From: Gemmatimonadales bacterium
GTDB lineage: Bacteria > Gemmatimonadota > Gemmatimonadetes > Gemmatimonadales > GWC2-71-9
Assembly (NCBI GenBank): GCA_035693225.1
Contig: DASSGV010000073.1
Coordinates: 24,692 to 88,691 of the forward strand
Reading direction: 5' to 3'
DNA: 64,000 nucleotides
The position numbers were made by a program, and so were the translations under genes. A model generated the notes under the pieces. The model was not told the origin of the DNA. It searched no databases and saw only the letters and a program-made list of their open reading frames with translations. Below are positions 1 through 64,000 of the stretch, piece after piece; positions within the stretch are counted from its first letter, which is position 1; the number at the start of each line of letters is the position of its first letter.

Positions 1-39
1 CAGCAGTGCCAGCGCCAGCCCCTGCCGCATCCGGGTCAT
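1..39 (-). CDS. 5' end of a CDS that runs off the left edge, with a signal-peptide-like N-terminus MTRMRQGLALALL. TolB would be expected here by synteny but cannot be verified.
   Basis: The ATG at 39-37 overlaps the TGA of the upstream TonB/TolA-like gene (ATGA). Only 13 codons are visible. Confidence 0.3.
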   Translation of the reverse strand, partial: MTRMRQGLALALL

Positions 40-734
40 CGCGCCATTCCGGGTACGAAGTAGAAGCTCACCGGCAGCACATCCTGGCCGTAGCCGTCCG
101 GCAGCGGTCCGAAGGCGTGGGTGTTCCCCGCCGCCTCGACCGCCCCCTGGGCGCCGAGATCGAACGCGAAGTTCCCCGACGACGTGACGAAGCGTATGTC
201 CTTCACGGTCCCATCCCGGGTGATCAGGAAGAATACCTCGGCCCTGAGACCGCTCCCACCCGACGGCCGATCCCAGCGCCGGTACACCTGCGAGACGATG
301 TTGCGGAGATAATCCGGGAACGGGAAATCGAGCCCCGGCGTCTTGACCGTCACCGCATCGGTCCCGGTGCTCGGCGTCTCGCCCGGCGCGGCGGTGGTCG
401 GCGGGGGCGGGGCTTTGTGGGCCGGCGCCTCTGTCGTGGACGGCGGTGGCTTGGGCACCGGCTTGGGCGCCGGGGGCACCGGACGGGTGGACTTGGTCAC
501 CTTCGTCGGGGCCACCGGCGGCGGTGGCGGCGAGGGTTGGGTCACCGTCGGCTTGGGCGACTCCGGTGCCGGCGCCGGCGCCGCGACCAGGTTGACGGCG
601 TAGACCGGTGGCGCGATCCGCACCCGCGGGGCCAACGCCACCAGCAGCACGATCGCGGCACCGTGGACCAGCACCGTCCCCGACACGCCCAGGGCCAGAT
701 TCCCGCGCGGCGCGCGGAGGCGCGCGGCCCTCAC
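36..734 (-). CDS. TonB/TolA-like energy-transducer protein
   Basis: 232-aa ORF with membrane anchor VLVHGAAIVLLVALA and a Pro/Ala/Lys-rich spacer (PAPAPESPKPTVTQPSPPPPPVAPTKV...). The C-terminal segment (DFPFPDYLRNIVSQVYRRW...VFFLITRDGTVKDIRFVTSSGN) resembles the TonB C-terminal fold. The GTG start overlaps the stop of the ExbD/TolR gene (GTGA 731-734). Confidence 0.75.
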   Translation of the reverse strand: MRAARLRAPRGNLALGVSGTVLVHGAAIVLLVALAPRVRIAPPVYAVNLVAAPAPAPESPKPTVTQPSPPPPPVAPTKVTKSTRPVPPAPKPVPKPPPSTTEAPAHKAPPPPTTAAPGETPSTGTDAVTVKTPGLDFPFPDYLRNIVSQVYRRWDRPSGGSGLRAEVFFLITRDGTVKDIRFVTSSGNFAFDLGAQGAVEAAGNTHAFGPLPDGYGQDVLPVSFYFVPGMAR

Positions 735-1174
735 TGCGCGGGAGTCCCCTCGTCCTCGGCGATGAGCCCCACATCCGTCACCCCGGAGCCGCGGATGATC
801 GCGAGCACCCGCACCACGTCGCCATAGTCCACCCGCTTGTCGGCCCGCAGGAACACGCCCGAGGGGTGTCGGGTCGCCACCAGGCCGCGGAAGGTGACCT
901 TGAAATCGTTGTACGACACCTCCGTCTCATCGACGAAGATCCGCCCCCGCTGGTCGATGCTCACCACGAGGCCCTGTTCCTTGGGCGCGAGCGGGCGGGA
1001 CTGGGCGTGCGGGAGTTGGACGTCCACCCCGCCCTGCATCATCGGCGCCGCGATCATGAAGATGATCAGCAGCACGAATGCCACGTCGACCAGGGAGGTG
1101 ACGTTGATGTCCGCGTTGAGCGGCGGCGGCCCGCGCCGCCCCCCGAGTCCCGACGACCCGATGCCCCCGGCCAT
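731..1174 (-). CDS. ExbD/TolR family biopolymer transport protein
   Basis: Start moved to ATG 1174 (MAGGIGSS...). It has a single TM helix (INVTSLVDVAFVLLIIFMIAAPMM) plus a periplasmic domain (VFLRADKRVDYGDVVRVLAIIR). The rest of the 244-aa ORF overlaps the TolQ-like gene. Confidence 0.85.
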   Translation of the reverse strand: MAGGIGSSGLGGRRGPPPLNADINVTSLVDVAFVLLIIFMIAAPMMQGGVDVQLPHAQSRPLAPKEQGLVVSIDQRGRIFVDETEVSYNDFKVTFRGLVATRHPSGVFLRADKRVDYGDVVRVLAIIRGSGVTDVGLIAEDEGTPAQ

Positions 1175-1176
1175 CC

Positions 1177-1890
1177 CTAGAGCAGCCCTTCCCGGGCCAT
1201 CGTCCCGATGAGCTCGTCGGCAAAGCCCTCCATCTCCCCGCCGAAGAGCCCCACCCGGTCGGCAAAGATGTTGTAGGCGATGACCGCGGGGATCGCCGTC
1301 GCCAGTCCGGCCACGGTCGTGACCAGCGCTTCGGCGACCCCCGGCGCCACGGCGGCGATGTTCCCCGACCCGCCCGCGGCGATGCCGACGAACGCGCTCA
1401 TCACCCCGAGGACGGTGCCCAGGAGCCCCATCAGCGGGCTCACCGAGCCGATCGTGGCAAGCCACGGAAGATGCTGGCTCGCGACGTCGCGTTCGGCGGC
1501 GATGTCCTTCCCGAGCATCATCTTGAGCGCCTCGAGCTGGGTCACGCTCAAGGACCCCTTCGGCACGTCGCCCACGTCGCGAAGGGCGCCGGGTCGGAGC
1601 TCGGAGAAGAAGTTGATCGCCTCACGGAAGATCCGGTGATAGGGCGATGGCGGCAGCTTCATCACCGCATGGTACGCATCGCGGAGCCGCGTGGTGCGCT
1701 CGATCTCCATGAAGAACCGGTCCCCCTGCTGGCGGAGCCTCCGGAACTGCCACCACTTCTGGGCGATGATGAACCAGGAGGCGAGGGAGAACAACGCCGT
1801 TATCAGGAGCACCACGATGGTCGAGGTGCTCGAGTGGAGCACCAGGTCGAGCGACGACCGCGGGACCGCACCGCCGAGCTGCAGGATCAC
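1177..1890 (-). CDS. MotA/TolQ/ExbB proton-channel protein
   Basis: Start moved to GTG 1890, giving 237 aa. It carries the conserved C-terminal block PLMGLLGTVLGVMSAF...VAPGVAEALVTTVAGLATAIPAVIAYN. The GTG overlaps the stop of the upstream epimerase gene (GTGA 1887-1890). Confidence 0.85.
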   Translation of the reverse strand: MILQLGGAVPRSSLDLVLHSSTSTIVVLLITALFSLASWFIIAQKWWQFRRLRQQGDRFFMEIERTTRLRDAYHAVMKLPPSPYHRIFREAINFFSELRPGALRDVGDVPKGSLSVTQLEALKMMLGKDIAAERDVASQHLPWLATIGSVSPLMGLLGTVLGVMSAFVGIAAGGSGNIAAVAPGVAEALVTTVAGLATAIPAVIAYNIFADRVGLFGGEMEGFADELIGTMAREGLL

Positions 1891-2837
1891 CGTACCTCCG
1901 TTCGCATCCAGTGGACCAGTGCCGCCAGACCCTCCTCGAACCCGACCGCCGGGCGCCAACCGAGCACCGCGGCCGCGCGCGAGGGATCGAGGGCGCTCCT
2001 TGCCAGTTCGCCCGCGCGCACCGGCGCATGCACCACCGTGGGGGCGGCCCCGGTCGCCCGGCCGATGGCGGTCACGACGTCGAGCACCGAATGCTCGACC
2101 CCGGTGCCGATGTTGAACGCGATCGTATCGTGGCCCGCCCCCACGGGGAGGGACCCGGTACCGGCAAGGAGGTTGGCCCGCGCGACGTCGCCCACGAAGA
2201 CATAGTCGCGGGTCTGGCGGCCATCCCCGAAGACCGTCAGCGGCTCCCGCCGGAGCGCCCGTCCGGTGAAGATCGACATCACCCCGGCCTCGCCGGACGG
2301 ATCCTGCCGGGGCCCGAACACGTTGGCGTAGCGCAGGGCCACGACCTCGAAGCCCCGCAACCCGCCCAGCACCCGGAGTGCATGCTCCGCGGCGAGCTTG
2401 CTCACGCCATAGGGCGAGATGGGACACTTGGGTGCCGTCTCCGGCGTGGGCACCTGGTCGGCCTCGCCGTACAGCACGCCACCGCTCGAGGCGAACACCA
2501 CCCGCCGCACCCCGCCGTCGGCGGCGCCTTCGAGCTGATTCACCAGTCCCATCACGTTGATGTCCGTATCGCGCAGCGGGTCGCGGACGGAGACCCGCAC
2601 GTCCACCTGCGCCGCCAGCACCACGAGGACGTCGAAGCGGCCCTCCGCGATGGCGCGCCGAGCCTCCGGCGCACGGACATCGAGCTGGAGGAGCGGAACG
2701 CCGGCCGGGACGTTGGTCGGCTTTCCGGTCGACAGGTTGTCGAGGACCGTCACCGACCAACCGGCGGCGGCATACGTTTCGACCACGTGTGAGCCGATGA
2801 ATCCGGCCCCACCGGCCACGAGTACGCGTCGGTTCAT
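1887..2837 (-). CDS. NAD-dependent epimerase/dehydratase (UDP-glucose 4-epimerase-like SDR)
   Basis: 316 aa with the N-terminal Rossmann motif VLVAGGAGFIGSHVV and the YGVSK catalytic Y-x3-K motif. Confidence 0.85.
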   Translation of the reverse strand: MNRRVLVAGGAGFIGSHVVETYAAAGWSVTVLDNLSTGKPTNVPAGVPLLQLDVRAPEARRAIAEGRFDVLVVLAAQVDVRVSVRDPLRDTDINVMGLVNQLEGAADGGVRRVVFASSGGVLYGEADQVPTPETAPKCPISPYGVSKLAAEHALRVLGGLRGFEVVALRYANVFGPRQDPSGEAGVMSIFTGRALRREPLTVFGDGRQTRDYVFVGDVARANLLAGTGSLPVGAGHDTIAFNIGTGVEHSVLDVVTAIGRATGAAPTVVHAPVRAGELARSALDPSRAAAVLGWRPAVGFEEGLAALVHWMRTEVR

Positions 2838-2888
2838 CCCGGCAATCTAGCGAGGGCGGGTCCGTCCTCGCAGGCGGGCATGAACGAA

Positions 2889-2928
2889 GTCGGCGCGGAA
2901 GACCGAACGAACGGTCCGCCGCGCCGAC
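2889..2928 (-). terminator. Candidate stem-loop terminator downstream of the LysM gene
   Basis: GTCGGCGCGG..CCGCGCCGAC forms a 10-bp outer stem with an inner GACCG/CGGTC stem. It lies 25 nt past the stop at 2953. There is no clear U-tract. Confidence 0.35.
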
Positions 2929-2952
2929 GAAGGTCCGACCCCAAGGCCGGGC

Positions 2953-4224
2953 TCAGCCCGGCAGCTTCGCGATCTGGCGGACCGGGGACCCCGAGTTGAA
3001 GCGAGGCGCCGTGAGGCTGGTGACGCGCGCGGTGGCGGAGTGATCGCCGACGTGCACGATCTTCAGGTGCGCCACCACGTCGGGGACCGCACCGACCGGC
3101 GAATCGTCATCGCGGGGCGTGACCCGGACCTCGAAGATGTCGCCGGCCCGGACTCCATCGGACCGACCCTTGTCGATGAACACCACCGCCTCTGACAGCT
3201 TGAGCGGCTGGAGATCCAGGGCAAAGAGCACGTGGCCCTGCACCCCGTTCGCGACCGGCACCGCACGGACGTGCCCCGGGTCGACGAACTTCTCCGCCAG
3301 GAGCGTGAGCGTCCCCTCGTGGATCGATCCGTACTGCGCGATGACCACCGCCAGGTTCTGCGGACGGCTGACGTCGATGACCTTCGCGAGTCCGAGCGGC
3401 TGGACCACGTCACCCCAGGTCGGGTCGGTCCGGGCCACGGTGACCAGGAGCAGGGTGTCGCCGACCTGGTATGACCCGCCCTTCGGCGGCGTGAGCGCGA
3501 TCTTGCTGTAGATCGAGGATGCGGCGCCGTACCCGCTGGAGGAGATCTGCAGCGGCACCGCATTGCCGATGACGCGCCCGTACGGCAGGGCCTGGCGCTC
3601 GCTCAGGAACCCGGAGGAGTAGAAATCCGAGCGCCGCAGCGGGCGGTAGTCGTCCTCGAAGGTGGTCTGCAGCACGTCGGGCTGGCGCAACCCGGAGATC
3701 GGCGGGAAGATCGGCGCGGTGTCCTGGGGCTCCACCGGTTCCGGCGGCGTGGTGTCCGGTGCGGCGGCGGCCGACTCGACCGCCGCGGAGCCGGTGTCCG
3801 CCGCCGGAAGGGCGGGAGCGGCCGTGCTGGCGACCGCCGTGTCAGCGGGCGGCGAGACCGACGCGGGGGTGGTATCCGCAGGCGGCGTGACCACGGCCAC
3901 CGTCACCGGTGCCGTGGTGTCGGCCGGGACGGACGCGACCGCGACATCCGACCGCAGGCGCAGCACCTCACCGGGGTAGATCCAGTGTGGATCCTCCACC
4001 ACGGCGGTGTTGAGCCGGTAGATGGCCGGCCAGAGGAGTGGATCACCTAGGTACTGCTGGGCAAGACCCCAGAGCGTGTCGCCGGTCTTGACCGTGTGCG
4101 TGCTGTCGGTCACGGCGGACACCGATGCTGGGCTTTGCGCGACAGCCGCCGCGGGGACCGCGGCGGCTGCCAGACCCAGCGTCAGCGCGAGCGACTTAGA
4201 ACGGGAGATCATCGTCCTGGCCAT
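2953..4224 (-). CDS. Secreted LysM peptidoglycan-binding protein with a Pro/Ala/Thr-rich linker and an uncharacterised C-terminal domain
   Basis: Start moved to ATG 4224 (ATG 4212 is also possible). Features are the signal peptide LALTLGLAAAAVPAAAVAQ and the LysM motif HTVKTGDTLWGLAQQYLGDPLLWPAIYRLN. The 5' end overlaps the ssb 3' end by 17-29 nt. Confidence 0.75.
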   Translation of the reverse strand: MARTMISRSKSLALTLGLAAAAVPAAAVAQSPASVSAVTDSTHTVKTGDTLWGLAQQYLGDPLLWPAIYRLNTAVVEDPHWIYPGEVLRLRSDVAVASVPADTTAPVTVAVVTPPADTTPASVSPPADTAVASTAAPALPAADTGSAAVESAAAAPDTTPPEPVEPQDTAPIFPPISGLRQPDVLQTTFEDDYRPLRRSDFYSSGFLSERQALPYGRVIGNAVPLQISSSGYGAASSIYSKIALTPPKGGSYQVGDTLLLVTVARTDPTWGDVVQPLGLAKVIDVSRPQNLAVVIAQYGSIHEGTLTLLAEKFVDPGHVRAVPVANGVQGHVLFALDLQPLKLSEAVVFIDKGRSDGVRAGDIFEVRVTPRDDDSPVGAVPDVVAHLKIVHVGDHSATARVTSLTAPRFNSGSPVRQIAKLPG

Positions 4225-4681
4225 CGAGCGCCTCCGGGAAGTCCTCGAACGATCCATCCTTGTCCTTGCCCTTCGCGGGCGCCGCGGCGGCGGTCTTCGC
4301 CGCGGCGTATGACTCGCCACTCTCGCCGCCGCCGGAACGCCCGGACAGCAGGATGAGTTCACGGGCATTGATCTCGGTCGTGTACCTGGTCTGGCCCTCA
4401 CGATCCTGCCACGACCGGTACTCGATGCTGCCCTCGACGTAGACCTTGTCGCCCTTCTTGCAGTACTTCTCGGCGACATCGGCCAAGGTCGAGAACTTGG
4501 TGTTCCACAGCACCACACGATGCCATTCGGTCTTTTCCTGCTTCTCACCCGACTGATTCTTCCACTGCCGCCCCGTCGCGACGGACAGGGTGGCCACCTT
4601 CGATCCGTTGGAGGTGGTACGCACCTCCGGATCTGCGCCCAGATTGCCGATCAGGGTGGCCTTGTTGAGACTCCGGCTCAT
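4196..4681 (-). CDS. ssb: Single-stranded DNA-binding protein
   Basis: OB-fold N-terminus MSRSLNKATLIGNLGADPEVR...TEWHRVVLW, a Gly/Ala-rich tail and the acidic tip DDDLPF. ATG 4681 is preceded by GGAG; the ORF-track start at 4693 is a TTG. Confidence 0.95.
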   Translation of the reverse strand: MSRSLNKATLIGNLGADPEVRTTSNGSKVATLSVATGRQWKNQSGEKQEKTEWHRVVLWNTKFSTLADVAEKYCKKGDKVYVEGSIEYRSWQDREGQTRYTTEINARELILLSGRSGGGESGESYAAAKTAAAAPAKGKDKDGSFEDFPEALDGQDDDLPF

Positions 4682-4731
4682 ACGACGCTCCAATGCTATT
4701 CCGAGCCCCAGGTTCCAGCGGACTCAACGAC

Positions 4732-4760
4732 AGTATAGAACTCGCAAGTCCTTTTGTCAA
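4732..4760 (-). promoter_or_regulatory. Sigma70-type promoter for ssb
   Basis: On the minus strand: TTGACA (4760-4755), 17 nt, TATACT (4737-4732). This is a perfect -35 and a 5/6 -10 in otherwise GC-rich DNA, about 50 nt upstream of the ssb ATG. Confidence 0.55.
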
Positions 4761-4786
4761 CCAAACATACGCCACTTGGCGCCGAA

Positions 4787-5245
4787 TTACGCGAGGGGGG
4801 TCCGACCCCGCCGCAGCACCAGCGCCGCCTCGACCGGATCGCGATAGTATTCCGCCCGTCGACCCACCTGGACGAACCCTGCTCCCCGGTACAACGTCAC
4901 CGCCGCCAGGTTCCCCTCCCGCACCTCAAGGAAGACCTGCCGGACCGGGCCGGTGTCGAACCGCGCCAGCATCGATCCGAGCAGCGAGCGGCCCACGCCA
5001 CGATGCCGATGCTCCTCCGCCACGGCAAGGTTCAGGATCTCGCCATCGTCGGCGATGATCCGACCCAGGCCGTACCCCACCACCGCACCGCCGTCCTCCG
5101 CCACGAATCCGAACGACGAGTCCGCCGCCAGCACCTCGCGGAGGCTCGCCGCGGACCAGGGATCGGCGAACGCCGCCCGCTCCAGCGCCGCCAGCGCCGG
5201 CGCGTCAGCCGACGTCGCCGGCCGGGTCCGGTAGGGGGCGTCCAT
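4787..5245 (-). CDS. rimI: Ribosomal-protein-alanine N-acetyltransferase (GNAT)
   Basis: Start moved to ATG 5245 (MDAPYRTRPATSADAPAL...). It has the GNAT acetyl-CoA motif VAEEHRHRGVGRSLL and sits in the conserved tsaE-tsaB-rimI neighbourhood. Confidence 0.85.
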   Translation of the reverse strand: MDAPYRTRPATSADAPALAALERAAFADPWSAASLREVLAADSSFGFVAEDGGAVVGYGLGRIIADDGEILNLAVAEEHRHRGVGRSLLGSMLARFDTGPVRQVFLEVREGNLAAVTLYRGAGFVQVGRRAEYYRDPVEAALVLRRGRTPLA

Positions 5246-5918
5246 GCGCCTCCTCCCATTTGCGCTGCGCCTCCGCCGGTCGACCGTACATCGGCTCCCA
5301 CCGGCCGAGGTCCGCGACCGGCGTGAGGCCGCCGGCGAGATCCAGCAGCTCGAGCAGGGTGATGGCCGACGACGCCGGCGGCGCCAACCGGTGACCACCC
5401 ACCGCCCTGGCGATCAGGGCCAGGACCGCCTCGGGGGCGGTGCCCACGAGCGCCGCCCCTGGCGGCACCAGTGACGCGGCCGCAGCGGCGGGCACCGCCG
5501 TCGGCTCGCGAAGTACCCGCACCGTCGTCTCCTGGACATCATACGCGGCGGCATACACCTCGCCCCGCAATGCGTCAGAGACCGCGAGCACCGGACCGGT
5601 GTGCGGCGGCAACGCGCCGGCCGCCATCAGCAGCAACGCCGGTGCGGTCCGCACCTCGATCGTCCGGGCGGCCACGAACGCCTTCACGACGCTCGCCCCG
5701 ACCCGGAGCCCGGTGAAGCTTCCCGGCCCGTCCGCCAGCAGGATGCCGTCGAGCTGCTCCAGCGTCACGCCGGCCTCGTCGAGGACCTTTTCGATCATCG
5801 GCAGCAGTTCCTTGGCGTGGTCGCGCGCGCCGCGCAGCGATCGTTCCGCCCGCGGGCCGCTGGCGTCGCCGACCGCGACAGCGGCCCGGTCGGCGGAGGT
5901 GTCGATGGCCAGCCACAT
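5205..5918 (-). CDS. tsaB: tRNA threonylcarbamoyladenosine (t6A) biosynthesis protein TsaB
   Basis: 237 aa beginning MWLAIDTSADRAAVAV, with GPGSFTGLRVG (YeaZ family). It lies between tsaE and rimI. Confidence 0.9.
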   Translation of the reverse strand: MWLAIDTSADRAAVAVGDASGPRAERSLRGARDHAKELLPMIEKVLDEAGVTLEQLDGILLADGPGSFTGLRVGASVVKAFVAARTIEVRTAPALLLMAAGALPPHTGPVLAVSDALRGEVYAAAYDVQETTVRVLREPTAVPAAAAASLVPPGAALVGTAPEAVLALIARAVGGHRLAPPASSAITLLELLDLAGGLTPVADLGRWEPMYGRPAEAQRKWEEAHGRPLPDPAGDVG

Positions 5919-6328
5919 CAGCGACGCTCCACCCCGCGGCGCGCGGGGTCAGCGGGAAGGTGCTGCAGGATGAATCGGTGGGTCGGCACCGGCACCCAGT
6001 CGCCGGCCCGCTCGGGCCATTCAATAATGATGGCGTCGCCTTCGCGGATCAGCCCGTCCCAATCGAGGTCGGCGGCCTCCTCCGGACGCCGCAGGCGGTA
6101 GCAGTCCAGGTGGAAGACGGGCCCGCGCCGTCCGACGTACCGATGCACGAGGTTGTAGGTCGGACTGGTGGCGGGCGACGTGACGCCGAGCCCTCGCGCG
6201 ATCGCCTGGGCCAGCGTGGTCTTCCCCGCACCGAGGTCGCCGGTGAGGGCCACCACCGCGCCGGGCGGCAGTTCGGCTCCGACCCGCTCTCCCAACGCGG
6301 CCAATTCGGCCTCGGTCATCGCCGGCAT
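5918..6328 (-). CDS. tsaE: tRNA t6A biosynthesis ATPase TsaE
   Basis: 136 aa with the Walker A motif GDLGAGKTTLAQ, SPTYNLVHRY and HLDCYRL (YjeE family). Confidence 0.9.
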   Translation of the reverse strand: MPAMTEAELAALGERVGAELPPGAVVALTGDLGAGKTTLAQAIARGLGVTSPATSPTYNLVHRYVGRRGPVFHLDCYRLRRPEEAADLDWDGLIREGDAIIIEWPERAGDWVPVPTHRFILQHLPADPARRGVERR

Positions 6329-6329
6329 C

Positions 6330-8387
6330 CTAGCGACGACCGGCCCGCGGCCGCGCCGGACGCCGCTGGGGGGCGGCCCCCCGCCGCACGTCCGGCGCCT
6401 CGAGCGCCCGGAGTTCGTTCAATTCATCGCGCAGGATGGCCGCGACCTCGAATTCGAGGTTCGCGGCGGCCTCGCGCATCTGCTGCTCCAGCGCCCGCAT
6501 CGCCTTGGCGCGCTCGGCCGGGTCGTGGAGATCGGGCGCCGGCTTGACCTTTTCCCTGCCGTGGGGCCGCTCGGTACGGGCATCCGCCACGCGGGTGGAG
6601 AGCCGCACCTCCTCGAGGGACTTGATGATGGAACGCGGCGTGATGTCGTGCTCGACGTTGTACGCCAGCTGGATGGTGCGGCGGCGGTCCATCTCGTCGA
6701 GCGCACGCTGCATCGAACCGGTGACGCGATCGGCGTAGAGGATGGCCCGGCCATTCACGTTCCGCGCCGCCCGCCCCACCGTCTGGATGAGCGACCGGTC
6801 GGACCGGAGGAACCCCTCCTGGTCGGCGTCGAGGATCGCCACCAGGGAGACCTCCGGCAGGTCGAGTCCTTCACGCAGGAGATTGATGCCGACCAGCACG
6901 TCGAATTCGCCGAGCCGGAGCCCGCGCAGGATCTCCATCCGCTCGATGGCGTCGATGTCGGAGTGGAGGTACCGCACCCGGACACCGGTCTGCTGCAGGT
7001 AGTCGGTCAGGTCCTCCGACATCCGCTTGGTGAGGGTGGTGACCAGGACCCGCTCGCCCTGCGCGGCACGCTGGCGGATCTCGCCGAGGAGGTCGTCCAC
7101 CTGTCCCTTGACCGGTCGGATGCTGATCTCGGGGTCCACCAGGCCGGTGGGCCGGATGACCTGCTCCACCACGTGTCCGTGGGACAGGCCCAGTTCGTAC
7201 TCGCCCGGCGTCGCGGAGACGGCAAGCAACTGGGGCACCAGCGAGATGAACTCCTCGAAGCGGAGCGGCCGGTTGTCGAGCGCCGAGGGAAGCCGGAACC
7301 CGTATTCCACCAATGTCGTCTTCCGGGCACGATCGCCGTTGTACATCCCGCCGATCTGCGGCAGGGTGACGTGGCTCTCGTCGGCGACGACCAGGAAATC
7401 GGCCGGGAAATAGTCGATCAGGCAGGCCGGACGCTCGCCCTCGGCCCGACCGGTGAGGTGGCGGGAGTAGTTCTCGATCCCGGCGCACATCCCGGCCTCG
7501 AGCAGCATCTCGATGTCGAAGGTGGTGCGGCTTTCCAGGCGCTGCGCCTCGAGGAGCTTCCCCGCCTCGCGCAGGACACGGAGCCGCTCGGCAAGTTCCG
7601 CACGGATGAGCCCCACCGCGCGTTCGATGGTGGGGCGCTCGGTCACGAAGTGACGGGCCGGATAGATGGCGGCCTGCTCGAGCTGCGCGATCGGCGAACC
7701 GGTGAGCGGATCGATCTTGGTGATGCGCTCGACCTGGTCGCCCCAGAGCTCCACCCGCACCGCCTGCTCCGCGTATGCCGGGTAGATCTCGATGGTATCT
7801 CCCCGGACCCGGAAGGTGCCGGGCTCGAAGCTCACGTCGTTCCGCCCATACTGGATCCGCACCAGCTCGGCCAGGATGCCATCGCGGCCCGGACTCTCGC
7901 CCCGGGTGATGGTGACCATCAGCTTCCGGTACTGGACCGGGTCGCCGAGGCCGTAGATGGCGCTCACCGTGGCCACGATCACCACGTCGCTCCGCTCCAT
8001 CAGGGAGGAGGTGGCGCGGAGCCGGAGCTGCTCGATGTCCTGGTTGATCGATGCGTCCTTTTCGATGTACACATCGGTCGACGGGACGTACGCCTCAGGC
8101 TGGTAGTAGTCGTAGTAGGACACGAAATACTCGACCGCGTTGCCCGGGAGGAACTGCCGGAGTTCCCCGTAGAGCTGCGCGGCCAGCGTCTTGTTGTGGG
8201 AGAGGACGAGAGTGGGCTTGCCGTAATTGGCGATGACGTGCGCCAGGGTCATCGTCTTCCCGGAGCCGGTCACCCCGAGGAGCGTCTGGTACTTCTCACC
8301 GTGGAGCAGGCCGTCGGTCAGTGATGCAATGGCCTTGGGCTGGTCACCGGCGGGCTCGAAGGGGGCAACGACCTGGAACTCGGGCAT
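6330..8387 (-). CDS. uvrB: Excinuclease ABC subunit B
   Basis: Start moved to ATG 8387 ([20 protein letters not shown]). It has GVTGSGKT, helicase motifs and a C-terminal UVR domain ([12 protein letters not shown]). Confidence 0.97.
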
Positions 8388-8393
8388 GGCGGG

Positions 8394-8399
8394 AGTATA
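8394..8399 (-). promoter_or_regulatory. Possible -10 element (TATACT) at leaderless spacing for uvrB
   Basis: On the minus strand TATACT is followed by 6 nt (cccgcc) and then the uvrB ATG. I found no convincing -35. Confidence 0.25.
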
Positions 8400-8546
8400 G
8401 CGGTATCGGGATTTGTTCGGGAGGGGCCGGGCGGGAGAAGAACTGGGAAAGATAGAGAAGAGGAGGGAATGAGAGGAGGAGGGGACAGGTGGGATCGCGG
8501 GCAGCAACGACCGGGTGATGTGTGTCGGCCACCCGCGCCCCGACCG

Positions 8547-8930
8547 TCAGCGCCGACCGAGATCCAGCAGGCGGGTCCACTCCGTCCGGGAAACCGGCAT
8601 CGCGCTCAGCCGGGAGATGCGCACCAGGGCAAAGCCGCGGAAGGCGGCGTCGGCCTTGACCTCGGCAAGCGTCACCGGGCGGCGCAGGATCTTCTCGAAC
8701 TCGAGCGTCACGACCCCATCGACCGGATCACCGGTGAACACCCGGGCGACGCCGACGATGGCCTTCTCGGTGCCGGTGTGATACACCAACACCTGGTCAC
8801 CCACGGTCATCTTCCGAAGGTTGATGAGCGCCGCGGCGTTCTTGACACCATCCCACCGGGTCCGCTTCTCCCGCTGGAGGTCGGCGATGGAATAGGTCGA
8901 CGGTTCGGTCTTCAGGAGCCAGTAGGGCAT
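8547..8930 (-). CDS. EVE (PUA-like) domain protein
   Basis: Start moved to ATG 8930 (MPYWLLKTEPSTYSIADL...WDGVKN...LRKMTVGDQVLVYHT). The upstream 53 codons of the ORF-track call are just the translated heptamer array. Confidence 0.85.
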   Translation of the reverse strand: MPYWLLKTEPSTYSIADLQREKRTRWDGVKNAAALINLRKMTVGDQVLVYHTGTEKAIVGVARVFTGDPVDGVVTLEFEKILRRPVTLAEVKADAAFRGFALVRISRLSAMPVSRTEWTRLLDLGRR

Positions 8931-9056
8931 AGTAAGAAGTAAGAAGGGAGAAGGGAGAAGGGAGAAGGGACGAGTGAAGAGTGAAGAGTGAAGAGTGAAA
9001 AGTGAAAAGTGAAGAGTGAAAAGTGAGAAGTGAAAAGTGAGAAGTAAAGAGGAAAA
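8931..9056. repeat. In-phase tandem heptamer array of 18 units, purine strand on +
   Basis: Units are (AGTAAGA)x2 (AGGGAGA)x3 AGGGACG (AGTGAAG)x3 (AGTGAAA)x2 AGTGAAG AGTGAAA AGTGAGA AGTGAAA AGTGAGA AGTAAAG AGGAAAA. The array starts at the base next to the EVE start codon. Confidence 0.9.
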
Positions 9057-9119
9057 GGCGAAAAGAGGGGTCGAGAACCGTGGGAACACTGATGAGAACG
9101 ATGCGCCCTCGCCCGATCG

Positions 9120-10019
9120 TCAGAACCGATCAAGATCCTTCGCAATGGCGACGCGGCCGGTGAAGCCACCACGACGGATCCCCGCCACCAGGTCGGAGTC
9201 GGACGCCCCCATCCACTCGACGTGGGTCACGACCAGGAGCCGTGGCCGAGCCCGCGCGGCGAGGGCGCCCAGCTCCTCGTCCGAGGTGTGGAACGACCGG
9301 AGATATGCCGGCCAGTCTTTCCCGCCGGGGCGGTCCTCCGGCGCGACGCGCGATGACGGGTATGCCTCGTGCACCAGCACATCGACCCCGCGCGCCGCGA
9401 CCTCGAGCGAATCGCTGGGGCGGGTATCACCGGAGATCACGATGACCCGGCCCGGGGCGTCGATGCGGTAGCCAAACGCCACCGGCCAGTTTCCGTGGCG
9501 CACCGGGATGGCGGTGACCCGGACCCCGCCACTGTCGAATGCCACGCCGGGGCCGATCTCGTGCACCGTCACACGCCAGGCGCCGGCGACCTCGTGCTCC
9601 AGGCCATCGGTCCGGATCCGGATATCCTCCGCGTACGCCGCGGTCAGGTGATCGACCATTGCCGCGGTGCCCGGAGGGCCGTAGATCGGGAATGGCGCGA
9701 GACGACGCATCACCCACGAGGTCAGGATGAGGTCCGCGAGGCCGAGAGTGTGATCGGAGTGCAGGTGGGTGAGGAAGAGCGCCGCAGGGCCGGAGATCGG
9801 GAGGCCGGCGGCGCGGAGCTGGCGTTCGACCCCCGATCCGGCATCGAAGAGGAAGACCCGGCCGCCGATGGTGACGACCGTGGCCGGGCCCTGGCGCCCG
9901 GGATCGGGGAAGGGATTTCCGGTGCCGAGGGTGATGACCTGCACGGGAGGCGGCCGCTGCCCGGCGAGGATCGACGCACCGCCCGCCAGCGCCACCGCCG
10001 CCAACAGCGCACTCCGCAT
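9120..10019 (-). CDS. Secreted MBL-fold metallo-hydrolase
   Basis: Start moved to ATG 10019 (MRSALLAAVALAGGASILAGQ signal peptide). It carries the HLHSDH metal motif. Confidence 0.85.
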   Translation of the reverse strand: MRSALLAAVALAGGASILAGQRPPPVQVITLGTGNPFPDPGRQGPATVVTIGGRVFLFDAGSGVERQLRAAGLPISGPAALFLTHLHSDHTLGLADLILTSWVMRRLAPFPIYGPPGTAAMVDHLTAAYAEDIRIRTDGLEHEVAGAWRVTVHEIGPGVAFDSGGVRVTAIPVRHGNWPVAFGYRIDAPGRVIVISGDTRPSDSLEVAARGVDVLVHEAYPSSRVAPEDRPGGKDWPAYLRSFHTSDEELGALAARARPRLLVVTHVEWMGASDSDLVAGIRRGGFTGRVAIAKDLDRF

Positions 10020-10030
10020 TCGCGTCGCGC

Positions 10031-12193
10031 TCAATTTCCCGTCTCCCGGCGCTCGACCTCGGCCACTCCTTTCACCTTCCGCATCGCCTTGACGACCTTG
10101 TCGAGGTGGGGGAGGGAGTCGACCTCGACCAGCACCGTCCCGAACATCGTGCCGTCCTTGGACTGGATCTCCGCACCCTTGATGTTGGTCCCGGTGGCGC
10201 TGATGGCGCTCATCAGGTCGGCGTAGAGGCCGCGACGGTCGTCGCCGCTCACTGCCAGCCGCACCGCAAAGCTCTCCCCCGCGACCTCCTGCCAATCGAT
10301 GTCGACCCGGCGGCCCTCGACCGGCAACGTGAGCAGGTTGGGGCAATCGGCCCGGTGGATCGAGATCCCCCGTCCCTGGGTGACGTACCCCACCACCGCA
10401 TCGCCGGGGAGTGGCTGGCAGCACTGGGCGTAGCGGACCAGGAGCCCGTCGGCACCCTGGATCTGGATCCCCTTCCGCTGGCGGAACCGGTCGATGACCC
10501 GGCCGAATACCGTCGGCTTGGGTTCGACGAGCTCGTCATCGGGCAGGTCCGGATAGAGCGCCTTGATGACCGCACCGATCGCGATGTCACCGCGCCCCAC
10601 CGCGATGGCGAGCCCGGCACCGCCGTTGACCGAGAGCACCACGGCGGCCCGTTCCATCCGCGGATCATCCGGGGGATCGAGGCGCCTGCGCTTGACCTCG
10701 CGCGCCAGCAGCTCGCGACCCATCGTCTCCTGGACCCGCTCTTCCTCGTGGTTGATCCACTGCTTGATCTTGTGTCGCGCGCGGGCCGTGTGGACGTGAC
10801 TGAGCCAGTCGCGGGACGGGCGGGCGTTCGGACCGGTGAGGATCTCGACGGTGTCGCCATTCTTGAGCGCCCGATGCAGGGGCGCGATCCGCCCGTTGAC
10901 CCGGGAGCCCTGGCAGCGGAGCCCCACCTCGGTATGGACGTGAAAGGCGAAGTCGATGGCGGTGGCACCCTTGGGCAGCCGCTTGACGTCGCCCTGCGGA
11001 GTGAAGACGAAGATCTCGTCCTGGTAGAGGTCGATCTTGAGGAACTCGAGGAACTCCTCCGGACTGGCGGCGTCCTGCTGCAGCTCCAGCAGCTGCCGGA
11101 ACCACCCCAGCTGCCGGTCGAGCTCGTCGGGCGTCTCCCCTTCCTTGTCCTTGTACAGCCAGTGCGCCGCAATGCCGTACTCGGCGGTCCGGTGCATGTC
11201 CTGGGTGCGGATCTGCACCTCGAAGAGCTGTCCGCCGGGACCAAAGATCGTGGTGTGGAGCGATTGGTAGCCGTTCGACTTGGGGCTGGCGATGTAATCC
11301 TTGATCCGCTCCTGGATCGGGGTCCAGACGTGGTGGATGATGCCGAGCACGTGGTAGCAGTCCGCCACGGACTTGACCATCACGCGCACCGCCATGAGGT
11401 CGTAGATCTCGTCGAAGGGCTTGTCGCGGGTACGCATCTTCCGGTAGATCGACCAGAGGTGCTTGGGGCGCCCCGTCACCTCGAACCATCCGATCCCCGC
11501 CTTGGTGAGCTCGAACTCGAGCGGGGTCCGGAGTGTGAGGATGGTGGCCTCGCGGGCGATCCGCTTGGACGCGACCTGCTCGCTCAGCCCCCGATATTCC
11601 GCCGGCTCGAGGAACTTGAACGCCAGGTCTTCCAGCTCCGCCTTGACCCCGGCCATCCCGAACCGGTGCGCCAGGGGCGCGTAGATCTCCCGGGTCTCGG
11701 TCGCGATGCGCTCCCGCTTCTCCGGCGGCAGGTGTTCGAGCGTCCGCATGTTGTGCAGTCGGTCGGCCAGCTTGATGATGATGACCCGCGCGTCCTTGGC
11801 CACCGACAGCAGGAGCTTGCGGTAGTTCTCGACCTGGGCCTCGGTGGTGGAGCGGAACGTCAGGTGGGACAGTTTGGTGAGGCCATCCACCAGCCCCGCC
11901 ACTTCGGGCCCGAACTCCCGTCCGATCTCGTCCAGTCGGATCTCGGAGTCTTCCACCACGTCGTGCAGGAGTGCTGCCGCGATCGACGTGGTGTCGAGGA
12001 GCTGGTCCACGAGGATCTGCGCCACCGCGATCGAGTGGGACACGAAATCGTCCCCCGACATCCGCTTCTGTCCGCGGTGGGCGGACGCGCTGAAGCGCAG
12101 GGCCCGATCGATGAGATCCAGGTCCAACCGGTCGGCGTGCCGCTCCAGCGAGGCGCGGAACCCCGGTGCGATGTCGGTGATGGCCAGCGTCAC
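10031..12193 (-). CDS. relA: Bifunctional (p)ppGpp synthetase/hydrolase (RelA/SpoT homologue)
   Basis: 720 aa with a GTG start. It has an HD domain (HRGQKRMSGDDFVSHS...LLHDVVED), a synthetase domain (YQSLHTTI), and TGS and ACT C-terminal domains. Confidence 0.95.
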   Translation of the reverse strand: MTLAITDIAPGFRASLERHADRLDLDLIDRALRFSASAHRGQKRMSGDDFVSHSIAVAQILVDQLLDTTSIAAALLHDVVEDSEIRLDEIGREFGPEVAGLVDGLTKLSHLTFRSTTEAQVENYRKLLLSVAKDARVIIIKLADRLHNMRTLEHLPPEKRERIATETREIYAPLAHRFGMAGVKAELEDLAFKFLEPAEYRGLSEQVASKRIAREATILTLRTPLEFELTKAGIGWFEVTGRPKHLWSIYRKMRTRDKPFDEIYDLMAVRVMVKSVADCYHVLGIIHHVWTPIQERIKDYIASPKSNGYQSLHTTIFGPGGQLFEVQIRTQDMHRTAEYGIAAHWLYKDKEGETPDELDRQLGWFRQLLELQQDAASPEEFLEFLKIDLYQDEIFVFTPQGDVKRLPKGATAIDFAFHVHTEVGLRCQGSRVNGRIAPLHRALKNGDTVEILTGPNARPSRDWLSHVHTARARHKIKQWINHEEERVQETMGRELLAREVKRRRLDPPDDPRMERAAVVLSVNGGAGLAIAVGRGDIAIGAVIKALYPDLPDDELVEPKPTVFGRVIDRFRQRKGIQIQGADGLLVRYAQCCQPLPGDAVVGYVTQGRGISIHRADCPNLLTLPVEGRRVDIDWQEVAGESFAVRLAVSGDDRRGLYADLMSAISATGTNIKGAEIQSKDGTMFGTVLVEVDSLPHLDKVVKAMRKVKGVAEVERRETGN

Positions 12194-12205
12194 GAACGCC
12201 CCTTT

Positions 12206-12239
12206 GGCGCGGTCCTTATCTACATAAGGTAACCGCGCC
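12206..12239 (-). promoter_or_regulatory. Long hairpin/palindrome immediately upstream of relA
   Basis: Structure is GGCGCGGT-CCTTAT-CTAC-ATAAGG-TA-ACCGCGCC. It ends 13 nt before the relA GTG, and its AT-rich core stands out in GC-rich DNA. Confidence 0.4.
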
Positions 12240-12278
12240 GGCGGGAGCGACGAGGGTCACGTGCGATCCGGCGGAAGC

Positions 12279-13853
12279 TCAGTCCTCCCCGGGGAACGGG
12301 CGGGGCTCTGGCCGCGGCTCGGGCCAGGGCCAGGGGTTCACCCCTCCGCGCCCGAGGGCCCGTGCCGCGCCGGCGCGCTCGTCTGCGCTCCCGGTCTGGA
12401 GCGCATTCAGCAGGGCGCTCCGGGCAGCATCGTCGTCCATCTGGCTCAGGCCCCAGAGCGCCGCCTTCCGCACGTCGCTGCTGGCGTCCTTGAGCGCGTC
12501 CCTGAGACCGGGCACGGCGGCGGCGTCCCCGATGTTGCCGAGCGCCCACGCCGCCTTCTCGCGCACCTCGGAATCGGGATCCTTGAGCGTACCGATGAGA
12601 CTGGCCGGCGCATGGTCCGGTCCGAGGGTGCCGATGCCCCACGCCGCCGTACCGCGAATGTCGGCGGAGCTGTCGCTGAGCGCGCCAATGAGGGCGGGGA
12701 TCGCGTCCTTGGCGTCGAGCTGCGCCAGCGCCCAGGCGCAGGTGGACCGCACCTCCCGATCGCGATCGGCGCGGAGCGCGGCGGAGAGCATCGGGATCGC
12801 ATCGCGATCGCCGATCTGCGCCAGCGACCACGCTGCCGTGCGGCGGACCGCCACGTCGCTGTCGCCCTGCAGGTGGTGGCCGAGCGCGCCGACCGCTGTC
12901 CGGTCCTCCCCCTGCCCCAGCGCCCACGCGGCGGTCTCACGGACGCCGGCGTCCGCATCGTCGAGGGCACGCACCAATCCGGCGGTGGCGATGGTCGGGT
13001 CGATGTTGCCGAGGGCCCACGCGGCGACGCGCCGGACCTCCACGCTCTTGTCCCCGAGCGCGGCGGCGAGCGCCGCTCCCCCCTCCTTCTCACCCAGATG
13101 GCCGAGCGCTTCGGCTGCCGCGATCCGGACCTTGTCGGCGGGGTCGGTGCGCAACGCGTGCGCCAGGGCATCGACCACCGTCGAATCACCTACGCGGCCG
13201 AGTGAGGCGGCGGCGGCGGCACGTACGGCGGGCACCTGATCCTTGAGCGCTGACTGGAGCGGTGCCGCAGCGCGCGACTCATCGAGCTGACCCAGTCCCC
13301 ACGCCGACATCACCCGCACGCCGGGCACCGGGTCGTGCAGGTGCGCGATCAGGGGATCCACCGCCTGCCCTGACCCGCCGAGTCCGAGTGCCACCGCCGC
13401 CGCGGAGCGCACCTCTCCCGTCGTGGCATCGAGTGCCGTGAGGAGCCCTCGGGTCGCAGCGGCAAGTTCGCTCCGCGCAATGAGTCGGGCGGAGATGGCG
13501 CGGGCGCAGGCACTCGAGTCGGCGACCCCGGCGAGCAGCACCGGGATCGCTGCCTCGGTCGGGCGTTCCGTCAGGGCCCGCTCGGCCGCGGCATTCCCAT
13601 CGAGGTCGGGAGGCGTGAACCAACCTCCCCGTCCGTACCGGGCTTCGATGGCTCGCGCCGCGAGGGCGCAGATGTCGGGCGGCGTGGTCCGGGCTTCGGC
13701 GAGTACCGCGCGGGCCCAATCGGCATCATCACGATCGGGACCCGCCGTGGAGGCTGCCGGCGTCACGGCCGGGGGACGCGGACCGGCCAGTGCAGACCCC
13801 ACGCCGGCGATGATCATCCCGACCAGGAGCCCCGGGATCGCGGACTTGAGCAT
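12279..13853 (-). CDS. Signal-anchored HEAT-repeat (PBS-lyase type) protein
   Basis: Start moved to ATG 13853, which is preceded by GGAGGA; the ORF-track start at 13877 is a TTG. It has an N-terminal hydrophobic helix (IPGLLVGMIIAGVGSALA) and 12 repeats of the ..VR..AAWALG..GD..A.. type. Confidence 0.8.
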   Translation of the reverse strand: MLKSAIPGLLVGMIIAGVGSALAGPRPPAVTPAASTAGPDRDDADWARAVLAEARTTPPDICALAARAIEARYGRGGWFTPPDLDGNAAAERALTERPTEAAIPVLLAGVADSSACARAISARLIARSELAAATRGLLTALDATTGEVRSAAAVALGLGGSGQAVDPLIAHLHDPVPGVRVMSAWGLGQLDESRAAAPLQSALKDQVPAVRAAAAASLGRVGDSTVVDALAHALRTDPADKVRIAAAEALGHLGEKEGGAALAAALGDKSVEVRRVAAWALGNIDPTIATAGLVRALDDADAGVRETAAWALGQGEDRTAVGALGHHLQGDSDVAVRRTAAWSLAQIGDRDAIPMLSAALRADRDREVRSTCAWALAQLDAKDAIPALIGALSDSSADIRGTAAWGIGTLGPDHAPASLIGTLKDPDSEVREKAAWALGNIGDAAAVPGLRDALKDASSDVRKAALWGLSQMDDDAARSALLNALQTGSADERAGAARALGRGGVNPWPWPEPRPEPRPFPGED

Positions 13854-13903
13854 TGTTCCTCCGAAGGTACGGGCCAAAGCCCGCTCAGGGTGACGTGACA
13901 GAC

Positions 13904-13919
13904 TGCTGATTATTCAGCA
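13904..13919. promoter_or_regulatory. Dyad TGCTGA-TTAT-TCAGCA, second copy of the blaI-promoter dyad
   Basis: It has perfect 6-bp arms identical to those at 16286-16301. It lies in the 107-nt gap between the blaR1-like stop and the HEAT gene ATG. Confidence 0.45.
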
Positions 13920-13960
13920 CTTCGAGTGCACGACAGCCCGCACCGTGGTGCGGCCTGCCG

Positions 13961-15883
13961 TCAGCGAACGATCGGCATCGGCTGGGGCCAGGGGCTCGCG
14001 CCATTCCCGCCCAGGGCCCGGGCGGCCTGTGAGCGGAGTTCCGGATCGGCATCCTGGAGCGCACGGATCAGGGCCGCCTGGGCCGGATCGCCGCCGAGCT
14101 CGCCCAGGGCCCAGATCACCGCCTTCCGCACCGAGGCGTCTTCGTCGGCAAGGGCCTTCCCGAGCGCCGCGGCGGCGGTGCGGTCCCCGATCTGCCCGAT
14201 GGCCCACGCCGCTTCCGCCCGGACCTCGGGCGTGGCATCGCGGAGCGCGTCGGTTAACTGGGCCGGCGCGGTCGGGGGTTGGGTGTTCCCGAGCGCCCAG
14301 GCGGCCCGCTCGCGCACGTCCGGGGAGCGATCATGCAGGGCCGACGCGAGCGCACCCGCCGCGGCCGTGTCCCCGATCTCCGCCAGCGCCCAAGCGGCGA
14401 TCAGCCGGACGCTTGAAGCCGTGTCGGAGCCGAGTGCCGCATCGAGGGCGGGGATCGCCGCGCGATCCTGGATCTGCCCCAGCGCCCATCCCGCCATCTC
14501 CCGCACGTCCGGATCGGCATCACGCTGCAGGGTGCGCACAAGGGCCGGGACGGCGTCGGCGTCCTGCCGTTGCCCGAGGGCATATGCGGCATTCTTCCTC
14601 ACATCCATCACCGGATCGGCCAAGGCCCGGGACAGGGAGGCCACGACCTCGGCGCCCTGCCCCGTGTCGGAATGGGTCGGGACGAGGACCGTGAGCGGTC
14701 CTGACCGCAGGGCGGATCGGGGCCGCTCCGGCAGTGCGGGCCGACGCACCGGCGGTGCAACGGCCTGGCGCTCCTGGGCGGGGCCCGGAGCTGGAGCGGC
14801 TGCGCGGACGGGCACGAGCGCCGCCAGCGGTACGATCAACACGAGGCCGAGGGCGGCCAGCATTCCGGCGCGGAGCCGCGAGGGTGACTCCCGGCGAAGC
14901 CCGCGGGCGAGGATCGCGAGCACCCGCCCCTCGAACTCACGGGGCTGGGCGAGTGGCAGGGCCACGGCGGGGGTGACCTGCCGCCGCGCGGCGCTCACGA
15001 TCTGCAGCAGGTGATCGGCATATTCGGACGGCCGGGTCCCGGTGCGCAGCACGAGGTCATCGCAGGCGCGCTCGCTCTCGATCCGCATCCGCCGGAGCGC
15101 CACCCAAGCCAGCGGATGGAACCAGTAGGCCGCCGCCGCCACCTGACCGATGGCATTCATCAGCACGTCGAACCGGCGCACGTGGGCCAGCTCGTGGCAG
15201 AGCACCGCGCGTCGGCGACGGGCGTCCCACTCGGCGGCGCGGCGGGGCATGACGATCGCCGAGCGGACGAGCCCGCACGCGAACGGCATCGGGAGCGCGC
15301 TCGCCATCAGGAGCGTCGGCAGCCGCGGCAGGGCCAGCCGACCGCCGAGATCCTCGAGCGGCTCGCGCCACTCGGGCGCCTCCAACGGTTCCGCCCGGCG
15401 GACCACGCGCCGGATGGCGAACGCCCCGAGCAGGAGCTGTGCAAGGACGAGGAAGACTCCCCCGCCCCAGACGAGGGCGGCCGTGGCCGTCGCCGAGAGC
15501 GTGGAACGGGACGTCACGACCGGTGCGTCGCGGCGGACCGTTCCCGCCACCCGGGAGCTCGGCAGGTCGATCCGCCGAGCATCGGTCGCCACTGGCGGCA
15601 CGAAGGCGGGCGGCGCTTCCGCCGGCGATGTCGTTGGCGCAGCCGCCGGAGCGGACAGGAGCGTCACCGGAAGTTTCCACGGCAACGACAACGAGAGGAG
15701 CGGGATCAGCAGTGCGGTGGCCAGCGCACCGCTCCAGAGGAGGTGCCGCGCCGCGGCCGACGCGCCGCGGAGAAGTGCCGCCAGCAGGCCGGCCACGCCA
15801 AGCACCAGCGTGACCTTGAGTGCTACCCCGAGGGCCCACGCGAGCCCGGCGGGAATTCCGGAGAGCGTGAGGATGTCCGTCAC
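13961..15883 (-). CDS. blaR1: BlaR1/MecR1-family M56 metallopeptidase signal transducer with a C-terminal HEAT-repeat module
   Basis: 640 aa with N-terminal TM helices and the zinc site CHELAHVRRFD. After a late TM helix (AGMLAALGLVLIVPLAALVPV) come 7 HEAT-type repeats (DVRKNAAYALG, DVREMAGWALG, ...). The GTG start overlaps the blaI stop (GTGA). Confidence 0.85.
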   Translation of the reverse strand: MTDILTLSGIPAGLAWALGVALKVTLVLGVAGLLAALLRGASAAARHLLWSGALATALLIPLLSLSLPWKLPVTLLSAPAAAPTTSPAEAPPAFVPPVATDARRIDLPSSRVAGTVRRDAPVVTSRSTLSATATAALVWGGGVFLVLAQLLLGAFAIRRVVRRAEPLEAPEWREPLEDLGGRLALPRLPTLLMASALPMPFACGLVRSAIVMPRRAAEWDARRRRAVLCHELAHVRRFDVLMNAIGQVAAAAYWFHPLAWVALRRMRIESERACDDLVLRTGTRPSEYADHLLQIVSAARRQVTPAVALPLAQPREFEGRVLAILARGLRRESPSRLRAGMLAALGLVLIVPLAALVPVRAAAPAPGPAQERQAVAPPVRRPALPERPRSALRSGPLTVLVPTHSDTGQGAEVVASLSRALADPVMDVRKNAAYALGQRQDADAVPALVRTLQRDADPDVREMAGWALGQIQDRAAIPALDAALGSDTASSVRLIAAWALAEIGDTAAAGALASALHDRSPDVRERAAWALGNTQPPTAPAQLTDALRDATPEVRAEAAWAIGQIGDRTAAAALGKALADEDASVRKAVIWALGELGGDPAQAALIRALQDADPELRSQAARALGGNGASPWPQPMPIVR

Positions 15884-16266
15884 CGTCCCTCCCCTTCCGC
15901 ACGACGGATCTCGCGGGCCAGGCGGCGCAGCGTGGCCTCGGACAGGGCCAGGTCCTCGCGCCGCAGAAGTGCGGCCATGGTGCGCTCCACCGAGCCATTG
16001 AAGAAGGTGTCCACCAGGTGATCGACCGCGACACGCCGGGCCCGGTCCCGGGGCACTGCGGGTGCGTAGACGTACCGGGAGCCATCGGCGCGATGGGTCA
16101 CGTGCCCCTTGTTCCGGAGGATCCGGAGGATGGACCGGACCGCCGAATAGGTCGGTGGGTCCTCAAGATCGTCGAGGACCTCGCCCACGGTGGCCTCACC
16201 CCGACGGTGGAGCACGTCCATCACTTCCCGTTCCCGGCGGCTGAGCGGCGGCTGTTCCTTGGGCAT
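15880..16266 (-). CDS. blaI: BlaI/MecI/CopY-family winged-helix repressor
   Basis: Start moved to ATG 16266, which is preceded by GGAGGGG. The sequence reads MPKEQPPLSRREREVMDVLHRRGEATVGEVLDDL...YSAVRSILRILRNKGHV. Confidence 0.85.
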   Translation of the reverse strand: MPKEQPPLSRREREVMDVLHRRGEATVGEVLDDLEDPPTYSAVRSILRILRNKGHVTHRADGSRYVYAPAVPRDRARRVAVDHLVDTFFNGSVERTMAALLRREDLALSEATLRRLAREIRRAEGEGR

Positions 16267-16285
16267 TTTCCCCTCCGGCATGATC

Positions 16286-16301
16286 TGCTGAAATTTCAGC
16301 A
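16286..16301. promoter_or_regulatory. Perfect 16-bp palindrome TGCTGAAATTTCAGCA, a candidate BlaI operator
   Basis: It lies 1 nt downstream of the predicted -10 and about 20 nt upstream of the blaI ATG. Confidence 0.5.
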
Positions 16302-16302
16302 T

Positions 16303-16331
16303 AAGCTATGCACCCACCCCGCTGCCGTCAA
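16303..16331 (-). promoter_or_regulatory. Sigma70-type promoter of the blaI-blaR1 operon
   Basis: On the minus strand: TTGACG (16331-16326), 17 nt, TAGCTT (16308-16303). The -35 overlaps the radC stop codon. Confidence 0.5.
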
Positions 16332-17020
16332 GCCGGTGCCAGAAGGCCCTCCCCGGAGAAGCTGAAGAAGCGGTCTCCCGCCACGATGACGTGGTCGTAC
16401 ACCGGCAGGTCGAGCAGGCGCCCCGCCTCCACCAATTGTCGGGTGACGGCCTTGTCCTCGGCGGACGGGGTCGGATCGCCGCTGGGGTGGTTGTGCACCA
16501 CGATGATCCCGGCGGCGGCCTCGGCGATGGCGGCACGGAACACCTCGCGCGGGTGCACCAGCGAGGAATTGAGCAGCCCACGCGTCACCAGCACGTCACG
16601 GATCACCTGGCTCTGGCTGTCGAGCGCCAGGAGGTGGAACTCCTCGACGCTCAGGTCGCGCAGGCGTGGACCGAGGAGACGCGCGACGTCGGCGGGATCG
16701 CGGATCCGGTGGCCCGGTTGGTGCGATTCCGCCGCCAGACGGGCGCCGATCTCGAACGCCGCCACCAGGCGCCCCGCCTTGGCACGCCCGACGCCGACGC
16801 TCTGCAGGAGTTCGGCCGAGGGACGGGCGGCCAGCCGGCGCCACGAGCCACCGGCTGCGTCGAGGAGCCCCTGGGCGATGGTCGTCGCGGGGCGCCCCTG
16901 GCTGCCGGTCTCGAGGAGGATGGCGAGGAGCTCTCCGCCGGTGAGCGCGCCGGGTCCGAGCGCCCAGAGACGTTCACGCGGCCGATCGGCCGACGGGTGC
17001 ATCGGCACCGGGAGTGTCAT
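16328..17020 (-). CDS. radC: RadC-family JAB-domain protein
   Basis: 230 aa with helix-hairpin-helix motifs (GVGRAKAGRL) and the JAMM motif VVHNHPSGDPTPSAED. Confidence 0.9.
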   Translation of the reverse strand: MTLPVPMHPSADRPRERLWALGPGALTGGELLAILLETGSQGRPATTIAQGLLDAAGGSWRRLAARPSAELLQSVGVGRAKAGRLVAAFEIGARLAAESHQPGHRIRDPADVARLLGPRLRDLSVEEFHLLALDSQSQVIRDVLVTRGLLNSSLVHPREVFRAAIAEAAAGIIVVHNHPSGDPTPSAEDKAVTRQLVEAGRLLDLPVYDHVIVAGDRFFSFSGEGLLAPA

Positions 17021-17031
17021 CCGGCAAAGCT

Positions 17032-17055
17032 AAGGGCGACCTGGCGGTCGCCCTT
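17032..17055 (-). terminator. Intrinsic terminator after secA
   Basis: AAGGGCGACC-TGGC-GGTCGCCCTT gives a 10-bp stem and 4-nt loop. It lies 38 nt past the secA stop, and the minus strand continues AGCTTTGCC. Confidence 0.5.
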
Positions 17056-17092
17056 CATCCATCGTGGAACCGGATGGTGCTTTTGGACGCGA

Positions 17093-20229
<3,137 letters not shown>

Positions 20230-20233
<4 letters not shown>

Positions 20234-20817
20234 GTCTCTTCCGTGCGATACAGCCCGCGCGCGGCGATGTGGCCGGCCACGGCATCGGGCACCCAGTAAC
20301 GAATAGGACGTCCGGCGGCGACCCGGCGCCGGACCTCAGTGGCTGACACCTCGATGGCGGGGATCGGCACCCGCGTGGCACCATCCGGCCACCCCGACTC
20401 CTCCGCACCCGGCCGGACCAACACCGCCACCTCGGCCAGGGTCGGGATCACCGACGCCTCACGCCAGCCGGCAAAGTCCCGCGCCGCATCGGCGCCGAGG
20501 AGAAGAATAAACGCCCGCGACGGTTCTTGCGCGGTCAGCTGCCGCAGCGTGTCGACGGTGTAGGAGGGGCCCGGACGATCAAGCTCCAGCGTATCGACCC
20601 GGAACCCGGGCTCTCCCGCGGTCGCCAGCCTGAGCATCTCGACGCGATCGGCCGCCGACGCCTGGTGCCGGCCCTGCTTGAAGGGCTGCTCCCGCGCCGG
20701 GATGAACCGCACCTCCGCCAATCCGAGCCGCTCCAGCGCGGCGCGGGCCACGATCAGGTGGCCGTGGTGGACCGGATCGAACGACCCACCGAAGAGCCCG
20801 ACGGGCCGCTCAACCAT
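20230..20817 (-). CDS. nadD: Nicotinate-nucleotide adenylyltransferase
   Basis: 195 aa with GLFGGSFDPVHHGHL and a C-terminal ISATEVR motif. Confidence 0.9.
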
Positions 20818-21622
20818 GGGCCCCCGGCGCCGCCGGGGTCGGCGGTGCCGACGGCCCCGCGCACGCCTCGGACACGCCGGGCGCGGACGGCGTGGTGCGG
20901 CCGAGGTAGCCGCAGGTGTCGTTCACGTCCTCCTGATACCCCAGGATCCTGTAGATCCCCACCAGCTGCACCAGCGCAGTGGGCGTGATCGGCGCGCGCG
21001 GATAGGTGGCGGCGAGATCCTTGAAGTAGATGATGGCGGAGTCGTACGCCTTGTACTTGACGTAGTACATCGCCGATTCATACTGCTTGAACGCGAGCAG
21101 ATCCTCGATCCCCTTGACCCGACCGAACGACCGGCGTGCCGCGGCGGTGCCGGGATAGCGGGTCTGCAGCTCGTGGTAGGTCTGGATGGCGGTCTGGGCG
21201 TAGGTCGGGTCAAGCTCAGGACGTCGCCACAGTTCGGCGTACGCATCCCCGGCGCGCAACAGCGCCTCCGGCGCGAGCTCATCCCCGGGAAGATCGTCGG
21301 AGACCCGACGGAATTCCCGGACCGCCTGCAGGTGGCTCTTCCCCTCGAGGTAGCACTCGGCCAGTTCGAAACGCGCCCGTGCGATGCGCGGATCACCCGG
21401 CGCGAATTCGAGGTTGAGCCGCTCGAACGCGGCCTGCGCGTCTCCCCACTTCCCGTGCCGGAAGAGCTGGTCGGCCTTCTGCCACAGCGTGTCCACCTGA
21501 CCGGCGGATGCCGATGCGAGCTGCACCGGTGCGGGCTGGGCGGGCCCGCCCCGGGAGTTGACCGCCGGCCCGCAGGCTGCAGTGACGAGCGCGGCGAAGG
21601 CGGCGAGGTGAAGTCGGGTCAT
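20810..21622 (-). CDS. bamD: Outer-membrane protein assembly factor BamD (TPR lipoprotein)
   Basis: Start moved to ATG 21622. It has the lipobox LVTAAC, TPR-like helices and the stretch YYVKYKAYDSAIIYFKDL, which is typical of BamD/YfiO. Confidence 0.8.
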   Translation of the reverse strand: MTRLHLAAFAALVTAACGPAVNSRGGPAQPAPVQLASASAGQVDTLWQKADQLFRHGKWGDAQAAFERLNLEFAPGDPRIARARFELAECYLEGKSHLQAVREFRRVSDDLPGDELAPEALLRAGDAYAELWRRPELDPTYAQTAIQTYHELQTRYPGTAAARRSFGRVKGIEDLLAFKQYESAMYYVKYKAYDSAIIYFKDLAATYPRAPITPTALVQLVGIYRILGYQEDVNDTCGYLGRTTPSAPGVSEACAGPSAPPTPAAPGAHG

Positions 21623-22527
21623 GGTCTCTTTGCAGGGCCCGAGTCGCCGGACTGGCCGGCCAGGGCGTTGAGTTTCACGGAGGCGACCTTGCCGAGCGAG
21701 TCGCCGCTCGCACCGGTGGTGATGACCTGCTGGTAGGCGAGTGCCGCACCGAGGACATCGCCTTCGGCCAGCCGGAGATCGCCAAGGCCGAGTCGGGCGC
21801 GTCGCCCGGCGGTGCCGGTCGAATCGGCCGCGAGGACGGCGAGGAACCATTTTTCCGCGACCCACGGCTGGTTGACCGTGAGCGCCTGCTGGCCGAGCTG
21901 CATCCCGCAGGCGGCGATGCCGGAATCGGCGCGGGCCAGGAGGTCGGCTTCGTGGCTCCGCCGTCGGACCGCCTGGAAGGCCCGCATCGCCTGATCGCAG
22001 GCGGTGGTGGCGGCCAGCGCCTCACCATACGAGGTCAGCACCGAATCGGCGACGCCGACATCGAGCGCCGCCGCGATGGCGTACGGCAGGACCATCTGGG
22101 CCTCCTGGGGGTCGAGACCGCCCATCCGCCAGAGGGCCAGGGCGTGACGACCGGACAGGCGGTCGGGCGCGATGTCCCGCAATGCGCTCAAGGCTGCGCC
22201 GAGCGCCGTGGGATCGCCGGCCCGCTCCGCGGCGGTGGCCACCAGGTCGAGACCGATCGCCGCCTCATCGAGCCGCGACGGATCATCCGCCACGAGGTTC
22301 CGGTAGGCCTCCGCCGCCTCGCGAAGGCTGTGCGCGCGCACGGCGGCGGCGGCCTCCTTCGCATAAATGCGGGCGCCGGGCTGGGCCGCGAGGGCCGCCT
22401 CGTACTCCGCCAGCGCGCCGGCCGCATCCCCCTTTTCGAGGGCCACGTCGCCCAGATGCTCGTGGTCGGCGCCACCGGGCCGGCACCCGATCGACAGCAG
22501 CACCAGCGTCCAGGCCAGCGCCTTCAC
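21619..22527 (-). CDS. TPR-like lipoprotein of unknown function
   Basis: Start placed at GTG 22527, which overlaps the upstream stop (GTGA). It has the lipobox LLSIGC and Ala-rich helical repeats. Confidence 0.6.
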   Translation of the reverse strand: MKALAWTLVLLSIGCRPGGADHEHLGDVALEKGDAAGALAEYEAALAAQPGARIYAKEAAAAVRAHSLREAAEAYRNLVADDPSRLDEAAIGLDLVATAAERAGDPTALGAALSALRDIAPDRLSGRHALALWRMGGLDPQEAQMVLPYAIAAALDVGVADSVLTSYGEALAATTACDQAMRAFQAVRRRSHEADLLARADSGIAACGMQLGQQALTVNQPWVAEKWFLAVLAADSTGTAGRRARLGLGDLRLAEGDVLGAALAYQQVITTGASGDSLGKVASVKLNALAGQSGDSGPAKRP

Positions 22528-23237
22528 TCCACCGCCCGGTCGATCATCGAGAGGTACGCCTCGACCCGCGCATTCTCCGGCTGGCGCTCCAGGCAGGCGC
22601 GCCACACGTCGCGTGCGGCCTGGGCATCGCCGGAGAGATAATGCGCCAGGCCGAGCGAGGCCTGCGCATCGATGAATCCCGGCCGCGCCCGGAGGACCTG
22701 TTCGAGCTCGTCGCGGGCTTCGAGGGGATTGTTGGCCTCGAGCAGGAGCCGCGCCAGCCGATACCGCAGGTCGGCGAAGGTCGGCCCCAGCACGGTGGCG
22801 CGGCGATACTGGTCCACCGCTTCGGCGAGCGCGCCGATCTCGGCGTACGCTTCGCCGAGGGCGGCGTGCTGATTGGCGAGCTTGGCCGCGACATGCGGCG
22901 TGAACCGACCGGGGGCCGCCCCTTCCTGGGCTGCGGCGCGGCGGAAGCAGGCCTCCGCCTCCTCGGTCCGTCCCAGCTGATTGAGGACCAGCCCCCGGTG
23001 GACGATCGCCTCGAGATACCGCGGATTGAGTTCGAGCGCGCGGTCGAACGCGGTGAGCGCCCGGTCCGGCTGTCCCAGGAGCGACAACGACAACCCCAGC
23101 AGGTGATGCGCATCGGCGAACGCCCGGCCGGACTCGATCACCTCGTCGAGCAGATGCACCGCGCCGTAGTAATCCTGGAGCGCGAAACGCTCCCGGGCCT
23201 CGCGCACCAGCCGTTCGGGGTTCGCGTCCGGGGTCAT
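22524..23237 (-). CDS. Tetratricopeptide-repeat protein
   Basis: 237 aa with repeated TPR signatures (A..Y..AL.L.P....A...LG). Confidence 0.75.
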
Positions 23238-24166
23238 GTCAGGTGCCCCCGGAAGTAGTCGATCGTCCGCACCAGTCCCTCGTCGAGCGGCACGGCGGGT
23301 TCCCAGCCCAGCACCGCGCGTGCGATCGAGATGTCGGGCTGACGGACCTTGGGATCGTCGGTCGGCAGTGGGCGCTCCACCAGGGCGGACTTGGAGCCGG
23401 TGGCCCGGAGCACCTTCTCGGCCAGTTGACGCACCGTGAACTCGACCGGATTGCCGATGTTGGTCGGCTCGGTGCGGTCGCTCAGGAAGAGCCGGTAGAT
23501 CCCGTCGACCAGGTCCGACACGTAGCAGAACGACCGGCTCTGCTGCCCCGCCCCGTAGACCGTGAGCGGCTCGCCCTTCAGGGCCTGGACGATGAAGTTG
23601 GAGACCACCCGGCCGTCCCGCGCGCGCATCCGGGGGCCGTAGGTGTTGAAGATCCGCACGATCCGGGTGTCCACCCCATGGTAGCGGTGGTACGCCATCG
23701 TGAGCGCCTCGGCGAAGCGCTTGGCCTCGTCATAGACGCCGCGGGGACCCACCGGGTTCACATGCCCCCAGTAGCTCTCGGGCTGGGGATGGACCTGCGG
23801 GTCGCCGTAGACCTCGGAGGTCGAGGCGAGGAAGAACCGGGCCCCCTTCGCCTTGGCGAGCCCCAGCGCCTTGTGGGTCCCCAGCGAGCCGACCTTGAGG
23901 GTCTGGATCGGCAGCTCCAGGTAATCGACGGGACTCGCCGGCGAGGCAAAGTGGAGCACGCCACCGAGCGCGCCCTCGACGTAGATGAATTCGGTCACGT
24001 CGTGGCGGATGAACTTGAACCGCTCGTGCCCCGCCAGGTGCGCCAGGTTGTCGGGCGAGCCGGTCACGAAGTTGTCCATCCCGATCACCTCATGGCCCTC
24101 GGCCAGGAAGCGGTCGGTCAGGTGCGAGCCGAGGAACCCGGCGGCGCCGGTGATGAGCACCCTCAC
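23234..24166 (-). CDS. UDP-glucuronate decarboxylase (UXS-type SDR)
   Basis: Start placed at GTG 24166 (GTGA overlap with the ugd stop). Motifs are [21 protein letters not shown] and YDEAKR. Confidence 0.85.
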
Positions 24167-25470
24167 GCGCGCCTCCGCCCGATACCGTGGTACTCGAACC
24201 CGAGGGCGGCCATCCGCGCCGGGTCGAAGAGGTTGCGCCCGTCGACCATCAACGCCCGGCGCATCACGCCCTTCAGCCGATCGAAGTCGGGCGTGCGATA
24301 CACCAGCCACTCGGTCACCACGCACACCGCATCGGCGCCGTGCGCCGCCGCGTACGGATCCGGCGCGTATGCGATCCGATCGCCGAAGATGGCGTGGGCG
24401 CTCTCGTGGGCCTTGGGATCGTGGGCCTGCACTTTGGCACCGGCCCGCAGCAGCCCCTCGACGAGCGGAATGGCCGGGCTCTCCCGCATATCGTCGGTCT
24501 CGGCCTTGAAGGCCAGGCCCCAGACCCCGACCGTCTTGCCCGTGAGCGTACCGAGCGCCGCTTCGGTCTTGGCCAGCAAGCGGAGTTTCTGCCGGGCGTT
24601 GACCGCCTCGACCGCTTCGAGCAGGTCGAAGCGCGCGCCATGTTCCGCGCCGGAGCGGATGAGCGCCTGGACATCCTTCGGGAAGCAGGAGCCGCCGTAG
24701 CCCGGGCCCGGATAGAGGAACGCCGACCCGATCCGGCGATCCGACCCGATCCCCTTGCGCACCAGGTCCACATCCGCGCCGACCTGTTCGCAGAACTCCG
24801 CCACCTGGTTCATGAACGAGATCCGGGTGGCGAGCATGGAATTGGCGGCGTACTTGGTGACCTCGGCCGACGCGATGTCCATGAAGAGGATCGGGTTCCC
24901 CGAGCGCACGAACGGCGCGTACAGCTCGGCCAGCACCCCACGCGCGCCGTCGTCGTCCACGCCGATCACCACGCGGTCGGGCCGCATGAAATCGTCGATG
25001 GCCGCCCCTTCCTTCAGGAACTCGGGATTGGAACAGACCGCGAACGGGGTCGTCGTCTCCGCGGCCAACGCCGCGCGCACCTTGGCGGCGGTCCCGACCG
25101 GCACCGTCGACTTGGTCACGACGACCTTGGGTGCGTTCATGTGCTGGCCGATGGTCTTGGCCACCGCGAGCACATACTTGAGGTCGGCGGAGCCATCCTC
25201 CCCCGGCGGCGTGCCGACCGCGATGAACACGACCCGGGCCCCCTCCACGGCGCTCCCCACGTCGGTGGAGAAGCGGAGCCGGCCCTCGGCCTGATTCCGC
25301 CGCACCAGCTCCTCGAGGCCCGGCTCATAGATGGGGATGTCGTTGGCCTGGAGCCGCGTGATCTTGGCGCGGTCGATGTCGGCGCAGACCACATCGTTTC
25401 CGGTCTCGGCAAAGCACGCCCCCGCCACCAGCCCGACATACCCGCTGCCGATGACGGCGATGTGGGTCAC
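24163..25470 (-). CDS. ugd: UDP-glucose 6-dehydrogenase
   Basis: 435 aa with [19 protein letters not shown] and GGSCFPKD (catalytic Cys). Confidence 0.9.
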
Positions 25471-26585
25471 GCGTAGAACCCGCGGATGCCGGCCACCACC
25501 TGGTCCTGCTGCGCCTCGGTGAGCTCCGGATAGATCGGCAGCGAAATGACCTCGGCCGTGGCGACCTCGGTCACCGGCAGGCTCCCGGACTTGTAGCCCA
25601 GGTGCGCAAAACAGGGCTGCTGATGCAGGGCCAGAGGATAGTAGACCTTGTGGCCGATCCCCTGCTTCTTCAGGTGCTCGGCCAGCGCGTCACGCCGCTG
25701 GGCGCGGATGGTGTACTGGTGGAAGGTGTGCTCATTGTCGGGGTCGGTCGGCGGGGTCACCACGCTCGCGAGGCCGGCGAGGAGCTCGGCATATCGCGCC
25801 GCGATCCGGCGCCGGGCCTGGTTCCACCCCGCGAGGAACGGCAGCTTGGCGAGGAGCACCGCCGCCTGCATCGTGTCGAGGCGGCTGTTGAGCCCGACCT
25901 CGTCGTGGAAATACTCCCGGGTGCCGCCGTGCATCCGCTGCGACCGGAGCCGGGCCGCCATCGCGTCGTCCTGGGTCACCATCATCCCGCCGTCCCCCCA
26001 GCCACCCAGGTTCTTCGTCGGGAAGAAGGAGAGGGTGCCGACCGCGCCGAGTTCGCCGGCGGCACGCCACGCGCCGTCGACCTTCCGCCGGGCGCCGATG
26101 GCCTGGGCGCCGTCCTCGACCAGCGTGATGCCGTGCTTCCGGGCGAGCGGCACGATCCGCTCCATCGCCGCCATCTGGCCGTACAGGTGCACCAGCACGA
26201 TGGCGCGAGTGCGCGGCGTGATCGCACGCTCGATGGCCGCTGGATCGATGTTGAAGTTTCCGGCCTCGATGTCGGCGAACACCGGCGTGCCGCCGGCGTT
26301 GGCGATCGCCCCGGCGGTGGCAAAGAACGTGAATGCCGGCGCGATGACCTCGTCACCCGGCCGCAGCGCGAGCGCGCGCAGCGGGATGAGGATCGCGTCG
26401 GTGCCGCTCGCGCACGCCACCCCGTGCTTGGCGTGGCAGACCTTGGCCACCTCGGCCTCGAGCTGCCCGACCTCCGCGCCCATGATGAATGCCTGCCGTT
26501 CGATCACCGATTGAAGCGCCGGGAGCACCTGCTCCTGGATGGCGCGATACTGCGCCACAAGGTCAAGCAGAGGAACGTTCGCCAC
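25467..26585 (-). CDS. DegT/DnrJ/EryC1/StrS-family sugar aminotransferase (WbpE/WlbC-like)
   Basis: 372 aa. The N-terminus reads VPLLDLVAQYRAIQEQV and there is a PLP-lysine region (LSFFPTKNLGGWGDGG). Confidence 0.9.
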   Translation of the reverse strand: MANVPLLDLVAQYRAIQEQVLPALQSVIERQAFIMGAEVGQLEAEVAKVCHAKHGVACASGTDAILIPLRALALRPGDEVIAPAFTFFATAGAIANAGGTPVFADIEAGNFNIDPAAIERAITPRTRAIVLVHLYGQMAAMERIVPLARKHGITLVEDGAQAIGARRKVDGAWRAAGELGAVGTLSFFPTKNLGGWGDGGMMVTQDDAMAARLRSQRMHGGTREYFHDEVGLNSRLDTMQAAVLLAKLPFLAGWNQARRRIAARYAELLAGLASVVTPPTDPDNEHTFHQYTIRAQRRDALAEHLKKQGIGHKVYYPLALHQQPCFAHLGYKSGSLPVTEVATAEVISLPIYPELTEAQQDQVVAGIRGFYA

Positions 26586-26683
26586 GATGGACCCCTCACC
26601 GAAGTTCTACGCGCCCGCAGTCCCATCGGCCAATGCCGGCGAGCCCGGGCGCGCGGTAGCGCAAGCCGCTACTGGGCCTGAAT

Positions 26684-27274
26684 TTAGCCGCGGTCTCCGG
26701 GTGGTGCAATCTGGGCCAGCGCGCCCGACGCCTCGGCATACCGGGCTCCGCAGCTGGCACACGCCGCCCGCCCCTCGGCGAGGGTCAGCCGCTCGCCGCA
26801 TTGGCACATCCACCCCACCCGCCGAGCCGGTACCCCCACCATCAACGCATACGCCGGCACGTCCCGGTGGATCACCGCCCCGGCACCGATGAAGCTGTAC
26901 TCGCCCAGGGTCACGCCGCAGATGATCGTGGCGTTGGCGCCGATCGAGGTCCCGCGCTTGACCAGCGTCGTGCGATACTCATGCTTGCGCGACACGTGGC
27001 TGCGCGGGTTCATCACGTTGGTGAAGACACAGCTCGGCCCGCAGAAGGTGTCATCTTCCAGGATCACGCCCTCATAGATCGACACGTTGTTCTGTACCTT
27101 GACGTTGTTGCCGAGCCGGGTGCCGGGCATCACCACGACGTTCTGCCCCAGGCTGCACCGCTCGCCGATCACCGCCCCCGCCATCACGTGGCAGAAATGC
27201 CAGATCTTGCTCCCCTTGCCGACGACGGCACCGTCGTCAACGTAGCTGCTTTCGTGCACGAAGAAGTCGGTCAT
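26684..27274 (-). CDS. Left-handed beta-helix sugar N-acetyltransferase (WbpD/WlbB-like) with a C-terminal Cys4 tail
   Basis: Start moved to ATG 27274. Sequence: [30 protein letters not shown]...[30 protein letters not shown]. The tail reads CQCGERL...CASCG. Confidence 0.85.
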
Positions 27275-27285
27275 GGAAGGTCCGC

Positions 27286-27313
27286 GTGAACGGTGAACGG
27301 TGCACGGTGCACG
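27286..27313. repeat. Tandem heptamers (GTGAACG)x2 (GTGCACG)x2
   Basis: The phasing is perfect. The array lies 12 nt upstream (gene sense) of the acetyltransferase ATG, in the carB-wbpD-like spacer. Confidence 0.85.
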
Positions 27314-27368
27314 GTCGCCCCGGAGTCCGGGCTCCGGGCGATCGATCGCACTCCGCCCGCGATCGGCC

Positions 27369-30300
27369 TCACGATTCCGCGCCGTCCCGGGCCATCTGGT
27401 GCCATTCCTGCAGCGACCGGACGGTCCCGGCCCGGCTCCGGAGCGCGATGATGGCATCGCACGCGGCCGAGGCCGCCGAGAGCGTCGTGGTGTATGAGAC
27501 CCGCTGCTGCAGCGCCGCCTGGCGGATGGCGTAGTCGTCCTGCTGGGTGAGCTTGCCGAGCGGCGTGTTGATGAGCAGCTGGATCTCGCCCGAGCGCAGG
27601 AGGTCGATCGCGTTGGGCCGGCCCTCGTGCACCTTGAGCACCCGGTCGGCGGGAACGCCGCGGTGGCGCAGGTAGCGCGCGGTGCCTTCGGTCGCGAGCA
27701 CCCGGAAGCCGAGTTCGTGGAAGCGCCGGGCGATCGGCGTCGCAGTGGCCTTGTCGTGGTCGTTCACGGTGATGAACACCGTGCCCTGGAGCGGGAGCGC
27801 CCCGTCCGCGGAGATCTGCGCCTTGGCGAACGCCATCCCGAACGACTCCGCGATCCCCATCACCTCGCCGGTGGAGCGCATCTCCGGCCCCAGGATCAGG
27901 TCCACGCCGTGGAGCTTGTTGAACGGGAACACCGCCTCCTTCACGGCCACGTACGGCTGGAGCACGTCGTCCTTGAGCCCCAGCACGTCGAGCGTCTTCC
28001 CGGCCATCACCGCGGCCGCCAGGGCCGCGAACGGCACCCCGCAGGTCTTCGACACGAACGGGACCGTGCGGGATGCGCGCGGGTTGACCTCCAGCACGTA
28101 CACCACGCCGTCCTTGACGGCATACTGGACGTTGAGGAGCCCCACGACCCCGAGCCGGAGCGCGAACGCCCGGGTGTGGCGCCGCATCTCGTCGACCTGC
28201 TCCTCCGTGAGCAGATACGGCGGGAGGACGCAGGCGGAGTCGCCGGAGTGGACGCCGGCGTCCTCGATGTGCTGCATCACCCCGCCGATGACGCAGCGGG
28301 TGCCATCGGAGATCGCATCGACGTCGGCCTCGAAGGCATCCTCCAGGAAGCGGTCGATCAGCACCGGATGGCCCGGCGCCACCAGCGCGGCGATCGCGAA
28401 GAACCGGCGCAGCGATTCGGCGTCGTACACGATCTCCATCGCGCGCCCGCCGAGCACGTACGAGGGGCGGACCAGGACCGGATACCCGACCCGCGCCGCC
28501 ACCGCCACGGCATCCTCCACCGAGCGCGCCGTCCCCGAGGGGGGCTGCGCCACACCGAGCTCCCGGGCCAGCGCTTCGAAGCGACCGCGATCCTCGGCCG
28601 CATCGATCGCATCGGGTGAGGTCCCCAGGATCGTGACGCCGGCCGCCTCCAGTCCGCGCGCCAGCCTGAGCGGCGTCTGGCCGCCGAGCTGCACCACCAC
28701 GCCGACGGGGCGCTCCCGATGCACGATCTCGAGAACGTCCTCGAGCGTGAGCGGCTCGAAGTAGAGAGTGTCGGAGATGTCGAAGTCGGTGGAGACCGTC
28801 TCGGGGTTGGAATTGACCATCACGGTCCGGAAGCCGAGCTCGCGGAACGCCAGGGTCGCGCGGACGCAGCAGTAGTCGAATTCGACCCCCTGCCCGATCC
28901 GGTTGGGTCCGCTCCCCAAGATGATGACCGTCCGGGCCTCGGCGGGGGGATCGAACTCGTTCTCCACGTCGTACGACGAATAGAGGTACGGGGTGGCGCT
29001 CGGGAATTCCCCGGCGCAGGTGTCCACCGTCTTGTACACCGGCCGCACCCCAAGCCGCTGCCGTTCGGCACGGAGATCGTGCTCCGGAATGCCCCGCAGG
29101 TCGGCCAGCTGGCGGTCGGCAAAACCGAGGCGCTTCATGGTGCGGAGACGCACCCGCGCGACGTCGTCGCCCGCGGGCGCGGCGGTGACCCAGCCGCGCT
29201 CGGCCTCCACCAGGTCCTCAAGCTGATGCAGGAACCAGGGGTCGATGCCGCTCAGCTCGGCGATCTCGGCGACGCCGATCCCGAGCTCGAGCGCGCGCTT
29301 CAGCTGGAAGATCCGCTCCGGCGTCGGGGTGTGGATGGCCGCGCGGACCGTCTCCCGCGCGGCGTCCGGCAGTCGGTCGTCGGCCGGCGTGGCGCCGATG
29401 GTCCAGCCGGGGCGCCCGATCTCGAGCCCGCGCAGCCCCTTCTGCAGCGCCTCCTTGAAGGTACGCCCGATGGCCATCACCTCACCGACCGACTTCATCT
29501 GGGTGGTGAGGCGCGGGTCGGCGGCCGGGAACTTCTCGAAGGCGAAGCGCGGGATCTTGACCACCACGTAGTCGAGCACCGGCTCGAACGAGGCGGGGGT
29601 GGTCCGGGTGATGTCATTGGGGAGCTCGTCGAGCCGGTACCCGACCGCGAGCTTGGTCCCGATCCGCGCGATCGGGAACCCGGTGGCCTTCGACGCCAGC
29701 GCCGAGGAACGCGACACGCGCGGGTTCATCTCGATCACCAGCTGCTCGCCGGTGTGCGGATCGACCGCGAACTGGATGTTGCAGCCGCCGGCCGCCACCC
29801 CGACCTCACGGATGATGGCGATGGCGGCGTCCCGCATCCGCTGGTATTCGACGTCGGTGAGCGTCATGGCGGGCGCCACCGTGATCGAGTCGCCGGTGTG
29901 GACCCCCATCGCGTCGATGTTCTCGATGGAGCAGACGATCACCACGTTGTCCGCGGCGTCGCGCATCACCTCGAGTTCGAACTCCTTCCACCCGATGATG
30001 CTGCGCTCCATCAGCACCGAATGCACCGGCGAGAGGTCGAGCCCCCGGCGGATCAGCGTCTCCAGTTCATCCCGGTTGTACGCAATGCCGCCGCCGGTGC
30101 CGCCGAGGGTGAACGACGGCCGGATGATGGCGGGATACGCGGTCTGCTGGACCAGCTCGAGCGCCTCCTCGAGGCTGGTGACGGTCTTCCCCTGGGGCGT
30201 GGCGAGACCCAGCCGCCGCATCGCCTGGGAGAACTGCGAGCGATCCTCCGCCAGCTTGATGGCCCGGGCATCGGCACCGATCAGCTCGACCCCGAACTTC

Positions 30301-30609
30301 GCGAGCGTCCCGTCCTCGTGCAGCTGCATCGCGACGTTGAGCGCCGTCTGGCCACCCATCGTCGGCAGCAGGGCGTCGGGGCGCTCCCGCTCGATCACCT
30401 TGCCCACCCACTCGGCCGTCACCGGCTCGATGTAGGTCCGGTCGGCGATCTCGGGATCGGTCATGATGGTGGCCGGATTCGAATTGACCAGCACCACCCG
30501 GTACCCCTCTTCCTTGAGCGCGCGCGCCGCCTGGGTGCCGGAATAGTCGAATTCGGCGCCTTGCCCGATGACGATGGGGCCGGAGCCGACGAGGAGGATG
30601 GTCTTGAGG

Positions 30610-30626
<17 letters not shown>
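27369..30626 (-). CDS. carB: Carbamoyl-phosphate synthase large subunit
   Basis: Start moved to ATG 30626 ([33 protein letters not shown]). It has duplicated ATP-grasp halves and an MGS-like C-terminus. Confidence 0.97.
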
Positions 30627-32570
<1,944 letters not shown>

Positions 32571-32603
32571 TCATCAGTCAGTCACCAGATGAGGAATCCC
32601 ACG

Positions 32604-32795
32604 ATGGCGCGGGTGTGCTCAGTGTGCGGCAAGGGGCCGACGACCGGTAACAATGTCAGCCACGCCAAGAACCGGACCAAGCGGCGCTGGTATCCGAACC
32701 TCCAGACGGTGCGGGTGGCGCTGGAGGGCGGCGTGCGCCGGGTCCAGGTCTGCACCCAGTGCCTGAAGAGCAACAAGGTCAAGAAGGCCGTCTGA
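32604..32795 (+). CDS. rpmB: 50S ribosomal protein L28
   Basis: Start moved to ATG 32604 ([29 protein letters not shown]), which is preceded by GAGGA. Confidence 0.9.
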
Positions 32796-32824
32796 CGTCC
32801 TGACGGCCGGCCGGCTCAAAAAAA

Positions 32825-32842
32825 GGGGACCCGCAGGTCCCC
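32825..32842. terminator. Bidirectional intrinsic terminator between the convergent rpmB and rplQ genes
   Basis: The sequence AAAAAAA-GGGGACC-CGCA-GGTCCCC-TTCTTTC has a 7-bp GC stem flanked by an A-run and a T-run. Confidence 0.6.
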
Positions 32843-32875
32843 TTCTTTCATTTCCGGTGACCGAGGGCAAGGCGC

Positions 32876-33232
32876 TCAGCCCTCGACCAGCTCGATGCGG
32901 GCCGTGTCGGCGCCGTCGCCCTTGCGGTGCCCCAGCTTGAGGATCCGGGTATAGCCGCCGGGCCGGGCCGCGAACTTGGGGCCGATCTCCGCGAACAGCC
33001 GCTGCAGCACCGCCGGATCCTTGAGCTTGCGGGCCACCTGCCGCCGCGCGTGCAGGTCGCCGCGCCGCGCCAGCGTGATGAGCCGCTCCGCGAAGGGCCG
33101 CAGCTCCTTGGCCTTCGCCTCGGTGGTCTCGATCCGCCCGTGCTCGAAGAGCGACGTCGCCATGTTGTTGAGCAACGCCCGCTTGTGGGTGCTGGTGCGG
33201 GAGAGCTGGCGACCCTTCGCGTTATGCCGCAT
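32876..33232 (-). CDS. rplQ: 50S ribosomal protein L17
   Basis: 118 aa beginning [25 protein letters not shown]. Confidence 0.95.
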
Positions 33233-34287
33233 CAGGCATCCTCGCCGACATCCGCGGAGAGCCGGGCCACCGGGGCCACGCCCGGATTGGTGATGATGAA
33301 CTCGCCGGCCGACTCCTCGAAGGTCATCCCGAAGTTCAGGCCCTGGGCCCGCAGCAGCTCGGCGATCTCGCCCAGCGCCTTGTCGCCCACGTTCTTGACC
33401 TTGAGGAGCTCGTCCTCGGAGTAGGTCACGAGGTCGGCCAGGTTGCGGATGTTGGAATTCTTGAGCGAATTGAGCGACCGCATCGAGAGACCGAAGTCGT
33501 CGATGGGCCGCGTCAGGCGCTCCCGCAGTTGCACGTCGGCGCCCACGCCGCCGCGCTCACGGCCCTGCGGCACCTTGCCGAACTCGACGAAATGCCGGAA
33601 GTGCTCCTGCGCGAGGGCCGCGGCGTATGCCACCGCATCCTCGGGGGAGATGGTGCCGTTGGTCTCGACCTGGACCGTGAGCCGGTCGTAGTCGGTGCGC
33701 TGACCGACCCGGGTCTCGGCCACGGTGAAGTTGGCGCGGCGTACCGGGTTGTAGATCGCGTCGATCCGGACCACGTCGACCGGCATCGAGCGATCGGCCG
33801 GATGGAGCTCGGACTCCACGTACCCGCGGCCCTTGTTGACGTAGAGCTCGGCGGCGATGTCGCGATCATCCTGGAGCGTGAAGAGCAGGTGATCAGGATT
33901 GACGACCCGCACCGACGCGTGAGGCGTGATGTCATGGGCGTAGACCGGCCCCTTGCCATCCCGCTTGATCTTGAGGACGGCCTCGTCGACGTCGTCGGCG
34001 AGCACCAGGACCAGGTTCTTCAACCGCTGGATGATCTGGTGGACGTCCTCCAGCACGCCGGGGATGGTCTGGTGCTCGTGCACCACGCCATCGAGACGGA
34101 AGGCCCACACGGCACTCCCCCGGAGGGAGGAGAGCAGCAGGCGGCGGAGCGAGTTGCCGAGGGTATAGCCGAAACCGCGTTCGAGCGGCTGCAGCCGGAA
34201 TTCGGCGACGTTGGGGTTGTCGTCCCGCTTCGTCATCTCGACGAAATGCGGCCGGACGAGCCCGGTCAGGTCGATGCTCATGGTCAC
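33232..34287 (-). CDS. rpoA: DNA-directed RNA polymerase alpha subunit
   Basis: 351 aa with an N-terminal dimerisation domain ([20 protein letters not shown]) and a C-terminal domain ([20 protein letters not shown]). The true start may be the ATG two codons in. Confidence 0.97.
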
Positions 34288-34919
34288 TTCGAGTACAGCT
34301 CGACGATGAGCTGTTCCTGTGCGTTGATCGGGATGGCCTCACGGGCGGGACGCTCCAGCACCCGACCGACGGCCTTGTTGGTATCGACGGACATCCAGCT
34401 GGGGATCTGACCCCGGGCCGCGCGCTCCAGCGACGCCAGCACCACCGTCAGCTCGCGGCTGGCCGGCGCGACCCGGATCTCCTGGCCCACGAGCACCGGA
34501 TACGACGGGATATCGAGCCGGCGCCCGTTCACCTCCACGTGGCCGTGGCGCACCAGCTGCCGCGCCGCCCGACGGCTGGGCGCAAAGCCCATCCGGTAGA
34601 CGATGTTGTCGAGCCGGCTCTCCAGCGCGATGAGCAGGTTGGTGCCCTTCACCCCCGGCAACCGGGTCACGTCGAGGAAGACGTTCCGGAATTGGCGCTC
34701 GGACAGCCCGTACTGACGCTTCACCTTCTGCTTCTCACGGAGCTGCTTGGCGTATTCCGACGCCTTGCGCGGGCGCCCGGTGCCCTGGCCATGCTGGCCC
34801 GGCGGATACGCGCGACGCTCGACGGCGCACTTCTCGGTGAGACAGCGCGAACCCTTGAGAAAGAGCTTGGTGCCCTCGCGACGGCAAAGCCGGCAGGCCG
34901 GACCAGTGTAACGCGACAT
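34284..34919 (-). CDS. rpsD: 30S ribosomal protein S4
   Basis: 211 aa beginning MSRYTGPACRLCRREGTKLFLKG. Confidence 0.97.
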   Translation of the reverse strand: MSRYTGPACRLCRREGTKLFLKGSRCLTEKCAVERRAYPPGQHGQGTGRPRKASEYAKQLREKQKVKRQYGLSERQFRNVFLDVTRLPGVKGTNLLIALESRLDNIVYRMGFAPSRRAARQLVRHGHVEVNGRRLDIPSYPVLVGQEIRVAPASRELTVVLASLERAARGQIPSWMSVDTNKAVGRVLERPAREAIPINAQEQLIVELYSK

Positions 34920-34922
34920 GGG

Positions 34923-35351
34923 TCAGACCCGCCGCTTCTTGGGAGGACGGCAACCATTGTGCGGGATCGGGGTGACATCGCGGATCGAGGCGACCTTGAG
35001 CCCCACCGACGCCAGCGCCTGGATGGCCGACTCGCGACCGCTCCCGGGGCCCTGGACCCGCACGTGCACCCGGCGCAATCCCATGTTCATCGCTTCACGG
35101 CCGCAGTTCTCGGCGGCCACCGTGGCGGCGAACGGGGTGGACTTCTTCGACCCCTTGAAGCCCGCCTTGCCGGCGGTGCCCCAGGCGAGCGTGTTGCCCT
35201 TGGAGTCGGTGATGGTGATGAGCACGTTGTTGAAGGTGGCCGAGATGTGGGCGACGCCCTCGGACTCGACGACCTTCTTGGCACGCTTGGCGGCCGGCGC
35301 CTTGGCAGGCGCGGCGGCGGCGGACGCGGGGGGAGTGGCGGGTGCGGTCAT
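34923..35351 (-). CDS. rpsK: 30S ribosomal protein S11
   Basis: 142 aa containing [18 protein letters not shown]...[13 protein letters not shown]. Confidence 0.97.
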
Positions 35352-35732
35352 TTACTTCTTCGTCGCCTTCTTCTTGCCCGCGATGGCCACTCGGCGGCCC
35401 TTCTTGGTGCGGGCGTTGGTGTGCGTGCGCTGGCCGCGGACCGGGAGACCGCGGCGGTGACGCGTACCACGGTAGCTGCCGATGTCCATCAGCCGCTTGA
35501 TGTTCATGGCCACTTCGGTGCGGAGCGCGCCCTCGACCTTCACGGACCGCTCGATCACCTGGCGCAGTCGCGCCACTTCGTTGTCCGAGAGGTCCCGGAC
35601 GCGGGTATCCGGACTGACGCCGGTCTCGGAGAGGAGCCGGTGACTGGTGCCACGGCCGATCCCGAAGATGTACGTCAGCGCCACTTCGATGCGCTTGTCG
35701 CGCGGCAGATCCACCCCAGCGATACGCGCCAT
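35352..35732 (-). CDS. rpsM: 30S ribosomal protein S13
   Basis: 126 aa beginning [26 protein letters not shown]. Confidence 0.97.
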
Positions 35733-35735
35733 GGC

Positions 35736-35852
35736 TCAGCCCTGCCGCTGCTTGTGCTTGGGATTGCGCTTGCAGATCACGCGCACGACGCCCTGCCGCT
35801 TGACCACCTTGCAGTGCTCACAGATGGGCTTGACGCTGGACCGAACCTTCAC
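35736..35852 (-). CDS. rpmJ: 50S ribosomal protein L36
   Basis: GTG 35852 is preceded by GGAGAGG. The 38-aa product is [38 protein letters not shown]. Confidence 0.9.
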
Positions 35853-35891
35853 GAAAACCTCTCCAAGTGCCGGGTTTATCAAGAGCTTGGC

Positions 35892-35921
35892 AATATACCC
35901 GCCCCTTCCACCGAGGCGCAA
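35892..35921 (-). promoter_or_regulatory. Weak candidate promoter for the rpmJ-rplQ operon
   Basis: On the minus strand: TTGCGC (35921-35916), 18 nt, TATATT (35897-35892). Confidence 0.3.
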
Positions 35922-35922
35922 G

Positions 35923-36366
35923 TCAGGGCCCCGGAAGGACCCGAATATCCACCAGGCGCCAGCCGCTCCCCGTCCAGCGATATCCGAGCAGCACCGACTC
36001 CACCCGGGCCTCCTGGGTGCCGTCGGGGCGGAATCGGCGCCGCAGGTCCACGAACGCCCGCCGAGTCCCGACGGCACGCGCGCTCACGACCTCGACGGAG
36101 ATCTCGCTGGTGCCACCCACGTACCCGCGCAGGAGGGTCACGGCCTGGGCCGACCCCACCCCGGCCGAGGGGTCGGCACCCGGCAGGCGGAGCTGGACCG
36201 GGGCGCCCGCGGCAAAGAGTCTGGCAAAATCCCGCTCGGCCCACGCCGCCCGGGCGGAGTCCCCGACCGCGGCGATCCCGTCCGGGAGGGTCGGCGCCCG
36301 CTGGGCGGCGGCGGGTCCGGCTGGGACGAGGACGAGCACCATCATTCCGATCAGGCGGGATCGCAC
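35923..36366 (-). CDS. Secreted hypothetical protein (small, possibly an NTF2-like fold)
   Basis: 147 aa with signal peptide [23 protein letters not shown] recognise no motif, so the fold suggestion is a guess. Confidence 0.55.
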
Positions 36367-36369
36367 GAC

Positions 36370-37068
36370 CTACGCTCCTGCCCCGAGGAACTCCGTCAAC
36401 ACCGCCGCCGGATCCGGTGCATTGAGCAGCGGGCGCCCGACCACGAGGTGCGAGGCGCCGGCCCGGACGGCCTCGATGGGGGTGGCCGTTCGCGCCTGGT
36501 CGCCCGGCGCATCTCCGGCCCGCCGGATCCCCGGCACCACCACCCAACCGCCAGGGCCGACCACCCGCCGCACCGATGCCGCCTCGAGCGGAGAGCAGAC
36601 CACGCCCCGAAGCCCGGCATCCCGCGCGGCGTGTGCCAAGCGCTCCACCTCGCGCGCCGGATCGACCGCGGGCCGGCCGAGGGCCGCGCTCAACGCCGCC
36701 GCATCGAGCGATGTGAGCACCGTGACGCCGACCACTCCCAGTTCCGGCCCGGCGGCCTCGGATGCGGCCTCGAGCATCGCGCGACCACCCAGCGTATGGA
36801 CGGTGGCCATCCGGACACCGAGGGACCGGGCCGCCGCAACGGCGCCGGCGACGGTATTGGGGATGTCGTGCCACTTGAGGTCGAGGAACACCGCGAGGCC
36901 GCGTCCGGTCAACTCACGGATGAACGGTGCCCCTTCCCGCGTCATCAGCACCGAGCCCACCTTGACCCAGCGAAGCGCCGGGACCCGGTCGAGCCAACGG
37001 AGCGCCTCATCCCGCCCCGGAAGATCGAGCGCCGCGATGACCTCAACCACGGCCCGCTCCGAGCTCAC
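36370..37068 (-). CDS. pyrF: Orotidine 5'-phosphate decarboxylase
   Basis: Motifs are IAALDL, FLDLKWHDIPNTV and VVGRPL. The start is ambiguous: GTG 37068 or GTG 37050. Confidence 0.85.
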   Translation of the reverse strand: MSSERAVVEVIAALDLPGRDEALRWLDRVPALRWVKVGSVLMTREGAPFIRELTGRGLAVFLDLKWHDIPNTVAGAVAAARSLGVRMATVHTLGGRAMLEAASEAAGPELGVVGVTVLTSLDAAALSAALGRPAVDPAREVERLAHAARDAGLRGVVCSPLEAASVRRVVGPGGWVVVPGIRRAGDAPGDQARTATPIEAVRAGASHLVVGRPLLNAPDPAAVLTEFLGAGA

Positions 37069-37909
37069 GTGCCACCCGCTCGGGGAGCCGCGGATCGGCG
37101 AGGCCGGCGGTACCGATGGCGACGAGTGCCGCGCCAGCACGCAGGTACTGCCGGGCATCGTCCGCACTCCGGATCCCTCCCACGCCGATGATGGGAATGC
37201 CGGGAAGCCGTTCGGCGACAAGCCGCGTCGCGAGGACGCCGATCGGCAGCAACGGAGGACCGCTGACACCGCCGCGCCCCTGTCCGAGCCGCGGGGCGCC
37301 GCCCTCCTCGGTGAGGGCACCGGGCATGGTATTGACGAGGGACACGCCGGATGCGCCGGCCTGACAGGCGGCGTGCGCGATCGCGGGGATGTCGGGCAAC
37401 ACTGGCGAGAGCTTCACCACGATCGGCCGGGACGTCTCCCGTCGACACCGCGTGACAACCTCCGCCACCTGTGCTGCGTCCGTGCCGAACTCGACCCCGC
37501 CCGCGGCGGTGTTGGGACAGGACAGGTTGAGCTCGAACGCGGTGATGCCGTCGAGCCCGGAAAGCCCGGCCACGACCGCCGGATATTCATCCACCGTGAA
37601 GCCCACCACGTTGACGAGCACCGCCAGATCCGGCCATCGACCCAGCAACCACGGGAGCTCGACGTCCCGGACCGCCGCCAGACCGGGGTTGGCCAGCCCC
37701 ACCGAATTGAGCATCCCGCCTGCAAATTCGGCCACGCGCGGCGCGGGATTCCCGGCCCGTGGTGCCAACGACACCGCCTTGGTGACGATGCCTCCCAGCG
37801 CCGCAAGATCGACGATGCCGGCAAGCTCACGGCCGTACCCCGCCGTGCCGGAGGCGAGCAGGACCGGGTTCTGGAAGCGATGGCCAAGGAGCGTGAGCGC
37901 CGCGGTCAT
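37043..37909 (-). CDS. pyrD: Dihydroorotate dehydrogenase, class 1 catalytic subunit
   Basis: 288 aa containing FQNPVLLASGTAGYG...NSVGLANPG...NLSCPN. Confidence 0.9.
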   Translation of the reverse strand: MTAALTLLGHRFQNPVLLASGTAGYGRELAGIVDLAALGGIVTKAVSLAPRAGNPAPRVAEFAGGMLNSVGLANPGLAAVRDVELPWLLGRWPDLAVLVNVVGFTVDEYPAVVAGLSGLDGITAFELNLSCPNTAAGGVEFGTDAAQVAEVVTRCRRETSRPIVVKLSPVLPDIPAIAHAACQAGASGVSLVNTMPGALTEEGGAPRLGQGRGGVSGPPLLPIGVLATRLVAERLPGIPIIGVGGIRSADDARQYLRAGAALVAIGTAGLADPRLPERVARELGAGRG

Positions 37910-39285
37910 TTCAGGTCATCTCGCTGCGCACGCTTGCGAAGGTCCCGGGTCGGGGCGTGCGGGTGGGCCATTGTGAACGCCAGGAGGGAGTCCTCCAGTG
38001 CGGCGTACCGCGGTGCCGGCGCCCCGGAGAACGCGAGCAAGTACGGGTTCGTTGCGTATTCGGTGCGCAGGACGCCGGCAATGGAGTCGGCGCGGGAGGG
38101 CTCCAGGCGCGCCAGCGCCAGGAGCGCCTTGGCCGCGTAGGGCGACGTCGGGGCCTCGACGGCGACCTGTCGGAAGAGGACCGCGGCGAGCTTCTGCGCC
38201 CCCACCGAATCCCGGGCGAACTCCCCCGCCAGGAAGGTGCGGATATCGCTCGACGGCGTGGCGGGCGCCAGGGAATCGAGTTGCCCACGGAGCCAGCGGA
38301 TGGCGGCCAGTTCGGATCCGACCTGGTACGCCGCGGCCCCGGAGGTGGCGGCGAACCGGTCGAGATACCCCTCGGCCGAGTCGAGCTCGAGCGGACCGAC
38401 AGCGCGAGCTGACCAGGCCGCGGCACGCCCGACGGCGGCCTGCCGGGCCGGCTCGGAGCCCGGTTGGAGTGAATCCACTTCGGCGAACCGCGCGAAGGCG
38501 CGGACCGTATCCCGTGTGAGCAGGCGGCGGGCGTCGTCGGCCAGCCACTGCGCCTTCTGCTGGGGTGTCACGCCCGATTCAGCGGCGCGCTTGTCGACCA
38601 GCGCGGAGCCGATCTCCGGGTCGGCGTCGCCGACGGCGGCGAAGAGAGAATCCCAGGCGATCGTGCTGTCGTGCCGGGCCAGGAGCGTATCGGCGAGCGC
38701 CGCCGCGGATCCGGGCTGCCCCGCGCGCGCCAGTGCGATGACCCGATACGCCGGGGCACGGGGATCTCCGGAGGCGAGCAGGTCGGCGGCGGCGTGCGCC
38801 GGGTCGCCGGTGGCGAGTTCCGATATGCCGACGGCGTAGAGGGCGCGGTGGCGCACGGCAGAATCGGTGCTGGAGATCAGCGGCCGGAACGCGGCGGCCG
38901 CGGCGGCCGGATCGTTGAGTTTGACGTAGCAGTCACCGAGCAGGGCGCGGGCCTCGATGACGGTGGCGCTGTCCCGGGACTGGGCGCGGACCAGTTCCAG
39001 CGGGCCGATGGCGCGTTCGCAGCTGTTGAGCCGCTGATAGGCCTTCCCGGCGAGGAAGCGCGCCGGGATCGCCCACTTGCTCCGGGGATGGCGAACGAAG
39101 GTGGTCTCCGCCTTCGCGGCCACCTGGGCCCAATCGCCCTGCGCGTCAAAGGTCCGGCCCAGCCGCTCGGCCCGCTCGGCCGCACGGGCCAGGTGGACCG
39201 CGCCGTACATGCTGTTGTAGTAGGCGCAGCCTCCCAGGCCGAGGACTCCGGCCAGCGCGAGCCACCGGACGCTGGATCGATTCAC
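37906..39285 (-). CDS. TPR-like lipoprotein of unknown function
   Basis: 459 aa with the lipobox LGLGGC and Ala-rich helical repeats. The GTG start overlaps the amidase stop (GTGA). Confidence 0.65.
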   Translation of the reverse strand: MNRSSVRWLALAGVLGLGGCAYYNSMYGAVHLARAAERAERLGRTFDAQGDWAQVAAKAETTFVRHPRSKWAIPARFLAGKAYQRLNSCERAIGPLELVRAQSRDSATVIEARALLGDCYVKLNDPAAAAAAFRPLISSTDSAVRHRALYAVGISELATGDPAHAAADLLASGDPRAPAYRVIALARAGQPGSAAALADTLLARHDSTIAWDSLFAAVGDADPEIGSALVDKRAAESGVTPQQKAQWLADDARRLLTRDTVRAFARFAEVDSLQPGSEPARQAAVGRAAAWSARAVGPLELDSAEGYLDRFAATSGAAAYQVGSELAAIRWLRGQLDSLAPATPSSDIRTFLAGEFARDSVGAQKLAAVLFRQVAVEAPTSPYAAKALLALARLEPSRADSIAGVLRTEYATNPYLLAFSGAPAPRYAALEDSLLAFTMAHPHAPTRDLRKRAQRDDLK

Positions 39286-40490
39286 GGCGACGACGCGGCC
39301 ATGCCGGCGCCGGTCTTTCGTTCATACCCGCGCAGGTAGCTGACGACGGCATCGGCCAGCGCGTTGGCGATCTTCAACTGCCCCGAGTCGGAGGTCATGA
39401 AGCGGGCGTCCGATCGATTGGTGCTGTAGCCGAGCTCGACGAGGATGGCGGGCCGGTGTGCCGTATTGAGCACCGCGAGCTGATTCGACTGGGTGACGCC
39501 CCGGTCGGTGCCCGGATGCACGCGGGAGAGGTCGTCCTGCACCAGGGCGGCCAGCTGCGCGGCCTCCCGAAGGTGCTCGTTCATCTGGAGGTCGCGCACG
39601 ATGAAGTCGAGCGCCGAGGCGTTGGGGCCCGTGGTCGGCGTTTCGTAGCGGGCCGCGTCATTTTCCATCCGTGCGATGCGGCGGGAATCCTCGGTGTTCG
39701 CCTCGCCGATGATGATGGTATGGAATCCGTTGACGCGGGCGTAGTCCCGGCGCTGGCGCGGATCCAGCGCATCGACGTGCACGCTGAGGAAGAGGTCGCA
39801 GTCATCCCGGCACATCGGCGCCCGATCGCGGAGGTTGATCAGGGTATCGGTGGTGCGGGTCATCAACACCCGGATGCCGCGATGGCGCAGGGCATCGGCC
39901 AGGAGGGTGCCGACCGAGAGGGTGACGTCCTTTTCGCGGACCCCCGACGGGAAATAGAGCCCGGGGTTGCCCGGATCGACGCCGCCGTGGCCGGGATCCA
40001 CCACCACCAGGTGACCGGGAAGGAGGCCATTGGGCAGTCGCTTCACCTCCGGGCGATGCGCCACGGGAGGTCCTCGTTCGACCAGCCGCGCGGCGACGGG
40101 GTCCCACACATACAGTTCCACCAGCGTGTGCGGCAGCACCGACGCCACGAATTCCAGGGGAACGTAGACCGTGTCGGCGGCGGCGTACGCGGGGGCGACG
40201 AGCGGGTCGATCCGATCGGCGTGGGTGACGAACGGCGCGTCGAGCAGGAATCGGAACGGGAGGGTCGCCACGGTCAGCTCGGCCCAGGGACCCGTCACCG
40301 CTAACCGGGCGCTGAGCGCCGTTGCCAGCGCGCCGGCCGGGAGCATCGGCGCCCCGTCACGGCCGACCACCACCGGGATGCGACTCTCGCCCCGGGGTGT
40401 GCTGATGGTCACCGTCGCAACATTGCCCGGTACGTTCCGGGGCCCCGGGGCCGCCAGGACCGTGAGGGTCAGGACCAGCGCGCCGGTCAT
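39282..40490 (-). CDS. N-acetylmuramoyl-L-alanine amidase (Amidase_3 family)
   Basis: 402 aa. The catalytic block reads VVVDPGHGGVDPG...FLSVHVDA...GYSTN. Confidence 0.85.
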   Translation of the reverse strand: MTGALVLTLTVLAAPGPRNVPGNVATVTISTPRGESRIPVVVGRDGAPMLPAGALATALSARLAVTGPWAELTVATLPFRFLLDAPFVTHADRIDPLVAPAYAAADTVYVPLEFVASVLPHTLVELYVWDPVAARLVERGPPVAHRPEVKRLPNGLLPGHLVVVDPGHGGVDPGNPGLYFPSGVREKDVTLSVGTLLADALRHRGIRVLMTRTTDTLINLRDRAPMCRDDCDLFLSVHVDALDPRQRRDYARVNGFHTIIIGEANTEDSRRIARMENDAARYETPTTGPNASALDFIVRDLQMNEHLREAAQLAALVQDDLSRVHPGTDRGVTQSNQLAVLNTAHRPAILVELGYSTNRSDARFMTSDSGQLKIANALADAVVSYLRGYERKTGAGMAASSP

Positions 40491-40972
40491 ATCCGGCCTC
40501 GGGTGCGGGCCAGGCGTTCGACCTCGCGCCGCGCGTCACGGCGCTTCATGTCCTCACGCTTGTCGTGGAGCTTCTTGCCGCGGCCGAGGGCGAGCGCCAC
40601 CTTGGCGCGGCCGTCCTTCCAGTAGAGCTCGAGCGGCACCAGCGTCAGCCCCTGCTGTTCCACGGCGCCGATCATGCGCCCGACCTCCCGCTTGTGGAGG
40701 AGGAGCTTCCGCGAGCGCACCGGGTCGTGGTTCCAGCGGTTGCCCTGTTCGTATGGCTTGACGTTCATCCCTTCGAGGAACACTTCACCGCGATGGACGC
40801 GGGCAAAGGCTCCCACCAATGTGGCGTGCCCGTTCCGGAGCGACTTGACCTCGGTGCCACGCAGCACCACGCCCGCCTCCCACGTCTCGAGGATGTGGTA
40901 GTCGTGCGTCGCCCGCGGATTGCGGGCGATCGAGCGCTTGCCCTCCCCGGGCGGGGCGTGTTCGGTGGCCAT
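40487..40972 (-). CDS. smpB: SsrA-binding protein
   Basis: 161 aa containing IARNPRATHDYHILETWEAGVVLRGTEVKSLR...LLLHKRE. Confidence 0.95.
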   Translation of the reverse strand: MATEHAPPGEGKRSIARNPRATHDYHILETWEAGVVLRGTEVKSLRNGHATLVGAFARVHRGEVFLEGMNVKPYEQGNRWNHDPVRSRKLLLHKREVGRMIGAVEQQGLTLVPLELYWKDGRAKVALALGRGKKLHDKREDMKRRDARREVERLARTRGRI

Positions 40973-40989
40973 TGCAATGTCCTAACTGC

Positions 40990-41018
40990 AAGATAGGCCT
41001 GCCGTTAGGTGGAATCAA
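40990..41018 (-). promoter_or_regulatory. Sigma70-type promoter for smpB
   Basis: On the minus strand: TTGATT (41018-41013), 17 nt, TATCTT (40995-40990). It lies about 18 nt upstream of the ATG. Confidence 0.4.
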
Positions 41019-41026
41019 CGCGGCGC

Positions 41027-41055
41027 TTGCGACCCACCCGGCGGCCGACTAGGTT
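41027..41055 (+). promoter_or_regulatory. Sigma70-type promoter for tRNA-Leu
   Basis: TTGCGA (41027-41032), 17 nt, TAGGTT (41050-41055). The mature tRNA 5' end is 11 nt downstream. Confidence 0.4.
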
Positions 41056-41065
41056 TGCCGCCCAC

Positions 41066-41149
41066 GCCGGAGTGGTGGAACTGGTAGACGCGCTGCGTTC
41101 AGGGCGCAGTGGGCGCAAGCCCGTGCGGGTTCGAGTCCCGCCTTCGGCA
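41066..41149 (+). tRNA. tRNA-Leu (anticodon CAG), class II with a long variable arm
   Basis: Hand-folded cloverleaf. The acceptor stem is GCCGGAG/CTTCGGC (one G-U pair). The anticodon stem CTGCG/CGCAG carries the loop TTCAGGG. The variable arm is GGGC-GCAA-GCCC and the T arm is GCGGG-TTCGAGT-CCCGC. The discriminator is A and CCA is not encoded. Confidence 0.9.
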
Positions 41150-41159
41150 TGAGTTGAGT

Positions 41160-41305
41160 GAGAAGTGAAGAGTAAGAAGTGAAGAGGGAGCTCCGGCGGT
41201 ATCCGGGGCTCCCTTCTTCGTTCTCCGGCCCTCCCTTGCCCCTCACCTCTTCCCTGCCCCCTCTTCCCCCCCTTTTCACTCTTCACTCTTTACTCTTCAC
41301 TTCTC
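41160..41305. repeat. Inverted pair of heptamer-type arrays
   Basis: The purine arm is GAGAAGTGAAGAGTAAGAAGTGAAGAG (41160-41186). The pyrimidine arm is CTCTTCACTCTTTACTCTTCACTTCTC (41279-41305). They are 25/27 complementary and flank a GC hairpin and a pyrimidine-rich spacer. Confidence 0.75.
41186..41224. terminator. Intrinsic terminator for tRNA-Leu, possibly bidirectional with moeB
   Basis: The hairpin GGGAGCtCCGG...CCGGgGCTCCC (41186-41213) is followed by TTCTTCGTTCT. Confidence 0.55.
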
Positions 41306-41315
41306 CCTTCTCACT

Positions 41316-42467
41316 TCAATACCGCGCCATCCCTGGCTCTATCTCCTCCGCCCACGCATCGATGCCCCCCGATAAGCTCCGCACGTGCGCGAACCCCGCG
41401 CCCTGGAGCAGGTCCCTGGCACGGAGCGAGCGGACCCCGCGATGGCAGATGGTCACGATGTCGCGCCGGGTATCGAGTTCGTTCATCCGTCCGGGAAGTT
41501 CCCCGAGGGGGAGGTGCAGCGATCCGTCGAGGTGACCGAGCGCCCACTCCCAGTCCTCCCGTACGTCCACCAGCAGCGGCGGCGCCTCCCCGGCAAGGGC
41601 GGTGCAAAGCTCGGCCGAGGTGATGTCCGGCGCGGCATCCATCCCCGCCGGCCCGAGACCGCAGAAGGCCTCATAGTCGATCAGCGCGGTGACCGTCGGA
41701 TGGTCACCGCAGACCGGACACGCAGGATCGCGCGACAGGGCGAGCTCCCGGAACTCGAGCTTGAGTGCGTCGAATCGGAGCAGGCGTCCGATGAGCGGGG
41801 TCCCCGCGCCGACGATCCACTTGATGGCCTCCAGCGCCTGCAGGCTCCCCACGATCCCCGGCAACACGCCCACGACACCGCCTTCGGCGCAGTTCGGTAC
41901 CAGCCCCGGCGGGGGCGGATCCGCAAAGAGGCAGCGGTAGCAAGGCCCTTCGGGAGGATGGAAGACCGAGACCTGGCCTTCCCACCGGAAGATGCTCCCG
42001 TACACCAGCGGCTTCCCCTCCAGCACACAGGCGTCGTTCACCAGGTAGCGGGTGGGGAAGTTGTCCGAGCCGTCCAGCACGATATCGAACCCACGGATGA
42101 TCTCGCGTGCATTGGCGGCGGTGAGGCGCCCGTCGATCGGTTCGAGCACCACGTGCGGGTTGAGGTCGGCGATCCGCGCTGCGGCCGACTCGAGCTTCGG
42201 ATGGCCCACGGCGGCCGTGCCGTGGAGGATCTGACGCTGGAGGTTGCTCAGGTCGACCCGATCGAACTCGACCAGGCCGAGGACGCCGACGCCGGCCGCG
42301 GCGAGGTAGAGTGCCGCGGGTGAACCCAGGCCGCCGGCGCCGACCAGCAACACCCGGGCCTGGCGAAGCTTCCGCTGGCCCTGCAGCGCGATCTCGGGCA
42401 GCACCAGGTGCCGGGAGTAGCGGATGAGCTCGGCGTTGGTGAGGTCCGGCACCACCGGTTCAGGCAT
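41316..42467 (-). CDS. moeB: MoeB/ThiF-type adenylyltransferase with a C-terminal rhodanese domain (MoeZ-like)
   Basis: Start moved to ATG 42467; the ORF-track start at 42479 is a TTG. Motifs are RYSRHLVLPEI, VLLVGAGGLGSPAALYLAAAGVG and CYRC..CPVC. The rhodanese active site reads ICHRGVRS. Confidence 0.85.
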   Translation of the reverse strand: MPEPVVPDLTNAELIRYSRHLVLPEIALQGQRKLRQARVLLVGAGGLGSPAALYLAAAGVGVLGLVEFDRVDLSNLQRQILHGTAAVGHPKLESAAARIADLNPHVVLEPIDGRLTAANAREIIRGFDIVLDGSDNFPTRYLVNDACVLEGKPLVYGSIFRWEGQVSVFHPPEGPCYRCLFADPPPPGLVPNCAEGGVVGVLPGIVGSLQALEAIKWIVGAGTPLIGRLLRFDALKLEFRELALSRDPACPVCGDHPTVTALIDYEAFCGLGPAGMDAAPDITSAELCTALAGEAPPLLVDVREDWEWALGHLDGSLHLPLGELPGRMNELDTRRDIVTICHRGVRSLRARDLLQGAGFAHVRSLSGGIDAWAEEIEPGMARY

Positions 42468-42487
42468 GGATGCCCTCAAAGCAGAAA

Positions 42488-42513
42488 CGCCCGACCGAAC
42501 CAGCGGTCGGGCG
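42488..42513 (-). terminator. Intrinsic terminator after the Rrf2 regulator gene
   Basis: CGCCCGACCG-AACCAG-CGGTCGGGCG forms a 10-bp stem. On the minus strand it is followed by TTTCTGCTTTG. Confidence 0.55.
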
Positions 42514-42530
42514 GATGGCGCAGGCGTCGA

Positions 42531-42992
42531 TCATCCCTGCGTCGGCGAGATGCCGACCAGCTCGACGAGGCCGGGGTCCTGTTTCAGCAGGTCCGCGAGC
42601 GAGATCCCCTCGAGCAGATCGTCCACGCGACGTTGCAGCTCCTGCCACACCGGCCGGATGCTGCACGCCGAACCGGTGTTGCAGCGCTCGGGATCGACCG
42701 GGTGGGCCTCGCAGTTCATCTCGAAGGTCTGGTGCTCCGAGGCCGTCATCACGTCACGGACGGAGATGCGAGATGCCTCGCGGGCCAGGTAGTACCCACC
42801 CCGTGCACCGCGGACGCTCTCGACCAACCCGGCCCGCCGGAGCCGCAGCAGGATCTGCTCCACGTAATCACCCGGCAGGCGCTCCACCTCGGCCAACTCC
42901 CGCGCCGCGACCGGCGATCCGTCGGACGTGGCCCGGCGGGCGAGGTGCAGGGTGATGATCAGGCTGTACTCGGTCCACGTGGTGACGCGCAT
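42531..42992 (-). CDS. Rrf2-family transcriptional regulator (IscR/NsrR-like)
   Basis: 153 aa beginning MRVTTWTEYSLIITLHLAR, with ARGGYYLAR and a Cys cluster (C..x..C....C) in the C-terminal half. Confidence 0.85.
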   Translation of the reverse strand: MRVTTWTEYSLIITLHLARRATSDGSPVAARELAEVERLPGDYVEQILLRLRRAGLVESVRGARGGYYLAREASRISVRDVMTASEHQTFEMNCEAHPVDPERCNTGSACSIRPVWQELQRRVDDLLEGISLADLLKQDPGLVELVGISPTQG

Positions 42993-43058
42993 GCAGGAAA
43001 TATGGGACGCCGCTCCCCGGGATTCAAGCAGGGCCGGATCCGAGGTCGGCGGCGAGAA

Positions 43059-44483
43059 TCATCCGCCGCCGGGAACGCCCTTTCCACCCGGCACACCAAG
43101 CTCGGTCATGGCGCGCAGGTCCAGGACCTCGTCGAGTTCCTTGCCCTTGAGCAGGCCTTTCTTGACCACCAGCTGCTTGACGGTGAGGCCCGTCGCCAGC
43201 GCCTCCTTGGCGAGCTTGGCGGCATCAGCGTACCCGATCTTCGGAGCGAGTGCCGTCACGAGCGCCGGGCTGCGCTCCAGCCAGTGCTCGCATTGCGCCG
43301 CATCGGCCTCGATGCCGGTGATGCACCGTTCCGTGAACACCGCCGTCGCGTTGGTGACGATCTGCAGCGCGAAGACCACGTTGTGGGTGATGACCGGCAT
43401 CATCACGTTCAGCTCGAGCTGGCCCGCCTCCGCCGCCAGTGCCACGGTCTGGTCGAGGCCGAGCGCCTGGTAGCAGACCTGATTGACCATCTCGGCGATC
43501 GATGGATTGACCTTCCCCGGCATGATGCTCGATCCCGGCTGCACCGGCGGAAGCAGGATCTCGGCCAACCCGGTCCGCGGTCCCGAGGCCAGGAGCCGGA
43601 TGTCATTCGCGATCTTGTTGAGGTCGATGACATACGCGCGGAGAGCACCGCTGAAGGACGCGATGTCGCCCATCGACTGCATCAGCTGGATCCGGTCCTC
43701 GGCCACCTCGAGGTCCAGGCCGGTCACCCCACGCAGGTGCTTCACCATCAGCGCCGGATACTGCGGCTCGGCGTTGATGCCCGTACCCACCGCCGTGCCG
43801 CCGATGTTCATCGCCCGGAGCCAGCGCGCCACCTCCGCGAGCTTGGCCCGGTGCCGCGCCACCGTATGGCCATAGGCGGTGAACTCCTGGCCCAGGCGGA
43901 TCGGGGTGGCATCCTGCAGGTGGGTCCGGCCGGACTTCACGATCCCGTCGAAGGCCCTGCCCTTGGCCAGGAGCGCGGCGGCAAGACCGTCGAGCGCGGT
44001 CAGCAGGTGCGGCAGGCTGGCCAGGGTGGCCAGCCGCATCGCGGTGGGGATCACGTCGTTGGTGCTCTGCGCCATGTTGACATGGTCGTTCGGATGGATC
44101 GGCGCGTAGGCGCCCCGAGGGGCCCCGAGGATCTCGTTGGCACGATTGGCGAGCACCTCGTTGCAGTTCATGTGGTGGCTGGTCCCGGCACCGGCCTGGT
44201 AGACGTCCACGATGAACTGGTCGCGGTGCTGGCCGCCAAGCACCTCGTCGGCCGCCCGCACGATGGCATCCGCGAGCTTCGGATCGAGCCGCCCCGTCTC
44301 CTTGTGGGTCAGCGCCGCGGCCTTCTTGATCCAGATGACCGCATCGACGAAGAGCGGCAGCGGCCGAAGTCCGGAGATGGGAAAATTCTCGCTGGCACGG
44401 AGGGTCTGGATGCCGTAGAGCGCCTCGGCGGGCACCTGCTTCTCGCCGAGCGAATCCGTTTCGGTGCGGGTGGTCTTGGTCAT
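43059..44483 (-). CDS. aspA: Aspartate ammonia-lyase (class II fumarase/aspartase superfamily)
   Basis: Start moved to ATG 44483 (MTKTTRTETDSLGEKQVPAEALYGIQTLRASENFPISG). QAGAGTS and GSSIMPGKVNPSIAEMVNQVC resemble AspA more than FumC. Confidence 0.8.
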   Translation of the reverse strand: MTKTTRTETDSLGEKQVPAEALYGIQTLRASENFPISGLRPLPLFVDAVIWIKKAAALTHKETGRLDPKLADAIVRAADEVLGGQHRDQFIVDVYQAGAGTSHHMNCNEVLANRANEILGAPRGAYAPIHPNDHVNMAQSTNDVIPTAMRLATLASLPHLLTALDGLAAALLAKGRAFDGIVKSGRTHLQDATPIRLGQEFTAYGHTVARHRAKLAEVARWLRAMNIGGTAVGTGINAEPQYPALMVKHLRGVTGLDLEVAEDRIQLMQSMGDIASFSGALRAYVIDLNKIANDIRLLASGPRTGLAEILLPPVQPGSSIMPGKVNPSIAEMVNQVCYQALGLDQTVALAAEAGQLELNVMMPVITHNVVFALQIVTNATAVFTERCITGIEADAAQCEHWLERSPALVTALAPKIGYADAAKLAKEALATGLTVKQLVVKKGLLKGKELDEVLDLRAMTELGVPGGKGVPGGG

Positions 44484-44586
44484 GCGGGTCACGGGTGGTG
44501 GGGCGTGGATCGTGCGCCGGCCGGTGTGTCGTCCTGACCGGCACCATCGGGTCGTGGGTAACCTAACACGACTGCTGCATGCTCGG

Positions 44587-45468
44587 TCATTCCGGCGCCG
44601 CGGGAGCGCGGTGGCGGAACCAGGCACGGAACGCCGCCCATCCATAGATGCGCGCCGCGAGCCCCAGCCCGAGGACCACACCCACGACCGAGGTGTAGAA
44701 GCGCCACCAGACGAGGAGCTCGGCCCCTTCGCCCCCGAGCGACCCGGCGGCTCCGGCGAGGAATCCGAGTTCCACCACGCCGGCGCCGGACGGCGTCGGG
44801 AGGATCATCTGGCTGTACAGGAGGGCGAACGATCCGAGGAAGAGCGGACCCATCGGCGGCGGTGAAGGCAAGGTCAGCGCCAGGACCGGAAGGATGGCCG
44901 TCCGGGCGGCCACGTTGACGAACGACAGCGGTTGGCTCAGCACGATGGGCCAGTGCGGCATCCGCCGCCAGTACACCCGCACCCGCTGCCACGACCGTCG
45001 GAGCCGATCGGGCGCAGACACCCTGATCCAGCGACGCGCCAGCCACCAGAGCAGGATGCTCACCACCCCGACGACGGCGAACCAGGGCCACATCCCGTGC
45101 ATATGGCGCACGATCCCCGGTTCGGCGGTCTGCCACCATTCGGGGGCGTACCGCCAGGTGAGGAAGGCGCCGCCAGCGATGATCATCGGCCAGCCGAGGA
45201 GCGCCTCCACGGTGATGGCCACGATGGCCGCTTCGGTGGGGATCCGATAACGGAGGATCCCCGCGAGCCGGGCCGGCTCTCCGCCCAGCCGGGCGGGGGT
45301 GAGCGAACAGGCGGCGTCGCCGAAGGCGTTGACCACGATCCCTTCGCCGAGGGAGAGCGGCGACCCGATCGAATCACAGAAGAACTTGAGCCGGAGCGAC
45401 CGCGCCACGATGTCCGCCGTGACGAGCCCGATGCAGATCAGGTGCGCGGTGAGCGGATCGAGGCGCAT
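44587..45468 (-). CDS. Flippase-like integral membrane protein (lysylphosphatidylglycerol-synthase TM-region / UPF0104 family)
   Basis: 293 aa and polytopic. The N-terminal region reads DIVARSLRLKFF...VNAFGDAACSLTPARLGGEPARL, as in MprF-flippase-like proteins. Confidence 0.7.
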   Translation of the reverse strand: MRLDPLTAHLICIGLVTADIVARSLRLKFFCDSIGSPLSLGEGIVVNAFGDAACSLTPARLGGEPARLAGILRYRIPTEAAIVAITVEALLGWPMIIAGGAFLTWRYAPEWWQTAEPGIVRHMHGMWPWFAVVGVVSILLWWLARRWIRVSAPDRLRRSWQRVRVYWRRMPHWPIVLSQPLSFVNVAARTAILPVLALTLPSPPPMGPLFLGSFALLYSQMILPTPSGAGVVELGFLAGAAGSLGGEGAELLVWWRFYTSVVGVVLGLGLAARIYGWAAFRAWFRHRAPAAPE

Positions 45469-46187
45469 CAGGATGCGTACTCCGCGTATCGCACCACCGG
45501 ATGCTCGGCCGGCCAGCGCGTGAGAGCGCGTTCGATCGACCGGACCACCGTTGGATGGCGAAGGTCACCGGGGTGGAGGGCCAGGCGGATGACGGGAGCG
45601 CCGCGCTGCAGCTTCCACCGGGCATCGGCGACGATGGAGGATCCGCGGGCCCGCACGCCCGAGCGGGCACTCCACCGAAGGGCCGGTGCCCTGACCCGAC
45701 CGCGTGCGGGGTGGATCTGCAATCCGTGCTCGTCCTCGGTGAATCGAAGGCCGAGATCGGCGGCCGCGCGATGGGTCGCGGCCCGACAGAGCCAGGCCGG
45801 CGGAACGAATCCGACCGGCGAGAGCCCGAGCGCGTGCAGCCGGTCGATCCCACGCTCCATCCGGACGCGCGCCGCGGCGTAGTCGAGGGTCAGGAACTCT
45901 CCCTCCCGCGCCGTGCGACCCCACGCCCGGAGCGAGTCGCCGATACCGCGGCGCAGCCCGACCTCGTCATGCCGTTCCCCATGCAACACGATCTCGGCGC
46001 CGGCCGATGCGCGCGCCAACAGCCACTGCACGAACCGCGGGTGACCCTCCAGCGGCCACTCCCCGTGCCAGTCCGGCACGGCGAAGAGGGCCGGTTCCAC
46101 CCCGATCCGGACGCACATCGCGTGCAGGGTCCGGACCTCGGCCTCGAACGCCGGGGTAACGTCGTGGATCGAGACGAGGAGCGTCAT
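45468..46187 (-). CDS. DUF2334 / polysaccharide-deacetylase-like protein
   Basis: Start moved to ATG 46187 (MTLLVSIHDVTP...). HGERHD and FVPPAW match my recollection of the DUF2334 family. The start overlaps the GT4 stop (ATGA). Confidence 0.7.
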   Translation of the reverse strand: MTLLVSIHDVTPAFEAEVRTLHAMCVRIGVEPALFAVPDWHGEWPLEGHPRFVQWLLARASAGAEIVLHGERHDEVGLRRGIGDSLRAWGRTAREGEFLTLDYAAARVRMERGIDRLHALGLSPVGFVPPAWLCRAATHRAAADLGLRFTEDEHGLQIHPARGRVRAPALRWSARSGVRARGSSIVADARWKLQRGAPVIRLALHPGDLRHPTVVRSIERALTRWPAEHPVVRYAEYAS

Positions 46188-47461
46188 CGCGCAAGCACCC
46201 GTCGATACTCGGCGAACATCGTGTCGAGTGCCGTGGTCCAGGAATGATGCCGTTCCGCGAACGCACGGCCGCGATCGCCGAGAGCCTGAAGATCGGAACC
46301 GAACAAGGCCACGGCCTGGGTCGCGCACGCGGCCACGTCTCCCGGTGGGTAGAGCGCGCCGGCGCCCGAGGCGATGACCTTCTCCGCCACGCCTCCCTCA
46401 CCGGCGGAGAGCACCGGCACACCGCTCGCCAATGCCTCGAGTGCCGCGAGCCCGAAGGTCTCGATCGGACAGGGGGCCACGTACAGATCGGCGGCGGCGA
46501 GCAGGTCGGCGAGAACGTCGCGATCGGGCTCGAATCGGCGCCAAAGCACCTTTCCCCGGGCCATCCGTCGATACCGCTGCTCCGACGGCCCCGCACCCAC
46601 CACCACGAGCGTGGCACCGGTCCGGCGCTCGACCTCCGGCCACGCCCGCAGGACCACATCGAGTTCCTTTTCTCCCGCCAGCCGCCCGATGTGGATCGCG
46701 AGCGGCCCGGTGGGCCACCCTTCGCGTCGCCGGACCTGGGCCGAGCGTTCACGGCGATCGGGCGAGAACAGGTCGAGATCGACGCCAAGAGGGACCCGAA
46801 CCACGTTGGCGACACCGCGGGATTCGAGATCGCGGGCGGCGAACTCCGAACCGACGAACGTGGCCGCAAAGAGCCGACTCACCCGCCGGACATAGCGCCA
46901 TCCCAGTTCGGCCAGGCGGCGCCGGCCCGCGGAGGCCCTGACGGGATCGGGTGCGATGACGCGGGGGATGTTGGAGTGGTAGAACCAGACCATCGGGATG
47001 CCGAGGCGCCGATCGGCCCACCGGGTCATCCACGGCACCGCGAACGGACTCCCGACCTCGATGATGTCAGGTCGCTCCTGTTCCAGGATCCGCCGAAGCG
47101 CACGGGGAGCCACGAGGAACCGGTAGGGGTGCTGAAACGGGATCGCGGGTCCGCGCAGCCAGTAACAGCGCACCCCGTCGATCTCGGTCCGTCCGGCGCG
47201 CCGGGCCGGGAGCACCATCACCTGGCGCAGCGCCGGCCGCTCGGAGACGTACCGGGCCTTCTCGAGGAGGTAGGTACGGATGCCGCCGGTGGTCGGCCCG
47301 AAATACTTGGTGACATCGAGGATCGTGAGCGCCGCGCCGGGGCGCTGGGCCGACGGCGCCTCGGGCCGGTATCGGATCCCTCGTCCCCCGTCGCCGGGAA
47401 CGAGCGCCCCCGCGATCCCGGCAGCAGACGCCGGGGCGGGTGATTCAGTCGGAGCAGTCAC
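46184..47461 (-). CDS. GT4-family (GT-B) glycosyltransferase
   Basis: The catalytic core starts at LTILDVTKYFGPTTGGIRTYL. The C-terminal half carries the E-x7-E-type motif (ETFGLAALEALASGVPV). The start is uncertain: GTG 47461 or ATG 47536. Confidence 0.8.
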   Translation of the reverse strand: MTAPTESPAPASAAGIAGALVPGDGGRGIRYRPEAPSAQRPGAALTILDVTKYFGPTTGGIRTYLLEKARYVSERPALRQVMVLPARRAGRTEIDGVRCYWLRGPAIPFQHPYRFLVAPRALRRILEQERPDIIEVGSPFAVPWMTRWADRRLGIPMVWFYHSNIPRVIAPDPVRASAGRRRLAELGWRYVRRVSRLFAATFVGSEFAARDLESRGVANVVRVPLGVDLDLFSPDRRERSAQVRRREGWPTGPLAIHIGRLAGEKELDVVLRAWPEVERRTGATLVVVGAGPSEQRYRRMARGKVLWRRFEPDRDVLADLLAAADLYVAPCPIETFGLAALEALASGVPVLSAGEGGVAEKVIASGAGALYPPGDVAACATQAVALFGSDLQALGDRGRAFAERHHSWTTALDTMFAEYRRVLAR

Positions 47462-47660
47462 CGAGGGGATACACGGTGCCGCAGTTGGGGCACGGATTCT
47501 TGCAGCCCCAGACCCGGGAGACGACCGGGAAGCCACAGCGGTTGCAGGCAGGCGGATCGGACGAGCGGGTGGGCGGCTCGGCAGATGGGTGGCTGGAGGA
47601 ACGATCGGGCGACGGCGTCGACTCCGGCGGGAGGTCGGGGCGCCGCGATTCAGCGCCCAT
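47445..47660 (-). CDS. Small zinc-ribbon protein
   Basis: Start moved to ATG 47660, giving 71 aa. It has a low-complexity Pro/Ser N-terminus followed by CNRCGFPVVSRVWGCKNPCPNCG. Confidence 0.5.
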   Translation of the reverse strand: MGAESRRPDLPPESTPSPDRSSSHPSAEPPTRSSDPPACNRCGFPVVSRVWGCKNPCPNCGTVYPLGDCSD

Positions 47661-48294
47661 GGCGCACCGCGCCCAGGTATGGATTGGTCTCCCGTTCCAC
47701 ACCGATGGTGGTCGGTCGTCCGTGGCCCGGAAAGACCGTGGTGGTGTCGGGGAGCGCCAGCAGCACCCGCTGGATGCTGTCGATCAGGGTGTGATGATCG
47801 GCGCCGGGGAGGTCGGTCCGGCCGATCGTGCCGCTGAAGAGCAGATCGCCACTGAAGACCGCATCGGCGCCGATGAAGCAGACGTGGCCGGGGGAGTGTC
47901 CCGGCACGTGGCGGACCGTGAACGGATGCCGGCCCACGGTGACGACCTCTCCATCCCGCCAGCCGGCGTCCGGGGGAGGCATCTCGATCGGCAGACGGGA
48001 TTCCGCCGCGTCGTCCGGCGCCGCATCGTACAGGAAGCGGTCGTCGGGATGCAGGCGGATCGGTGCGCCGGTCGCGGCACGCACCGCGCCGACACCGAGC
48101 ACGTGATCGACGTGGCCATGGGTGAGCCAGATCGACGACAGCGACCAGCCGCGGTGGCGCAGGGCGGCCAGGGCGCGTTCGGGCTCTTCACCGGGATCGA
48201 TCAGCACCGCGACGCCGGAGTCGGGATCGCCGAGGAGGTAGCAGTTCTCGACGTAGCGGCCGTTGGGGATCGTCTGGACCGCGAGGTCAGACAC
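47650..48294 (-). CDS. MBL-fold hydrolase (hydroxyacylglutathione hydrolase/GloB-like)
   Basis: Start placed at GTG 48294. Motifs are THGHVDHV, HVPGHSPGH and GDLLFSGTIGRTD. Confidence 0.85.
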   Translation of the reverse strand: MSDLAVQTIPNGRYVENCYLLGDPDSGVAVLIDPGEEPERALAALRHRGWSLSSIWLTHGHVDHVLGVGAVRAATGAPIRLHPDDRFLYDAAPDDAAESRLPIEMPPPDAGWRDGEVVTVGRHPFTVRHVPGHSPGHVCFIGADAVFSGDLLFSGTIGRTDLPGADHHTLIDSIQRVLLALPDTTTVFPGHGRPTTIGVERETNPYLGAVRHGR

Positions 48295-49243
48295 CGGCCT
48301 GGCTCCGCTGTTGCGCCAGGTATTTCTCCACCGCAATGGCGGCGGTGGTGGCGTCACCCACGGCGGTGGTGACCTGTCGGGTGAGCTGGACGCGAAGGTC
48401 GCCCGCGGCGAAGAGCCCCGGGATGGAGGTCATCATCCGGTCGTCGGTCACCAGATATCCCCCGGCATCGTGCGCGGCGTGCCCCTTGATGAGGCCACTG
48501 TTGGGCTTGAACCCGACGAAGATGAAGCACCCGGTCACGTCGAGGGTCGAACCCTGGCCGGACACCGTGTCTTCCAGCCGCAGATGGGTGAGGCCGGACG
48601 CCCCGCCCACTAACTCCAGCACCTTCGTGTTCCAGACCACCTCGATCTTCGGATTGGCAAAGAGCCGGTCCTGCAGGATCCGGGAGGCCCGGAGTTCGTC
48701 ACGGCGGTGCAGCAGGTACACCTTGGCCGCGTAGCGCGTGAGGTAATCGGCCTCCTCCACCGCCGCATCGCCGCCGCCCACCACCGCGATCGTGTCGCCC
48801 TTGAAGAACGCCCCGTCGCAGACCGCACAATACGACACGCCGCGGCCGGCGTACTCAAGCTCCCCGGGCACGTCCAGCTTGGTCGGCGTGCCGCCGGCGG
48901 TGAGGATGACCGTCGGCGCGCGGTAGGTGGTGCCGGAGTGGGTGGCGACCGTAAAGGTGCCATCGTCCTGTTTCTCGACCGACTCGACCGTCTCCTGCCG
49001 GATGCGGGCGCCGAACTTGAGGGCGTGGTCGGTCATCTTCACCGCCAGATCGCGGCCCAGGATATGCTCGAACCCCGGGTAATCCTCGATCACCTCGGTG
49101 TTGAGGAGCTCACCACCCGTCGCTCCACGTTCCAGGAGCACCGCGTCGAGCATCCCCCGCGCGGCATACATCGCCGCGCAGAGCCCCGCGGGCCCGCCGC
49201 CGATGATGATGGTGTCGAATTCGTGCGTGCCAAGTTCGGACAT
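48287..49243 (-). CDS. trxB: Thioredoxin-disulfide reductase
   Basis: 318 aa with IIIGGGPAGLCAAMYAAR, the redox-active CAVCDG and GGGDAAVEEA. Confidence 0.95.
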   Translation of the reverse strand: MSELGTHEFDTIIIGGGPAGLCAAMYAARGMLDAVLLERGATGGELLNTEVIEDYPGFEHILGRDLAVKMTDHALKFGARIRQETVESVEKQDDGTFTVATHSGTTYRAPTVILTAGGTPTKLDVPGELEYAGRGVSYCAVCDGAFFKGDTIAVVGGGDAAVEEADYLTRYAAKVYLLHRRDELRASRILQDRLFANPKIEVVWNTKVLELVGGASGLTHLRLEDTVSGQGSTLDVTGCFIFVGFKPNSGLIKGHAAHDAGGYLVTDDRMMTSIPGLFAAGDLRVQLTRQVTTAVGDATTAAIAVEKYLAQQRSQAGV

Positions 49244-49257
49244 AGTTCAGTCAATCC

Positions 49258-49305
49258 GTGGAACTGTGGAACTGTGCGCCTGTGCGCCTGTGCGCCTGTG
49301 CGCCT
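49258..49305. repeat. Tandem octamers (GTGGAACT)x2 (GTGCGCCT)x4
   Basis: The phasing is perfect. The array begins 15 nt upstream (gene sense) of the trxB ATG. Confidence 0.9.
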
Positions 49306-49337
49306 CACATAACATAGTCGCGCTTTCCCCATCCCAC

Positions 49338-50075
49338 TCAACGATCCGCGGTTCCCGGCGCGCCGACGCGCAGGAGCCCGGTCGCCCCGTGACAGGACGA
49401 GACGGTCCCCACCACGAGCGCCCCCCTCCCCTGCTCCACGACATCGATCAGCATCCGCTCGGCCGCCACCACGGCACCGACGCTGAACCCGCCGACGCCG
49501 TGGACGAGATGGCGCACCTGGAAGAGGACCGGCCCCGCGAGATCGTTGGCCCGACAGAACCGTTCCAGCGCATCGGACATTTCCCAGGTGCGGGGTGCCC
49601 GGATGACGGGACAGAGCGCGGGTTCGGTGCAATGCGTGGGGCAGGTCCAGTCGGCGAACGACACGTACGTGCTCCCGTCCCGTCCCTGACGCTCGTACGG
49701 CGTCCCCAGCGCACCGGGGAGCGGGCCCGAGTCGATGGCCCGGTCGCGCCAGCGATCGGACGCACGCCGGATGAGCCACTCAAAGAAGAGATGTGGCATC
49801 AACGGCGACGGAATGACGACATCGCCCTCGCCCGCCGGCGCCGTCTCGAGATAGCGATCGAGGAAGCCGGCCCACTCCGCCTCGACGACCTCGAGGCCCG
49901 GCACACCGAGGAACTCGGTGACCGCGGCGCACTTCGGGTCCCGATCCACTACCAGGAGCCGTTCGAACCTTGCCTTCTCCCGGGCGCGCGCCTCGATCAT
50001 CTGTCGAGCGTAGAAGGATCCGTAACAGCCGCCGCCGATGATGATGACATCGCGAAGGACGGTAGGCGCGTCCAT
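49338..50075 (-). CDS. Uncharacterised Rossmann-fold protein with a Cys cluster
   Basis: 245 aa with VIIIGGGCYGSFYA...LLVVDRD (a dinucleotide-binding beta-alpha-beta unit), then WTCPTHCTEPALCP and SSCHG. I cannot assign a family. Confidence 0.6.
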   Translation of the reverse strand: MDAPTVLRDVIIIGGGCYGSFYARQMIEARAREKARFERLLVVDRDPKCAAVTEFLGVPGLEVVEAEWAGFLDRYLETAPAGEGDVVIPSPLMPHLFFEWLIRRASDRWRDRAIDSGPLPGALGTPYERQGRDGSTYVSFADWTCPTHCTEPALCPVIRAPRTWEMSDALERFCRANDLAGPVLFQVRHLVHGVGGFSVGAVVAAERMLIDVVEQGRGALVVGTVSSCHGATGLLRVGAPGTADR

Positions 50076-50076
50076 C

Positions 50077-50808
50077 CTAGCGGAGCAGCCGGCCGCCGTC
50101 GACCACCAGGATCTCGCCCGTCACGTAATCGCCGCCTTCGAGGAGGTAGAGCACCGCGCGGACCACGTCCGAGGGCGCGCCCAGTCGGCGGAGCGGCGTG
50201 GTCTCGGCAAAATGCCGACGGGTCGGCTCGTCCCACGCCTCCGGCAGGAGCACAGCCCCCGGCGCCACCGCGTTCACGGTGATCTCCGGCGCCAGCGACC
50301 GGGCCAGTGTCTTGGTGAGCATCACGACGCCCGCCTTGCTGACGCAGTGGACCAGATAGTCGGGCCACGGCTCGAACCCGGCGATGTCGGCCAGGTTGAC
50401 GATCTTCCCGTGCACTGCCTTCAGGGCCGGCAACGCACCCTGCGCGCAAAAGAAGGCGGCGCGCAGGTTCAGGTCCATGGTGGCGTCCCAGCTCTCCGGC
50501 GTGATCTCGGCCACCGGCGCACGGACCATCACCGCGGCAGAATTGATGAGCACATCCAGGCGGCCGAACGATGCCGCGACCCGACGGGGGAGCTCCCGGG
50601 CAGCGGCGGCGTCCCCGAGATCGGCGGCGAACACCTCCGCTCGCCGGCCATGCCGCGCGGCCAGCGCGGCCAGTTCGGCGGCGCCCTCACCGGAGGCGTG
50701 GTAGTGGAGGGCCAGGTCCATTCCGCGATCGAGGAGCCCGCCCGCAATGGCGGCCCCGAGCCGGCGTCCAGCGCCGGTGACGAGGGCGACCCGACCGGCC
50801 AGTTCCAT
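50077..50808 (-). CDS. Short-chain dehydrogenase/reductase (pteridine-reductase-like)
   Basis: 243 aa with ALVTGAGRRLG, NSAA and YCVSKAG (Y-x3-K). Confidence 0.85.
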   Translation of the reverse strand: MELAGRVALVTGAGRRLGAAIAGGLLDRGMDLALHYHASGEGAAELAALAARHGRRAEVFAADLGDAAAARELPRRVAASFGRLDVLINSAAVMVRAPVAEITPESWDATMDLNLRAAFFCAQGALPALKAVHGKIVNLADIAGFEPWPDYLVHCVSKAGVVMLTKTLARSLAPEITVNAVAPGAVLLPEAWDEPTRRHFAETTPLRRLGAPSDVVRAVLYLLEGGDYVTGEILVVDGGRLLR

Positions 50809-50811
50809 CGG

Positions 50812-51543
50812 TCAGAGATCCCCGTTGGTGATCGGCAGGATGTGGCCGGTGATCGCGAGCGCCGCCGGACTGGCGAGGAAGAGGACGCCATCGGTGATCT
50901 CGGCCATCTCCACCCACCGCACCGGGCCAGCCCCCACCGCCGTGACGTTGTCCGGCGTGCGGACCATCCCGGGTGCCACGGCGTTGACCCGCACCTTCCG
51001 ATCGCGCAGCTCGAGGGCCAGCGACGTGGTGAGCCCGGCGACCGCACTCTTGGCCGCCGCGTACACCGCCATCGGCGCGAGGGGACGCAGCGCCGCCATC
51101 GACGCGAAGTTGACGATGCACCCTTCGCTTGCGGCCAGCGCATCGACCGCGGCACGACACATCAGGAACGCGGTCTTCACGTTGATGTTGACCTCGCGAT
51201 CGAACGCGGCGAGGTCGGTCCCGGCGATCGGCCCGTAGGTGGTGAGCCCGCCCGCCACGTTGACGAGGACGTCGAGTCGGCCGAAGTGCTTGAGGGCGGT
51301 CTCGACGGCGAGGGCCGCGGCGTCGGGCTCGGTGAGGTCTCCCGCCGCCGCGCGGGCGTCGATCTTCCGTCCCTGGAACTCCCTGACCCGCTCCGACACC
51401 GCCACGGCGTTCCGATCGCAGACCACCAGCTTGGCCCCGGCCGACCCGAAGGCTTCCGCCACCGCGTGACCGATCTGGTTGCTGCGGGCGACGCCGGTGA
51501 CGAGCGCGACCTTGCCGCTGAAGTCGAACGAAAGCCCCATCAT
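50812..51543 (-). CDS. Short-chain dehydrogenase/reductase (FabG-like)
   Basis: 243 aa with ALVTGVARSNQIG, NVAG and YAAAKSA (Y-x3-K). Confidence 0.85.
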   Translation of the reverse strand: MMGLSFDFSGKVALVTGVARSNQIGHAVAEAFGSAGAKLVVCDRNAVAVSERVREFQGRKIDARAAAGDLTEPDAAALAVETALKHFGRLDVLVNVAGGLTTYGPIAGTDLAAFDREVNINVKTAFLMCRAAVDALAASEGCIVNFASMAALRPLAPMAVYAAAKSAVAGLTTSLALELRDRKVRVNAVAPGMVRTPDNVTAVGAGPVRWVEMAEITDGVLFLASPAALAITGHILPITNGDL

Positions 51544-51995
51544 TCCTCCCCAAGTCCGTCCAGCGTGATCTCCGCCCCCGGCGCCCCGCGCGCGCCGAAG
51601 AGCACGGTGCCATCCCGGTCGATCAGGTAGACGGTGCGGTCGATGCGCGCGCCATCCGGCCGCACGGCCTGGTACATCCGGGCGATGGCCAGGTCCGGGT
51701 CCGACAGGAGCGGGAACGGGAGTCCCAGCCGGACGGCGTAATCCGTGTGGGCGACGACCGGCGCGGGGTTGACCCCGAATGGCCGTACATCGGCATCCCG
51801 ATAGGCGATGATCTCATCGCGCAGCACCGCCAGCTGACGATCGCACCCGGGGGTGTCGTTGCCGGGGTAGAACACGAGCAACACCCGATGCTCCGCCAGG
51901 ACCTCCGCCAGGCGCACGGTACGGCCATCGGACGCCGGTGCCGTGAAGTCCGGCGCCCGCGTGCCGCGGGGGAGCGGGGTATCCGGGTCGGTCAC
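51540..51995 (-). CDS. bcp: Peroxiredoxin, Bcp/AhpC-TSA family
   Basis: Start placed at GTG 51995 (GTGA overlap with the PHP stop), giving 151 aa. It has APDFTAP...LLVFYPGNDTPGCDRQ (peroxidatic Cys). Confidence 0.85.
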   Translation of the reverse strand: MTDPDTPLPRGTRAPDFTAPASDGRTVRLAEVLAEHRVLLVFYPGNDTPGCDRQLAVLRDEIIAYRDADVRPFGVNPAPVVAHTDYAVRLGLPFPLLSDPDLAIARMYQAVRPDGARIDRTVYLIDRDGTVLFGARGAPGAEITLDGLGEE

Positions 51996-52831
51996 GCCGG
52001 CACCCGCCGGGCCCGTTCGGTCTCGAGCGCCGTCAGCCATTCGAGCGGCACCTGCTCCGAGCCGATGGTGCCGTGGGTGGCGTCGTCCTCGCCCCCGTGC
52101 CAGTCGCTGCCGCCGGTGCGGAGGAGGCCGAGGCGTTCGGCGTATTCGGTCAGATTGGTGCGGGTATCGCCGGCGTGGCTGGGGTGACGGGTCTCGACGG
52201 CATCGAGCCCCTCGGCCTTGAGGCGCTGGAGCACCGCGTGGGATCCGCGATCCTTCAGGTGCGCCGCCGAGACGAGACCGCCGGCCAGATGGACCCGCCG
52301 GGCCACTTCCGCGAAGGGCGGAAGGCGCTTGTCCACGTACGCCACGCGGCCCCGGCCGATCCAGCGATCGAATCCCTCCTGGATGCCGCGGGCATGGCCG
52401 AGGCGGACCAACGCGCGCGCCACGTGAGGCCGACCCATCGCGCCGCCCCGTGACTCCGCACGCACGTCGTCGACGCCGATGCGGATGCCCTGCCCGACCA
52501 GGCGGTCGACCATCTCGCCCACCCGGCGTTCGCGGTCGGCGCGACAGTCGGCCAGGAACGACTCCAGCTGCGGGTCGCTCTCGGGGAGGAGATATCCAAG
52601 CACGTGCATCTCGCCCCACGGCGCGGCGACCGAGAACTCGCAGCCCGCCACCACGCGCACGCCCAGCCGCTCGCCGGCGACCCGGGCCTCGGGCACTCCG
52701 GCGAGCGTGTCGTGGTCGGTCAGGGCCATCGCCGTGAGGCCCGCCGCCCGGGCCCGGGCCACCACCTCGGCCGGTGCAAGCTCGCCATCGGACGCGGTGG
52801 AGTGGAGGTGCAGATCGACCGTGGCGTTCAG
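51992..52831 (-). CDS. PHP-domain phosphoesterase (TrpH/YciV-like)
   Basis: The ORF-track call starts at GTG 52765, but the in-frame codons just upstream encode NATVDLHLHSTASDGELAPAE, the PHP HxH metal motif. I therefore extend the gene to CTG 52831, which overlaps the upstream TGA. Confidence 0.65.
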   Translation of the reverse strand: MNATVDLHLHSTASDGELAPAEVVARARAAGLTAMALTDHDTLAGVPEARVAGERLGVRVVAGCEFSVAAPWGEMHVLGYLLPESDPQLESFLADCRADRERRVGEMVDRLVGQGIRIGVDDVRAESRGGAMGRPHVARALVRLGHARGIQEGFDRWIGRGRVAYVDKRLPPFAEVARRVHLAGGLVSAAHLKDRGSHAVLQRLKAEGLDAVETRHPSHAGDTRTNLTEYAERLGLLRTGGSDWHGGEDDATHGTIGSEQVPLEWLTALETERARRVPA

Positions 52832-53091
52832 CGCTGGTATCCCGTTTCCGGCGTCATGGCGGCGGGCGCCGACGTCGCGAGGAGTTCGCGCAGCTCGGTG
52901 TCGGTGAGCGCGTCCAGCGACAGGTCGCGGATCCGGGCTCCAGTCGGGGAATAGCGGGTCACGCGGCGCTCGCGGTCATCGCCGGTGCCGCGAACGAAGA
53001 GCAGACCGAACTCGTCGCGCACGTACTGGGTGTTCCACCCGGTGGGCCAGGCGGTCCATTCGGCGCCGTCGGCAGTGAACTTACGGGGCAT
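52828..53091 (-). CDS. Hypothetical protein (87 aa)
   Basis: Start moved to ATG 53091 (MPRKFTADGAEWTAWPTGWNTQYVRDEF...). Codon usage matches its neighbours and it is tightly packed in the gene train. Confidence 0.5.
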   Translation of the reverse strand: MPRKFTADGAEWTAWPTGWNTQYVRDEFGLLFVRGTGDDRERRVTRYSPTGARIRDLSLDALTDTELRELLATSAPAAMTPETGYQR

Positions 53092-53416
53092 CGGGTCCCT
53101 CCTCGCGGTCGATCGGTGCGGTGAGCGGCACCTCATTCCAGAGCGCCCACGCGTCCGGTGCGTAGTCCGCCAGGGCATTGAGGCGCGACTCCAGCCTTTC
53201 CTCCTGCGGCGATCGTGAGGCCTGCGTCCGATGGGACGCGACCGACGGGCTCTCGCTGAACTCCAGGAAGGTGTGACGGTCCGCGGCGCTCCGGAACACC
53301 CAGAGGTGCTGGCCGCGCTCCCCGAGCGCGAAGGCCAGGTCGCGCAGGGTGGCGAGATACTCCGCCTCCCGCCCCGCCGGCACCGCGGCCCGGGACACGC
53401 TCAGGCAGCGCGGCAT
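53081..53416 (-). CDS. Hypothetical protein (111 aa, possibly a ferredoxin-like/ABM fold)
   Basis: Start moved to ATG 53416 (MPRCLSVSRAAVPAGREAEYLATLRDLA...HLWVFRS...FLEFSES), 1 nt after the E2 stop. Confidence 0.5.
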   Translation of the reverse strand: MPRCLSVSRAAVPAGREAEYLATLRDLAFALGERGQHLWVFRSAADRHTFLEFSESPSVASHRTQASRSPQEERLESRLNALADYAPDAWALWNEVPLTAPIDREEGPDAP

Positions 53417-53417
53417 C

Positions 53418-54806
53418 TCAGGCCGCGCTGTCGGGAAAGTCCTGGAGGCTCTTCTTGACGTCGGCCATGAACCGGTCGGCATCGGACCCATCGACGATCC
53501 GGTGGTCGAACGCGAGCGAGAGGAGCCCGCGGGTACGGATGGCGATGGTGTCGGTCCCATCGGGCAGGGTGACGACGGCCGGCTGCTTTTCGATCGTCCC
53601 CACGCACAGGATGGCCACCTGCGGCTGGTTGATGATCGGCGTGCCGATGATCGACCCGAAGCCGCCGGGGTTGGTGATCGTGAAGGTCCCCCGCTGGACT
53701 TCGTCCGGCGAAAGCTTCTTGGTGCGGGCCCGTTCGCCCAGGTCGTTGATGGCGCGCGCTACGCCGAGGAGCGAGAGCTCGTCGGCGTGCCGGATGACCG
53801 GGACGATGAGGCCCCAGTCGAGCGCCACGGCGATCCCGACGTTGATATCGCGGCGATAGATGGTACTGTCGCCGTTGACGGCGGCGTTCACCACCGGATG
53901 TTTGCGCAGGTTGTCGGCCACGGCCTTGGTGATGAACGCCAGGAAGGTGAGATTCACGCCCCGATCGGCGTACTCCTTCTTCTGCTTCGCGCGCACCTGG
54001 GCCACGCGGGTGTAGTCGATCTCGAAGATGGTGTTCACGTGGGCCGAGACCCGGCGCGACATGATCATGTGATCGGCGGTGAGCTTGCGGATCTTCGACC
54101 ACGGCTCGACCCGATCGCCCTCCCACGGTTCGTTGGGGATGTGGGCCACCGTACCGGCCATCGCAGGCGGGGCCTGCGGGGCGCGGGCGGCGGCCTGCGG
54201 GGCCGGGGCGCCGGAGGCCAGGAAGCTCTCGAGGTCGCTTCGGGTGACCCGCCCGGCAAGCCCGCTCCCGGCAATGGCACCGATGTCGACCTGATGTTCC
54301 GCGGCCATCTTGCGCACCAGCGGCGTCGAGCGGCGGCGGAGCCGCTCCTCCGCCGTCTCGCTGCCATTCCCGGACGCGACCGGAACGGCCGCCGGCCGAG
54401 GGGTGGGCGCCTCGCCCACCCGAGCCTCGCCCACGCGAGGAGCGGGTGCGGCTGCCGGTGCGGGCGGGGTCGGTACCGCCGGCGGCACCGGCTTCGATGC
54501 CTCGGGCTTCGGTGCGGAAGGGGCCGCCGCCGGGGCCGGCGCCTGGGTCGATGCCGCAGCCGACGCGTCGGTCTCGATCCGGGCCACGATCGTCTGCACC
54601 GCCACGGTCTGGCCTTCCTGCACCAGGATCTCGGCCAGGACGCCGGCGGTGGGCGCCGGGATCTCGGCGTCGACCTTGTCGGTGGAGATCTCGAAGATCG
54701 GTTCGTCGCGCTTGACGGCGTCGCCGACCTTCTTGATCCACCGGGACAGCGTGCCCTCGGCGATGGACTCGCCCATCTGGGGCATGGGTACGTCGATCTT
54801 GGCCAT
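53418..54806 (-). CDS. 2-oxoacid dehydrogenase E2 (dihydrolipoamide acyltransferase)
   Basis: 462 aa with a lipoyl domain (EISTDKVDAEIPAP), Ala/Pro linkers and an E3/E1-binding domain (STPLVRKMAAEH). The catalytic domain carries FDHRIVDG. Confidence 0.92.
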   Translation of the reverse strand: MAKIDVPMPQMGESIAEGTLSRWIKKVGDAVKRDEPIFEISTDKVDAEIPAPTAGVLAEILVQEGQTVAVQTIVARIETDASAAASTQAPAPAAAPSAPKPEASKPVPPAVPTPPAPAAAPAPRVGEARVGEAPTPRPAAVPVASGNGSETAEERLRRRSTPLVRKMAAEHQVDIGAIAGSGLAGRVTRSDLESFLASGAPAPQAAARAPQAPPAMAGTVAHIPNEPWEGDRVEPWSKIRKLTADHMIMSRRVSAHVNTIFEIDYTRVAQVRAKQKKEYADRGVNLTFLAFITKAVADNLRKHPVVNAAVNGDSTIYRRDINVGIAVALDWGLIVPVIRHADELSLLGVARAINDLGERARTKKLSPDEVQRGTFTITNPGGFGSIIGTPIINQPQVAILCVGTIEKQPAVVTLPDGTDTIAIRTRGLLSLAFDHRIVDGSDADRFMADVKKSLQDFPDSAA

Positions 54807-54904
54807 TCTCGGATCCTTGTCGTCGTCGTTAGTCGATCATCGTTGGTCGTTGCTTGCAGGTCACTGCGTCGGCGCAGACCTGAGGACCAACGTCCTATGT
54901 CCGT

Positions 54905-55879
54905 TCAGTACCCCACCACCCACCGCGCCGCGCGGACGATGTCGCTGGTCTGCGGCAGCACGAACGCCTCCAGGGCCGGGGCGTACGGCAGGGGAACATC
55001 GTGCGCGGCCACCCGCCGGACCGGGGCGTCGAGCCATTCGAAGCAGTGCTCGTTGATCCGGGCCGTGATCTCGCCGGCAATGCCGCCGGTCACCGTGTCC
55101 TCGTGCACGATCAGCGCCCGGTTGGTCTTGCGCACCGAGGCGAAGATCGCCTCGTCATCGAGCGGTGCCAACGTGCGGAGGTCGATCACCTCGACCGACA
55201 CCCCCGCCTCTGCCAGCCCCTCCGCCGCCTCGAGGGACTTCCAGACCGTCGCCGCATAGGTGATGATCGAGAGGTCGGTGCCTTCCCGCGCCACCCGCGC
55301 CTTGCCGATCGGCACCAGGTGCTCTCCCGGGGGCAGCGTCTCCTTGATCCGACGGTAGAGATACTTGTGCTCGAAGAATAGCACACAATCGTCGTCGCGG
55401 ATGGCGCTCTTGAGGAGGCCCTTGGCGTCGGCGGCGGTGGCCGGGTACACGATCTTGAGCCCCGGCGTATGGAAGAACGCCGCTTCGGGGTTCTGGGAAT
55501 GGAACGGGCCGCCACGCACGTACCCGCCGCTGGGTCCCCGCACCACCATCGGACACCCCAGGAACGCGCGGTAGCGCGCGGTGGCCACGTAGTTGGTGAG
55601 CATGTCGTAGCCGCAGGAGATGAAGTCGATGAACTGCATCTCGCAGACCGGCCGCATCCCCATATGGGCCGCTCCGGCCGCGGCGCCGATGATGGCGGCC
55701 TCGCTGATCGGCGCGTCGATGACCCGCTGCGCGCCGAACCGGGCGTGGAGCCCCTCGGTGGCCTTGAACGCGCCGCCGTAGGCGCCGATGTCCTCGCCCA
55801 GGCAGAAGACGTTCGGGTCCCGCTCCATCTCCTCGACCAGCCCCTGCCGGATCGCCTCGAGATAGGTGACCTCAGTCAT
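54905..55879 (-). CDS. 2-oxoacid dehydrogenase E1 beta subunit
   Basis: Start moved to ATG 55879 (MTEVTYLEAIRQGLVEEMERDPNVFCLGEDIG...). Confidence 0.93.
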   Translation of the reverse strand: MTEVTYLEAIRQGLVEEMERDPNVFCLGEDIGAYGGAFKATEGLHARFGAQRVIDAPISEAAIIGAAAGAAHMGMRPVCEMQFIDFISCGYDMLTNYVATARYRAFLGCPMVVRGPSGGYVRGGPFHSQNPEAAFFHTPGLKIVYPATAADAKGLLKSAIRDDDCVLFFEHKYLYRRIKETLPPGEHLVPIGKARVAREGTDLSIITYAATVWKSLEAAEGLAEAGVSVEVIDLRTLAPLDDEAIFASVRKTNRALIVHEDTVTGGIAGEITARINEHCFEWLDAPVRRVAAHDVPLPYAPALEAFVLPQTSDIVRAARWVVGY

Positions 55880-56981
55880 TGTATGTCCCCCACCCCTGCG
55901 CCCGCTCCGGATGTTCGGCGGGCCACCCGGCACCCTCCCGATACCAGAGCGCCGGAGCGGCGGGTGGGTCGGCATAGACGCCGTTCAGCGCATCCAGCGC
56001 CTCGGGCGCCGGCGACCGCTCGGCCTCATCGGTGGCGGCATCGACCTCGGCGCGCACCCGCTCGTCGATGGCGGCGAGCGCCTCCGCCTCCACCCCATAC
56101 TCGCTGCGCAGCACCTTGACGTACCGGTCGATCGGATCGTTGCCGGAGGCCCACCGGTCGATCTCCCCCGGTGGCACATACGACTGGTCGTCGTGCTCGG
56201 CGTGGCCCTTGCGACGGTAGGTATGCAGTTCGATGAGCGAGGTGCCGCCCCCCTGCCGGGCCCGTTCGACGGCGTTCCTCGTCACGTCGTACACGGCAAG
56301 GATGTCGTTCCCGTCTGCCTCGAACCCGGGGATCCCGTAGCCGGGCGCCTTGTCGACGAAGCGCCGCGCCGCCGTCTGGCGGTGGGTCGGGGTCGAGTAG
56401 GCGTAGCCGTTGTTCTCGATGATCACCACGAGCGGGCAGCGCTGCACGGCGGCGAAATTGATCCCCTCGTGGAAGGCGCCGGTGGAGGTGGCGCCATCTC
56501 CCACGTAGACCAGGCCGACCCGCGGCTCCCCGCGAAGGCGGAAGGAGAGCGTGACGCCGGCCATCACCGGCACCATGTCGCCCAGGTGGGATATCTGTCC
56601 GATGAATCCTCGCTCGGGCGCCCCGAAATGGATGTTGAGTTCCCGCCCGCGGGTGGGGGAATCGCCCTTGGCCATGTACTGCCGGAGGATCTCCAGCGGG
56701 GTGGCGCCCTGCACCAGCATCGAGCCCAGGTTGCGGATGAGGGGCGAGAGGACATCACCCTTCGCGCGGTCGAGTGCGAAGGCGCTGCCGACGGAGTCCG
56801 CCTCCTGGCCGAGCGAGCGGAAGAGCCCGCCGACCACCTTGGTCTGCCGGTAGAGGGCGACCAGCCGCTCCTCCAGCGTCCGGGTCAGCCGCATCCAGGA
56901 GTAGAGTTCGAGGAGCTGGGCGTGCGTGAGCCCGGCCGGGGGGGCCTTGGGGGGCGTGGCGGCAGACGATGACGGCGGCAT
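55872..56981 (-). CDS. 2-oxoacid dehydrogenase E1 alpha subunit (TPP-dependent)
   Basis: Start moved to ATG 56981. The TPP motif reads YVGDGATSTGAFHEGINFAA...VIIENNGYA. Confidence 0.93.
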   Translation of the reverse strand: MPPSSSAATPPKAPPAGLTHAQLLELYSWMRLTRTLEERLVALYRQTKVVGGLFRSLGQEADSVGSAFALDRAKGDVLSPLIRNLGSMLVQGATPLEILRQYMAKGDSPTRGRELNIHFGAPERGFIGQISHLGDMVPVMAGVTLSFRLRGEPRVGLVYVGDGATSTGAFHEGINFAAVQRCPLVVIIENNGYAYSTPTHRQTAARRFVDKAPGYGIPGFEADGNDILAVYDVTRNAVERARQGGGTSLIELHTYRRKGHAEHDDQSYVPPGEIDRWASGNDPIDRYVKVLRSEYGVEAEALAAIDERVRAEVDAATDEAERSPAPEALDALNGVYADPPAAPALWYREGAGWPAEHPERAQGWGTYND

Positions 56982-57119
56982 CCGGATCCAGATTGAAGAG
57001 CGCGCAAGTATCGAACGGGGAAAGATTTCCCTCCCGGCGGGGGGAGTCAAGGAAGCGGGAGGGGGCCGGGGCGTAGCGGTACCGGGACCGAGAAGATCAG
57101 GATGTCCGCTGCAGACGCC

Positions 57120-57151
57120 GAGAGGGCCCCGGAACTGTCCGGAGCCCTCTC
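57120..57151 (-). terminator. Stem-loop after the H+-PPase gene
   Basis: GAGAGGGC...GCCCTCTC forms the outer stem, with an inner CCGG/CCGG stem. It lies 30 nt past the stop and has no U-tract. Confidence 0.4.
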
Positions 57152-57180
57152 AGATGGCCTGCGTCTCTGCGCTGCTACGT

Positions 57181-59652
<2,472 letters not shown>

Positions 59653-59726
59653 GGGCGTGGGTCTCTCCTGAAGTGCCGGGGAAGCGTCCCCGTGCGGCCG
59701 GGCGGCGGCCCCGCCCGGTCCATGAA

Positions 59727-60017
59727 TCAGTAGGCCCCCCGGAGCATATGCCCCGGGTCGGCCAGGGTGTGCACCGTGGCGAGGAAGCGCTTGGCCAGCT
59801 TGTCGGCCTCGCTCTCGCCCGGTTGGTCGGTCTCCACCGTGATCCGGGTGTAGTGCCCCCCCTCGGCCTCCACCCCGACGCCGATGTGGCCCAGCGTCCC
59901 GGCGAACCGGCGGCGGCGCTCCCCCTCCTCGGCCGGTGTGAGCCGCGCACCGAAGAAGGTGGTGGCACGCGCCATCACCTCGGACGGGCTGATCGACGTG
60001 CGGTGGAAATACTTCAC
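59727..60017 (-). CDS. Hypothetical protein (96 aa) translationally coupled to ino1
   Basis: The GTG at 60017 overlaps the ino1 TGA (GTGA). The product is VKYFHRTSISPSEVMARATTFFGARL... The remainder of the 374-aa ORF-track call is antisense to ino1. Confidence 0.5.
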   Translation of the reverse strand: MKYFHRTSISPSEVMARATTFFGARLTPAEEGERRRRFAGTLGHIGVGVEAEGGHYTRITVETDQPGESEADKLAKRFLATVHTLADPGHMLRGAY

Positions 60018-61435
60018 TGCTTCTTCCCGCCGGTCGATTCGTAGTACTCCATCCCCAGGTGGGTGATCGGCTCTTCGCCCATCAGCCAGCGGAGCGTGTT
60101 CTTGAGCTTGGTCTGCTGGATGAACAGGTCGTGTTCCGGGTACAGTCCCTTGGCGACCTGCGGGCTCTTGAAGTAGAAGGAGAGCCACTCCTGGATCCCC
60201 GACATCCGGGTCCGCTGGGCCAGGTCGAAGAAGAGTGCCAGGTCGAGCACCAGCGGTGCCGCCAGGATGGAGTCCCGGCAGAGGAAGTCGACCTTGATCT
60301 GCATCGGGTAGCCGAGCCACCCGAAGATGTCGATGTTGTCCCACCCCTCCTTGTTGTCCCCCCGGGGCGGGTAATAGTTGATCCGGACCTTGTGGTACAT
60401 CTTGGCGTACAGCTGGGGATACATCTTCGGTTGCAGGATGTACTCCAGCACCCCGAGCTTCGACTCTTCCTTGGTCTTGAAGTTGTCGGGATCGTCCAGC
60501 ACCTCGCCATCGCGGTTGCCGAGGATGTTGGTGGAGTACCACCCCGAGACGCCGAGCATCCGCGCCTTGAACATCGGCGCGAGCACGGTCTTCATCAGGG
60601 TCTGGCCGGTCTTGAAGTCCTTGCCGCCGATGGGCACGCCCTTGTCGATGGCCAGCTGCTCCAGCGCCGGGAAATCGCAGGAGAGGTTCGGCGCACCGTT
60701 GGCGTACGGAATGCCCTCCATGATGGCGGCATACGCGTACAGCATCGACGGCGCGATGGTCGGGTCGTTGGCGTCCATCGCCTTCTCGAACGCCGCGAGC
60801 GTCTGGTGCGCGGGCCCGGGCTGCAGGAACGCCTCGGTCGAGGCGCACCACACCATCACCACGCGGTCGAGCTTGTGTGTGGCCTTGAAATCCCGGATGT
60901 CCTTCCGCAGCTGCTCCGCCAGGTCGCGCTTGGTCTTGCCCTGCCTGACGTTCTTGCCCTCCAGGCGCTTGACGAACTGCTGGTCGAAGACCGCCGGCAT
61001 CGGCACGATGGACTTGAGGAAGGGCGCGATCGGCTCGATGTGCTCGTGCCGCTCCAGGACCCCGCAGTGCACGGCCGATTCATACGCGTTGTCCGGCACC
61101 GGATCCCACGCGGTGAAGACGAGGTCCTCGAGCGCGGCAAGGGGGATGAAGTCCTTGATGAGCGGCGTCCGGCCCTCGGTCCGCTTGCCCAGCCGGATGG
61201 TGCCCATCTGGGTCAGGGAGCCGATGGCCTGCGCGCGGCCGGTGCGCACCAGTTCGACACCGGCGATGAACGTCGACGCGACGGCGCCGAGCCCGACGCA
61301 CATCACGCCCAATTTCCCCTTGGCGGGGGCGATCTCCCGGGCTGCCTTGGTCACTGCATTGATCCTTTCCACATCGACCGACCGATCGGTCCGAGGCTCA
61401 CCCGGCCCGCGCACCCTCGGTCTGGCGATAGACAT
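60014..61435 (-). CDS. ino1: Inositol-3-phosphate synthase (myo-inositol-1-phosphate synthase)
   Basis: About 473 aa with GVMCVGLGAVASTFIAG, VVMVWCASTE, PYANGAPN, GKDFKTGQT and SILAAPLVLDL. The start is ATG 61435 or GTG 61372. Confidence 0.9.
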   Translation of the reverse strand: MSIARPRVRGPGEPRTDRSVDVERINAVTKAAREIAPAKGKLGVMCVGLGAVASTFIAGVELVRTGRAQAIGSLTQMGTIRLGKRTEGRTPLIKDFIPLAALEDLVFTAWDPVPDNAYESAVHCGVLERHEHIEPIAPFLKSIVPMPAVFDQQFVKRLEGKNVRQGKTKRDLAEQLRKDIRDFKATHKLDRVVMVWCASTEAFLQPGPAHQTLAAFEKAMDANDPTIAPSMLYAYAAIMEGIPYANGAPNLSCDFPALEQLAIDKGVPIGGKDFKTGQTLMKTVLAPMFKARMLGVSGWYSTNILGNRDGEVLDDPDNFKTKEESKLGVLEYILQPKMYPQLYAKMYHKVRINYYPPRGDNKEGWDNIDIFGWLGYPMQIKVDFLCRDSILAAPLVLDLALFFDLAQRTRMSGIQEWLSFYFKSPQVAKGLYPEHDLFIQQTKLKNTLRWLMGEEPITHLGMEYYESTGGKKQ

Positions 61436-62027
61436 AGACGAACCGCTGCACCACGGTGATGATCGACGCGAGCGCGAGCGCGGCGACGAGGACCTCCAGG
61501 ACCACGCCCCGGGGACCGGCGCCGATCAGCAGCGACGGGACGCCGAGCCCGACGATCCGCTCCGCCCGCTGTGCGATCCCCACCTTGCAATCGACCCCGA
61601 TCCCCTCGGCCCGGGCCCGGGCATACGACACCAGCAGCGAGCTCAACACCGCCACCATGCAGGTGAGCACCGCCAGCTCCCGCCAGGCGACGTCCGGCGC
61701 GGAGAGGAGGTAGATGGCGATGCCGATGAACGTGGCACCATCGCCCACCCGGTCGAGCGTCGAGTCGTAGAAGGCGCCGAACGGGGTGGCCAGGCCGCCG
61801 GCTCGCGCCACCTGCCCGTCGAGCGTGTCGGCGATGCCGCTCAGCAACAGCAGGGCGCCGCCCCACCGGATCGAGCCGAGCGCATAGCAGATGGCCGACA
61901 CGATCACCACGACGGTCCCCGCGGACGTGATGGTGTTCGGGCGGATGCCGGCGCGAACAAGGACGTTCACGGCCGGCCGGACCGTCCCGTAGTACACGCG
62001 CTCGGCGACAGCGGGCACCAGCTTCAA
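61398..62027 (-). CDS. CDP-alcohol phosphatidyltransferase (candidate phosphatidylinositol-phosphate synthase)
   Basis: About 209 aa. The signature D-x2-DG-x2-AR...G-x3-D-x3-D appears as DTLDGQVARAGGLATPFGAFYDSTLDRVGD. The start is TTG 62027 or GTG 62018. Confidence 0.85.
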   Translation of the reverse strand: MKLVPAVAERVYYGTVRPAVNVLVRAGIRPNTITSAGTVVVIVSAICYALGSIRWGGALLLLSGIADTLDGQVARAGGLATPFGAFYDSTLDRVGDGATFIGIAIYLLSAPDVAWRELAVLTCMVAVLSSLLVSYARARAEGIGVDCKVGIAQRAERIVGLGVPSLLIGAGPRGVVLEVLVAALALASIITVVQRFVYVYRQTEGARAG

Positions 62028-62179
62028 CGCTCGGATTTCCTCGGTTGCCGGGGGAAGTACCCTCCACCCAGCTTCAGGCGGAGCGTCAAAGGATAACCGC
62101 CAGAACTACCTGGGGCAATCGACCGGGACCCGCCGCGGACCGCACGCCGACACGCTTTCCGGCCCGGGCGGCAGGCCCG

Positions 62180-63424
62180 CTATCGGGCCGGACCGGGATA
62201 GATCAGGAATGGTGCCCGCCGCGCAAGGAACGCGGCGCGCGCCGCGGCCCACCTCCCCGCGATGCGGGCCGGAGCCTCACCCCGTTCAAGCGCCGATCGA
62301 AGCTCCCTGCCACCCGCGAGCCGGTCGAATTGGGCGGGGAGGAACGCGAACCTCCCCGGATGCAGCGCACGGATGACGCTCAGCAGGTACACCGCGGTCA
62401 CGGTGGGGTCATAGGTCGCGCGGTCGGTGACGGTGAGGCGGATGCCGCTGAGCAGCGTATCGGCATATTTCCCATCCCCGGGCCCGGCAGGCGTGAAGGT
62501 GACGCCGCGGAACGCGACCCCCGGCAGTCGGATCCGGCGCAACCGCGCCAACACGGCGACGGTATCGAGCCACGGCGCCCCGACCTGTTCGAACGGCGCG
62601 TCACTCCCCCGCCCGACGGAGAGGTCGGTCCCTTCGAAGAGACAGAGCCCGGGATAGTGGAACAGGCTCTCGAGGGTCGGGAGGTTCGGGCTGGGCGACA
62701 CGAACGGCAATCCGGTGGCGTCGAATGCCTGGTCGCGACGCCACCCGCGGACCGGGATCACCGACAGGTCGGTGGTGAGCTTGAGATCGCTCCGGGCCAG
62801 GCGCGCCAGCTCGCCCAGCGTCATCCCGTACCGCATCGGCACCGCCAGGAGTCCCACGTCGGAGGAGAACGCCGGATCCAGGACGTTCCCCTGCACCGCC
62901 CCACCGATCGGGTCGGGGCGGTCCAGGATCACCACCGGCGTGTGGGCGCGCGACGCACCCCGCATCACATCGACCGTGGTGGCCAGATAGGTGTAGTAGC
63001 GCGCCCCGACGTCCTGCAGGTCCACGAGGAGGACATCCAGTCCGCTGAGGACCTGCGCCGACGGTACCCGCGTCGGGCCATAGAGGCTGTAGATTGGGAG
63101 ACCGGTGGCCGAGTCGGTGCCCGAGGCCACGGCGGCACCGGGCGCGGCGGTCCCGCGGTAGCCATGTTCGGGGCTGAAGAGCGCCACGACATCGATGCCG
63201 GCCGCGCGGAGCCTCTGGACGTCGCTCTCGCCCCGGGCATCAATGCCGGACTGGTTCGTGACGAGCCCGACGCGCCGGCCGCGCACCAGGGCCAGGCTGT
63301 CGGTGAGCAGCACATCGACCCCGGGTGCCACCGCGGCCGGCACCGGTACCAGCGAGGGAGCCGACCGGGCGCACCCGCCCGCGACCGCCACCAGCATACA
63401 TCCCACAGCGAGCCGTCCGTGCAT
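62180..63424 (-). CDS. namZ: DUF1343-family exo-beta-N-acetylmuramidase (NamZ-like) lipoprotein
   Basis: 414 aa with the lipobox VAVAGGC and VGLVTNQSGID...LFSPEHGYRG...IYSLYG. Confidence 0.85.
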   Translation of the reverse strand: MHGRLAVGCMLVAVAGGCARSAPSLVPVPAAVAPGVDVLLTDSLALVRGRRVGLVTNQSGIDARGESDVQRLRAAGIDVVALFSPEHGYRGTAAPGAAVASGTDSATGLPIYSLYGPTRVPSAQVLSGLDVLLVDLQDVGARYYTYLATTVDVMRGASRAHTPVVILDRPDPIGGAVQGNVLDPAFSSDVGLLAVPMRYGMTLGELARLARSDLKLTTDLSVIPVRGWRRDQAFDATGLPFVSPSPNLPTLESLFHYPGLCLFEGTDLSVGRGSDAPFEQVGAPWLDTVAVLARLRRIRLPGVAFRGVTFTPAGPGDGKYADTLLSGIRLTVTDRATYDPTVTAVYLLSVIRALHPGRFAFLPAQFDRLAGGRELRSALERGEAPARIAGRWAAARAAFLARRAPFLIYPGPAR

Positions 63425-64000
63425 CAGATACGCATCCTTGTGGTCCTGGCCCTCGCATCCACCGCCTGCGCGGCGAACGTCCGGGCGCCGGTCATTCCCG
63501 ATTCGGCGCCGCTCCTGCCGCGGCCGGTCGAGGTCACCGCGGTGATGGCACCACGCGCGGACAAGGTGAACATCAACGCGCTCCTGCTGCAGCTCACACC
63601 CCGGCAGAAGCTCGCCCAGCTCGTGATGCCCTGGGTGGCGGGGAACTACCAGGCCTTCGACGACTCGGCGCTCGTCCGCGCGACGGGATGGGTCGACTCG
63701 CTTCAGGTGGGCGGGATCATCGTGTCCACCGGCTCGCCCCTCGATGTGGCCGCCAAGCTCAATTTCCTGCAGCGGCGAAGCGCCCTCCCGCTCCTCGTGG
63801 CCGCCGACCTCGAGAGCGGCACCGCCGGCAGGTTCCTCGGCGGCACGGCCTTCCCCACCAATATGGGCGTGGCCGCCACCGGCCGGGAGCTCGACGCCTA
63901 CGAGATGGGGCGGATCACCGCCCTCGAAGGGCGGGCGGTCGGGATCGGCCTGGCACTGGCACCGGTCGCGGACGTCAACAACAATCCCGCCAACCCGATC
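63419..64000 (+). CDS. nagZ: GH3 beta-N-acetylhexosaminidase (NagZ-like) lipoprotein, 3'-truncated by the window edge
   Basis: This is not in the ORF track because the frame stays open to the window end. GTG 63419 (or 63440) opens MHQIRILVVLALASTAC..., followed by LTPRQKLAQLVM...LLVAADLESG...FPTNMGVAATG...APVADVNNNPANPI. Confidence 0.8.
   Translation, partial: MHQIRILVVLALASTACAANVRAPVIPDSAPLLPRPVEVTAVMAPRADKVNINALLLQLTPRQKLAQLVMPWVAGNYQAFDDSALVRATGWVDSLQVGGIIVSTGSPLDVAAKLNFLQRRSALPLLVAADLESGTAGRFLGGTAFPTNMGVAATGRELDAYEMGRITALEGRAVGIGLALAPVADVNNNPANPI

Follow-up and report, generated by a model that had tools for sequence, protein, structure and literature searches.

In the BlaI/BlaR1/BlaZ and MecI/MecR1/MecA systems of S. 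aureus, a repressor gene is coupled to the gene of an M56 zinc protease, and a palindromic operator precedes both the operon and a separate output gene. The half-sites of these operators are of the TACA/TGTA type. The BlaR1 sensor is class-D-beta-lactamase-like: its relatives and the output bind one and the same ligand. BlaR1 (structures 8EXP-8EXT) and MecR1 have HExxH and ExxxD motifs, four transmembrane helices and an extracytoplasmic C-terminal sensor after the last helix. HEXXH and EXXXD are the signatures of M56 proteins (10.64898/2026.08.03.742534), about 96% of which are encoded near a BlaI-like gene and most of which have no beta-lactam-binding domain (PMC13492132). Atypical BlaIR systems, such as C. 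difficile CenIR (PMC13492132) and P. aeruginosa PvmSR (10.64898/2026.08.03.742534), combine a BlaI-like repressor with an M56 protease that does not bind beta-lactams, and the M. tuberculosis Rv1846c/Rv1845c and M. abscessus systems are likewise atypical BlaIR pairs with no beta-lactam sensor. InterPro holds 254 M56 architectures, including combinations with TonB_C, M23, Plug, CarbopepD_reg_2, DUF4825 and Amidase_3; HEAT falls outside the nine that have at least 100 entries, and is neither discussed nor given a function there (PMC13492132).

The locus described here comes from a soil bacterium (Gemmatimonadales) and lies in a 64-kb stretch of DNA that was analysed as a whole (the window). It has the coupled repressor and protease genes, both zinc-site motifs, the four helices, the C-terminal domain after the last helix and putative operators before operon and output gene. 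In contrast to the bla/mec systems, the C-terminal domain is a HEAT alpha-solenoid, without a PBP-like fold or an SxxK/SxN/KTG triad. The half-site of the putative operator reads TGCTG, the apparent output is a predicted secreted HEAT protein rather than a beta-lactamase or PBP, and the host is diderm.

Results

All three genes are on the minus strand. The first (blaI, 15880-16266) encodes a BlaI/MecI/CopY-family winged-helix repressor of 128 aa with no Cys; the profile search (Penicillinase_R, E=2.1e-26) bore out the earlier assignment, although the protein reaches neither the NCBIfam cut-off of true BlaI nor that of CopY. Its ATG at 16266 is preceded by the RBS-like GGAGGGG. A longer blaI ORF (to 16302) would have its start inside operator 1. 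The GTG start of the M56 gene (13961-15883) overlaps the blaI stop, so the GTGA coupling was read correctly, and in practically every one of 80 related loci blaI immediately precedes the M56 gene.

By profile searches and homologues, the 640-aa product combines a BlaR-like membrane metalloprotease with a HEAT solenoid in one chain. Peptidase_M56, the family named in the sequence-only reading, matches residues 26-324 (E=1.3e-33), and the zinc site HELAH (residues 230-234; 15182-15196) is invariant in 48 orthologues and aligns with HEYAH of BlaR1 structure 8EXP. The third-ligand motif ERACD (residues 271-275) is part of the invariant ESERACDD. The protein nevertheless scores far under the NCBIfam BlaR1/MecR1 cut-offs (93 bits against the 400-bit cut-off for BlaR1).

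In terms of topology, the layout of the four hydrophobic helices agrees with that of the M56/BlaR1 domain in profile and structure comparison. The fourth helix (TM4; residues 339-360, 14804-14869, by hydropathy and AF2) leads from the protease to the linker and sensor and contains AGMLAALGLVLIVPLAALVPV at residues 339-359, the segment previously quoted as the last helix. It is the most hydrophobic segment (hydropathy maximum 2.61; AF2 helix 336-355), with five Arg in the 14 residues before it and one after. The charged RRVVRR after the third helix and RGLRRESPSRLR before TM4 would, by the positive-inside rule, place the protease loop inside the cell. Residues 359-407 form a Pro/Ala linker of about 50 aa that is disordered in the AF2 model. 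From hydropathy, the K/R flanks, the AF2 model, the homology to BlaR1 and the exported paralogue described below, we infer that the HEAT repeats lie outside the cytoplasm, as had been supposed.

The sensor itself (residues 409-626; 14006-14659), predicted to be periplasmic, consists of the seven tandem HEAT_PBS-type repeats that had been counted, each of 31-32 aa within residues 422-640 (HEAT_2 E=2.4e-42; HEAT_PBS E=1.6e-31). The AF2 model has pLDDT 96-98 over 410-625 and superposes on alphaRep HEAT proteins (TM-score 0.89, rmsd 2.2 Å). Over residues ~370-640, only HEAT/alpha-solenoid families were matched, and no PBP-like or other sensor fold. The claim that penicillin-binding motifs are absent held, as there was no Transpeptidase match, no KTG and no SxN, and the lone SxxK of the M56 protein (S584-VRK) sits within a HEAT helix. 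The loop equivalent to the sensor-contacting extracellular loop of BlaR1 is unconserved in the 48 orthologues and disordered in the AF2 model.

The sensor shares with PBS-lyase-type HEAT proteins and designed proteins derived from them (alphaRep; CpcE/F, NblB, YibA, MTH187) the fold and the 31-aa consensus D..VR..AA.ALG.IGD..A.P.L. However, the natural relatives are cytoplasmic, while the module here is predicted to be exported and has an added Pro/Trp tail; the NCBIfam CpcE/NblB scores are far under cut-off. The AAxALG position in the seven repeats is occupied by Y434, W466, W498, W529, W560, W591 and R622, with the Trp residues invariant across 48 orthologues; over 290 repeats this position is W in 68%, Y in 16% and R in 15%. 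This position varies among aligned alphaRep sequences, where it is a hypervariable binding position, and is fixed as Trp here, which could be partly structural. A functional analogy is offered by importin-alpha/armadillo proteins, alpha-solenoids that also have a Trp ladder along the concave face. In importin-alpha, the ladder grips extended basic peptides, and the structural matches of the sensor included designed armadillo proteins in complex with (KR)n peptides. There is no sequence kinship beyond the solenoid fold. The protein ends in the tail ASPWPQPMPIVR-COOH (13964-13999), with PWP(W/Q)P..MPI(V/I/H)R terminating 46 of the 48 orthologues in the alignment; the tail is disordered in the AF2 model.

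Exactly 107 nt beyond the M56 gene, the distance reported earlier, lies the gene of a free-standing, predicted exported HEAT protein of 524 aa, HEAT2 (12279-13853; HEAT_2 E=5.5e-74), with the RBS GGAGG 5 nt 5' of its ATG. The count of 12 repeats was right, starting from residue 142 and with degenerate helical pairs N-terminal to them, but the supposed signal-anchor was not: the N-terminus MLKSAIPGLLVGMIIAGVGSALA|GP (predicted signal peptide 13785-13853) has a hydrophobic segment and, read by eye, resembles a Sec signal peptide cleavable at an A-x-A site, A-L-A. A hydrophobic N-terminal leader or export signal is present in all HEAT2 orthologues inspected. The AF2 model is a single continuous solenoid over residues 43-501 (pTM 0.73). 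The last seven repeats are collinear with those of the sensor without gaps, at 48% identity, and the aromatic, mostly Trp, ladder is common to both proteins; beyond the sensor, HEAT2 has five more repeats and a Cys-containing N-terminal region. Its orthologues terminate in NPWPWPxPRPxPRPFP, represented here by the conserved tail NPWPWPEPRPEPRPFPGED (12282-12338). In about 1 Mb of sequence scanned, in-frame Pro/Trp tails were restricted to the two HEAT protein types, and the AF2 models of sensor and HEAT2 gave no confident docking of either tail.

A feature beyond the earlier description is a two-operator layout. The promoter-like site of the blaI-M56 operon (16303-16331) consists of TTGACG (16331-16326), a 17-nt spacer and TAGCTT (16308-16303), a TTGAC(G/A)-17-hexamer layout kept in related loci L001, L081-L083 and L005-L008; a strict sigma-70 promoter scan made no call, at this site included. 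Between the -10-like hexamer and the blaI RBS is putative operator 1, the perfect 16-bp palindrome TGCTGAAATTTCAGCA (16286-16301). Putative operator 2, TGCTGAATAATCAGCA (13904-13919), which includes the -10-like AATAAT, lies between the M56 gene, whose stop is 43 nt away, and HEAT2, whose start is 52 nt away. The window contains the 16-mer TGCTG-N6-CAGCA exactly two times, once 5' of each transcription unit; its 14-bp core GCTGA-N4-TCAGC was observed twice against 0.06 expected, and a degenerate form also gave two. The identical 16-mer precedes blaI in L001 and in L081-L083; compared with the M56 protein of the window over the N-terminal query, theirs show 83% (L001) and 50%, 61% and 51% identity. 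Because related palindromes (TGCTA-N6-TAGCA, TGGCA-N6-TGCCA) recur 5' of blaI in many other BlaI-M56 loci, these sites are read as probable repressor binding sites.

One or two such sites stand behind a TTGACA -35 before HEAT2 in L081-L083, L005-L008, L014 and L025. In L003, L004, L009 and probably L002, HEAT2 overlaps the M56 stop, which makes a separate operator unnecessary. Given operator copies at both units and the recurrence of the two-site layout in relatives, the repressor very probably controls HEAT2 directly. In the window, the -35 of the HEAT2 promoter is poor, the second operator known from L082 is gone, and no terminator was found between the M56 gene and HEAT2, so that HEAT2 may here be expressed mainly by read-through.

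The M56-HEAT family comprises more than 1,100 clusters of homologues, with a concentration in Gemmatimonadales metagenome bins and with names from automatic annotation only; nearly all of the best 120 have both M56 and HEAT. With the listed M56 architectures it shares a conserved protease core and a swappable extracytoplasmic head. Both the three-gene set and the two-site layout are found again in Gemmatimonadota and in some Acidobacteriota, and since the arrangement is conserved across many genomes, it is far beyond chance. One locus (L012) has M56-HEAT and no HEAT2. The module lies among core genes (SecA, RadC, RelA/SpoT). Flanks differ among the relatives compared and hold no further conserved neighbour, which leaves HEAT2 as the only evident output. 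An MBL-fold gene matching Lactamase_B_2 lies two genes away with relA/spoT between, and has no operator.

Discussion

Our data are best explained, with a probability of roughly 0.6, by a self-contained BlaI/BlaR-type module of three genes in the core genome that acts by proteolytic derepression and has HEAT2 as its output. A dimeric repressor would bind TGCTG-N6-CAGCA at the blaI-M56 promoter and before HEAT2. The M56 protein would cross the membrane four times, with the HELAH/ERACD zinc protease in the cytoplasm and, after TM4, the linker holding the seven-repeat solenoid in the periplasm. A periplasmic ligand, most probably an extended polymer, for instance a peptide or glycan strand, would bind to, or leave, the invariant aromatic ladder; by homology to BlaR1, this event would activate the protease, which would cleave the repressor and derepress both transcription units. 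The result would be more sensor and repressor, together with HEAT2, the secreted 12-repeat paralogue, whose ladder is the same and whose Pro/Trp tail is related. The most likely role of HEAT2 is to sequester or protect this periplasmic ligand, which would also give negative feedback on the sensor.

HEAT2 may instead be the regulatory partner of the sensor and not an effector, docking on its solenoid or Pro/Trp tail to hold the protease off or on; the true signal would then be whatever titrates or degrades HEAT2, comparable to the periplasmic inhibitor in anti-sigma cascades. The idea of a partner or decoy is strengthened and sharpened, rather than proven, by the blaI operator copy of HEAT2. 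Docking would suit two close paralogues that each have a conserved tail able to fit the other's groove, genes that are always adjacent or fused, and the co-regulation expected of a stoichiometric partner. However, L012 keeps the sensor without HEAT2, and the extra repeats and Cys-containing region of HEAT2 have no counterpart in the sensor. We consider this explanation the less probable one. It is improbable that the solenoid has no specific ligand and serves as a scaffold or spacer by which a housekeeping membrane protease is positioned at an envelope structure, with the repressor merely autoregulating. Many M56 proteins do have an unstructured C-terminal domain or none, some of them being essential (PMC13492132), and the core-gene setting would fit a housekeeping role. 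Yet the ladder, predicted to line the concave face, and the tail are invariant on a surface that otherwise varies at most positions, and a second operator-controlled paralogue would be hard to account for.

Two further explanations appear very unlikely. If the topology were reversed relative to BlaR1, or TM4 did not span the membrane, the repeats would be cytoplasmic like the characterised PBS-lyase HEAT proteins CpcE/F and NblB; this conflicts with the hydrophobicity and Arg asymmetry of TM4, with the need for the catalytic loop to reach a cytoplasmic repressor, and with the export signal of the paralogous HEAT2. Indirect sensing of beta-lactams or cell-wall damage, as by BlaR1, would draw on the family name, the gene order and the nearby MBL-fold gene. 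Against it are the missing PBP fold and motif triad, the BlaR1/MecR1 scores, the Lactamase_B_2 assignment of that MBL-fold gene and its position beyond relA/spoT with no operator, and the finding that the sensor-less BlaR homologues so far tested leave beta-lactam resistance unaffected.

The derepression module remains the favoured explanation, and the original proposal of BlaR-type logic with a non-beta-lactam input read by a HEAT solenoid is supported, as each of the refuting tests named along with it came out in its favour. The switch logic as such is less exceptional than had been supposed, since BlaR-like sensors for inputs other than beta-lactams are already the majority of the family (PMC13492132). 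The atypical BlaIR systems show that the switch serves inputs other than beta-lactams, and in contrast to them, in which the C-terminal domain is absent or unstructured, the locus here has a large, well-folded and highly conserved domain, predicted to be periplasmic, and a probably co-regulated paralogue. It represents a genuine and so far undescribed form of a familiar type of switch, in which a HEAT module, predicted to face the periplasm, takes the place of the antibiotic-binding head.

Repressor and protease genes

The three genes of the module are arranged head to tail on the minus strand of the window, which comes from a Gemmatimonadales bacterium. Gene 1, blaI (15880-16266, minus strand), encodes a 128-aa winged-helix protein of the BlaI/MecI/CopY family, and its match to Penicillinase_R in Pfam covers residues 20-132 (E=2.1e-26; 92.9 bits, cut-off 22.6). 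The protein scored below the NCBIfam equivalog cut-offs for both BlaI (NF012168, 33 bits versus 180) and CopY (TIGR02698, 44 bits versus 122). A C-terminal cysteine metal site is a further mark of CopY; because the gene 1 protein has no cysteine and scores under the cut-off, CopY-type metal sensing was ruled out. The stop and start codons of blaI and gene 2 overlap in the GTGA from which a reading of the sequence alone had deduced coupling, and the two adjacent genes are read as cotranscribed.

Gene 2 (13961-15883, minus strand) encodes a 640-aa protein with a Peptidase_M56 match over residues 26-324 (E=1.3e-33; 116.9 bits against a Pfam cut-off of 31). Its zinc motifs are HELAH (residues 230-234) and ERACD (271-275), which supply the HExxH and the downstream ExxxD zinc ligand by which the M56 family is recognized, and none of H230, E231, H234, E271 and D275 varies among 48 orthologues. 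The scores for the NCBIfam families blaR1_generic (93 bits versus 400) and MecR1 (34 bits versus 1200) are below cut-off. The protein thus belongs to the M56 family, yet it lacks the penicillin-binding sensor domain that defines BlaR1 and MecR1. Homology to BlaR1 is supported by both Pfam and NCBIfam. A phmmer search of the PDB with the N-terminal 410 aa alone gave no match, and a profile of the N-terminal part built from eight orthologues reached BlaR1 (8EXP) as its sole PDB sequence match, with the zinc site aligned and a weak E value of 0.017. BlaR1 was absent among the 50 listed Foldseek matches of the full-length model, where the solenoid swamped the results, and the equivalence of the transmembrane core to that of BlaR1 therefore rests on the family profiles together with the weak profile match.

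HEAT-repeat sensor domain

Seven HEAT repeats of 31-32 aa extend from residue 422 to the C-terminus of the gene 2 protein. Against a Pfam threshold of 27.7, the HEAT_2/HEAT_PBS profiles gave 143.6 bits for this sensor and 245 bits for the free HEAT protein encoded by gene 3 (HEAT2). Residues 361-640 contain no Transpeptidase match, KTG or SxN, and their single SxxK falls within a HEAT helix. The AlphaFold2 model, built from 48 orthologues, has pLDDT values of 96-98 over residues 410-625, and the best PDB matches of the sensor model in Foldseek were alphaRep HEAT proteins (TM 0.89, rmsd ~2.2 A). The profiles, the motif check and the model fold all bear out the claim of the sequence-only reading that the C-terminus consists of HEAT repeats free of penicillin-binding motifs. 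Both the sensor and HEAT2 were modeled as solenoids. The phycobilin lyase and NblB equivalogs (CpcE, CpcF, CpeY, NblB) were all far under cut-off (for CpcE, 58 and 108 bits versus 330); in view of these scores, the non-cyanobacterial host and the predicted export of the proteins, such an identity was rejected.

Hydropathy and the AlphaFold2 model agree on four transmembrane helices (residues ~12-37, 43-66, 131-163 and 336-355/360). The short TM1-TM2 loop is rich in Arg, and so are the stretches that follow TM3 (RRVVRR) and precede TM4 (RGLRRESPSRLR); TM4 is followed by a Pro/Ala linker that is disordered in the model. On the basis of hydropathy, the Arg-rich flanks and the model, the layout is predicted to be that of BlaR1, with a cytoplasmic protease loop and a periplasmic solenoid.

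The free HEAT protein and its likeness to the sensor

Gene 3 (12279-13853, minus strand) starts 107 nt downstream of gene 2, has a GGAGG ribosome-binding site and encodes the 524-aa HEAT2, which consists of a hydrophobic leader, a helical N-terminal region of ~120 aa and 12 clear HEAT repeats. The coordinates, motifs and counts that the sequence-only reading had assigned to the module stood, and its "signal-anchor" in HEAT2 did not, as the leader ends in A-L-A and looks like a cleavable signal peptide. An N-terminal export signal is present in the HEAT2 of the window and in every orthologue inspected, the orthologues being drawn from the fetched loci. As a database query, the N-terminal 172 aa returned a single match in a search limited by the word prefilter. 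There is a conserved cysteine in an N-terminal motif, P..IC.LA...GW, and a second in the first repeat, and the pair is compatible with a periplasmic disulfide.

The seven repeats of the sensor, the terminal one included, align without gaps to the last seven of HEAT2 at 48% identity; the two proteins are true paralogues beyond generic repeat similarity. Both carry a ladder of aromatic residues at position x of the AAxALG motif. In sensor repeats 1-7 the residues are Y, W, W, W, W, W and R, and the five tryptophans are invariant in the 48 orthologues; HEAT2 has W at this position in eight repeats. Across 290 repeats the position is W in 68%, Y in 16% (first repeat) and R in 15% (last repeat). 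The Acidobacteriota clade has F there. The same position differs among the alphaRep sequences aligned to the sensor, and we take it to be the hypervariable binding position on the concave face in the alphaRep design.

Pro/Trp-rich tails are the other shared feature. The sensor tail, PWP(W/Q)P..MPI(V/I/H)R, is found at the C-terminus of 46 of the 48 orthologues, and HEAT2 orthologues end in NPWPWPxPRPxPRPFP. In ~1 Mb of fetched sequence, in-frame tails of this kind are confined to the two HEAT protein types, and no transmembrane segment follows them, which rules out a general C-terminal sorting tag. AlphaFold2 leaves both tails disordered. It is an attractive idea that the tail might act on the ladder as a pseudo-ligand.

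Conservation and genomic context

Searching with the N-terminal 410 aa of the M56 protein gave >1,100 homologue clusters. The best 120 of these are nearly all M56+HEAT proteins of 630-690 aa from Gemmatimonadales bins or soil metagenomes, and their names derive from automatic annotation only. In the 80 loci fetched from a species-level genome collection (L001-L080), blaI is immediately upstream of the M56 gene in essentially all cases; the closest, L001, is from a Gemmatimonadales MAG and has an M56 gene 83% identical to that of the window. The M56-HEAT fusion was found in Gemmatimonadota (L002-L010), Vicinamibacterales (L012) and other Acidobacteriota (L014, L016, L025, L030). Downstream of the fusion, a second HEAT gene in the same orientation is present in L003-L010, L014, L025 and L030 and in the closer metagenomic relatives L081-L083, so that the three-gene arrangement, whose conservation had been proposed as a check, does recur in both Gemmatimonadota and some Acidobacteriota. 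Variants include an extra HEAT gene upstream of blaI (L016), an M56-HEAT gene without a second HEAT gene (L012) and, in a Longimicrobiaceae locus (L037, 3723-7860), blaI followed by an exported 392-aa protein with HEAT repeats at its end and then by an M56 protein in which a beta-rich domain precedes the HEAT repeats. Tandem same-strand M56 genes in L007 (1-5203, blaI before each) and L029 (1-4714, a blaI match before the first only) indicate local duplication of modules.

The window flanks are core genes, with SecA and RadC upstream and RelA/SpoT downstream. The RadC/JAB-domain gene (16328-17020, minus strand; E=8.8e-42) is the immediate upstream neighbor of the module, with its end 25 nt ahead of the -35-like hexamer of blaI. 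L082 keeps the order SecA, RadC, module, and in L001, too, the module comes after RadC; flanking genes differ between relatives, which indicates that the module is self-contained. The G+C content is ~70% for the window and 72-74% for the module (12000-16000) versus 66-70% in the flanking genes, probably because of the Ala/Arg/Gly/Pro-rich repeats. Many long spurious ORFs overlap the module genes on both strands.

Two genes downstream of the module is an MBL-fold hydrolase gene (9120-10424, minus strand; Lactamase_B_2, E=6.5e-23), with a signal-peptide-like MRSALLAAVALAGGASILA and a true start probably near 9900. A link to the switch was ruled out given the Lactamase_B_2-type match, the intervening relA/spoT and the lack of an operator nearby, and the gene is probably unrelated to the switch. 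Heptanucleotide tandem arrays occupy 8931-9057, between the EVE-domain and MBL-fold genes (AGTAAGA x2.3, AGAAGGG x4 and AGTGAAA x12, or alternatively a 21-nt unit x4), and account for the odd FSLFTLH repeats at the beginning of the overextended ORF 8547-9089. L005, too, has a heptamer-like repeat (ACCCAGA/ACCCCTC) before blaI.

Predicted operators and promoters

A promoter-like site upstream of blaI consists of TTGACG, a 17-nt spacer and TAGCTT. Two bases after TAGCTT is a perfect palindrome, the predicted operator 1 (TGCTGAAATTTCAGCA; 16286-16301, minus strand), and the predicted operator 2 (TGCTGAATAATCAGCA; 13904-13919, minus strand) lies between the M56 stop codon and gene 3. In the 64 kb of the window, the core GCTGA-N4-TCAGC has exactly two copies, where 0.06 would be expected, and a more degenerate form also matches just these two sites.

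The identical 16-mer is present upstream of blaI in L001 and L081-L083, in which the N-terminal part of the M56 protein is 83%, 50%, 61% and 51% identical to that of the window, respectively. Before the free HEAT gene, L081-L083 and L005-L008 have one or two sites that overlap a -10-like hexamer behind a TTGACA -35, and L014 and L025 have a local variant of the GCTA-N6-TAGC type at both positions. In L003, L004 and L009, HEAT2 overlaps the M56 stop and the blaI site alone is present, as is probably also the case in L002, where the contig ends. The copies before both units, kept in relatives, indicate that the HEAT2 gene very probably belongs to the repressor's regulon.

The strict promoter and terminator scan of 12000-16600 gave no match, and the blaI promoter was read by comparison with orthologues. 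In the window, gene 3 has a poor -35, the second site known from L082 is lost, and no terminator was found after the M56 gene; expression of gene 3 may therefore depend on read-through from the blaI promoter as much as on the promoter of gene 3 itself.

Similarly built palindromes, TGCTA-N6-TAGCA and, in many Planctomycetota, TGGCA-N6-TGCCA, occur upstream of blaI in many other loci and are best read as candidate binding sites of this repressor branch. BlaI-M56 pairs with other C-terminal heads (L013-L080) have lineage-specific palindromes of 16-18 bp, often in two tandem copies, ~20-110 nt upstream of blaI: TGCTA-N6-TAGCA in many Acidobacteriota and some Planctomycetota, TGGCA-N6-TGCCA in many Planctomycetota and TGCTGC-TTTT-GCAGCA in Bryobacterales. 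Such palindromes could help to predict the regulons of these large families of paralogues.

Discussion

The observed domains, motifs, operators and conservation make a BlaR-type proteolytic derepression switch the best-supported reading of the module. By homology to BlaR1, from which the topology is also drawn, the state of the periplasmic solenoid would govern the cytoplasmic zinc protease, and the protease would cleave the repressor. Both operator-controlled units would then be derepressed, and the output would be HEAT2, a secreted paralogue of the sensor head encoded at the position held by blaZ or mecA in the staphylococcal systems. We infer that HEAT2 most likely acts on the ligand of the sensor and feeds back on the sensor.

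The main rival to this assignment is that HEAT2 serves the sensor as a regulatory partner and is not the effector. Hidden beta-lactam sensing is unlikely, as the SxxK/SxN/KTG triad of the penicillin-binding domain is absent from the sensor and the fold is an alpha-solenoid. A cytoplasmic location of the HEAT repeats is likewise improbable, since the export signal on the paralogous HEAT2 independently supports a periplasmic solenoid. We also consider it unlikely that the solenoid is purely a scaffold; its ladder tryptophans are conserved at what is presumably a binding position.

A more specific version of the derepression switch would make the module an inducible periplasmic "peptide sink". 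The Trp ladders of the sensor and HEAT2 would hold extended peptides that are cationic or rich in Pro/Arg, such as antimicrobial peptides made by competitors, and the conserved PWPWP-PRPxPRP tails would fill the groove as built-in pseudo-ligands for as long as they were not displaced. Loss of the tail from the groove of the sensor would activate the protease, and the peptide would be scavenged by the HEAT2 so induced. Taken as a whole, this proposal is a long shot, to which we give about one chance in ten. If it were true, BlaR-type proteases would gain a novel sensing principle, and HEAT2 would stand for a resistance or immunity protein of a new class.

General switch logic and sensor swapping are already known. 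True beta-lactam sensors make up ~6% of M56 proteins, InterPro holds 254 M56 architectures, and ~96% of M56 genes are near a blaI-like gene; HEAT is outside the nine architectures with at least 100 entries and has no assigned function (Kurtz et al., PMC13492132). Signals are unknown for the sensor-less CenIR, PvmSR and mycobacterial BlaIR (PMC13492132; 10.64898/2026.08.03.742534). Our literature searches on M56 with HEAT, BlaI/BlaR1 in these phyla and periplasmic HEAT proteins found nothing specific. The HEAT head, the co-regulated secreted paralogue, the operator, the aromatic ladder and the tails are undescribed. To our knowledge, exported PBS-type HEAT solenoids have been little studied. 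The module is thus a real, conserved and undescribed version of a familiar switch, and it overturns nothing.

BlaR-type proteases are mostly sensors of something other than beta-lactams, and the signal is known for hardly any of them. This module is an unusually tractable case, with a folded and highly conserved periplasmic head, a clear candidate binding surface in the ladder and a defined operator. The one evident output, a paralogue of that head, is soluble, which makes ligand fishing with a soluble protein feasible. The M56-HEAT family is abundant in Gemmatimonadota, a major and poorly understood soil phylum, and the module is a well-defined starting point for asking which signals the non-beta-lactam BlaR-like proteases detect.
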